Part shown: positions 1 through 64,000 of the stretch, in pieces | How positions within the stretch are numbered: position 1 is the first letter of the stretch | Layout: each line of letters opens with the position of its first letter | Assembly: GCA_025201805.1 (NCBI GenBank) | Contig: MU619258.1 | Span: forward strand, 143,455 to 207,454 | Source: Parasitella parasitica NRRL 2501 | Lineage: Eukaryota > Fungi > Mucoromycota | DNA: 64,000 nucleotides | Reading direction: 5' to 3' | Made by a program: the position numbers and the translations under genes | The notes under the pieces: generated by a model | The model's input: the letters and a program-made list of their open reading frames with translations, nothing else | Database searches by the model: none | Told to the model about the DNA's origin: nothing

Positions 1-710
1 TTCAACTTGAGTGAAAGTCTTACCATTGTAGACACCAACAATAGAACCAATCATCTCAGGGACAATGATCATGTTACGGAGATGAGTCTTAACAACCTCA
101 GGCTTTTCACCAGTAGGAGCGTTCTTCTTGGCAGCACGAAGCTTCTTGATGAGGCCCATGGGCTTACGCTTAAGACCACGTTGGAATCTTCTACGAGCAC
201 GGCAATGAACGAGCTCCATGAACTACATGTTTGTCTTGTTTAATCATCTCCGTTCCATCTAGTACAGCTTTTTATCTTTTACCTGTTCAGAAGACAAGTC
301 CAAGAGTTGATCGAGGTCAATGCCACGGTAGGTAAACTTACGGAAAGTTCTCTTTCTAGGAGTAGTTTGCTCGTCAGCCTGATAAAAAAAAAATGCAAAT
401 GTATATAAGTAAAGACTCTTTTTAAATACTGGGCTTGATACTAGATTTGTAAAGAAAGAAAGTGAATTGCTATTTTTTCTCCAGAGTATAAGCTTATAAG
501 TCTAGTTTTTTCTTTTTCCACAAATTTAAAGATTGGTGCTGCTCGGAATCATCCATTACTCCCAAACTACAGAAAACCCCACATCCATCGGTCATCGGTA
601 TAGGTCTATTGCTTTTTTTTAAATCCATACATTCATCCAATCTTGTCCATCGTCATCACTTTCTTTCTCATAACGCATTCGTATCATCCCCATCAAATAT
701 CACATACCAT
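1..710 (-). CDS. RPS15: 40S ribosomal protein S15 (uS19); 3' end runs off the window
   Basis: Manual minus-strand translation: a lone ATG at 710..708 followed by a GTATGT donor, exon ~378..283 ([32 protein letters not shown]), then exon ~222..1 ([33 protein letters not shown]...[31 protein letters not shown]). Confidence 0.96.
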
Positions 711-1365
711 CTTAAAGCACAAAAGGAAGGATTACTATGCTCTCAGTTTTCTTGGGTGTCAATGGTTGCGAAGCACACTGTCCGGTTATTGCAAAAATTG
801 ACCATCGCCTGTTTAATCAACTCTGTCCGGGCGGGATTGATTAAAGGATGGTTCACCTGTGGCGCTATGCACACTGATTACAGAAATAAAATCCCTTCAC
901 GTTTGGTCATAAAGACAACGGGCCAGTAAATGTTTAATGTGATGAACTTCGATTCTTTAAAGACGCTTGTGAGGTAAAATGACTGGAAATTCCAATTGGG
1001 ATCATCATCCAAACATGCAATTTCCGTCAAACAATGATACAATAGCAAGCTGTCTATCATTTTTCCATTCTGTAATAGACAATCTTGCAATGCGTAAAGG
1101 AAAGAAGGCAGATACTTGGTTTNNNNNNNNNNNNNNNNNNNNNNNNNNNNNNNNNNNNNNNNNNNNNNNNNNNNNNNNNNNNNNNNNNNNNNAATAAAAA
1201 CTAATAGTGCGTGTGTTTTCAAATCGCATTCATAGTGTAATTGAACCAGGTAAATTACTGGGATTGAAGAAGAGCAAATCAAGTGGAAACTAAAAGAAAT
1301 TTTCGTATTTCACGTCTCAGTTTTCTCTTATTAACATTTCTAAATCTACAAACTACAAACTGCAA

Positions 1366-1900
1366 ATGAAAGACTTGGATCCTCTTGCTGTAGGTGTATT
1401 TCTTATGACTAGCAGCACATCAATTAAACATAATACACGCTTAAATCATTTAGTTTACTGTTGAGCTTGGTCAATTTTACGAGAAGTCAAAGACAGCAGG
1501 CACTGTTTCTGTCACCATCAAAAGAAGTAGTGTTTTAATATTCCTTTGGTAGTTTACTTTACTAATAGTCTCTGTAGTGACCGCCGCAAAACTTATCAAG
1601 GCTTCCAAAATAAAGAAAGAAATGCCCAAAGGCGGTAGTGCAGTAGTCGCGAATACCGAAAATGACACTGTTGAATACCCTTGTCTCGTTCGTGCAGTTT
1701 ACAAAAAAAACAAGATCAGTACAATTGTAGGGAGATGACGAGAGTAGCTGGATACAGTGTCAACTAATTACAATCTTTCATAGATCGCTCCTGATGACTT
1801 TGACAAATTTCAAAACGCCTATAGCACAATCATTAGAGCCTACATGGACAGTTTAAAGAAGAAAGATCGTTCCAAAAAATTGAAGAAAGTAGCAAAATGA
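1366..1900 (+). CDS. SRP14: Signal recognition particle 14 kDa subunit (4 exons; not in the ORF track)
   Basis: Spliced translation MKDLDPLA/FTVELGQFYEKSKTAGTVSVTIKR/...EYPCLVRAVYKKNKISTI/IAPDDFDKFQNAYSTIIRAYMDSLKKKDRSKKLKKVAK*. The CLVRA..KIST and M..LKKKDR motifs are typical of SRP14. Confidence 0.92.
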
Positions 1901-2150
1901 TGAATAAAATAGAGAGAGAAAAAGAGATTATATACACCTGTCTATCGACAATATTACGTAATGACATGCTGCAGTGATATTTACGATTTCAAATGTTAAA
2001 TGGAGGATATTCAGCAGCGCAAGTGCAGGCTTTTTACTTGCAGACAAGGGATGAAGAGTTAGACGCGGGTAAACTAAAAATGACAATAGAAGGTAGAGAG
2101 TTTTGTGGTGGTTTTTATTATTCGACTGTGCAACATAGACCAACTGCTAA

Positions 2151-3145
2151 CTAATGGGGATTGACGATAGCCTCCACATCAGTATTGAAATAAAGAGAAA
2201 CCAAAGACCCAATCACTGATTTCTTGACATTGTCAGCATTAGCAGGTTTGATAGAGCTATCCTCCGCTACTTTATGCATGGCTTTACCCACTGTGTCGAC
2301 AGAATTGACTTGCTTCAAGCCAAATAAATTGCTAATGGGCTTGTAAAGGGTCACTAAAAGAGGCTCCATCAATCTTGGACGAGTACGAGGCTCCACGACT
2401 TCCAAAACTCCCGGACGGAAAATGGAAACTTTTTCAAATCCTGTTTCCGCTAATTTTTGTTCAGTTTGACCTTTGGTCTTGGTATACAAGAACAAGGAAT
2501 CCTTATTTGCGCCCTTGTTTATATTTAATGATATGCACTTGCGTTTTTCGAATCCTCTACACAACGTGTACTTACCATTGATGAGCAATAAAGGAAGTGT
2601 ACTGGGGCTAATTCCGAATTGGGTGGTTTATTTTCTTCTTGAATCAGTCTAGCAGAATTCAATACATATGTCTGATCAATCTTAACAAATTTCTGCGCAC
2701 TCCCAGCATCAGCGCGAGTCGAGGCAAGACAACAGAATACATCACTAGTTTATTGTTCGAATTAGATGACTAGAATGCACCTTTATGACGAATCTCACTT
2801 ACTTTACATTCTTGAAATCATCACGGTGAGCTTCAAGATTGTCAAAATCGACAGTTTTTTGCACCTAAATCATGCAAAAAAAGTTAAAGGCTTGACACAT
2901 GCCCAAGCTCCATTAAATGTTTACCAGTTTATCTTGAGGTATGCTCTCATCAAGTTCGACGGGACGTCTACCGACTGCAACAACTTTTGCGTATGTGCCA
3001 TTTTTCAAGACATCTTTCAAAACTTGTTTACCGACAGCACCTACTCCAAGTCAATGCCTTGGTATATACCCTTCTAAAATCAATCAAACAACTTACCAGT
3101 AGCACCAAATATTAAAGCAGTACGGCTCATGTTGCTTTCTGACAT
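2151..3145 (-). CDS. FMP52/TIP30 (HTATIP2)-like NAD(P)-binding Rossmann-fold protein, multi-exon
   Basis: N-terminus MSESNMSRTALIFGATG; VFCCLASTRADAGSA..FVKID; SLFLYTKTKGQTEQKL..GFEKVSIFRPGVL (YxxxK and IFRPG). Confidence 0.85.
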
Positions 3146-5816
3146 TATGTTTTCGAGAAAAATAAAAAGAAAAAGAATATTTTATAACAACTGTGAATAA
3201 TAACTGACAAGTGATACAGGCCAATTAGATCATAGCAAGAGCTGCAGCATTACGTTTCCTTCTTGATCGAAGATAAATCTTACGTGTTCAAATTTCTATA
3301 TATGGCATGCTTGGTTAGTTATCATTACTCTGTATAATGGTTGTGGCTTTGATGATTATGTAGTGGGAGACAACGACCGAAATACTGTTTAATTCATTGA
3401 ATACCATGCAGAATAGAACTCAACATTTTCAGATTTTCAACAATGGGTGAGAGAGAATGTGTCGATGATGTATTTAACTTTTTTTTTAAAAAAGTGTTCA
3501 AGTACCAATATATGCGTGTAATGCCACGACATGATGGTTATTGTAATTGGCGTATCATATATTCACATCATCACTGGCCATTGATAGCATTACGCATATA
3601 ATAACTGAATAAGGGTGGCTATTTTGTTCAAGAGCCAAGGTTTTACTAAAATTAGAGGGTAGACTAGAAGCAGGGTTTTTAAAAGATTTGATCTCGGAAA
3701 TGCGAGCATCATAAAGTCAGATATAATTTTGAGGTAGGTCAAGTAATCAAGCTTGAACTTGAAGAGACTATCAACATTATAAATTACGGGTTCACTTAAC
3801 TAATTGTGATGATTGAAAGCTCTGAAAAAACATACTATCATATTAAATCCGTTAACCCTCCCTTGATTTTGATCTTCTATTCTGCATATATTATAGTCTC
3901 TTAACGAGAAATTTTGTATCCTGGTAACTGCTAAAATGAATTTGATCTCTGAACTTGTATTTTTGATAGATTTGAATAATGGAAACAGTAATATGGATTT
4001 GAATGATATTTTTCATTGAATATTTCANNNNNNNNNNAAAAAAAAAAAAAAAAAAAAAAAAAAAGTAGTATTAACGCAACAAACGTTATGAGTATTAGTG
4101 TAATTGTATGATATTTAAGCACTTATCAAATGCTGTACATTGCAATCAAAAATTCTATAAAAATCTCTAGTTATGCACGATTGAAGAAAAAAACGTTTTT
4201 TTACATAAAGTCTATGTTATGCCTAAATTAACTGTTGAAATTAAAGTGAACCGGCATAATTTCGACTAATATTTGCTATTGTTGAGGTTTGTGTTGTCCT
4301 ATCCTGATATGAAAAACTGTTGAAAATCAATACGTCAGATAGTAAATATTAGTACTGAAGCCCCATTTAGAATGGTTCTAAGCATTAGGTTTCGTCAGAA
4401 CGAGCATTAAAGATATGAAAAACAAATAAATTGGAGAAAGGAAAAAAAGGCTTGTACTAGAATGCTATTATCTCGTACTCTACGGAGCATTCTACTGATT
4501 CATTACTGTCTACTTGAAAACACTCGTCAGTTATCATCAATTTGCATATAATAATACTTTGTTCGTAGACAGATCGCTTTTTAGCGTGATTGCACCATGC
4601 ACCAAAATTTAATTTATTGTCTGTGCAATCTCATTCCAGACCACATTACAGGAAAACAAGATATGTGTGAAAAAAGAGCCATCCTTTATAATTTTTGGAA
4701 ATCACGTACTCTTTAAAATTACAGGCGAAACTCGACACTGAAATATACACGAATAATTGCTGATGCCATGCGTCTTAGAACTACAGACATGGTATATTAT
4801 TTACTGTATCCTTTTACCTACTCAAAAAAAATTCATTATCAATTGCCTGTTCGAAAACTATAGAGGCATAGGTACAACCACATGAAAACTAGTGAAATTC
4901 GGAAAAATGACCATCTGATTATAGAATCTGATTTACTATTATTAGAACTTTTCCTACAAGAAGAGAGCAAATCGTACTTGAGATGTGTACAAATTTCGTC
5001 CAGCTATTGCATGGACAATTTACAAAAATGTGCCTTGCATTATTCGGATACATTTTCAATCGCGTCGGCTAAAAATCACTAGCATTGATATGTCTTACAT
5101 AGGCATACGGATTGCATCATAGTCAAACAAACTGATCACAAAAGAATAAGACATTATTCATCTGGTTACATACTATGAAAATTGATGTAGAGGCTAACTG
5201 CTTCATTATAGCGCATAGACTATGATTGGAATGATTCACGTCCATTATTGTTTGGATTAGCTTTTAAAAAATACAGGTCTCGAATATACATATACATATA
5301 CATATATGGATTTTTGTTGGTTTACAATATAAACTATACAGCAACGAGGTTTTTGATCCATCAACTTGTTTATCTCATGAGTTCTGAAATGATATTATAT
5401 TGTATAAACTTTGTCAAAGTATTAGAAAGTAGTTTAAATTTCTGGATAGCTGCATATGTTTTGTTTCCGTAAACATTCATTGCAACGCAGGCCTTTGTTT
5501 AAATATGTTAATTTCCATCTGAATCAATTTTAATTCAACAAAATCACTGCTTAGTTACAGGCCAATCATCATTTTAAGCCTTGCGTTGTCACTTGAAGCA
5601 CTATTTTGTTTATAAGGTATGCAAGGAACACTAGCTTTCACAAAGAATGCACGGAAATTTGAAAATTTTAATCTGCCATCTACACAATAATGTATAGTAA
5701 ATGGATCAAACGATTCAATAAGCATATATATATACCAGATAAAAATATGCGTTCCTAAACGTTTTACCCTTTTAATTTTTCAGTAGTCAACAGATCTTAA
5801 ATCCATACAACAAAAA

Positions 5817-6580
5817 ATGAAGTTCCTTGCACTTACCGCTATTGCCGCTGCCGCTGTTGCCGTTTCTGCCACTCCTGCTGGCCACATGAAGTAATGATTC
5901 AATATAAAATAAAACATAGAAGTTCTTAATCATTGTTTCCACATGTAAAATAGTTTAGCCAAGCGTGCTGCGATTGCTACTCAAACACTGGTCCGAAATG
6001 GAAGTACATTTGTTCAAGTTATCGATGCAACTATTGCCGAGACTATTGCTTTCACCACTGTCACCAAGACTGTAACTGCCACTGAAACTGATGCTACCTT
6101 TGTTTGTAAGTATCCTCATTTTCCGAAAAATCGCAAAACATTTATCATTCCACCAATATAGTCTCCTACTCTGGTGACGATAGCTCTATCATCTCAAGAC
6201 TCTCATCTGCCCTCTCTGACATTATCGTTGGTGATGATGAATCTTCCAGCGATGAGTCTTCCAGTGAAGAATCTTCCAGTGAGGAATCATCCAGCGAGGA
6301 ATCGTCTAGCGAAGAGTCTTCCAGCGAGGAATCATCCAGCGAGGAATCGTCTAGTGAAGAGTCATCTAGCGAAGAATCATCCAGCGAGGAGTCATCCAGC
6401 GAGGAATCGTCCAGCGAGGAATCATCCAGCGAGGAATCATCCAGCGAGGAGTCATCTAGCGAAGAGTCATCTAGCGAGGAGTCATCCAGCGAAGAAACTA
6501 CCAGTGAAGAAACCACCAGCGAAGAAACCACCAGCGAAGAAACCACCAGCGAAGAAACTACTACCCCCTTGATTCTCTAG
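5817..6580 (+). CDS. Secreted acidic Ser/Glu-repeat protein, copy A (3 exons)
   Basis: Signal peptide MKFLALTAIAAAAVAVSA; LAKR (Kex2-like site); Thr-rich segment; then SSSDE + 16x SSSEE + 4x TTSEE; stop TAG at 6578..6580. GT-AG introns are at the same positions as in copy B. Confidence 0.85.
6242..6556 (+). repeat. 15-bp coding tandem repeat (SSSEE/TTSEE), ~21 units
   Basis: Units such as tcatccagcgaggaa, varying mostly at synonymous third positions. Confidence 0.97.
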
Positions 6581-6728
6581 GCCTCATATATAGAGCACTA
6601 CATTTTAGAAATTACAGTACTTGATAAAATAAAAACATTATATAAAATCAAACCTTTCAATTTTATTATTATACAGTTCAAATTTTTGATAATAATCAAA
6701 GCACATTTTTACGTATACGTGGAAACTA

Positions 6729-8420
6729 TCTCTTATATTAAAATGATAGAAATCGTAAAAAACAGTCCTCAGCGCTTAAAATTGAATCGTAAAAAACAGT
6801 CCTCAGCGCTTAAAGTTGAATCGTAAAAAACAGTCATATTTTTTCATTCAATGCCATCTTTCATGCACCAAGTGTTACAGTTAAAAGATGGCCATACTGC
6901 TCACTCAAGATTTGGAATTTTTCTTATTAACTGCAATGATTCATCTGTGTGTTCTTTGAGACCAAGATCTCTTGGAAAAAGCCTTATTTATCTAGGATGA
7001 AGCATCGATGAACAGCCGTGATGTTCTCGAAACAGTAGACAGGACATTTAAAGATGTCATGAAGCAATATTTAAATAGACGAAAGACAGGCAGATTTTCC
7101 CTTTGGAGGAAAATTTATTGTATTTGTTGGCAATTTTGGTCAAATTTTACCTATGGTTCCTCATGGCAGTAAAAAAGAAATCATTCAAGCATGCATTCTG
7201 ACCTCAAATCTTTGGCTGCATGTACAAGTACTCAGCTTAACAACAAGCATGAGAGATTAGCAAGCCATGTCATTACATAACGCTGCATTGGCCACCTCAT
7301 TACAAAATTTTTGCTGATTTCTTGCTTGCTATTGGCAATGGCTCCTTCCCTATTCAGCCCAACACAGCTGACTTGATTCGTATTCCGTAATANNNNNNNN
7401 NNNNNNNNNNNNNNNNNNNNNNNNNNNNNNNNNNNNNNNNNNNNNNNNNNNNNNNNNNNNNNNNNNNNNNNNNNNNNNNNNNNNNNNNNNNNNNNNNNNN
7501 NNNNNNNNNNNNNNNNNNNNNNNNNNNNNNNNNNNNNNNNNNNNNNNNNNNNNNNNNNNNNNNNNNNNNNNNNNNNNNNNNNNNNNNNNNNNNNNNNNNN
7601 NNNNNNNNNNNNNNNNNNNNNNNNNNNNNNNNNNNNNNNNNNNNNNNNNNNNNNNNNNNNNNNNNNNNNNNNNNNNNNNNNNNNNNNNNNNNTCTCAACT
7701 GTGGTAGTCTTCCACCTCACCAGCTCAAGTTGAAAATTGGCTCGCCAATCATGATGCTCAGAAACATCGATCCTGCTCATGGTGTTTACCGTATAATGGT
7801 ACAAGGCTTATTTGTCGAGCATCCACAAGGAACACTATCCAGGCTGAAGTTGCAACTGGAACTTATCAACGCAATGTTGTGCTCATACCCAGAGTTACCT
7901 TTAAACTCGATAGTTGAGCAAGTCGTCGTAGAATTCAAGCGTTGTCAGTTCCCTGTCAGACCAGCTTTTGCCATGACGATAAATAAATCGCAAGGTCAAA
8001 CTCTGGACTTTGTAGGGCTGTATATTCCTGTCTCAATTTTCTCGCATGGCCAATTATATGTCGCTCTATCTCGAGTTAAAAGGCCAGATGACATCTCAAT
8101 TATCATCAACCCCAAGCCAAGAAGGAGTATATGTACATCAAACGTTGTCTATACTGAGATTTTTCAAAATTAACCAACTTCGAGGATTTAAACAAAAAAT
8201 ACCAAATAATCATAATAAATCGTATCTTTATACAATACGTAAATGTTATTTCCACTCATTGTTTCTTATTTCGTTTGATTTAGCACTGTGTTAAGTGGGA
8301 CAGCCCGCTGCAGGCGCGAGCTGTGTACCCCCCAATAAGAACGAAGGTCGGAAAATATCACCGTAGCGAAGCGAAGGTCGATTATTTTCACCGTAGTTCG
8401 GGGGGGTGTATAAAAGCTCG
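6729..8420 (+). mobile_element. Internally deleted, non-autonomous Helitron with a degraded PIF1 helicase
   Basis: 5' end A|TCTCTTATATT at 6729; 3' GC-rich stem (TACCCCCC...GGGGGGTGTA) then CTCG|T at 8420, consistent with an A^T target. Helicase remnants TAHSRF, DEASM, FGGK, LKIGSPIMMLRNIDP, QFPVRPAFAMTINKSQGQTL, FSHGQLYVALSRV, NVVYTEIF, with frameshifts. N gap at ~7393..7692. Confidence 0.88.
6752..6836 (+). repeat. ~34-bp tandem repeat (aatcgtaaaaaacagtcctcagcgcttaaa[a/g]ttg) x2.5 near the Helitron 5' end
   Basis: Read directly from the sequence. Confidence 0.9.
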
Positions 8421-8777
8421 TAGGAAATTAAATTTTAGCATTTAAATTATATTGCAATCTGACATTGCATAAATATACTGTTCCGCAAATATGTACAGGC
8501 TAGGAAAATAAATAGCACCTTGAAAACATTGCTTGATGTATATAATCTATTTTATTACAAACTGCACCGTTCCATCGAAAGCTACTCTGCTCAGTCGATA
8601 CTAAAAACTCGTTTGTTTTTTTTTCTGAAGTAGTCTGCATTTTCAACTACAAATGTTGCTATTTCGTCCATGTTTTACATTCTTGCAACCTGAATTAGCT
8701 ATATAAATGACTGAGAACATCCTCCATTTTACGACATTCAAAGCATCCGTTCTCTTATATCCAGTCTTTTTATACCA

Positions 8778-9556
8778 ATGAAGTTCCTTACTCTCTCTGC
8801 TGTTGTTGCCCTTGCTGCATGTGTTTCTGCCAAGCCCGCTGGTCACGTCGAGTAAGTTGGCATTTTCTGTAGTTGGTAGATCAGCAATTTACTTTAAACA
8901 TTTGCAGTTTGGCTAAGCGTGCTATCATTGCTACCCAAACTTTGGTCGTCGATGGCACTACTCAAGTTCATGTAATTGATGCTGTCGAGGCCACTGTTAA
9001 TGAAATTACCACCGTTACCAAGACTGTTACTGAGACTGAGACTGATGCCACCTATGTCTGTGAGTATTTGACAACAAAAAATATCCAAACATAATTTTAA
9101 TAACTATGCTTGGTAGTCTCTTACTCTGGTGATGATTCTTCCATTATCTCTAGACTCTCATCTGCCCTCTCTGACATTATCGTTGGCGAATCCTCCGGCG
9201 AAGAGTCTTCCAGTGAGGAGTCATCCAGCGAGGAATCCTCCAGCGAAGAGTCATCTAGTGAGGAATCATCTAGCGAGGAATCATCCAGTGAGGAATCTTC
9301 TAGCGAGGAATCTTCTAGCGAGGAATCATCCAGCGAGGAATCATCCAGTGAGGAATCTTCTAGCGAGGAATCTTCTAGCGAGGAATCTTCTAGCGAGGAA
9401 TCATCCAGCGAGGAGTCATCCAGCGAGGAGTCATCTAGCGAAGAGTCATCTAGCGAGGAGTCTTCCAGCGAAGAAACTACCAGTGAAGAAACCACCAGCG
9501 AAGAAACTACTACCAGCGAAGAAACTACCAGCGAAGAGACCACCGCCGCCGCTTAA
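8778..9556 (+). CDS. Secreted acidic Ser/Glu-repeat protein, copy B (3 exons)
   Basis: Signal MKFLTLSAVVALAACVSA; LAKRAIIATQTLVVDG...; SYSGDDSSIISRLSSALSDIIVG; 18x SSSEE, then TTSEE units; ends TTAAA*. Confidence 0.88.
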
Positions 9557-9889
9557 GCTGCGCCTTAATTCTCCAGGTCTCATATTTAGAAAGCACTACA
9601 CTTTACCAATAATTTATTATAGAATTAATAAAATAAATCGCCTCGATTGTTTGTTTCTTGACTCTTTTAACAGTGAAATTGCTTGTCCTCGCTATTGCTG
9701 ATGCCGCGAGAAATTGTCCGCCAAGTCTTCAAGCCAAGCTTCGTCCAACGATAGACCTTGATTAAGCTGCAAACAATTTGCTTGAATAGATTCAGCATCA
9801 AATACAAGGGGCTCACCAGTATAAGTGCCGGTTGTGTTTATTTGCGAATCAGGAATGCTTGCCAAAAGCGGAATCATTGGCTTTTCTGG

Positions 9890-9920
<31 letters not shown>

Positions 9921-9950
9921 CTCTTTGTTTTTTGAAATACACAACAAAAA

Positions 9951-12129
9951 ATGTTTCGTTTTGACTCTTTCAGAAAGTCGACTGCAGCAAGCGACAACGA
10001 GCAGGATCCTCTCTCAAGCTCACTGCCGACAGCCAATCTACTGCAGAGAATAAGTAGCTCTGATGCAGAAACACGCTCGCTGTTAAAACAAAGACCAGCT
10101 ACCCTATCAAAAAGTGTCTCGACTTCATCATCTTCCAGTCCAAGCAGCAATAAATTGAACATGGCCTCCTTCTCTATACCTATGCCCGCCAATTCATGGG
10201 GCATGTTAGCTCTGTCTCGCCTACAAGATACCCAAGAAAGTGAGCTCGACGATATTGTTAATCTTTTGCTGAATAAAGATGAGGTAATATATATATGTAT
10301 ATATGTATATATAGAAAATAACAAAAAATCAACACTTTCTAATCTCCCAATGTTTGCCATAGGCCGTGCTGCTATTGCCAGTATCGACGCCATCGCATCC
10401 ATCGGCATTGGTAGATCGTGAGTTCATTATGGACCACATTATCGTATACAACGACGTCAACCAGGTTATCTCATTAAGAGGTGTTCGAGGCATGTTTCAA
10501 AAGGACCAACTTATAGCACTGGGGCTATTGCCATCAGACGGCGAGATATCCAGGCTGGTAAACAACTCAACCTCCAAAAAAGCACTGTTTGATACATTCA
10601 ACCTGGACCCTTCCTCGATTACACCAGACCACCCAAAATACAATATCCTTGCCAGCCACGTTCGATTACCACTGCGCGATGACAAGCTGATCACGGTCAT
10701 GCTGATACAAAAGCCATTGTCGAGGCAGGATATCGTTGAATGGACAGAAGCCAAAGCAAAGAATGTCAAGGACATTGGATCTCCATTGGCTGATGCGTGC
10801 AGTGCAAAGGTGGATCAATTCATTGAAAAGTATAAAAAGAACCCACCAAGAACCCCTAATTCATCTAGTAGCCAGTTACTCGATTTTCTCGATGATTTAA
10901 GAGACACAACTATTCACGACGACGACACAGATAGACTCGACAACATTGAGACTTACATTTGCACCCAGCTATACGACCAGTTTTTTACAAATTCAGAGGG
11001 CGACGAGGCAATGCAAGACGAGGCGCTTGAATCTCGAATTGCAGCGCTGAATCTGTTGGATTTGGACCTGCAACATTTAGGTGTAACAATCGAGAGCGAG
11101 CAGGACAATGAGCATTTGGCACAAATAGTCAAGGGTGCCGGCACACAACTGCAGCAGCTAAACATCATCATGGGCGCAAAAGAAAAGCTGGAAGCACTCG
11201 TCAGAACGCATGAAATCATTGTCAACGCAATCGAGGAATTTGCAGAGAAGCACCGCCACGCAACTCGACTGGATTCGAGCGCTGAAGTGGTCCAGGAAAT
11301 GAAACAAGCCATGTCCTCATTTGAAGAAGAAAAGCCGTTATCGTCGGTCAATGCTGATGTGCTTTTGCCCATATTGATATTCACCATAGTCAAGTCGAAC
11401 CCGACGAATTTCGTATCGAATCTCAAATTCATACAAAGATACCGTAGGCCAGAGGTGCTGTCGTCGGGACAGACAAGCTACTGTTTGACAAACATGATGG
11501 CTGCAGTGTCGTTTCTGGAGACCACGAATCTGGTTGGGCTGGGTTTGTCTGCTGACAGAGTGTTCAGCCATGTCACTGATCTGAACGCTACAAAAGCGCC
11601 CAAACAGCCGCAGCAACCAAACGCCGGGTTGAAAATTGTAGCTGATGTGGTGGACAGCTCTTACAAAGTTTTTGATGGCCTTGGTAAATTTTGGCAAAGA
11701 AACACCCAAGAGTTGGAGAACAAGACAGTGTCCGGTATTGTGGACCAAGTAAAAGACCGAGTGAGAAAGACGAGCAATGCTGCATTGCTAAAGAGCGAAA
11801 TGAAGGAGTTGTCCGCCACGTCAACTTGTTCGTCGGTGTCGTCTTTACCCAGTTTCATGGAAGATCGTACGAATAGTAGGACGAAAAAGGTAAACAGTGA
11901 GAAAACGGATGATCGATTATGTAATACAAACATCTCTTTTTTTTTTTTTTTTTNNNNNNNNNNNNNNNNNNNNNNNNNNNNNNNNNNNNNNNNNNNNNNN
12001 NNNNNNNNNNNNNNNNNNNNNNNNNNNNAGGCAAAGTCCGTAGATGAGCTCAAGATTGGCGAGATAACCGAGCTGCTAGCAGACTACAAAAGACTGGCAG
12101 CTATTATCAAACAGGCAAACCTTGCATAA
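9951..12129 (+). CDS. VPS9-domain Rab5 guanine nucleotide exchange factor
   Basis: ORFs 9951.. and 10366..12129 are joined by an intron at ~10284..10363. VPS9 motifs ADVLLPILIFTIVKSNP, SNLKFIQRYR and SYCLTNMMAAVSFLET; C-terminal ELKIGEITELLADYKRL. N gap near the 3' end. Confidence 0.9.
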
Positions 12130-12321
12130 AATAAAATTAAAACGTAAATATGTTTCCACGGAAAAAGGTCGAGGCCCTTTTCTTTTTTTTTATTAGTCCC
12201 TCCCATATAAATAGGGAAAGGGGGGGGGGGAGGAGGACAAAAGAGGAGTGTAAGGGCGTTCATCTCTTTTTTTTTTTTTTTTTTTTTTTCCTCCTTCTCC
12301 TTCTCTTTGTTGATATTCAAT

Positions 12322-13529
12322 ATGAACTCGACACATGATGACCTGACAGTTGTTGCACCCATCTTGAAGAGAATCCTAGATTGTGTCGTAAGCGGATCAA
12401 TGGACACAGCAGATGCTGACAACCAAGATTCGTCTTTTGAACGCTCTCTGTGTGCTGCTTGGGATGTGTGCACAGTGCAAGGGTACGCTTTAGCTATCAA
12501 AGACCAGCAATTTCACAGGGTTTTACTAAAAGTAGGTATGCATAAATCGCAGCATGCCAAAGCGACTCATGCCCAGTCCTAGGCCATCACTTCAACCTCA
12601 AGGCCTAGAACCAGAGAGTTGGCAATGGGCGCACTTGCAAACATGGCTTCCCACTGGGACTGTGGCATAGGTCCCTATTTATTGGACGATATGGATGTTT
12701 TGAAGCTATCCCGTTCAATACTCTGGAATGAAAATGATGCCAGAGTGCTGTTAGAAACTACTCGGTAAGTCAAAGCTGTGAAATCAGGAAGGAGACGCTT
12801 TTCAAACAGCCCCAATGCATAGCCTCTTGAACACGTTTCTATCATGCTCAATCGACACAAGTCACCAAACAGTGATTGAGCATGATAATTTGACAGAATT
12901 TCTAACGCCCATCTCTATGGCCCCGTCTATTTTTCATCAGTACACACTCATCATATGCAACACGCTCCATCCAGAGCTTCTACTCAAGAGTCTAGAACTG
13001 ATGACTCGCATTGTGGTCTATACTAACGCAATTACACACAGCATCACTCGGCGAAGACAGAGATTAGTGGACGTTGACAAACACGACGACAACGACAACG
13101 AAAACGACAACGACGAACACCGATTTATGGATAAACCTGACACGTTAGCTCTCGTGAATTGGGGCGCTGAAAGATTAGAGGAGGAAGGCAGAGGTGTTGG
13201 AATAGGAATGGGATTTCACCGCGGAGTGGCCAAAAATGTCATGCATTTACTATGGGCATTAATGGCTTACGGCATGGTCAGTGTTGCAGAATGTGGCAAG
13301 TATCAAATTGCACGGAATGAGGAGGCGTCTTTTTTACCCTAACCCTTCATCTTGTTTTATTAAAAAAAAAAAAAAAAAAAAAGGTCCCGAAATGACACAT
13401 GGCTTGGAACAATCCATGTCAAGACTAGTGTCATATATACAAGAGGATGATATGGACACGCGAGCCGAGGATGAAGACATACAAAATCTAGCACAAGCAT
13501 TAAACACAAAGCTATCCATGGCCAGTTGA
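12322..13529 (+). CDS. SAAL1-like ARM-type protein (4 exons)
   Basis: LCAAWDVC...RTRELAMGALANMA...DARVLLETTRLLNTFLS resembles the SAAL1 pattern as recalled (C..WD, RE..G.L.NMA, D..LLET.RLL). Canonical introns. Confidence 0.65.
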
Positions 13530-13611
13530 CGATAATCTGTCGTTCCGACAATCGCAACAAGAACAAATCCCCAAAAATACGTAACTCTGCTACTCTGTAT
13601 ATATTGTCACT

Positions 13612-13899
13612 TTATTCTCTCGTATAAATAGACGCATTGTTGGATGCACATTGGAATCCTATATTGATTAAATAATTTCCTATTACTGATTGACCAAGAC
13701 GCATATTAATGGCCTGCTTGGGAGAGTTGGAGTCTGCCGTTGAGATCATCCCCATACCGTGATTGTCATCCTCAACCTTGAAACTGTTGATAGATGCGTT
13801 GTTTTTTATAAACTGATCGATCCGAAGATAGCAATCAGCAGTTGTCATGTCATTTGGCGCAGATGGTGTTAATGGCTGAGAATTGCTCAAACTAGGCAT
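13612..13899 (-). CDS. Small hypothetical protein (~95 aa, MPSLSNSQPLTPS...)
   Basis: Open frame with an AAAAAATG start context and a TATAAA ~70 bp upstream; no family recognised. Confidence 0.45.
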   Translation of the reverse strand: MPSLSNSQPLTPSAPNDMTTADCYLRIDQFIKNNASINSFKVEDDNHGMGMISTADSNSPKQAINMRLGQSVIGNYLINIGFQCASNNASIYTRE

Positions 13900-14296
13900 T
13901 TTTTGTTGCGAATTACGGTATAAAAAAAAAAAAAAAAAAAAAAGTGCACTTTGTGGGCTGCGGTGAACATTTATAAAGAGCCTCGTCAATATCCATAATT
14001 AGTTACTCTACAAAAGTGTTTTGCGTAGCAGCATACGACTAGAATTCCACAAATAATGTAATTTGTCCAGTAAGTGGGAATGAGCCCTCTGTCCACTTTT
14101 TACATATCAACACGATGTATTTGTTTTGCATCCTACACACACATAAGCCTGGTAGCAGGTGTTGTAAGTCGGAGAAATCGCAAAAACTTTTTTAAAGATT
14201 ATATATTACGCTGTAATTGGGTTTCAAGGAGAAAATTAAAAATATTGCTATGTGCACATGGTATGGGAGTGGGATAAAACAGAAAAAAAGAATGAA

Positions 14297-17200
14297 TCAA
14301 GCTAAACCGCGCAAAATCAATTGAGCCTTATCAGAGCGTTTGGCCATAAAGAGGTGAGTGTTTTGACCTTCACCAGCCTCTTTCTGATCAAGACCATCAT
14401 CGCTGCTGCCGCAATCTTGCTCGTCTTCTACATCCGAAAAGTCACATGCAGAGTCAGCATCTCCAGGATGATGAGCAATGAAACGGCCAAGACGACTTAG
14501 GCGATCCACGATGGACTGGTTGTCACTGACGGCCTGTTGTAAGGAGGGAAATCGGACCATGCGGCGTAAGTGTAATGTGCTTTCGCGCACTTCTTCGTCG
14601 ATCAAAATTTCTTTTTCTGCAGAAACTTCCAACTTCATGGCACTGATCCAAGATTCAAGACCAATAAAAGACACCACAAATTCAGCTAATGCCATCACAG
14701 TGGACTCCAAGTCGCATTCATCTTCCATATTGAACTTGGTGTTCAATTTGACCTTGCTTTGCAATTTGCGAATTGCAATACGTAGCACTTGGGCATTCTC
14801 CAATTCGACAAGGCCTTGTTTTTGCTTTTCAACGTCAGAGCTTTTGAGCAAAATAGCACCGACAATGACATGAATCATGATCTTTTTAGTCAGCTCATCC
14901 AATTGATTCAGAGCAGCCTTCTGGGCAATACTCGAAGCTTTGCAAGTCATAGAACGAGGCACACGCTGGATCAAAGTAGACAGCCATTTCTCGGCCTGCT
15001 CGACATTATTTTTCCACAATGCTTCAACAGTGGCTCCAACAGCAGCAAGCCAATGCGCCAATCGTTGTTGGTCATTTGCGGTGCTAGATGAAGCACCGTC
15101 TTGTTTGTTTTGAATGGATGTGGCGGGTTCGGTGAGCAGCATGATATCATAGAAGGCAGTTTCGAGGCTTTCATCATACGCATCATCACAAGAAGCAATC
15201 GTGCCAATCAAACGGTCAAATTGGATGCGGAGGCCATCAAGCAAGTGAAGAGTTGCCAAAATAGCAACAGGGACGACGACAGGAGCAGTGTACGAAATGC
15301 TCAAGCGGGCATCTGCAGTCCAGCCACCAAGCATCGTTTGGCTCTGGATGATCTCCATGGTTTCAGACCAGGCACGAGTTTTACGCATGTCTTGAATAAT
15401 GTCATGCTCTTCATAAGGGTCCACCCAGGCAAGAGACTCCATCCACAAGTTACTTTCATCTACATCATTGCTTCCGTCGTTATCATCATCATTGTCAGCA
15501 TCGTTGTACATTTTGGTATGGTTGACAGCATGCAACCAAAAGTAACTGGATAGTTTCTCAGCAATGGATCGCTTAGGGATGATCAACGCCATTTGCACAG
15601 CTGCTGTTGCATAAGCACGAGTGTGGATTTGACCGACATGTCGGTGTGAACCTTCGTCAAAAGCATCGACTAAATTGATCATGCGCAAGCAAGAGTAAAG
15701 CATAGATATACGAGATGCGCCAAACGCACCTCCGATACACTTTGTTTCGTTTAGCTTGATCCATTTACAGACTTGGCCCCATTCTTCTTCAACCGTGCTA
15801 TCTTCATTATCGCCGTACATGATGTCATATCCAAGGACATGGTGCGAAAAGATACGGGCAGATTCCTTCATGAGGGGTACAATGGTTGCCAAAGTGCTAG
15901 TTGGCACATCTTCGTCTCCAGCCAGTTGGCCGTAGCGAATAGATTTGTCAAGAATATCATAGATTTGTCTGCATTTGAGTTCACCAGGTGTCGCTGTATT
16001 GTTAATCACATCTCGGCGAGGATGAGCGGTCATGTGGCGCTTATATTTATTGACCCGCTTCAGTTTGAAGGCGGATCCGACAAACATAGACTTGACGTAA
16101 GGGAAAAATAGTTGAAAGATGCATGCGAAAAAGACAAGTGTGTGTAAGGAGGACCTATTTACAGGGCGTGGTTAGTGGGTGGTAATTACACAGCCATACT
16201 ACTAATTCGTACCATGTAGTGTCAAATTTAAGCATGTTGCCGAGGAACGATTCAGGAGCGTTTGTGTTGCCAAAACTTTGAGAGACTGTGGTTGTGTCAC
16301 TGCCAGCAACGTTCGCTCTGGAAGTGTGGTGGTGATTTTGATACTGCTCAGAAGAGCTTGGACCCGTCGTCAAAGGCGACGTGGAAAAGAAAGTGATGCA
16401 CATGAACAGAGCCATAAAGACTCTGTTTGTCATTGCCGGCGGAGTGACAGGATCATTTGAGCCAGGCGAGCTGGAAGAAGATTCGTATTCATCAAAGGCT
16501 TCGAGCTGCTGCTGCTTTTGTTGCTGCCGAGCATTGTTGTGTCTGGCTCTCTTTCTATTGGCAGCTTTACGTTGTTGGTCTTGTTGCTTTTGAACTTGAC
16601 GTTCAATCAACAGCTGCTGTTGAATTTCTCTCTCTCTTTGTCGTTTTTGTACATGATAGCGTTGCAAGATGTCTTGGCCTCCGGGAAGTTGGGTCAAGAT
16701 GTGCTGCAGCGCTTGGTTTTCTCGACGAACGTCATCGCCTTGCTTTTTCAAGTGGTTAATGTATTCGGTTGCCTTCTTGAGAATGGTGGCTTTGTTCAAT
16801 TTGGTTGCAACTGCCACCCCGTCGAGAAACTCTTCGCCGTCTTCGCCCTCCTCTTCATCGTCTTCGGCCGCATTTTTTCGCTTGGCGCCAGTGTCTGTTC
16901 CTGTGGTACGGCTGTCTTTGACCTTGGCATACAAAAGGGCGGGAACAGCGTTCTTTAACTCGGCAATGCGATCGTTGATATTGTTGCGATAGCGCCGTTC
17001 AATGGCATTATGAGCAGTCTTTTTGTGCTGACGGCCGACAGGAGGTTGTGTGTTGTTCAGCGCAGCATTCACGGCATTGTTGATGATACTATTGGACTTT
17101 AAACGTTGAATGGGAACTTTTGCTAAATCAAAAACAATTGGTCAGAATTAATTTTTTTTTTTTTTTTTCACATTGGTTTTAGATTTCGCACTGTACCCTG

Positions 17201-17397
17201 AGAAGAGTCTAATGGCGCATTGATTGAAGGTGAAGCCCAGCTCATGAAATCAATAGCAGGTGTGGTGAGGTTGGGATTATTTGGAGATTCTTTACTCTCA
17301 GTCGCTGGAGAGACATTTTGAAACACTGGCATATCCGTTGCTGTTGTTGGTGATGTTGAGGAGTAAGTAATAGCAGGAGTGGCAGTGGTGGAAGCAG

Positions 17398-17439
<42 letters not shown>

Positions 17440-17911
17440 TTTGCTGTTGCTGTTGCTGGTTTAAGGGAGGAGAGTATGGCAAGGACTCCGGACTAGCGTA
17501 TTCTTGCTTTATGCTAGAGTTGTTGGCATCCCATTGCGGAGGGTTGTCATATGCTGGTGCTTTGGCACAAGGGATTTGATTAGATGATTGCGGAGGTATT
17601 AGTCCGGATAACGACTCGTAAAGCAGCGAAGGGCCCTGCTGCTGATAGCTGTTTGCAGTGATGGCATCGCTGTGATGGAATATAGGTTCGGCTTGCTGGT
17701 TTCTTGAAGTGTTATTCAAGAACAACTGGCTGTCCATTGGCAGATACTTATCAAAGTCTTGCCAAGAATCCTGCTGAAGGAGGGCGGCTTGAGCTTGTTG
17801 CTGCAATTCTAAATCAAACTGGGATAAGGAAAAGTAATTGGATGGATCATCCTCCATCAGACTGTTAGGATCAGCAAATAAGTCTACTGCAAGTGGTGGG
17901 AATGCTTCCAT
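14297..17911 (-). CDS. SREBP (Sre1/SrbA-like) sterol/hypoxia bHLH transcription factor, 3 exons
   Basis: bHLH KKTAHNAIERRYRNNINDRIAELK...KLNKATILKKATEYI with the SREBP-diagnostic Tyr; transmembrane segment VFMALFMCITFF; long C-terminal regulatory region; acidic and poly-Q N-terminus. Confidence 0.92.
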
Positions 17912-20210
17912 TTTTCAGTAATTGTGGAGAAACAGAAAGAAAAAAACAAGGGAAAGGAAGGGAAACGTACATTTATTGCAATCCAACCCTTCGCCAGCCC
18001 CCTCCGCCTTTTTTTGCCCCATAATATACAGTATATAACCGGTCAAAACGACCCACTTAAAACCCAGTGTTGGTATCCACATTATCAAATATTGATGAAA
18101 AAAAAATGGCCTGATTTTTTCCATTTCGACAAACTAAATATGGCTAATTTCTTCCCTAAAACGACATGTCCAAAGTGTAAAAATATCATGGAAATGCTCG
18201 AGACACAAGCCAGCGTTGAACTGTTGTCATATGGCTGAATTTTGGGTCTTCTTTCCATGCAATGCACAATCCTGACATGTTTTCATTAGTAGCGTCTTCA
18301 TTTTATCAGTTCAATCTACCGTTGCACAAACTAGTCGTAATGATAATAATACCACCAACACAGAACCAAGTTTTTCAATTTAGCTGGGTCCCTTCCAGTC
18401 AATTCTAATATAAGCATTTGAGATATACATATAAATATATATATATCAAACATAGCAACTCGAGAAATTCATATAGCATTTGCCAGCTGCAGCGTAATGC
18501 GGATACCTTGCCAAAATAATGTGTGCAGTGTAAATACGCAAAAATGTCTCGTGAAAATGAGTAATTGGAGTCTAAATCAGTATAATAAAACATTGCTTAA
18601 AAGTAGAACAATCATGCTCTTCTTGGACACAAACGATCAGGCACCTGTCATCTGCTTGGCTTTGGCACCGATAGACCAGGAACACCTTTTCCATGGACTT
18701 TCCCATTCGATACTAGCTTCTCATTAGTAAGGTATTGCTGGCATAGCATTAGACTACTAATCTATAGTATCTACGCAAATTTTTGAATTTCCACATGTGT
18801 CCGGCTGCATACAAATGCTCACGATTCATCGATACCACGGACCAGCTTTGTGTGTCCTACTCTAAATTTTACCCCCCTGCTTGCTTGTAGTTTTCTCCTG
18901 TTTCTGTCGCATCGAACCCCAAGTAACCGTTATGAATAATACCGTATGTATGGTTCAAGTTGAGCAAGCAACAACCAATGGCATGTTGCATAATACTGGT
19001 AGTGCTAGCTTGAGTATTAATGATGTGTCTGTTGTGACATTTTGTATAATACTCTTTTAGCTACTAATTTGCTGTACCTTTGATTGGATTGGCCACATTT
19101 TAGCTCATTGCTAAGCTCTGAAAGATAACATCGCCTATGCTTCCGCCGATGCCGCCGACAAAAATTATAATTACCAATACGGTATACTTGGCACCCTTAT
19201 TACTGGTAAATGTATATTAAACTACATCCGGATGCTAATTTAACCTAGTTCACATTCTTGATTACATCAGACTACACCATCTGCCATCTGGTAGTCTACA
19301 TCCTATACTATCTTTCATATATATATGGTTGCTGATTTTGACCATTCTATTTGCATAGATGAATTAGAATTGCTGTGCTTAGCCTGAATGAACATACACT
19401 TTTGTCATAGTAAATAATGAACCTTGGCTTAATCACATATCTGAACATCTCATCTTGCATTTCAGCAGCAGCAGAGGCAGTTAGATCAAAATGATTGTTA
19501 TTTAGCANNNNNNNNNNAAAAAAAAAAAAAAAAAACAGGAAACAAATATTCTCAATTTTTAGAACCAAAAATAAGGATTATTTCTATAGTAATAAATTGT
19601 ACCTAAAAACAAGAGGGAAACAGCTTGTACCTACCCATAATTCAATGAGTGCCGGTCAATATTTTTGACAATTTCTTATCTGAAAATGCATCAGATGGTA
19701 GCTATGAGTTCCAGGTAACAGTGCAACATAATTTAAGACTCTAAATCGATCAGAAAGGCTATGTTTATATAAACAAAGTAGTAAAGGATAGCTTCGAGGT
19801 TTTTATTTTATTTTTTTGCTCTTTTAGTGATGGGATTTCTTTCTTATTTGAATTGATATCTGTTAGGCTTGTGTACAAACCCTTGCTATCAATGCACTTT
19901 TATTTTTATTTGCTAGTTGATTATAATTGGAAGAAAGTATCATTTGACATATAAAAGTATGCAAATGTGTCTAATGTGCAGCGTCTTCATCTCAATCTCG
20001 TTTTTCGTTGCTTGATAACACCATGGTACCTGTTGGCCTGGGTTCCAATCGCAAAAAGTCATGCTCCAAGACCTTCTCACGCATTAAAATGCAAGACTAA
20101 AAAAGATTTATTAATACATTTGGCTTGTAGATTTCTTTATCTATGCTCTTTTATCTATAGTATACTTGTCTTTTTTTTATTTTTATTTTACTTGCAACGG
20201 AAACAAAGCA

Positions 20211-21132
20211 ATGAACCCTTCAGATTGGATCGATGTCACCACAGAAAAGAATCACTACTCTCTTGACCACTTTGTGATCCCGGATCACTATGAAAAAGAT
20301 GTTTCCAGTATTTTGATCCCTCATGGCGTTATTATAGTACATATACACGATGAATCTCGAAAACAAGTGTCTACGCTTACTAAAACTAAACGGTTTATAT
20401 AGGATCGAATCAAGAAATTGGCCAGAATGATTGTCGACAGCTCGCCAGGGCCTTTGGGTAAGTTGCTATGGATACGAACGTAAACCACAATAAAGCTCAT
20501 GTGTTTTCGTCAGTTGTTTGCTGTGTATTAAAGGGTGGCCATCAATACTTTGCTGATTTGGTTGATGAAATCAAGAAGCTGCGTAGAATCAATGGGACCA
20601 GTGTTCAACTCTCTCTAGAGTTTATTCGAGTCAAGTCTTATACGAATGATACCTCTACTGGCGGCGTCAAAATATCTTTAACCGATGCAGAGCTGCAAGA
20701 ATTTAGAGGAAAGGTAAGAAAGGCTCGGTAAAGTCTGTCTGTGTAGAGAGACAGGATATTCATGTTTGTGTGCTGATGCGAAAAATCGATAGAATCTTCT
20801 GATTGTCGAAGATATCATTGACACGGGTGCAACCATGGTCAAGTTGCTGGATAGATTAAATACCGTTGAACCGGCATCTGTTCGTGTTACTAGCCTATTG
20901 ATCAAGAAAACATCCAGGAGCAACAATTATGTGCCAGATTATGTTGGCTTTTCTATTCCCGATGAATTTGTTGTAGGGTATGCGTTGGATTACAACGAGT
21001 ATTTCAGAGATCTTGATCATATCTGCATTATTAGCGTAAGTCGCATGTGTTATTTAGAGGGAATTTCTTTATTAACGAGTTCATTTTTTTTTTCTTAAAC
21101 AGGAAACGGGAAAGGTAAAATACGCCGTTTAG
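20211..21132 (+). CDS. HPRT: Hypoxanthine-guanine phosphoribosyltransferase, multi-exon
   Basis: [34 protein letters not shown] (PRPP-binding), [42 protein letters not shown]. Confidence 0.97.
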
Positions 21133-21549
21133 TCCATCTCGCTTCTCTTCTTTGCTAATTTAGCCAACAAGAGTTTGTCTAATTCTTGCTGCGAAGTTCT
21201 TTTCATATATTGAATAAAGTTAATTTCACTGCCCTAACATAAGCCCAGTAGAAGTACCTTTCATTTAAGCAATTATTCATGGCTTTTAGCTTCGTTCTAC
21301 ATGTCCACATCACAGTGACATTATGCTCCTTACTGCAAGTAACAAAGTCTAACGAGACATAGTATGAGAGAATGTCGCAAATGCGATTCAGCTGATTTAA
21401 ATACCTTTGATTGGCAATTGACAGGCCTCCAGGGCCTTTGCTTTCATATCTTTGTAACAGGTCTCTTCCTCAGCTCTTGTGAGTGCGTGAAGTTCTGTAT
21501 TCCTTGGAATAAAGGGATTATTCATGGTCTCTTCTTGTGATTTTCCCAT
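21129..21549 (-). CDS. CMC1: CMC1-family twin-CX9C mitochondrial COX assembly protein (3 exons; not in the ORF track)
   Basis: Spliced translation MGKSQEETMNNPF...[79 protein letters not shown], containing two CX9C motifs. Confidence 0.85.
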
Positions 21550-22743
21550 TTTTGTGTCAAGTTTTGCTAGGGTCGTTGGTGTAAATAATAAAAAAGAGAA
21601 AGCAAATTATGATATGATATGTCCATATCGCCGTTTGGTGACTGTAATTACATTGGAAAGGGCTGCTACCGTACGTGTTTAGAGCTGGGAAATAGCAATG
21701 AGCAACTCAAACACAAGCAAGCAAATAGTGTATTAGAAACTATAGAATGAACAGTATAAATTGGATACAGCCAAATTTTTATTATAAAAATAGTGTCAAG
21801 AAAGATTGTTTGAATAAAATTTAGACTAAAAAAAATCTACATCACTGGTAAATCTAATAACTACTACTATACTACGTGCATAGACCTATTGGTATGAAAC
21901 AATTGTTTCATACAGTACGTGTCATTCACTTTCTGAAAGATAGATCCTTCTCTTTGAAAAGATAGATCCTTCTCTTTCAGAATAAATGCAACATGCTACC
22001 CCTTTGTTTTCCACATTTTTCATTTACATTGGTTTTAAAAAAAAAAAATTTGGTGGCAATATGCCTAGATGCTCCGAAGAGCGGTGCCTTCAAACACACA
22101 AGGTGCTGTAAGTTTGAGCAAAAGCTCATTCCGTCCTTCTCAAGGGGATTGCCAAAGTTCTCTCCTTTCGTTATGCACAAGGAGAAAAGAAAAAAAAAAT
22201 TGCAAGAAAAAAAAATTTCTCATTTAAATCCTCTCTAGTGGCTTATTGATGATGAGACAGATGAGTCAAAAAGATTATGGTTGTGATACCATGTAAAAAT
22301 TTCATATTAATAGGGTTGCTAATCAATAAGTATAGCGAATTAGACCTGCCAAAATGTTTGTGTACGAACGTGTCTACTTTCCTACTTTTTTCACTTTAAA
22401 AAAAAGTCAAACAGACCACAGGCCAGCTCCATTGCCAGATGCATTGGAAGTTTACGCTCGTTGAGAGAAGAAAAAGCTAAAGCCAAGTCAAGCCCTTTTG
22501 GTGCACGCCACCACAATCTGAATTATCCACGGCGCTGACCGAGTACTATGGGCAGCTGATTCGAGGCTAATTGCACACAGAACCTGCAAAAGAAGCTAAT
22601 ATTGTTATAATGCGAGGTGGAGGCACCGCCACAGTCCTTAAAGGGCCCTACGTGGTGAGGTTAAGCTTGTTTGCTTATTTTAGAAGAGTTATTTTTAGTT
22701 GCATCGTTTTCTTAATTACAAGGCATAAAAGTTTCTTATCCCT

Positions 22744-22804
22744 GGCATCATCAATGCATTTCACGTAAGCCATCAATGCAATTCACGCAAGCCATCAATG
22801 CAAT
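22744..22804 (+). repeat. 22-bp tandem repeat (gccatcaatgcaattcacgcaa), ~2.7 copies
   Basis: Read directly from the sequence. Confidence 0.8.
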
Positions 22805-23598
22805 ATATTACTAAGTTTTCAACCATTCAACATGCATCATAAGTTCTCGTCTCTAACCTCTATTATGAGAAAGTTGCCTTGTTATCACTGATGGAAAAGA
22901 AAATGCTTCGTAAACTTATAATCCCTAGTGATAGCGACATAGTTGTGCACACAACGTATCTTTGAATCCTGAGCCCAGCTGGCTAACTTGATGCTTCCAG
23001 AACATGTTCCAATTAAAACATGAATCGTTAATCAGTCTCCACAATGACAATATTGGTAGACTGATGAGTGCATTGTTTGGCTATGCACCATCAATGCTTA
23101 TCATAAAGTTCTGCATTCTAATTTGAATTTGTTGGTGGAATGCATACAAATATTGATCTGGTATACCGAGATTACTACTAAAGAGTCATTGCTGTTAATT
23201 GAGGATATTATAAATTGAAAGAGCACCACAAGAGCAATCACTCTACAGACTGCTGTCTTCACATCGACTATACATAAAGCTCGTCAATTTGAATGCGTTC
23301 TGAAAGCAGTAATGTGGCGCATAGCTAACAGCAAGCAGGATATTACTTGATTTAGGTCTAATATTACACAAAGAAGGCTCAAAGTGCAGAAATGCCCCTT
23401 TCGAGCTGTGGCGGTCATCGACTCTTTCCAAACATGGTAGGCCTTTGCCTCGTTAGGCAAGCTAGACATGTAAAAATAGACCCTTTTAAAAAATCTGAAA
23501 TACATAATTCAAATTGGCTATGCAAAGTATAAAAAGAACGAGAAATTCTGTCATGTCTCTGATTCATAGCATATTTCAATTACATACAAACAATAACA

Positions 23599-23808
23599 AT
23601 GCCAGCAATTCAATGGGTATACGCTAACGGCTGCAGTTGGGTTACATTGGACGCACTGGCTCAGAGCCATATCGAAAGCCTATGGTCTTCATGCGGATCA
23701 AACTGGATTCAATCAAAATCTTTTAGATGTCCTGTGTATATAGACATCAGTCAAATGGTGCTCATGTGTGAAGGTACCGCATATAGCATTGCCCGCCGGA
23801 GGGCATAA
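23599..23808 (+). CDS. 69-aa stand-alone WWE-like domain protein
   Basis: QWVYANGCSW...HIESLW...VYIDISQM...SIARR fits the W-W-E / YxID..M / RR pattern of WWE domains. TATAAAA at ~23528 and an ACAATG start context. Confidence 0.65.
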   Translation: MPAIQWVYANGCSWVTLDALAQSHIESLWSSCGSNWIQSKSFRCPVYIDISQMVLMCEGTAYSIARRRA

Positions 23809-24452
23809 AATCTACGCAGCAGTAGATAATATTTACTCATATGAAGCAACTTAATCAACAGTATTTACAGCTACAAACCACCTATGCAAATTTATGATAT
23901 CACCTATGTCCCCCCTCCTCACCTCTCATATTATTAGATTATTGTATGCCAAATTTATTCATTCCTATTTCAATTCAAGCGCATTTGTGTGCAAACTTTC
24001 GTTTTAATAAATAATCGTATGGTAATACTTGATGTATTTCTAATACTTCTATAAGTAATTATGCTGGTATGATATACACAACATTTATATACACTCTAAC
24101 ATATGAATCAACAACATGCGGATCGCCATTGACAGGTCCTGCATTGAAATCTAGCATAAACGAGAGTGGCCCATTGAAAACCATGGAAACGCATCCAACG
24201 TTATTAAAAAAGCCCTTTATGTACTGGACCGTTTAGAGAATAAATCATACGGTGATTTGTTGGCAGCAGCCATAGCAACGACCGACAAATCCGCAGTACA
24301 TTTGGACTAGGGATGCAAACAGAGGCATCCCACTGTCGTATCGTACTATGTATAGGTGACTTAGTTAGGACTGGGTTTTGCACACCTTAAAACCATCATC
24401 TTCATTGAAAATTTTTTAGTCTTTTCACATCTTTAAAATCAAACAATTCACA

Positions 24453-26767
<2,315 letters not shown>

Positions 26768-27152
26768 ATTTCATCAATTCAAAATATATACTACAAATCA
26801 TCATTTTATACACATCCAATTTTTGCACACTTGTTATTATTATTATTATTATTTTTTTTTTTATAGAGGACATTCCCTTATATGTAAATTTACATAAATA
26901 GTCTGTAAAATATGAACTATTTGTATTATTACCGCCATCATTTGTTTGTAAACTTGTGTATTCTAGCTCTCTATCGACTGTCAGTGATATTTGACATATA
27001 TTCAAGTGCTCTGTTTGGGAAAAATACCCCCTATCAGCTAGCACTGTTCCTGCACTAGTACTAATTTGCTCTTGAAATAATTACAATGAAAATAAGTGTT
27101 TTTTTTTTTTTAATCAAATAATATGTGGATTTATGTATAGTTTATGTACAAT

Positions 27153-29703
27153 CTACGCTCTAGGCTTGATATTGATATTTTTCTTTTTCTGCTTATTGCT
27201 GCTATTGCTACTATTGCTGTTATTGCTGTATCCTTGCGAGTTAGGTTTGCTATTTCCATTTGTGCTTTTCTGCCTTCTATTGCTGCTTTTACCATTGCTT
27301 TTTTTGCTGGATGTATTCATGCTTAGTGCAGGAAATTGAGGTTTCGGTTTTGTAGATGGCGGAGGAGGAAGAGGTGTATGCACTTTCACGATCTCTGCCA
27401 ATGTTCTTTTTTTCGGTTCAGATGATGCTGCCGCTTCAGTTTGCTGTTGCTTGGTAGTAGACCATCGCCGTAACCGTTGAGGCTGCTCACTAGACCAAGA
27501 AGGCTGTGGAAATGCGTCTGAGGAAGGTAGAGTGGCTGTTGTGGATATGCTGTTTGAGATGGCAGGCCATTCCATACCGCTTGATTTGCGTCGTGGCTTT
27601 CTATCTTGATGATAGTGGCTGGAGTTGCCATGTCCAGCATTATTAACACTATTGTGGTTGCTTGCGCCTTTTCGTCGATGTGCGTTTCCACCTGTTTTTT
27701 TGAAGCTTTTTTCATCGGTCATATGTTGCTTTGAAACATGTGGATGACGGTTATACTGATGCTGCTGTTGTGCAGTTGGAGCTTGCTCTTTTCGTTGATA
27801 TCGAGCAAATATTCTGTCAACAGATTGATCTGGTCCATGATCTACAGAGATATCCAGCATAGACAATAGCGTCGATGGGACAGGAGGCAGTGGATGACTT
27901 CCATGTCTCGTATTTCTGACTCTTAAAATAGAATCCAGCGCCTGTGGTGAGCTAAAACGAGGGTGAAACGTATTTGAAGAAATCAAAGAATGTTGTTTTG
28001 ATATCGGCGGAGCACGACAAGTATATGAAGGGAAGCGAGTATTCGTATAAGAATCACAAATATTATGGGAGGGATATGAGCAGATACCGTCAACCATACT
28101 TCGTCGTCTATCATATGGATGTCTTGTTGGCACTGAAGGTGCATAACTAGTGTGAGGATGTATAGGAAGGAAAAATGACGAATTACGGTTCTCTGAAGGA
28201 AGAGTAAGTGATAATACGCTGCTGTCAAGTGAAGAGGAGGAGAAGGGTATGTCGGTAACACTCGTTGTGCTTGTCACTACAGCTTGATATAAATTAGAAA
28301 TTGATTCCAAATCATCGCCTGCGAACAGCAAATCCAAAAATCGCTGAAATTCACATCGCAAGCCATGCACTGATGTAATGTCGGCTGAATTTCCTAGATT
28401 TCGGCCCACATTGAACGGCTCTTCCACGCACAGACTCATTTTGTTTCTACCCGTGTCCCATCCCTTTTCTTTTTTTGATAGATATCGGCCGTGTCGTACT
28501 GAAACCACTTGATCATCATAGTCAAATTCAATAGCAAATCGACGGAAAAAAGCAAATAGCAACCCTCCCAAGCTTTCCTTGTTTGCTAGCCCAAAATCCT
28601 TGAGCTTTTCGACATTGTCAAAGAAGTAATCTTCATTTTTCCCTTCATGTTCAATTTCATGCAGGACAGGAAGAATCGGTGGTTGACGCTGCTGCAAAAA
28701 GTTGATAATCATGCAAGTCCACGTATAAGACGATAGGGTACCACCATTAGCTACAAGCGAAACTATTACCAACCCGTATTCGCCCTAAAGACATCGGTCT
28801 TACCTGCATCATTCAATTGTCTCTGCTTTGTCCAATGCTTGATTGTCATAATCAGCGGCCTTACACGTGAGTCTAGTGCAACGTAGGTTTTAATCATTTT
28901 AGTGTTTTGAAGGGCTAATGTATTATTAACATTGATGTCGCACGAAAGCTGTCTATAACAAGAAGTATATTAAAAAAAACATGGCAAATCAATCTGTTAT
29001 GTGGCACTCAGCATACAATTCCGGATCGAATAATCGAACAATAGGCACTTTTGCTCGAGGAACACACACAACGTGCTGCATACCACCTAATGGGCGTGTT
29101 AATAATAAAAAAAGATCTGATAAGATATGTGTGCCATTTTTTGGATTTTTTTTTGTTTTACATTTTCGAAATAATTTTGCCAACAGTCGAACATTTCGTA
29201 AACCATTCCAAGCTGTTGTAATGCATAAATCTACGTCAGAAGAGCTGGTTCCGAGGTCATTGACGGATGATCTATTGTGCAAAACATCAGCTCTAAAAAA
29301 ACCGATAATTTTGCGTCAACTAAAAGTAAACCAACCCAAATACATTTGCTTTGATATCATGATCAGGCCATTCTTCATTCAACAAATGTTCTATCCGATC
29401 AACAAACTTGACTCGCTTGTCGTAACTGTCTTTGCTGGGTAGCAAGTCCTTTTTAATGGTAAATAATCGAAACAACAATGTTGCATCAGACATACGTACT
29501 TGATACATTTTAATTATATCTATTGAGAGGTTATCTTCTTGTCGAACTTCAAGCACGTAGGGAATTTTCGAGAAATTAACAGACTCATCGATTGCAGGGT
29601 TATTAGTTGGTGTACTGTCATCCAATGCCTTTACGTCTTTTTTGTTTGAAGGCGTTGCGTCAACTTTGACCATGGTATCAAGACTATCTGTGGATGCCTG
29701 CAT
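27153..29703 (-). CDS. Cid13/CutA-like non-canonical RNA nucleotidyltransferase, multi-exon
   Basis: VFG/SSVNDLGTSSSDVDLC (GS..DxD), RAKVPIVRLFDPE, SCDINVNN, GGTLSSYTW, QPPILPVLH, LCVEEPFNVGRNLGNSAD; long low-complexity C-terminus. Confidence 0.92.
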
Positions 29704-30963
29704 CCTCTTCTTTTTCTATCTCTTTTTATTCAAAAACGCTTGAGTTTGTTCCAAAGAATTAAACAACTGGAGGTAAGAAAGATATGAGCTTCTATGAATT
29801 GTTACATTTAAAAGTTTTTTCGAAATTCAACGTCCCAAAGCGACTATGATTTTTTTGACAAGATCAACTACCATGCCAACCAATGGTTACAACCAAGATA
29901 ACAGACAAGACCGACATATATGATTCATATCTGTTAGTTAAAGCCCCAAACTAGCCATTCGCAATTAGATTCTGTATTCTCTTAGGATCTGTAAATTTGA
30001 ACGGGTTGAAGGGCCCAGCTCCAGGATGATGTGGGGATACCAATTTGAAAGTGTTGCTTAACAATCGTTGCTAAGAAAATCACAGCTTGAGTTTTGAGAA
30101 ATGTCAAGTAGAAAAGGCTCAGAAACTTGAAATAATAAGCAAATAATCAATCCGAAGGAAAAATGAGAGTTACTTTGCAAACTTTCAACGATGGAAAGCT
30201 TGTTTATTTGGCTGGAATTTTAAATGGAAAGTAGCCGTTTGATCTCGTTACGCCTTATGGGATTAGCCTGGTTTGAAGGTCTTGGTTTAGCATATGGACA
30301 CATATAAAGCTAATCACACGGACACTTTTCTAATAACTTCAAAATTGTGGTTGGCGAGCAAGTCGTAAATTTGGTCAATACGGTATATGCGACAACCAAG
30401 ATTATCAGAATATGGGATTTATTGAAAATTGTTTATTGAACGGTAAAAAATAAGGTTAAATTTTTTTTCATAGTATAATACGGTTGAAAAATTTGACGCA
30501 TGCTAGGGTCTTTCAATTAAACTTCCAAAATAGCCTTCCAACCCTTGAGTTGTTGTAAGCTGGATAATAAGCATTTAAGGCTATCGTGTAAAGAAGAGTG
30601 CACAAAATGATTGTCTTTTTAACGACGTAAACCCTATTAAACTTTACCACTCGAACCTAAATTGAAATCAAAATTTCAACTAACAGATTTACATCACTTC
30701 CTTTGAACCCATAAAAGAGAGGGAAATAGGGTACAAATTGCGGTACAACATCCGTGAGAGGAACATCTCAGCCGTAGGAACCGCTGAGGCCATCTGATGT
30801 TATAAAGCAAATGAAATTAAGACCGGTATCTGTTCAAGTGGTGCAGTGCACAATGAAAGTGACTAGGTTCCAATTTATCAAACGCTTTGGTGGGCTCAGA
30901 TACGAAGTAGAAATACAATGTCAAAAATTTCTATATTCCCTTCTCTTGTCCACAATTTGGAGC

Positions 30964-33900
30964 ATGACTCACAAGTTGCTTTCATCACCATCAATTCCTA
31001 CAATTGTCAAAAATAAGCGACATCGACCCAATGAAAAACCACTCGATGAAGAAGACATCAATGTTATTGTAAATATTCTAGGAAATCAGTTGTTGAATGT
31101 AAAGAAATTAATCATGGTTGAAAAAGGTATTATATAATAGGAATTTTTGTCGAGTCTTTTTTTCATTGATGCATTATGCCGAATATACACATTAGATACT
31201 TATACACCCTCTGCGGCTGTCACCTTTTTACTCCGTAGAATGGATGTCGACACACAGAATGCTCAATCACTCGAGATCTATTGTTTAATGACAGCATTTA
31301 TGACAGTGTATCTCTGCTTCATCAGGCTGCTGATCCACCAGCAAGAGTTTGACCACTTTATGCAGCTGTTCAACGACCATGACTCGCTACTAAATCAAGA
31401 TAATCAGCCATTTTTGTGGTTTTATGCAGTGCACCACATGTCAGTAGAGGATGATCTGCATAAACAATTGATGACAACCGGCAGAAATGCGCACTCACAC
31501 CCCCATCTGATCCTCGCAAACATAGACTCTATTTTTTCCAAATTTTATACGCATTACTTTCTCGAAATGTCAGCGGCTAAACACCAAAAGGATCACGGTC
31601 AGTTTTACACACCTCAATCTGTGTTGCGCTTCATGTGGGATAAATGCGCTGATGTAGCCCACCTCATTACACGGCTGCAACAAAAGAGCATGTGCAGTGT
31701 ATTTGATCCCTGCCTCGGCATCGGCTCTTTTCTATGCGAATTCTTGACACGACTCATCAAGGCCTGCCAGTTATCATTATGGAATGATCCACAACGACTA
31801 GCTCACCTCCTTCTATACGACATTCCAAATCATATCTACGGCATTGAAATCGATCCTTTTGCTTACCAGCTCTGCAAAATGAATATGATGGTACATCTGT
31901 ATCCACTATATCGACGCATTAACGAGCTTAAAGTGCAACTACCACCGAAATCTATCCATCGCTTGAAACTTTTCTGTAATGATACGCTCAAACTGGCAGT
32001 TAAATCAAACCCTTTTTGGAATACAGAATCAACAGACCCCTTTGAGAAACACTGGCTAGATCAATTGCGCGATGCCTCCAAATTGAAGTTTGATTTTATT
32101 GTGACGAATCCACCCTACATGATAAGAAAAACAGGCTTCATCACTCAACCAGACTCTGCTATTTATGATGAATCAAAGCTAGGTGGCGCAAAGATATCTC
32201 AGGCTTACTTGTATTTCATGTGGATTACTCTCCAAAGATGCGACGATTCCAACGGTCAAGTATGTCTCATTACACCTAGCCAATGGATGGTGTTGGAATT
32301 TGCAGAGCAATTAAGGTACATTGCATACACTTAGTCTGACATGCTGTTAATGCTACTGACGTTATACAATAAGAAACTGGATTTGGGACAATTGTAAATT
32401 ATTAGACATCTATGAATTTGAACCCTATAAAGTGTGGCCCAAGGTACAAACAGATTCGCTCATTTTTCGCATATGCAAACGCTCAAGCACGTTGCCCAAC
32501 TCAAATCACACTCTATACCTTCGCCATGTGGGCAAAAATACTAACTTAAGGCAGCTATTAGAAATTTACCAGGAGTTTAGACCTGACCAGCCGATTGCAG
32601 ACCATTCACTCAAGTATAAACTTACAGCACTCACACAAGAAAACAGAGTGCTCCAAACAAACCATTCGTCTTTCTCGTTTCTTTTACCGTCAGTCTCCTT
32701 TTTGGACCAGCTCAATAGCATAACTCAGCACCTGGCTCGTATTTGTGATAGTGATCCCTCCAGATCAAACACGGCGCCTCTCGTTTGGAACCGAGGTCCG
32801 AACACAAATCCAGTGTACTCGTTAGTGGTGCGCACAAGCTGGGCAGTAGAAACATTTGGGCAAGAAACCTGTGATCGATGGCTGAAGCCCTGCTTTTACT
32901 GGAACGGAAAAACCATCTCAGCTGCTACAGGAGGTGGGAAAGAAGGCACGTTTTGGAAAGACAGAGATCCTTTTCGATTGAGCAAAAAAGAAACATCAGC
33001 AGCAGAAGCATACCTACCATACTACAATGCAGATGTCCCATTTTACTCTATGATCATGGTTAATAAGGAAGACGCAGAAAAGCTCAAGGAAGACTACGCC
33101 AACAACGGTGTATGGGCTGCCCTGTACTCTTATCTTCAAGATGCTCGTATTGCGCTTCAAGCTGATAAAAAGGAGGAGGACATAGCAAATTGCCAATACA
33201 ACAAGTGTGGATTAGTGCCTGTAAAAATCGTACACCCTATCAATTGCGGCTACTTTACTCGATCACAACCACGGCCTCGTTTCTTTGTCGACAGGCACAA
33301 AATGGCAGTAACAAACCAATGTATATACTTCACTGTGAAACCAGATTATCCGTGGCAAGATCCAGACTTTTTCTGTGGTTTGTTGAACAGCACATTGCTA
33401 ATGTTTTTCATCAAGTTGCATTGCAGCTATGACCAGCAAGGCCGCATGCGTTTTTTTGGCAGATTGATGGCCTACATTCCGTTTGCGCCACCTCTGTCTT
33501 TTGAATACATGCAGTGGGTATCTGGATTTGTTCAGGCTGCGACTATTGTGAGATCGTACTTGTATAAAACGATACGCTATTCGAAAGGAAGCCAGAAATT
33601 AATAGAAAGAGTGCGCAACTTTGAGTGGCATATAACACAAGCAGAGCTGGGGATTCTGGGTCGATTTGAGCCACCATTGGATTGGAAAGATTCGTTACCG
33701 AATGTAACGCAACATGGATGGATTATTGAACTTTTTAAAAAAGTTAACACTCATGAAAATATTCAAGATGCGTTTAATATTATGTTGAGGCTTAACTCCT
33801 TGTTTCAATTTGCTATTGACCAAATGATTTATCATATGTATCGAATCCCTGAAAACCTTCAGCTAGAAATAGAGCATGACTTGAAACTAGATAATTTACG

Positions 33901-34009
33901 CCAAGAATGGTTGACTTTCAATACACCAACCCTAGACGACTCGACTCAGCCTGAAGAATGGCACGAATCTATACTATCTATCGCTCAATCTTTTGTTAAT
34001 AAACCATGA
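30964..34009 (+). CDS. Bacterial RM-type (gamma-class, Eco57I/TaqI/Type IIG-like) amino-DNA methyltransferase, ~972 aa, 3 exons
   Basis: Exons 30964..31126, 31196..32315 and 32374..34009 splice in frame via GT-AG introns. Motifs KDHGQFYTP, VFDPCLGIGSFL, IYGIEID, FDFIVTNPPY, CLITPSQW..LR, RFFVD..TNQCIYF..GLLNS, IDQMIYHMYRI. The start could instead be the in-frame ATG at 30811. Confidence 0.88.
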
Positions 34010-34032
34010 GTAGAGTGGAGCAAGTTGTAATA

Positions 34033-34297
34033 ATTCATATTACATGATGTCTCATTTTACATGAAACATCCAATTAATATAAATAGGTTCAACTTTTACT
34101 TGATATTGGAACGGTAGTGAAAATAACTGTTCTGAAATTAATTAATACTATAATTAAAAGTCTGACAAGTCTTACTATCACAATTGATCTGCCACTTCAG
34201 ATCAACATCTAATATCATAAAGGTGGAGTTTACCGCCATAAACTTACTTTCATACATTGCTGTCGATTACTACTTGTCCAGTAATATTCACGTATAT
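34033..34297 (+). repeat. Dispersed repeat, with an inverted diverged copy at 49061..49340
   Basis: ttacatgatgtctcattttacatgaaacatccaatta, tactatcacaattgatctg and ctacttgtccagtaatat match the reverse complement of 49061..49340 in the same order. Confidence 0.88.
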
Positions 34298-36820
34298 AAT
34301 TTTAGTAAGAAATGGCCCAGATAGCAATGTCAGCAATTAAAAATGCCAACTTGACATTAACATAGTACATCATTCTACTTTTTTTCTACTAGATGATCGT
34401 ACACTATCACACAAGCTGGCTCAATAGTGAAGACAGTATCAACAAAAATTAAATTATTCCTAGACGTCTTCAATCTATAATGATTAGAGTCTTTTATGCT
34501 TCATAAGAACAGGCATGATCATCGCTATCTGAGCATAACTTGATTTTTACTGGGCGATTTCCTTATCAAAAGTTATCTGCAAAAACACCTTCGCGTTTTT
34601 TGTGCCGGAGTTTAAAAGTGTTAATCACGTGATTTTTTGTATCTCCTTTTGAAGTAATTTCCTTGGATATGAAGTATATTTAATAAGAATTTTGATGATA
34701 TTAATGGAACTGAAGTTATATATGGTGTAATAAATAGTATCACTATCTATTCCAAAACATATATCAACGCAGTATGAATCATTTGAGGAATAGAATATAA
34801 GATCATGAAATATATTTCAACACGAGCAGCTAATAAGATCATAATAAAATGTTAATGTTATTACAGTTAATGACAACAATGTTTTTGAAAATTTCAAGCA
34901 TTTGCTCATAACTTTTGCTAAAGGAACTGTAGACCTGGGATCGAGAGCCTGTTAAATGTAGCGACAAGTCAGCTCTATGAAATGAAAGCATTTATATCCA
35001 TGAAAATATCTGTAAAGCTTTTTACAGAAATGAGAAAGCAGTAAAGACTATTAATTTACCAGATATCTTACTAATATATTATAATGTCATTTGTTCGTAA
35101 GAACTTGTCTATTTATATTAAATACGTCCATAAAAATCAATCTATGAATACAATCAGATCATATTTGGCATTCAATTGTCAAACAAGATTATAACACAAC
35201 ACTAGCCAGAGCAAAATTTAATCAGTTAATCATTTTGAATTTGAATCATTCGTCGATAAGTTAAGCTTCGAAATTTAGCATAAGTTGATATTTTTTGATA
35301 GACAAGACATTTTATAACGAATCTATTTGTTATAGAATCATCGCGACATTTAACCTTAAATCTGATCAAGAATAGTTGCCATGACAATGTAGCGGAAATA
35401 GTGCTAATCATCGTACTGTATTCCATGGATACAACAAATTTTACTGAAATACAAAAAAAAAAAAAAAAAAGGCGAACAGACGTGCGCATATTCAAGTATA
35501 AAGTCCCTTCCTCCAATGGTAAATAGCATTTTTTGGAACACTGTGCTTTTGACTTTTGACTTTGACTTTGACTTTTGGTGATTATTATTAACGCAAATTG
35601 AGGTTATAAAAGCACAAAGTATTCTCAAAAAACGTCATTAGGCAATGGAGGCTCTGTATTATCCAAATAGCTAAGCTTAAGCTAGCAATAGTCAATGGTG
35701 AGCGCCGTAAAAGCATTGAGGATCGTCCCAATTTCTATTTCAATTTGTCCCAAGAAAAAAGGTCAAGTGTTTCAACTTTATTTACTATTTGTACTAATAA
35801 TCGTAAAATCTTGTACTGTCAATTCTGCCTTGAGATCAAGTGGCGGAGCATAAGAGTCTGAATATTAGCCTAATTAACAAGTTTAGCAGAAGATAAAGTT
35901 ATACTAAAAGATAGAGCAGCATGCTGTACTGAAGCAGGAAACATACAAAAAGTGTTAGCATCAGAATACAAGATTTTGAGATTCTGCATTTGAAAGCACA
36001 GCATGCAAAGGTTCATTAAAGGTATCCGGCAGATGTCTCACCGTTTTCTCGTCAATGACGGCCTTGTGCGTGAAATGATGCAGTTTCTTGCATAACGATA
36101 GGAAGGAGATTAGAAAAGATACGAGAGTCTTCATACTGCCAAAGAATTTGTTGTGCTAATTTATTTGACAAATTCGCTATTCACTCCTGTTCCGACTTAC
36201 CCAATGAGCAACAGATTTGACAATAAGCTTAACTGTATCTTATGCATCCTGAGAAAGTAAGTAGGCTGTAGCGCAAAACTATCTACGAGGACGCCTTTAT
36301 AATCCAATGCGCACAGACCGATAATAGAGTTCTACAGCCAGGAAGTGGAAACAAGTACTTATTTTTCGGGTTCCTGACATTCAAAATGATCGTAAGGGTG
36401 TGTGGTTTGGAGTCCTTTAGCCGAGACTTGAATAATTTATATTAATACAAGCCAACGATAGTTCATGTAAGGCACTTCACATTACATTTTCTATTACCAC
36501 TGAGCGATTTACAGAAGGAATTGATATGTCATCATCAGTTATGGATCTAGCACTCGAGTAAGAAAAACCTGGGGATTATATCACAAATTAGACAATTAAG
36601 TTTTTGATTAGCCATTTTAATATATTTTTTCAGTTTGATTTGAACGTCGATCTTTTTGTTTGGTTTCTATATTTATAGATTTAGTCCTTGTCTCGACCAA
36701 TTGCAAAACGTTATTGAAACACAGTTTTTATTAGTTTTTTTTTTTTGTTGGAAACACTCTTTCTTTCTTTTCTTTCTTTAGTTTTATATTATAAACATAT
36801 AGGTGAAAATTGAGAAAAGG

Positions 36821-37363
36821 ATGGCTACAACAATGCAACAGTGTTTGGATTCTTCCATGGTTTGGCTGGCCATGTATTTCTTCTTGAATCTAGGTCTTAC
36901 TCTGTACAATAAAGTCATCATGGCCATGTTCCAATTCCCTTTCCCTTGGGCTTTAACAGCTATTCATACCCTCTGCGGCACCATAGGTTCTTACATTTTT
37001 TGGAAATGTGGTATCTTCAAACCCTCAAAATTAGGTGAACGAGAAAATATGGTCATGCTGATGTTCTCAGTGTTATATACTATTAATATTGCCATTAGCA
37101 ATGTTTCTCTGTAAGTAAAATCTGTGTTGTGGGGGTTGCCCTGTTTGGCTAATTATTTTTTACTTTGAAATATAGCAACTTGGTAACTGTTCCTGTAAGT
37201 ACGAAAAGTTTGTTTTGCGGAAAGCATGCGGGTTAATTATGGCAATTTAGTTTCATCAAGTGGTTAGAGCAATGACACCTGTATTTACCGTCATGTTGAA
37301 CGTTTTATTCTTGAAGAAAACGTATTCAGGTATGGTTTACACTTCGCTTGTCCCTGTAAGTAT

Positions 37364-37430
<67 letters not shown>

Positions 37431-38177
37431 CGAAAGCTCTTCTAACAAAGACCCCTATATTAGGTTATTGCTGGCGTCGCTTTCGCTACTTTTGGAGATT
37501 ACAACTATACTGCCATAGGGTTCATTTTAACAGTGTTGGGTACAGTGTTGGCAGCAATCAAAACTGTGGTTACGAACCGTGTTCAGGTTGGACGTCTCAA
37601 GCTCCACCCTTTGGATTTATTATTACGAATGTCTCCTTTGGCCTTTATCCAAACCATGCTTTATTCATACGCTACTGGTGAAATGGAGCTTGTCCAAGAA
37701 TATTTTCACACAAACCTGACTTCAAGTGTTTTTTTCGCTTTACTGTTGAATGGTGTCATTGCCTTCTTTTTGAACGTTGTAAGTTTTACTGCCAACAAGA
37801 AAACTTCAGCTTTGACGATGACAGTTGCAGGTATGTAGTAATCAATGAGAGAGGGAAAAACGCAGAGCTAAAGGACATTTTGTTTAGGCAATGTCAAGCA
37901 GGTTCTTTCAATTGTTTTAGCAGTGATCATTTTTGATCTGAGTATTACGGCAACAAATGGTTTAGGTATTCTTTTAACATTGGCTGGTGGTGCCTGGTAC
38001 AGGTAATGTTGCATTTTAGAATAGAACTTTGATGCAAGATATTGATAAGCATATCTTTTTAGCGATGTTCAATTGAAGGAGAGCCGTAAGAAGAGTAAAT
38101 TAATGGGTGGAGATTCTTTGTTGGGCGTGAGCGATAAGAATGAAAGTGAGCTTTCGACTATCAAGACTCAAAAATAA
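36821..38177 (+). CDS. SLC35/TPT-family (nucleotide-sugar/triose-phosphate) transporter, multi-exon
   Basis: YFFLNLGLTLYNK..FPFPWALTAIH, NIAISNVSL, FHQVVRAMTPVFT, LHPLDLLLRMSPLA, NKKTSALTMTVAG/NVKQVL. Confidence 0.93.
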
Positions 38178-38702
38178 TCCAACAGCAATAAGTCGAATGA
38201 TTGTTAATTTTATATAGATGGATTCCCCCACCCCTCTTTGTTTTTTGTTTCTTTTTTGTCGAATTTTGTTATTACTTTTTCTTTAGGATAGATATTCCCT
38301 TGGGTTTTCACAATCTGAACTCACAAAAAAAAAACCCCCCAAAGAAATAAAAAGAGTAATGTTCATAAAGAACTACTGTCGAGCGATACGCGCGTTCTTA
38401 TATTCAATTTCGAGCAATGTAAACATCTTTAATTTTGTAACGTGTCAAATGATCACATTACTGTTGTATAATAATGAGACAATACATGTGGTTGTCATAC
38501 AGGCAAAGCATGTTACATCAGCTTATAGACTTTATGTAGATCGAAGATGTCACGTAATGTTATTTCTAAAGCATTACCATAGTTTAGTATAAAATATTTC
38601 TATAATCGTTCAAAATATTGTTGTCGTTTTCTGTCTTTGTCCTTGATTATGTTGATTCAACTCTTCCCTTACCTGCATCGACATTCGCCGTTGTCGAGGC
38701 GA

Positions 38703-38990
38703 CTATACTCCTGCTTTGCCATGCTGAGAGGCTCCTAACGTAGTCCACAGAGCGTCTGCGAATCTCCACTCTCTTATCTGCCGCCTGGTCATTGCGGTTA
38801 CTTTTTCGTGCCCATTGCAGTTATAGCATTGCTTCGTGGCAAGAAGCTTTGTGCAGTTTACACGATAATAGCCCTCCTCCTGACAATACTTACAGTGGTC
38901 ATACATGGTGCTCCAATATCACAAACCTTTCGATCATCTTTGCTGGATGAAGTAGTCTCCCAATTGGCTTGACTCTACTATTATTTTGTA
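38703..38990 (-). mobile_element. Degenerate gag-like zinc-knuckle remnant (probable non-LTR ORF1)
   Basis: WSTMYDHCKYCQEEGYYRVNC...CYNCNGH contains two decayed CX2CX4HX4C knuckles. Confidence 0.55.
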
Positions 38991-39220
38991 TTTTTTAATC
39001 TGGTCTCAAAAGCCACGGCATTTTAGTTTAGGGGATAAATAAACATCTATTCAGCACCTGTCGAGGGTCAAGATACATCAATAGCAAGAAAAGATATTTT
39101 TCAGGCAATGTTTAAAATACAAATGCAAGTTTATTTTAAAAGGGCAATACTTTCAGCAGTGCTGTAGAGTTTCTATGTACTATCAGATAAAAGTAATTTA
39201 AATAACACTACATTGAAGCA

Positions 39221-40933
39221 TTAAGCATATAAAAATATCTCTCCTTCCGCACAGCCGAATAATAGCAATTGATCTGTTGGTATAATATTAAAGGAACTAA
39301 CAGCAGATTTGATAATCGAAGGTTTGAATTTTGAGGAGTATGCTTGAAACTATGGACAATATAATATAATTTAATGTCTTGTGCATGATATATGATATTA
39401 ATGATAAAATTAACTTACATCGTCGTTGATGGGAATAAACGATACAGAATTATTGCCATTGATTGTCAATATCTCATCCTTGTATATATCTAAAGAAGTG
39501 ACATCTTGTGAGGCAGAGATAGTCTTGACCAAAGCTAATCTGTTTACATTCCAACAGCAAATTAAATGGTCTGCTGGTGCACAGGACAATAGTAGATCAT
39601 CTGTATAGAATTTCATCTGTTTTGAAGTGTAAGATTGGACATTTGTTTGAATATATGCATACTGTCAAACATACTGATGTTATCTCGGTGTCTCCTCCTT
39701 TCCAACTAGCCACAAGGGTGCCTGTTCTTGATTCAACTAGCGAAATGGCACCAGTTGAAAAGCCAACAGCAACCAAGGTTTCTGCAGGATTCACTGCAAT
39801 CACTCGAATGACACCATTCACCATACAGTTTGACTTCCATGTGTGCAATGGCAAATAGTTGTGCGCATCAAAAAAGGTGATGTTGCCTTCAATCGTGCCT
39901 CCAACTAAATGCCTGGATTGAAATATGGGCTTGAGAGATACAACCGAAGATCTTCCACCTGAAAACTGATGTAGACCTGAACCAGTCTCAGGATCCCATA
40001 ACTTTTTATAAAGACTATTAGCTATTATGCACTTTCAGCAGTTGTCAAAACTTACATGAACATGCCCATCGCAACTAGCTACGATATCATTCAAGCCGCC
40101 AGTAGTCAAGAAATGAACATCATTGATTGTAGCTCTTTTATGGCCTGTATAGGTAACCAAACTCTCTGAAAATGGATTGGTTTCCCAATGTTCAATACCT
40201 CGATGCACGTTTAATGACCAGATTTTGACAGTTTTGTCTCTCGAGCCCGAAGCAAATATTTTTGCAGACTCGTTTACAGCAAATGTGCGTATGGCAGCAC
40301 TATGACCAGCAAACCCCCTCAATTTAAGATCATTAAACGAAAATTGCATTGATTTTGACATTTCTTCGGAGTTTGTAGACAAAAATCGGTTCCAGTTTCT
40401 ACGTTGTAGGTTAATATGGCATAATATGGCAAGTCTTTTCTGTACACACGTACTTTTTATCCTCTGGTGATGGCTTCCATTTTGTTTTCCAGGGCAATAC
40501 GCTTGTTGGCACTTTAGTTTTACCTTCTTTCTCGTTGGGTTTAATAAGCGTATTATCGCTTGATTTTGGCTTTGGGTTCTCTGCAATTAACAAAGTAGAC
40601 GTAGCAGATGTTGCTGATGAAGAAATGGTGTTGGCTACCGAAATCACGTTATTGGTTGATGCCATATCAAGCTTATTATCCACACAGTTGGAATGTGTAA
40701 AACCGAACAACTGGATGTCTCTTGTTGCAAATTCATACAATCGAGTAGCGTCAATGTGCTGTATGCTATTCTTTCCAGTTCTTATAGATAAATCGTCTGT
40801 AATCATATTTGCGGACGACTTTGATGATATAGAGGATGCATCATTTTCTGCCTGGGCTGGTTTCTTGTTAGATACCATCCAAGCCATAAATTTGCTGTTG
40901 CTACTGCTTGGTTGGGGTTGCTGCTGCTGCTGC

Positions 40934-40966
<33 letters not shown>

Positions 40967-43900
40967 GAAAAAATAGAGGTTGTGTCTGATTTGGTTGACG
41001 AGATACTTATAGGAGCTCTCCTTCTCGTAGGCAGCGAAGTAGAAACAGACGCTGTTAATTCTTCAATTGGTATATTTTGACTGCATGAAAAGTGATTAAA
41101 CATCATTGTCTCGATGGAATCACTAAAAGAATCAGATATCAGTATCTTAAGGCATTGTATTGACAGACTAATTACAATACCTTGTTGGTATCACACGCCT
41201 TAACTTTTCAATGGATGCAATATGACTAAACTTGTGGTAAGCATACATCATTTGGTAGCTTTTTTGTGCTGCAAGTGAACTTGAAGCTTTATTTTTGACC
41301 GAATCACCATCGCCATCGTCGGTATCAAGCGTAAATCCAGAAAAATACTTTTGCAGTGTCGATACAATCTATATATAATACATTTGTCATTAAAACACGC
41401 ATTTAAAAATACATCGTATACTTGCCGTTGATTCCCATTCTTGGACTGTTAGCTTCTGACTTGCCATTAACAGATAGTCGATAGTTTTCATACTTAAAGT
41501 CAATCGTAATTTCATCTGTTCAGGTGCAATTAATTTGACATCGTCAGCTGTATGAATAGGCTCAAGTAGCTGGTATAGAGTTGAAATAAACCCTGATTTG
41601 AGTTCTGTCACTAATGCTTCATTCGACATGTAGGGTACCAGGTCTTGTAGCAATGTCAATATGGAGCAAATACATTTAGTGTTCTTGCTTGACATGGATT
41701 TACGATAGCTATCGATCAAACTGATCAGATAAGCGTATTGCACAGAGGTAAATGTAGACCCAAATCCTCCAATGATATGCACAGTCGTTCGAATTAGTGG
41801 GTATCGTATATGGTTGCCTCGTAATATGATTTTTACTAGTTGTCGAACGATATGCTTGGACGTCAGTATTGGGCCAAGTAAGTTGCAAATATGGGTCATT
41901 GCATCTCCAGCAAGATCTGAGGTGGGCTTTGATTTTTCAGTGGTTGTTTCTGCTGATACTGTTATGGTTGGCGTGGGTGCTGTTATTTTTGAGCTGCTCT
42001 GCTTTTTATTGTCGCATGCAGGGTCATGGATGGCAAGCGCTTCAAGATAGCATGGCAGCAACTGCTGTAAGAACACTGTGATTCCCAATCTTTTGACGAA
42101 TTCGTTTATGATTTTGTGTGTAAAGAGTATTCTTGGTATATTAGGTCGTAGCGCCTCAAACATCGAAATTATCCTCTTTAGCAGATATGTGCGAGCCTTT
42201 TCAGGTCCCAATCTTTGAGCTAGTTTTGGGAATAAACTGATCGACCCAATGCGTGTTTCGATGTGCGTAAATAGCTGAGAGAAACTAGGCAATAGTAACA
42301 AAAATGCCTACAGTCTTTGTTAGTCAGAAGTGTTGCATAAGTAGGCTAAAACTTACTTCGTCTTCTAAATCACAAATACGGTCGATCCATTTATCGGCCA
42401 GATACAGTCTTCTCGACCACTCTGCCTGATGAAAAGCAGCAAGATAATCATACATTTCGGGTACAGTGTCAGGAAAAGGGAAGGAGCAACGACTACTTTG
42501 TACACTCACTACAGGAAACGATGCACAGAGTATAGCTTTGGCTGTAGGTCTATCTTGCCAATGATCCGATTTAAGAGCTGAGATAACATTTGTAACAGCA
42601 GGCGACATATCCGCTTTGCCTGTGGTTGTAATGTCGCAAGATGCTTCGCCATTCCGTGCTTCAAAATACCCACTAGCAGATGCATGAGGCAGCTCCCCGC
42701 CTAAATCAACTGCTTTAAAGTTACCAGCAGTATAGATACTTTCGATGACATGACTCAGACAGTACATGTCATGCGACGCGCTGATAGAAAATGGATTAGG
42801 GGCTTTGCTGGAGGATGTATCCCTGGGATCAATAGTAAAACGCTGAGGTGGGTTTGGATACACTGGATTGAGCACAACCTCTGCCTTATTCATGGATTTA
42901 TACTTGGCCGCAAACGCAACCATATCTTCAAAATGATCCAAATCATCAATAAAATGCATTTCATCCATGTGAAGAGGCATTCGGATAGGCTCGCTTCGAA
43001 GCACCGAAATGAAGGGTTCCGCTGCTGCTATAGACGACGGTAAACTGCGACTAGTGTCAATGGAAGAAGCGGACGAGTGAATTGAAGGTGTACGGTCCCT
43101 GTTGGTATTGATGGATGCAGCAGTAGTGGTCCCTGTTGGTGATGCGTTTGCCATATGGGAAAGCAAGCCTGTCGTTGCACTATCGACACTAGTACTGTTT
43201 GATAAGATAGTCTGTCTGGTGAGGACACTGTTGCTTCTGTGCGATTTTGAAATTGCAGGAGCTGTTGCTGTTGCTTGTGCGGCAGGCACATCTATAATTG
43301 TGCTTGACTCCAATGTATCTGTATTTGCTATAGAAGCTGCAAGATGCATCGTTGTCGGTGAGTTTGCCGTCGATATCTGATCCCTTTTCCAGTTGCATCC
43401 ACGCTGAGGGTGTTTATCTTTGAATAGCTGGATAATGCCATGTTTCATAAAACTATTTTGCCCAGCCAGCAACGGTAATGCCACATTCTTAGCTTCGATG
43501 GCACCTTTTCCCGTTAAATCATTGCCAAACGTAAGGTCAATCCAGTGATGCAAATTAAATGATACATAATCGCTCTCAAGTGCTTCTGAATGCTTCAAAA
43601 TGAAATCCTCTGGCGACTCTGCCCACTTTGGGATTTGGATGTCTGGCATGTCTGCATGCACTGATTTAAAAATGGTTGGATCTGTGTAGAATTCGGGTAT
43701 ACATTCATCGGGTGTCCATTGATACAATCGTTGCATGGATGAAGGGTATTCATTGGGTTCGTATTTAGATCTTACAAATTGGCACAGAACTGGTATAGGT
43801 GTTTTTCGAGCTTGATAAACATAATATGTGATATCCGATAAAATGTCAGTGATATGGTGTGGCACAGGTCCGTCAAAGGTGAAATCCAACTGCTCATCCC

Positions 43901-45154
43901 CTTTATTGATACGAAATTTGGTTTGTTTAAAGTTGCGCCATCCATCAGCAACAGAGTCGCCGGAAAAGTCTGTGATCCAAGGCAAAATTGGATGGAAATT
44001 CGGATCGCCTTCTCTTCTCCCGGCCAAATGGTTCAATGCCATTAAATAGCTGTAATTGGATATTTTGCCCTTTACCCAACTGACGACAAGCGGCTCCTCT
44101 GGTATCTCTCTAGACAGCTTTAATGACTCTTGTTCATATAGCCACTTTTTCAAATCTAGAAAACTAATCAACAACCGTGTGCAGCATAGAACGCTTGTAT
44201 CTTACTAAAATCGATCGGATTTGGCTCAAATTCCATGCCGGCCAACTGTATCCAAAGATTCTCGTCTACAAGAATGTTAGATGCTTTAATACTTCCATGT
44301 ACGATCCCTCTGCTGTGTAAACTGGCAACCACTCGTAATAACTGGTATATAATGAAGGATTTCTTCAGGTTGGAGCAAAGTACACCTGGGTTATATGTTA
44401 TAAGATCTTGCAGTGTAGTTCCGCGATAAGAAGCCAAAAAATAGTAGGCAGTGTCCGTTTCTATCAAAGCAAAAACCTCAGGCAAATTCGAGTTTGAGCT
44501 ATCCGGCTCCTGTTCGCAAACAACGCTTTCTTGCTCCAGTAAAATATGGTCATAATTGTCGCTATCTGGTATTGATATTCTCTTGAATCTTTTGCAGTTT
44601 GGCCATAGCATTGTCTGCATTGTTTTCACGAATTCAGATTGATCTCCTGAAGGCAAATACTCACTAAACGCATCATTGAGCATCTCGATTTTCTGGTCCG
44701 CTCCTTTTCCTTCTAAAAGTGATTGCATATAGTTGATGAGCGGCCATCTATCTTGTGTACTCTTGTTTGCATCTTGGCTGTCGTTAGTAGACAGTGGCTT
44801 GTATATGGATAAACTGTTTGCTCTGTCTTTACATAATACGGCAGCATAGATATTGACTGTAGGCGCTTGCTTCTGCAATGATCCTTCTGTTACGTTTCGA
44901 AAAGACCCGGGATTCTTGAGCATAATTGGTCTGTCCGTTGATGTCGTGCTTTTGATTTTGTCAATCCACTCTGTATCTACCTACAAGCATGTATTTTTAA
45001 AGCTCTAGCTTGCATAAACTGGGTGAAAACTTACAACGCAACACGCGCTTGAACCTGTTTTTCTTCCAAGAGGGAAAAAGGGAAATGCAACATCTATCTT
45101 GAGATCTTGGTGTATCTTTTGCTTCAGCTCTTGCGTACTATAGTTGTTTCCCAT
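39221..45154 (-). CDS. WDR81-like protein: kinase-like N-terminal region, BEACH domain, helical region, WD40 repeats
   Basis: LHSRGIVHGSIKASNILVD; BEACH WVKGKISNYSYLMALNHLAGRREGDPNFHPILPW, FRINKGDEQLD, YQWTPDECIPEFY, LHHWIDLTFG; WD40 FAGHSAAIR..SGSRDKTVKIWS. Starts MGNNYS, ends EIFLYA*. Confidence 0.9.
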
Positions 45155-45287
45155 GGCAAACAAATCAAGTGAAAAGAGTTTAATAAGGAGAAAACGAGCA
45201 CAGAATACAGTTTTTGGAAACAAGCTCTCGTCGAGGTATTTAAGGAACCGCCTGTCCCACCCAACTTTGCAATGATGCTTCTGCTTG

Positions 45288-45778
45288 AAATTGTCCAGTA
45301 AGTCTTGGCTGGCAATGATCCCAAGCATTGTCGATTCTGATCGCTGTGTCTGCTGCAATCAGGTAAAAACTGCCGAGCATCTGATCATTAGTTGCCCTCA
45401 CAAACTGGACATCTGGCGCCCCATGTTGACCATGTGTATATTAGCAATGCAGACCAATTGTCTCTGCACCGTGTCTACACCGACCTTCGGGAGCTCACAC
45501 TTTCCTCCTACCTTTTCCGGCCTGCCGTCTCTACCATCTCCATCATAGACTGCTTTTCTGTAGTACTCTACTAAGTCTGGCGAGCCCATTGGTGCCATCA
45601 CTTCGATGCCGTCCCGCTTATACCACAGCATGTGTTTCGAATCATTCACAAAGAGTTATTCATTCGTTATCATTTTGAGTTGTCCCTGTCCTGCACACAC
45701 CTCAATCCACTCAATTCGATGAGTTTTATTTGTTTTAACCCTATTTCAATAAATAAAATCTTTCGTCCATAAAAAAAA
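45288..45778 (+). mobile_element. 5'-truncated non-LTR retrotransposon with poly-A tail and 14-bp target-site duplication
   Basis: ORF2 C-terminal remnant CVCC...TAEHLIISCPHKLDIW and WRAHW..HFD; AATAAA then A8; GATGCTTCTGCTTG at both 45274..45287 and 45779..45792. Confidence 0.88.
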
Positions 45779-46037
45779 GATGCTTCTGCTTGCTCAACAT
45801 GGTACGGTACATACAAGAGAACATGATTCACAAAGAGACTCGATTTAGACAAACGGCATCTCGTTTTTATGGTATTGCTGCCAAACTTTATGCTATGCCA
45901 TGCTTTGTAAAACACGGCTCATCAAAAATCACTGGTTTTGACAGTCGTCTCAAGACTACATGTGTTTGCTCTGCATGCTGAAGGTCTAAACAATTATTAG
46001 CAAATAAAACCAATAAAGGCCTCGGGAAGAGATTTAT

Positions 46038-47126
46038 TCATTCAAGAGGTTGGCGCCACCACAATTCCTCTTCATCTTTATTAATGAACATAGTTTCTTC
46101 ATATTTTGTGTCAAGCTTAATATCTTCAAAACCGTAGGTTTGATCATATCGGTCTTTTTCGTCCAAGTCAGACCAACTTGCACCGTCTACTTGACTGAAA
46201 ATGGCCGAGTCATAACTAGCATTATCGATGCTATGAATATGTACAGGTGATAATCGTTGCTTCTCGTAGTTTGGCTTCTTCATATTAGAAAACAATACTT
46301 TCATTTCGCTAATGGATACTCTTTGCGCAGGATCAATAGCAAGCACTTTCTGTAAAAACTCCATATATTCAGGACTAAGATCTGGAAATAATTTTCTTAG
46401 TGACAGTGGATCTCTTTTGAAAGCAGAAAAGTCGGCATCTTTGTCAGAGGCTTCCTGCCATGGATTTCTACCAAAGAGTAGTGCTAATAATACAATTCCT
46501 AACGACCAAACGTCAGAGGCAGCAGCATCACAAGTTCTAGATCTATCATTAGTGGGCGGAAAATGCTCAGGGCCTAAAAAAGTAGTTGAGCCGCATCCAA
46601 ATTCTGATGAAAACCGCTCTTTAGTTGCTAATCCGAAATCTGCTACCTTGATGGAACCATCTTCGTGCAACAAGACGTTCTCCAATTTGATATCGCGATG
46701 ATAGAGGTCCTTTTCATGCATATGTTCAATAGCTTCCAATATTTGTGAGTAAAGAACGTGGCAGTGTGCATTATCAACACCATCGTCCACGTAATCAAAT
46801 AAATCACCTTGCTCACATAAATCCATAATCAGATATGTATAATGATCCTCCTCAATGACTTGGTGAAGGCCGAGTAAATAAGGATGGTCAAGACTTTGTT
46901 GAATATCAATTTCCTGTCTTTGTAGCTCCAATTCATCTTCATTCAGACCATTTTTACACAGCCTTTTTACAGCAAAATATTTCCCATTTTTAAGTAATTG
47001 AGCCAAGAATAAGCAGCCGTAAGATCCATGACCAAGTTCATCCATGAGTAAATATGCATCTTCGTCGCCAATTACTTTGTCAATCTTAGTTTCGGATGCT
47101 TGATTCCAAATGTCTTCTGAAGTCAT
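46038..47126 (-). CDS. Ran1/Pat1 (Sks1/Vhs1)-family Ser/Thr protein kinase, intronless
   Basis: LGHGSYG, AVK, HRDIKLENVLL, DFG, GCGSTTFLGPE, DVWSLGIVL, GRNPW. Confidence 0.9.
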   Translation of the reverse strand: MTSEDIWNQASETKIDKVIGDEDAYLLMDELGHGSYGCLFLAQLLKNGKYFAVKRLCKNGLNEDELELQRQEIDIQQSLDHPYLLGLHQVIEEDHYTYLIMDLCEQGDLFDYVDDGVDNAHCHVLYSQILEAIEHMHEKDLYHRDIKLENVLLHEDGSIKVADFGLATKERFSSEFGCGSTTFLGPEHFPPTNDRSRTCDAAASDVWSLGIVLLALLFGRNPWQEASDKDADFSAFKRDPLSLRKLFPDLSPEYMEFLQKVLAIDPAQRVSISEMKVLFSNMKKPNYEKQRLSPVHIHSIDNASYDSAIFSQVDGASWSDLDEKDRYDQTYGFEDIKLDTKYEETMFINKDEEELWWRQPLE

Positions 47127-49060
47127 GTTTATTGGTATAGAGATTGAATAGATGCGGAAAGAGAGTGAGTGTGTAAAGTTGATTAAACCGGTCTAATACA
47201 CGATGCAGTGATCCTTTAAAGGAGATATGGATTGAAATAAAAAAAAATTGGATGAAAAGAAATATATATATATATATATATATACAACTACTATGCAATG
47301 GGGTTTATTCAGACGAAATAGCTCTGATGGTTCTTTATATTTTCATACAGTGGATATTGCTTGACTTATTGTTCCGATTGTTAAAGGACTAGCACAATGT
47401 CCATTTTTTGAGAAAGAAAAAAATAGGATACAAAGGGATGAGGTGTTGTATCTTTTTTTATGATACAAATTAAAGAAGAAAAACATGGCATATACACAAG
47501 AATTCCAATTGATGCTATTGTTGTGTGCGAAATGCTCCTGCTTCCCGTTTTAAACACATTAATTTTTTTTTTCTAAACATGTGCATATGCACACGTGTCT
47601 TTGGCAATTTTAAATTGAAATAAGCTTCAAGCATGTTGTAATTATATACAAATGTACTCATTGCTCATTGTATAAATGTATGTATATTCAACGTATTTAT
47701 TGTGAATCGATTAGATAAACCGAAGCATATTCAAACGTCTCTAAGCCAAAATTTGAATTAAGCAGTTTTGTTGTATAGAATAAAAATAACTATGCTCATT
47801 CAAAGCACAGAGCAACACATTTATCATGCTTGCATAAGCATACAAATGGGGTTTATCTTGTGTCATGAAAATTCTTCTTGGCGAATATTATAGTCATTTA
47901 ATGTAAAGAGTAATAATAAACATATGTATTTAACCTCAAACAAATAATGGAGATATAAATAAGCCTTTTTACGCATATGATAGTATCAGAAGAATGCAAT
48001 CAGGATTGATCTATACAAGAAATGAAAGTTTTTTTTTGCCTATTACTTGGGATGGTTGCAGTTCTTACACCATGCTTATAAATTAGGATGATAATGGTGC
48101 ATTCTTACTGAACATCATGATTTTAAAATCTTGTGATTCATCATCGATGTGTGTCGTCAATTAAACTAAGCTCATTGTTTTTTAGAGATGAGTCTCTTCT
48201 CAAGTGTACCTTGAATTTAATTATAGTCCTACAAGCTCATATTGCCTAAAAATTTCTAAATTTGTCTATATAGTGCTTTTATGATTTTTGTTTAGACACT
48301 TCGAACAGCCAATTGTAGTAAACCTATTGAAAAGATCCCTTCATCTTAAACGGTATTTTGCTTATCCAACGGCGGTCTGTATCCGAGATCCATCAGCAAA
48401 GATCCTTATGTTTTTTGTATTATACATGTTAGCCTATCTTGTAATCTTATTCTTTGCGCATAATTTTTGTGTTCTATAGTGTGTAAAGTTGATCAAGTTT
48501 TATTTCTGCAAAAGAACTTTGTGCTGGTCTGTCATTTATATCAAAATTTTGTTTATTACTTTGAGTTAATATGCTCTATGCACTCTACTAAATCTGAGAC
48601 ACTGGTAAGAGAATGATAGTGAGGTTCGGGGGATATGATGTATTGAATTGATCCAAATGTGATATTTCACTCCTGAGATGAGTTTATACTGATTTGACAT
48701 CTGGTTTTGGGATTGATGCATCAAGAGGTGTCAGTAATAAGTAAAAAATTCTTTGGTAGATCTGTTTTCTATTGACGTTTGATATAACAGGTCAGGGAAA
48801 CTCAATGGGATATATAATTGGAAGCTATATAAATGCCTTGCTTCTATGGTTGGGCCATGAAGGTTGGTATTACCAACCATCTGATTGATGTCTATGATCT
48901 GTGGTAAGAGGCTGGTTATAGATAATAAATTAATGACATGCAAGTAATATAAGTGTTTGTTTATTGATTTGTGGTAATAAATAGATAGGAAAGCACAGAT
49001 AAATTTGTTAGTTTTCATTTACCTGCGGCAATTAAGTTTGAATATAATACGCTATATAAT

Positions 49061-49440
49061 ATATGTGTATATTACTGGACAAGTAGTGATTGACAGCAAT
49101 ATATGGAGGTAAACTTATAGTAATAAACTCCTTTATAATGATGGATGTTGATCAGAAGTGTCAGATCAATTGTGATAGTAAAACTAGTTAGTCTTTTAAT
49201 TATAGTAATAATTAAAATCAGAATGAAAAGAATTAGAATTAGGCAGATGTTTTCACTACTATTCCAATATCTGTTAAGAGTTGAATCTGTTTATAATAAT
49301 TGGGTGTTTCATGTAAGATGAGACATCATGTAATGTGAATCAATACATTATGCCTTATTGCAACAGGCACGATTATCGCTATCTGAGCATAACTTGAATT
49401 CCCTTGTGGGTGACCTGTCTATCAAAAGTTATGTATAAAG
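49061..49440. repeat. Dispersed repeat mosaic: inverted copy of 34033..34297 plus a direct copy of 34508..34584
   Basis: Also shares aacaggca.gat.atcgctatctgagcataacttga...tatcaaaagttat with 34508..34580. Confidence 0.85.
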
Positions 49441-49817
49441 ATACTTTTTATTTTCATTACTAATAGACATTTACAGACATTTGGCCATTACTTTTGCTAA
49501 CGGAACAATAGAAAAGATATCTAACTTGAAAATCATATTTGTATGGAGAAAAAACATAAAAGGTGAAGATGACGTGAGGAGTAATCATACATGTAAACGC
49601 ATACAACAAATATAACTGAAGATCAGCTAGCTAGCTGCTAGAAACTATGTTACGTTGTTCCTGCGGAATAATGTAATAAGGTAAAGGACTTATAATAGTA
49701 GGGATTGCAAAATGAATCCACTATCGAATATTGCCGATGCATACTAATTTCAAGATATACTCAATCATAACAATGTCTCCCAAAAAAAAGTTCTTTGATT
49801 GGTATTATGTGTTTCGT

Positions 49818-49894
49818 GAGACAGCCCGCTGTAAGCCATTAGAACGAAGATCGAGTTTTTTCACCATAGTTTGGGGGATGAGAAGATACCTTAT
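49818..49894 (+). mobile_element. Degenerate Helitron 3'-end fragment related to 8298..8420
   Basis: Blocks gacagcccgctg, agaacgaag.tcg and ttttcacc.tagtt.ggggg occur in the same order as in the Helitron 3' terminus. Confidence 0.7.
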
Positions 49895-50191
49895 TAAATA
49901 TGTATTTTAAGACGAAAGTTTAGAGCATCATCCGTATTTTGAGTGCACCAAGTACTATTAACAAATGTTACCATTGCTATCCGATGTGATACACATTTAA
50001 TAAAGAATTGTGCGATCTGTTTAAACAACATTATTTCCCATCCGATTTTAGATTAGCAGCAGATGCAGTACCTTCTTGATAAAAATTACTTTGACAAGTG
50101 ATATAATATCAACCACTTTTATTGCCATATACTGAAACGAATAAGTCAAAAATAAAAATAAAAAAAACAAAACATGGAGGGAGAGGGATCA

Positions 50192-51563
50192 TCAAGGGGA
50201 ACTTTTATGGCCAATGGGACCAAAAGCACTTCGATGATTCTTAGTATTTGCAGAGGGGATGAATGGATGATTTTCAAGTAATTCAATACTAGACAATGGA
50301 TGACCAAAATTTGAGATGGTTGAACGAAAAGGATGGTTGTTGGGTATGTTTGTGTTGTAATTAAAATCGACTTTATATAAGCAAAGCGGGTCAGTTTGAT
50401 TTTGTTTAGGTATGATGTCCAGATCTAAACCTGTTGAAAAAGGAGAGTACCAATTTTTGTTTGTTTTTTTTACAATGAAATGATCCTTTTCTTCGTCATC
50501 ATCAGCATCATCTTCGCTATGAACAGGTGTTGGTTCAAATGAATATAAGTTCAATGGTTGTTCAGCTTCAACATGATCGTTGATGGAAGATGTACAAGAG
50601 AATGTTGGAGAAGGAAAAAAGTGTGTGACAGTAGTTGCAGGGTCAATATTTACATCTAATTCTTTTTTCCTTTGTTGATTTTTCTTTGTGCCAGAAACAC
50701 TCACCCAATTGCCGATTTCGTTGTCCTGTTGCGGTTGCGGTTCATTCTCTTTCTTCAAGTTATTTACAATCGGTGCCGGTGGGGTAGAAGGAGGAGATGC
50801 TATTTGAATGGATCGGGGCCTGTGTCTTGGTTCATTAATTGCAGCTGTTATTTTTTTGGGTTTTCGTCTTTTAGATGATTTTTTCTTCAGTTGTTTTGCA
50901 GGTTCAATTGCTTGTGAGTTGTTAGAATTTAGTGTTTCTTTTTGCTTAATAGTTCTCTTTCTCTATAATATGTTTTTTGGGTTAATTATATTTGCAAATG
51001 TAAATCCGCCGCTTGAATTGATCATCCAAATGCTGCCCCACCCCCACCCTAGCAAACAGAAATGCCCAATGCCAAAAAAAAATTTGTTCACACACAAGAC
51101 AACGATGCATGGGGATGGAAAATCAAGGGGAGTGACAAAAAAAAAGGGATTCATTAGAAATAATATGTTTTTGTATACATCTCCTTTGTAATCTCCCTTT
51201 ATAACGAAAATGATAGCTAAAATAAATTTGTAATACCTTAAATATAATATAAGCTGCATATATAATCGACAAGATGCTCCATGTCACTGGTGATTGCCGT
51301 AATCGAGAAAACAGTCGAATTCGTTTAATTTGTTTATTCGTGTTGAGATTGCGTTGATATGGAATTGAAATATCTGAGGATACATTTCTGATTGTGATTA
51401 GTTGTTGTTGTAGTACAGCTGCAGATGCTGTTGTTTGAAATAGCCAGCTGTTTACATGCGAAAAAATAGCTACAACAAGGATGGAAATGAGCGAAATCAT
51501 GATGAGCAATACAGGAGACATGACAACAAAGGATGTTATCTGTAGCCCTCGAATTGTACGCAT
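50192..51563 (-). CDS. Hypothetical protein with two N-terminal hydrophobic segments and a low-complexity C-terminus; splicing uncertain
   Basis: ORF 51563..51123 has TM-like stretches. A second open frame runs from an acceptor at ~50965 (TTATAG|AGAAAG) to the stop at 50192. Confidence 0.55.
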
Positions 51564-53284
51564 TGTAATAAAGGAAAGTATTGTAAACTTGAAAAAGAAA
51601 CAAGAAAAATGGCCCAGTAGAAAATATTTTCTTTTTTATACCTTTAATTTTCACAAAGCGCCTTGTTTCCCTTTTAACCATGGCTGCAGAAATTATTGAT
51701 TATACCTAGACATGCACTTCCTTATCACTATCAAAAGTATGGACTATTATTTAATGTTGTAATGGATAGATTCTTGGGTTGTTTACTTCTGACAAAAGTT
51801 TTGCGTTTTATACGGGACCTGAAATATACCGAAATGAACCGTGTCTGTATAAGGCATGTAAAGAACGTTATACTCTTGAGGCAAATAAGAAAGTTCAATA
51901 AAAAGTTAATCCCTGCTCTATTTTATAACCACAAATCTACTATCATTTCGCATAATATCTACGAACTTCTATGAAAGGGAAGCTGCTTCTCATTTCCTTG
52001 GTATGTCCAAACATATTAAATGTCACTTGGATAACACTGACATTTGTCAGTACATGAAAAAGATATCCTTGGGTATAGACATATTTACTTGCATGGAATT
52101 ATTGCATCTTTCAATATTGGAACAGCTGCCCTATGGTCAGTGGCCTACAAAATTATTTTTGATTAATTTTTCAGAGACGAGTAATTGGTGCTCATTCTCT
52201 ATCACTTTACAATACATGTGCAAGAATTATAATGAAATAATATATATTAAGTCGCTACTAGTAATAAAAGGCTGCAGTGGTTAAAAGAAGCATGGTACCA
52301 TAATATTACCTTGAGTGCAGCAACCGCTTCCATTTTGAGTCTAGAATTCTAAGGCCATCAATTAGTGCAAAACATCAGTAAAAAAATTGAAAGTCTTATT
52401 AATACATATGCGATGGTTTGACTCAAGTGGTTGTTTTATGATACACATTTATTTATTTGCCTGATACCTTTAACCGGAGACATTTTGAAAGCCAACTTTT
52501 TTTTTTTTTTTTTTTCTGATCTGTCAAATAATTCAATCAAAATCTTTCAGGGCAACCAAGCTATAAGAAGAAAATCGTAATAAAAGGCACTCTACTACAG
52601 TTCCACATCATGCATCAGCCTAAAATTTTAGTTAATGACACCAAATCAAATGCTTTTACTCAAGATATAGACATTTGTGCATTTGAGGTAATGAGGCAAA
52701 TCACTTTAAGGGAGGATAGCAATGGTCCATTATCTCAGTAAATGTACCTCTGTGGACTCTTTGACCACATTTAATGAGTGCTATCCTATGAAAACAGATT
52801 GCCTGTGCACACATCAAGGTTTCGACCCTAATCATATAGTAATGAAAACACAAAGACTACTACTTAACAAATGAAAGTTGATGTAACTAAAGAAAATTGC
52901 TGTTTATGGACAAGGAATAATATTATGGATTTATTTGTGCTTTGGGAAAAAAAGCATTCGTGAATATTTTTTTGGAGTGAGATTTCATAAATATGTTAAT
53001 GTGGTGAGTTGTGTATGTATGTAGGGGGGAGATTATATGTACCAATATGTAACTTTTGATGTATTTTGCAGCTTTTTTTTCAGTTTTGTTTTCTTTTTTT
53101 TTCTTTTTTTTTGTAGTTGTTGTTTCGTGTTTGTGTATTGCGAGGATTTTGAATAATTTAGCTTTGTATAGCTACACTCCTTTTTTNNNNNNNNNNGCAT
53201 GTTTTTACATTTCATCAAACTCTAACAAATCTAACACTTCAATTTAGTATACATAATATATATATATATATCGATCATTATGAG

Positions 53285-54457
53285 CTAATTACCTGCAAGC
53301 TCTTGATCCGTTGCCATGGTTATAGGACTATTGATGCTATCATCATGTCCACCACGTTGTAACCAAGAATTGATTTGATCTTCCGTTACATCATTGTTTA
53401 TATCATCAAGAGAGCTTTGATACAAAGAGTGTTGCTGCAAATACAAATCCATATCCATCATTGAGGAAGGGGTATATAAAGGCATGATTGAAGTACAGGT
53501 ACTATCGTGACCAAATAGATGATAATTATTATTATTGTAACCATCATCATATAGGGAAGAAGTAGTAGATGAGATATCATCGGAAACAACGGAAACACGG
53601 CCAGATGCATCAGTCACTAAACGAAGTTGAATGGAGGACAAAGTACTAACACTACTACAGTCATCCTCATCATCACTGTTTGTGTTATTGCTATTTGCCA
53701 CCAGTGAAGGAAGTGTTGACTTGACAAGGTTATTATATATTATTACATCTTTTGGCTCTTCAGAGTTTTTAAGATTGTCCATCATTTTCGACTTTGCTCT
53801 GAACAGTTTCTCTCGAAGATTTCTACCAAGCAGAGTGATATTCTTTATGTCTTGTTCTGCTTCAGGAACGCGGGCATCTAATTGTGTCGAGGAAGGGAGT
53901 GTCGAGTAAGGTCTGATTTGTCGACTCAATGCCTTTAGCTCTTGGAGGTTCATCTTATGTTTACCATTGCATGGTTTGCCCAAGATGATCTTTTTAGATT
54001 TGGTCACCTTTCTTGGTTTTTGCGAGGATAGCGAAGGTAGAGAAGAGGACATTAACTTGTTTTTCTTTTGATAATCCTTTGGTGAAACAGTATTGGTGAA
54101 TAATGAAGAGCAAGTGTTGGATGGAGAAGTAGAGAGAAGAGGAGCTGCATGGCTAGAGTATATGATTTGTGAGAATCAGCAAAGAATTGAAGTAATGTCA
54201 GCAACTTACCAAATCATATTTTGGGTATACACAAACGAATTCATATTCAATACTTGACTGGACTCCATTTTCATTCCAAAGATAAGATGAGGAGAAGAGA
54301 AGGAAATGGCTTCAACGATGGCTTGTTCAACTTGTACTAAATACCTTTCTAAAAAAAAATTGGGACTTGTGAAAACACAAGGCAATGAAAAAAAATTTCA
54401 ATAAACGAAATGCTACTTAGATAAACAACTGTACTTTGTATTATTGAGTGTATGCAT
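53285..54457 (-). CDS. Hypothetical Ser-rich protein; 5' exons uncertain
   Basis: 255-aa ORF 54052..53285 stays open upstream to an acceptor at ~54152; candidate upstream exons at ~54343..54210 and 54457..54435. Confidence 0.55.
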
Positions 54458-55235
54458 TGTAGTGTACAAAATAGAAAAAAAGGGCTAATGGTGATACATC
54501 AAATTTAACCTAACTGATCCAGCTTTTTCTGTTGTTTTTTCCTCTCTTTTTGTTTCTCCAGGATACAAAAAATATTACATCTCTTGCAGAAATCTAAAGA
54601 TATCCGTTACAGTTGTTCTGTATGTAAAAATAAGGGCATTTAGAAGCGGAGACCTGTCAATTGTTTGTCAATACGAACAAACATTGTTATGCCTTGGGTA
54701 TTGATATGAAACCTTGCATATTTGATATTCCGATTATTTCTTATCATTCATAACTCGATCAAGAAAATGGGCAAAACCAAACAATTGAAGACATTATGAT
54801 CTTGAAAACTGAAGAAGAAAAAAACAAAAAATCCATTTCTAGCTTTGAATTAATGATTAAGGAGTGCATTGCATGAGTTTGTTTACGTAAATATATGTTT
54901 TCTCAACTTGTAGCGATAGTTTCATGTTTACAGAGTTTTTTGTGTAATAATGCTTTACCGAACCATTGGCAAGTATGTTTGTGAATACACAAAGTCAGAA
55001 ATGAGCGGCATATATATAGTTTCGAGCTTTACAGTTATTTGTAACTGCAAATTTGATATAAAACTACTACTTAAAGCTTACAATGTCGCTGGTAGATGGC
55101 ATCATATCATATGGTTTCGTATACAGCAAATAATACAGTCTGATGCAAACATAATGTAGGATATGAAGAGATTTAATTTATGTATGAGTGCATTGTTATA
55201 CCACCTTTTGTTTATGCATAAACATCCAAGATATA

Positions 55236-57732
55236 CTATATAAACCCTTGTTTATTAATTGATAAAGACAGGTACAGCAAACCAGGGGCAGAAACAGTGA
55301 ACTTCAGATAAGCATTGACACCTACGGCAGCTATGAGAGCAAAGCAAATTACAGTTGGACCAATCATCTCATCATAAGGTCCTGCTAATCTAGCTTTAAT
55401 CAACTCTCTTCGTCTGTAATACAATCCAACACCATAGATCAATGTAGAAAGAGCAACCAAAGTATACAGCACACCGCTAATCTTGCCAACGACATCACCC
55501 GTGCTGAACAATGCCAGTGCAAATGTAGACAGCATGACACCGAATTTCATCCATGAAAAATAAGTTCGCTCGTTAGCAAAGAAAACCTTGGGCTCAACCT
55601 TAATAGGTGTAACCACCTTCTTGGGATTCTTTCACCTGGTGGTAAGACAAAGTGTCTATGATCATCATTCTCATTACTAGGATGACCACTGATAATACAG
55701 CCTAATTACTCAGGGAACTGCGTAAATTTTTGCCATACATTAAAAGAAGAGGGTTCTCCTTGCTCTAAACCCAATGAGCTAGCGCTTGGTATGCCCAAGT
55801 AACTTGTAGAAGGTTGGCTCGATAAAGGCAATGTATCTTCATTGACATTCTGATCCTCCAAAGGACATGATTTGGTTGGATTTTTGCATAAGGCAGTGGG
55901 TGCTTGTTATAACAAAGTTGGAAGTAATTTGCGATCATCGTCAATTTGTGCGAGCTAGTACGGTAGCAAGGGCACACGGTTCTCAAACATGATAGCCATA
56001 CTATGCACAAACTTTGAGAATCAATAGGCTTTCTCTATTAGATCACTACTCTGTAGATCAGTAATCCATTTTGGTTCGTTTTCACCAGGCTTCAGGTCCA
56101 ATATGGTTTCAAAAGTAGCATATGAATATCTGTTTACTTCAATTTTTTTCGTTAGGTTGCTGAAAGGGATGTTTATATCAGCATCAGGTCGTCTCCAGTT
56201 GTCTTTGGGTCGACGTATAACAGGTCCATTAGGAAATAATCCAGAATCTTCTCGTATATAGCAAAGACCAATATTCAAAACCATCCTGACAGTAGAATCT
56301 CCAGGAAATTGAAATGCTGTTCGTTTGTAATAAAACCTCAAAATTGGCTCCATATGCTTTTCCATAATTTGCTTTTGTACTTGCTGTACGAGGTCAGAGG
56401 ATTCCTTAAAATCTCGCTCCGACTTGCCGTTCATCCCCATTTTTGACATTTTTCAGCAAGAATGTCTCGTCGCCTTGTAGGAATCCATGGATATACTTAT
56501 CTTTGATGGTAAACTTGTCTTTTTGATCTCTTTGACTTTTGCCTTCTAATTTATGTCTTTCCCATGAGATAAAGTGATTTTTTTCAAGTAGTCCCCGGGG
56601 CAGACGCCCCGGGGTAAACCTACCTAAATGCGCCAAGGGGCCGCTCTGCGGCCCTTGGCATAGTTAATTATCCAGACGCTAAGAACATTCGAGCTGATTG
56701 TACTAACATGAAGTTAGGTAAAATGTATTTAGATGCTACATATAGTAAAACCATAAGTAGAAGAAATGCGAATGATACTTGGTTTAAGAAATAAAATGGA
56801 ACTAATTGTGGCATTATTTTCTAAAAATTATTAATACAGAGCCGTACCAGCGCAAACGGATAATTTAAGAGTCATAAGCACACTCTACTCGCGAGCAATA
56901 TGAATCCATGTCTGCATTATCCAAATATAACGACCATATAGGAGGATCTACGTCTTCCTTACTGCTGTTATTGCTACTTTGATAAATCAACACAGTAAAT
57001 GTCTCAGTACATATGTCTTCAACTCCAACACATCATTTGTGCGCACGAAGAGCTTTTTGACGACTGTACAACGAGCATCCAATCCAAATTCGGGTGTCTT
57101 GATCAAACTTGTAGACAATAGTTGCTGAAAAGACATCGATTTGAGACTACCATTATTGCGTATCTGACTAAACAAGAATGACAGCTTGATCAGCAGAGCA
57201 TTGTTATCTTCCTCCTTCTTCCAAAATGGGCATTCATTCAATCGGACCATGAACATGGGTTTAAGAATGTAGTTTGTATGGCGATCGTGCTTCTTCACAA
57301 TCTTGAGAAATCCAGTGTAATTGAAACGGGCAAACTTTCTAGTTTATTCAGATCATCAGCAATACTATTGATTTTTTCCTGCATTGAAGACAATGCGGAT
57401 GTGTTGTTAGTCTCTTGGCTTGGAACCAGTTCCGATAATTTGTCTGGATTTGATGCTGTACAAGAGTCGATGTCGCTTTGGATACGACTTAATTGCGCTT
57501 TATGGAAAGCGTTGATCTTTTTCCTTGGTTATTAAAGCTTGAGACGTTTAAGCTTTGTACTTGCCTTTTCCAGATTACTGTCTAAAAGCTCAACAAAATC
57601 GGTTTCATCCCTTTCTATGAATGCTCTGTCTTTCTCGGCTTTTCTCAGTTTCTTCTTTAATAAATCATAATCAAGATAGTAACAATGCCATTCTTTCGAG
57701 GTAGCTTTTTGTAAATGTGCTCCAAATCTCAT
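55236..57732 (-). pseudogene. SPX-VTC-DUF202 (Vtc2/3/4-like polyphosphate polymerase complex subunit) pseudogene
   Basis: MRFG (SPX), FNYTGFLKIVKKHDR, IRLRWYG, YKRTAFQFPGDSTVR, KVEPKVFFANERTYFSW and 3 TM segments. Broken by frameshifts (~57337, ~56995, ~56455 and others), an in-frame TAA at ~56866 and a 252-bp insertion. Confidence 0.88.
56585..56836 (-). mobile_element. 252-bp non-autonomous Helitron-like insertion with two GC-rich hairpins
   Basis: Removing it restores RWYGS-EKNHFISWER. Hairpins CCCCGGGGC-agac-GCCCCGGGG and GCCAAGGG(G)CCGC-tct-GCGGCCCTTGGC lie just inside a CTTG end. Confidence 0.7.
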
Positions 57733-60309
57733 CTTGAAAATGAAAGCCTACACAAAAAAAAAAGAAAGAGAAGAGAAATGTCAAATCCAAACTCTATTTA
57801 GGCAGTTTTTGTATTGTGTTTGCCTGAAAAGACGATAATCTTCTATAGAGCCAAACTACATACACTTTTCTGCTGAAAGTTAGGTTCCGTAACACTAAAG
57901 ACTAAACAGTACAGTGCTTTTGTCACAGCCAGCAAAAGTTATATTAGCCAACCCAGCTTAAATCAACACAGAATTACTCTATCAAGTGCAGTAAACATTA
58001 ATGGAGGTTTGAAAACTAGCTTTGTAATTAATACTTGCTATTTCTTCGTATTTAGGCGAGTTTACATTTACCTGATTTCTGATAACAAACCTTTTATTAT
58101 TGATAAAAGCCGAGAAATTTCTGAGAGAAGAGAAATGTCTCCCTAAGAATATTTCCAGTAGGTTTTCTATTAAAGATTAAAAATGCCCAAGAATAGGGAA
58201 CATTTTAACATGATATGCGAAATTCCGATGCCTCAATTATTGATCAAACAGCCATTGTGCAGGAGCAATATAATAGGTATTTTTAAATGAATGATTATTT
58301 GGGTTTTTATTATCCCATTTTTGAATGCAATGAAACCATCAAAGTACCAAATTATCAAATTATCAAACTGAAAATATTAATAAGGCATTAATTTTTACGT
58401 ATCTGTCAAATAATGCATTTACACAAAGAAAAATCATAGCAGATTCAGCAAATGACAACCTCTATTTTTGTAAGTTTGCATTATCATTTTATGTTAGATC
58501 TGATGCGTTAAGTCAGTATATCCAATATCAAGAACAGTCAGGACTCGATATAACAGACGAGTTGGTGTACAAAAATTTGTTTGGTATAGCAAGTTATTCC
58601 CTATTCAGAATTTGATACTCTACAGTCCAGTGCCTGGAACCTGGAATCTGGAACCTAGAATTTACCAGAAGCTTATTAGGAAGCTCTGACTATTATTAGT
58701 AAAATTACTCTCAATCTCAATCCTAACCTCTATTCTAATTTCTGTTTTACATGTTTAGCATTAGAATCACAAAAAAAGGGACTCTTAAACTGACATTAGG
58801 CATTATTATAAATAACAAAGGAAAAAGGGCTTCTCTGTCACTAGCAATTAGCAACTTGTGAATTATCCACAAATCACAAGGGGTCATTATAGCAAAACAT
58901 TGTATTTATTATTTATCCTCTTCTGCTTCCAAATCGATGAAGCACACCTGTTTTATCATATTACTATGAAAAAAGGTATACTTGTGACATCAAAAATACC
59001 TGCTTTATAGAGCTATGTCATGTACTAGAATTGATATTGACGTGATATTATCTCCAGATAGATAGCTTGTATAGCTTAAAAGCAAGAACTTTAGCTTCGT
59101 GTGCCATTTTTCAATGGATTTTTATAATCAAAAGAGCCCTGAAAACACCAGAAATAGTATGCATTGGGAAAAAACTACATTATATATGATTTTGGTGCAA
59201 TTTGAGCATGATTTTTTTTTCGATGCAAAATGATGGATTTTTTCGATTTTTTCCTTGTATCCACGCATCCAAAATCATCGATTATGCATTATCTTCGATT
59301 TTGATACCAAAAATGCAACTTTTTACTATATCATATATTAGAAGAAAATTATTGTAAAAGACCCTTTAATGATCTGGAAGACCGGAAAAGCGCTCTAATT
59401 AAGCAAAATATTGACTTTTCCCTCTTAATCTGTTTTTGAGATTTTTCGGCAGAATTCCTTCCATAGGCATACGGGAATTGCGAAAAGATACCAGCTTGTA
59501 AAGCGCCCAAAAATACAGCTATTATCATAGATTGACAGCCGTGGTATGCATAGTACAAGAGGATGATATTTTGCCCCAAAGGAGTAATTTTGTTTCTTTT
59601 TATCCAAATCGAGTTTCTGGAAGAAATAATTCTTCCAGATCTTAGACGCTTTTAATCTCCGCTATTAAAGAAAAATAGTGCTTTTTGAAGACAGTTCTAG
59701 TTTTGAAAAGCCATAGCATACCCAATTCAAAAGACAAACAATTGCAATTTAATTTATATGAGTTGTGTGTTTCTCGGCTTTCTAATGGTACCAGTTACAT
59801 TTTTTTTACCTGGCCTGACAATCTCATGCTCCGATTTTGAAAGATATTTTTCCGAAACAAGCCAGAGAAAAGTCGCTACCTTCATCTGATGTCAACTTGA
59901 AAAGCACAAACATTTGCTCTAAACTATGCAAATGCGTAATCGAAAGGTATTTTATAATCTAATACACTATGAATTACTTGTTCTTGTGTTCGAGATTGCT
60001 AAACATTGCTTTTGTACAGTTTTTGTCTTTTTTTCTTACAATGACACACTGAAGTTTGCGTAGACCCAAAAAAAAAAAAAAAAAAAAAATTAGGCGCCTA
60101 AAATCTACGCTGACTTTGCAAAGATACACACTTTTGAACCATTCCTATAATATGGAAAAGATGGCACAGGTCTGACTAGCTGTTCTATTGTGCAACTGGA
60201 TATAGATAACCCTGCTTGGATCTTGTCTGACAAGACCTTCTACACTAGAAGACGCCAGATCAACTGAAGGTATGAGAAAATGCCGGAGGAGAGGAAACAA
60301 TTTGCCACC

Positions 60310-60440
60310 AGGACGACACACTCATACATAAAAAAAAATTATCTGTTTAGAAATTTTGAAATCCTAAGGACATAAATGTGTTTATATTCAACCTTACTCT
60401 CCGTTCCTGAATCCATTTAAACGTTTTTGATGCAAAGTCA
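60310..60440 (+). mobile_element. IS630/Tc1-mariner transposase C-terminal fragment, degenerate
   Basis: DDTLIHK...GHKCVYIQPYSPFLNPF..F*CKV, corresponding to the DNA.IH / LPPYSP.LNPIE..W motifs. Confidence 0.65.
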
Positions 60441-60779
60441 ACAGACACACTTACGCCCAGAATCACAGATGTCTGTCAATAGACAACCGCAAACTTTTTG
60501 AAAGAACCTTGAAATTTTGGAACTTAAAGATATGATGTAAATAGCTTTTTTCACAATACATTCTCTTTATTTTCTCTCTTTGAATGAAACAAAGCAAATT
60601 ACTCATTTTCTCTAAATATAAAAATCCCCACTTAGGGAGACATTTCTCTTCTCTCAAAACCTTCTTAGCTTTTATCAGAAAAAAAAGGTTCAGAAACCCT
60701 AGTATCATCACAATCACTATGACCTTTATCATTTACTTGAACTTTTTTTTAAGAAACCGCAAAATGACAGCATATCCTC

Positions 60780-61650
60780 CAGCTATTCTGCAGGTCTTGG
60801 TTTTTTTTTACAACAACTGCAATCAAACCTGCCGCAGAAATAGCACCCATTATAGACGTTGTGTTTGCTTTCCTAGTTGTCCTGGTAACGATAGCACGAC
60901 TACCTTTGCAGACCAAGCTTTAGAGCGTTTCATGTTTATATCAAAAGCAGACTCATCAAGAAACACGCAATTTGTCAAAAAGTTCATATCTGTAGTTTCC
61001 CACTTACAGACCCAATCATGCCGTTCCTCCATTTTCGCTGGACTATTTCTCTGGATAGAATGAAGATCTGCTTTTTTCAATAAAAGATTGCATTCACGTC
61101 TCATAAAGTTATAAACAATGCTGCGTGAGGCTTTAAGATCATGAAATCGCTTCAAAAAATGCTCGGTCACTTCAACAACAGCAGCAGAGGGATTAGCATC
61201 AATAAAGTTGACAACAATTGCTTCATGCTCTTTGGTTAAAATGCATTTACGACCTACGTTTTTACAGCTCTCAAAAATACTATCAGGAAACACATTATAC
61301 TGTCTAATCCATCTTTGAAAAGTTCGAATGTGAATGCCTAACTGCTTCGTTGCAGCTGATGCACTCATGCGCTTTTCAATCTTCAGATCGAAAACCTAGC
61401 TTTACCTTGGACAGTATTAGTATAGCGCATAATCCAGTTTTGCATTTGTCTCCTTTATTCGGATATCTTTATCTTTTGGTGTTTCTATCAACATTGGGCA
61501 AGCCAAAAAAGATTCACTGGCTGCCGTGGTTCTCAAGTATTCAGAATGAGTTGCAATTGTCTCAACAATACAGTTCATGGGGCCCAGGGCCACTATTCTC
61601 ATCAACGACATTCCCATGCCCATCTTCAAATAAAAATACTGTACTCATGT
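60780..61650 (-). mobile_element. IS630/Tc1-mariner transposase pseudogene (HTH and first part of the DDE domain)
   Basis: SASAATKQLGIHIRTFQRWIRQY, GRKCILTKEH, NCVFLDESAFDINMKRSKAWS; then a frameshift to TTSIMGAISAAG and truncation. Confidence 0.88.
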
Positions 61651-64000
61651 TATAAAATGTAAAGTGTTCCAAAGAAAAATCACACACAGAAGAAAAGAAT
61701 TCTCTTTTATATTAGAAATAACGACTTCCACTTATGGAAAACGCAAAATTGATTTTGATCCATCATTTCTGATTGACTTGCGACATCAATTTTGATTGGT
61801 TACGACTTTACTTGTTGGAAGCACTGTGTGTACAGTACAATATCGTCTTCAGATTGGTAAAATATATAATCGCAAAGAAAACTAATGCCCAATCACAAAT
61901 ATAAAAGTAAATATAAAAGTTTCGTGTTAATGTGTAGTATATTGTGATAATCAAATTTCACGCTGCCACTGGTAACGTACCTGTTAAAAAGTCGAATATA
62001 CAGTTGGTTGCGTCAGGTGTCTAGGTTTTAACACATTCTTTGCCGTTGTTAAAGACATTACTGCTTTTAACAATAATCCCGTGTTCGCCCTTAGGGTGGA
62101 GCAAAAGTTCGTGCCTTTTAAGCTTTGTATGGTCCTCTCTATCACCACTGATATTCATATGCACTTGTACTGTTCAAATTATTGTATAAAATAAACTTTC
62201 TTATAGAGCTTGAACAAGTTTTTTACTGTTCTATACGTACATCTTTGTATATATTATATATTTTCAAAATAGAAGGTAGAATGTAGATTCAGCATAATCT
62301 ATAGTTATATTAAGATATCTTGATAGAATCTCGTTTTTTTGAGTTTGGGCTCCTTGATTAATTATTGCATATCAAGTTTGCACAGACAGAAACGTGTCAT
62401 ATATATCAACCAAATATTCGATAGCGTTTTAGCACTTTTCTGATTTTAAATGCTACAACGATGGTCAATCCCTTCGGTCCATCACGAGACACCATATTTT
62501 TTGTGATGACAAAAACCTTAACCATTTCTTAAAAATATACTGTACGACTCTATTGACTTATTATGTATAGCATCTAATGAATTGGATTTTAAGGTTTTTA
62601 TAGATCAAAGATGTCCCGTAAAACACGCTCAATAAATCTCTCATCACAAGTTGCGACTCTTCCATTCCTATCAAAACGTGTTTAATCTTTTTGTATACAA
62701 TATTTCAATAAGAAAGGGCTTTTGGACTATTATGGAAAGATAATTAAAGGGGGCATGATTTATCATCATATACTGGTTTATAACAATGGCAGTCGTCAGA
62801 TCAAAGAAACTCAGGGACATTGATTATGGTGTACGGATATCTATCATAATAACCAGGCTGAATATTACGTCGCTAAACAAATCAATTAGGTCCAATTTGT
62901 ATGAATATATAAACACTGGGTATTACTATGCAAGTCAGTGCAAACAGACAATATCAGTATGCAGTAATCTTTGCTGTCTGTGTGTACGAGAAGCTACAGA
63001 TATGTTTGTAACTCAGAATGCAGATATTTCCACGAGATTAGTGCTTTTGATTATTCTCTACATTTGCTCGGCACAAGATCATTGACCACTCCTTTACCTA
63101 CATAATGCGTTTTAATGTACAGGCGTAGCTACTACGAATGCCATATCATGATGTTCGATAACATGGCATTTATCTCTCCGGGGAATTAAAAATAAATGTA
63201 TGAAATGTGCAAGACGAGAAACGCAGCTTACAAATAAAAAACTAAATTTGTCGACTTGCTCTGATGGAGCTTTGACACATTATTTTCGAGCTATATATGT
63301 TCAACGATAGATTAATTCACAGAATCTTCCTTTGCATCCTTAAATATCTTGTGATAAATGTCATATTTTATCAATTTCTGGCTAAAATTCACCCATCTGC
63401 ACGGTAGTAGCAATGTGGCTGGCCAATCAATGGAGGTAATTTAGGGTGAACAGTGCTTTTATTCAATGAAATGGCACCAATGTGTGACTTAGTGCACATT
63501 CCCGTCCTACCATAGCATGGCCCGTTATTGCAGGAAACTTGGCCCACGTTTTGACCAGAAGTAAATTGATTTGATTATGACACACACACATTCATCATCG
63601 ACTTTCTTTTTTTATACATTAAGCTCTCGCTATCTAAATGACATTATGTGTATTTATATGTGGGTCGGGAAACCTGAGGAGACCAAAAGGAAACCTCTGA
63701 TTTCATATCCCGCAGGCAATTAATTGAACTTATTCAAGAGGAAACTTCAATAAGTCGACTTATTTGAAGGTTGGGAAACCTGTAATAAATTTATTAGTTT
63801 ATATAGCAGATGATATATGATGCCTCAAATATTTTGCTATATAACTATAACTTTATACATCACAAAAAAAACTAATATATTGTGTAAAAGACTTTTTTTA
63901 TTTAGAGTAATGTAAAAATTAAATCACTATTTTTTGAAAGGTAATCTAATGATTTTTTGTTTCTAACTCGCAGCATTTCTGCTCTTCTAACAGCATCCAA

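Follow-up and report, generated by a model that had tools for sequence, protein, structure and literature searches.

MetB, a protein with the PF02384 domain, is conserved in early-diverging fungi (Lax et al. 2024, Nat Commun 15:6066, PMC11258239). Without metB, Mucor lusitanicus loses 70-75% of its 6mA, mostly from the asymmetric fraction, and the AAA(6mA)CA motif disappears; the knockout is viable and shows mild phenotypes (PMC11258239). Symmetric ApT methylation requires instead the MT-A70 complex of Mta1 (PMC11258239). The same study attributed a fungal-only "clade 1" of N6_Mtase proteins, with identities to bacterial proteins often below 30%, to an ancient transfer from bacteria, recognized an MmeI-like target recognition domain (TRD) by HHpred and named MmeI as a homologue. 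Its 183 proteomes included that of Parasitella parasitica CBS 412.66 (PMC11258239). One review of 2026 and one Nature Genetics paper of 2025 cite MetB similarly (PMC13297926, PMC12695648). The support for direct catalysis by MetB found in the literature is genetic.

Several prokaryotic enzymes of related architecture have been solved. CamA of Clostridioides difficile (PDB 7LNI, 7RFK and others) is an orphan enzyme of the gamma group, active as a monomer, in which residues 1-320 form the catalytic domain and residues 320-577 the TRD; within its asymmetric site, CAAAAA, the final A is the one methylated (PMC8187626). M.BseCI (PDB 7QW5-8) and M.TaqI are gamma-class Type II methyltransferases with specificity domains of the TaqI_C type, and MmeI (Type IIL, PDB 5HR4) and the BREX proteins PglX/BrxX share a module made of a methyltransferase and a TRD. 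M.BseCI and M.TaqI are each paired with a restriction enzyme, and the site of M.TaqI is the palindrome TCGA.

The locus studied here lies in a 64,000-nt stretch (the window) of contig MU619258.1 of P. parasitica NRRL 2501. Its gene, which occupies positions 30964..34009 on the forward (+) strand in three exons and two introns, is already known: it is an orthologue of MetB, published in 2024, and its exact protein is already in GenBank. This answers a question left by an earlier note, made from the sequence alone, as to whether the gene had been described before. Exon 1 (30964..31126) opens with the ATG at 30964 and holds 54 codons plus one base of the 55th. Next come intron 1 (31127..31195; 69 nt, GT..AG, phase 1) and exon 2 (31196..32315), which encodes an N-terminal helical region and then most of the Rossmann-fold catalytic domain. 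Intron 2 (32316..32373; 58 nt, GT..AG, phase 2) interrupts the methyltransferase domain within a codon for Arg. Exon 3 (32374..34009) supplies the last beta-strands of the catalytic domain with motifs VII-VIII (32374..32629, about CamA residues 233-320), the TRD (32630..33847, exon-3 residues ~86-491, with approximate boundaries), and a C-terminal helical tail with the TGA stop at 34007-34009 (33848..34009, helices 493-542 in the exon-3 model).

The exons sum to 2919 nt, that is, 972 codons and a stop, and the codons split by the introns are GAT (D55) and AGA (R428). A deposited 972-aa P. parasitica protein (P0228), titled "S-adenosyl-L-methionine-dependent methyltransferase", is 100% identical to exon 1 over residues 1-54, to exon 2 over residues 56-427 and to exon 3 over residues 429-972. 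Residues 55 and 428 of P0228 are D and R, in agreement with those predicted from the split codons. The three-exon spliced model is therefore the deposited annotation. In our searches the exons were used separately and never joined, and full-length checks were made with P0228 and with natural orthologues. The exon 1 product is an N-terminal leader beginning with MT and carrying a conserved basic KRxRP patch, which may be a nuclear localisation signal. By sequence comparison, this N-terminus is kept in Mucor species and the C-terminal tail is kept in Mucorales orthologues; no informative structural match was found for the tail.

Transcript support came from one public run (X1), the single run holding the locus, which is stored as contigs and whose "RNA" label was guessed. 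The X1 contigs were 100% identical to the window and skipped exactly 69 nt and 58 nt with GT..AG ends. A contig of 113 nt skipped the 69 nt of intron 1, and a contig of 2768 nt ran from 31194 to 32311 and then from 32370 to 34019, skipping the 58 nt of intron 2. One contig, beside adapter sequence, starts at about 30962, next to the ATG. Whatever the label, spliced contigs can come from cDNA only. The gene is thus expressed and correctly spliced. The two GT-AG introns and the uninterrupted frame of about 972 aa proposed in the earlier note were confirmed, the introns at exactly the coordinates given, and the check on expression and splicing for which it had called found both junctions.

The catalytic motifs are intact. 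Motif X was located at 31588-31614, motif I (FxGxG type) at 31699-31734 and motif IV (NPPY) at 32107-32118; motifs V and VI are also in exon 2, and the TRD follows from ~32630. This linear order is that of the gamma-class N6-adenine methyltransferases. The positions first given for the motifs were correct or within about 10 nt, with the later blocks in exon 3. In the full-length family rows containing the region, the catalytic motifs are conserved. Pfam searches of exon 2 returned N6_Mtase (PF02384, 3.5e-22) and Eco57I (1e-20) with scores of 75-90 bits. N6_Mtase was also found in the full-length P0228 (3.8e-21), in both cases above the gathering score, as expected of a MetB protein; the Eco57I domain of P0228 covers residues 266-449 and crosses the junction of exons 2 and 3. 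MmeI_Mtase fell just below threshold on exon 2. On exon 3 the Pfam search gave TaqI_C alone, sub-threshold at 0.01, and no match to MmeI_TRD was reported by hmmscan for the exons or P0228. No Pfam match to MT-A70 (PF05063, DPPW) was found in the gene. The gamma-class assignment made at the outset is borne out by the motif order, by Pfam and by the fold described below.

AlphaFold2 models were obtained for a full-length orthologue from Cokeromyces (pLDDT 84, pTM 0.80) and for the exon-3 product of the window (pLDDT 83, pTM 0.84). In the Cokeromyces model the first ~140 residues form helices only. Foldseek placed CamA first for the full-length orthologue model (8.7e-21, most of CamA covered, TM 0.66-0.72 of target), followed by M.BseCI and then by PglX/BrxX, BpuSI, DrdV and MmeI; the exon-3 model gave a comparable order with CamA and M.BseCI leading. 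VIA-align comparisons of the exon-3 model yielded Z 16.6 for CamA (333 residues aligned, CamA 233-577), 15-16 for M.BseCI, 14.6 for MmeI (model residues 1-503), 13-14 for BrxX/PglX and ~5.8 for M.TaqI. The C-terminal MmeI-like TRD that characterizes MetB is accordingly present in the structural comparison (the MmeI alignment). Matches to PDB sequences required family profiles: with a single sequence, exon 2 gave weak HsdM matches only and exon 3 gave none, while the family profile matched CamA (3e-14) and also M.BseCI, and the sole match of the exon-3 family profile was the TRD of M.BseCI (5e-5).

CamA is the best match to the fungal protein both by sequence profile and by structure. The two share the gamma order of motifs and a catalytic domain with a C-terminal TRD in one chain, neither has a nuclease, and the target adenine of CamA ends an asymmetric A-tract (CAAAAA), reminiscent of the AAA(6mA)CA of MetB. 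However, they are only 12-14% identical, with no sign of direct descent, and the fungal protein is ~400 aa longer owing to its N-terminal helical region, insertions in the TRD and C-terminal helical tail. M.BseCI and M.TaqI resemble it in class and in type of specificity domain, M.TaqI being much the weaker structural match. MmeI and PglX/BrxX contain the same methyltransferase and TRD module and rank slightly behind CamA and M.BseCI; compared with them, the fungal protein lacks an N-terminal nuclease domain, BREX partner genes and the extra C-terminal domains of PglX. Its TRD is of the CamA/M.BseCI/MmeI/PglX type and carries conserved insertions specific to fungi. This module is therefore the one called MmeI-like in PMC11258239, but among solved structures it comes nearest to CamA and M.BseCI, which are monomeric and have no nuclease.

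A search with exon 3 found 56 proteins, and all the named matches belonged to Mucorales, Umbelopsis, Mortierellomycota, Glomeromycota, Basidiobolus or Paraphysoderma. KAL0140656.1 of M. lusitanicus, the deposited model used for comparison, which putatively corresponds to MetB (JGI ID 1597305), is colinear with the Parasitella protein at 65%, 70% and 67% identity over exons 1, 2 and 3, and both exon junctions fall at matching residues. Motif I is missing from KAL0140656.1 through frame problems in its assembly, GCA_040256725.1, where the locus carries single-base indels that may be assembly errors. Although of another genus, the Mucor gene has the same two intron sites, Pfam domains and downstream synteny as the Parasitella gene.

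An exhaustive HMMER search with exon 2 returned 37 matches below 1e-30, and every one of these for which a name was seen was fungal. After them the values dropped to 1e-19..1e-14 at ~26-36% identity, where the named matches were an IMG "type I RM methylase", a methylase from a Nanoarchaeota MAG and a Gefionella transcript. In a quick IQ-TREE phylogeny (84 rows, 285 columns), the window protein was sister to the M. lusitanicus protein (SH-aLRT 98) within the Mucorales. These sat inside a clade of 37 rows (99) in which every named early-diverging fungus was included and no row bore any other name, and a long branch separated it from 47 prokaryote-like rows. The matches include Paraphysoderma KAI9143530.1 and KXN73575.1, a member of the Conidiobolus cluster, both named metB in the text of PMC11258239, and about a dozen further matches occur in its Supplementary Data 4; KAI8988547.1, PHZ10716.1, ORY94032.1, OAD69548.1 and ORX96779.1 are among those found in one or the other. 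The window protein thus groups, in a clade of fungi only, with the characterised gene of M. lusitanicus and with accessions from that paper. The proposal of an old bacterial acquisition agrees with such a clade, confined to early-diverging fungi and set apart by a long branch from prokaryote-like proteins.

Intron positions also point to an old gene. Five other taxa (M. lusitanicus, Cokeromyces recurvatus, Rhizopus microsporus, Phycomyces blakesleeanus and Calcarisporiella thermophila) have intron 2 at the identical nucleotide position and in the identical phase, where it interrupts the same Arg codon; by this comparison Conidiobolus coronatus lacks it. Intron 1 is present in M. lusitanicus and R. 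microsporus as well. The shared site is evidence that intron 2 arose before Mucorales and Calcarisporiella diverged, and the sites held in common across Mucoromycotina genera uphold the idea that the introns were gained, and gained long ago. Within the fungi the gene has been vertically inherited.

The genomic setting is that of an ordinary fungal gene, as had been supposed. Its upstream neighbours encode a DEAH helicase and a poly(A) polymerase of the Cid1 type, its downstream neighbours a TPT transporter and a BEACH/WD40 protein, and the GC content of the gene is similar to that of its surroundings. The downstream order metB, TPT, BEACH gene is the same in M. lusitanicus, and Rhizopus, too, has a Cid1-type polymerase close by. 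The 32.8-Mb assembly contains no other N6_Mtase locus; three MT-A70 loci are located elsewhere in the same genome.

Taken together, the gene is very probably the P. parasitica orthologue of MetB, the N6-adenine DNA methyltransferase of the gamma class that early-diverging fungi acquired from bacteria. In one chain of 972 aa, a SAM-binding Rossmann domain, with motif I and the catalytic NPPY, stands before a TRD of its own. Since methyltransferase and TRD are in one chain, the protein should work as a monomer, needing neither a specificity subunit nor a nuclease. By analogy, the predicted course of the reaction is binding to a short, non-palindromic site, flipping of the target adenine into the NPPY pocket and methylation of its N6 on one strand. 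The product would be the "asymmetric" 6mA fraction (AAA(6mA)CA in M. lusitanicus), distinct from the symmetric ApT methylation for which the MT-A70 complex, also encoded in this genome, is responsible. The 6mA activity, its strandedness and the approximate motif are inferred from the Mucor knockout and from the CamA and BseCI structures. A second, sequence-specific 6mA writer, as the earlier note had envisaged, has been demonstrated genetically for the M. lusitanicus orthologue (PMC11258239); for its alternative of 4mC, and for a role in defence, nothing was found in support.

The proposed activity and motif are transferred from an orthologue at ~70% identity, and differences in the TRD could change the site. 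It is conceivable, if unlikely, that the Parasitella enzyme is the same MetB-family 6mA methyltransferase but reads a site other than the AAAACA of Mucor through divergence of its TRD. A few TRD substitutions can retarget the specificity of MmeI-type and Type I enzymes, and exon 3, which bears the TRD, is just 67% identical to the M. lusitanicus protein. On the other hand, the TRD blocks that are best conserved hardly vary among Mucorales. A more speculative proposal, to which we give little credence, is that MetB descends from, and continues to work like, a solitary monomer of the CamA/BseCI type reading an asymmetric A-tract, rather than a nuclease-fused Type IIL or BREX enzyme, and that its strand-asymmetric mark could tell the nuclei or DNA of Parasitella, a fusion mycoparasite, from the DNA of its host.

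It is very improbable that the gene supplies the methylase to an active restriction or defence system (Type IIG/IIL or BREX-like) by which foreign DNA lacking methylation is cut or kept out. The domains do resemble those of MmeI, BpuSI, DrdV and PglX, and NCBIfam and PADLOC gave weak generic matches to HsdM, Type II, Type IIG, MADS and PglX methylases, the PglX and Type IIG profiles matching on exon 2. The NCBIfam PglX matches, however, scored 28-30 bits against cut-offs of 400-500, and no PADLOC model matched exon 3. Unlike the Type IIG/IIL enzymes with a fused nuclease, the gene gave no Pfam match to a nuclease domain on exon 1, exon 2 or P0228, and the region upstream of the methyltransferase is short, all-helical in the orthologue model and without a Pfam match. 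A BREX PglX would have ~1200 aa and lie in a brx/pgl operon; here a protein of 972 aa has housekeeping eukaryotic neighbours and no BREX partners. Moreover, the metB knockout of Mucor lives with only mild effects (PMC11258239).

Less probable still is methylation of protein or RNA, as carried out by the NPPY enzymes HemK/N6AMT1, Trm11 or RlmKL, a placement that the earlier note had itself named as one that would overturn its assignment. Short sub-threshold matches to MTS, UPF0020, PrmC and HemK models do occur around NPPY, but these span ~30 residues and score 12-20 bits, where the curated cut-offs are 22-199 bits (PrmC/HemK, 17-20 bits over ~30 residues against 115-199; MTS, 13 against 23), far under a full-length match. 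N6_Mtase and Eco57I, by contrast, reach 75-90 bits, and the top structural matches are all DNA methyltransferases solved with DNA. The Mucor knockout, besides, loses 6mA from DNA (PMC11258239). We therefore rejected both the protein or RNA methyltransferase and the nuclease-coupled restriction-modification readings on profile scores, structure matches and the missing nuclease and BREX partners. That the locus is a contaminant from a bacterium or endosymbiont, or a pseudogene in decay, has hardly any probability: the domain family is otherwise prokaryotic, but spliced transcripts and synteny rule these readings out, since the two spliceosomal introns are removed in RNA, the flanks are eukaryotic with order conserved in Mucor, GC is like the surroundings, the frame is open with all catalytic motifs intact, and the nearest non-fungal or prokaryote-like proteins among those listed are ~24-36% identical.

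The MetB orthologue of P. parasitica adds to a story published in 2024 with knockouts, methylomes and phylogeny (PMC11258239), and the contribution of the window is confirmatory and includes independent transcript support for the Parasitella gene model. The shared intron sites and the conserved downstream gene order are modest additions to the published phylogeny. For modelling the specificity of MetB, CamA and M.BseCI have a slight advantage over MmeI as structural templates. In MetB, early-diverging fungi have domesticated a methyltransferase of the prokaryotic restriction-modification type as a second, motif-specific 6mA writer beside the MT-A70 complex.

In the metB orthologue, an in-frame ATG at window position 30811 would add 51 codons upstream of 30964. 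However, RNA depth was about 2 over the region 30811-30963, compared with 13-23 within exon 1, and the orthologues of the window protein begin at the MT encoded from 30964. Therefore, the shorter ORF starting at 30964 is preferred. One short RNA contig of low depth (window 31068-31223) joined 31068 to 31127 by an alternative 58-nt GT..AG splice and retained intron 1. According to the window sequence, this form would meet a stop codon at 31193-31195. The contig most likely reflects noise or an unproductive isoform of low abundance.

The genome containing the window encodes a single metB homologue. A second protein labelled Parasitella parasitica (P0230, 969 aa) nevertheless showed only 81-87% identity to the window protein when compared with the window exons. 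The divergence at the metB locus between the two assemblies named "P. parasitica" thus seems unexpectedly large.

In Mucor lusitanicus (GCA_040256725.1), comparison with the window placed the equivalent of metB exon 2 at L002:10209-11317, where three single-base indels were found relative to the window, and revealed one additional frame change in exon 3 (L002:11372-13020). The deposited model, KAL0140656.1 (903 aa), omits short stretches around the three exon 2 indels, and consequently lacks motif I and the CNDTL block. Either these differences stem from errors in assembly or annotation, or the reference MetB gene is present in this strain as a specifically broken copy.

Gongronella butleri encodes several MetB paralogues (P0085, P0086 and P0088), two of which are located on one 933-kb contig. 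The list in Lax et al. 2024 (PMC11258239) includes the nearly consecutive accessions KAI8071769 and 71-74, which suggests a tandem expansion. The homologues of Mortierellomycota (P0093-P0098, P0103 and P0252-P0259) are much longer (1300-1760 aa) and their matches fall into three separate stretches; these proteins therefore contain large insertions or additional domains unseen in Mucorales. In the Conidiobolus coronatus homologue, no intron was found at the intron 2 site conserved in Mucoromycotina (L006:7870-7915). Since its gene span is about 60 nt longer than its coding length, the sole intron appears to be located elsewhere. Outside fungi, the transcriptome of the malawimonad Gefionella okellyi in EukProt contains an N6_Mtase protein of 1142 aa (P0110), which clusters with prokaryote-like sequences. 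This protein is either a contaminant or the product of an independent acquisition by a eukaryote.

In addition to metB, the same P. parasitica assembly (G000) contains three MT-A70 loci, all elsewhere than the metB locus (C2:236536-237039, C70:141224-141598 and C47:144343-144762). At one of them the match includes a TGA, which probably lies in an intron. The three loci presumably correspond to the Mta1, Mta9 and MetC-type genes. Therefore, the P. parasitica genome holds both classes of 6mA writer.
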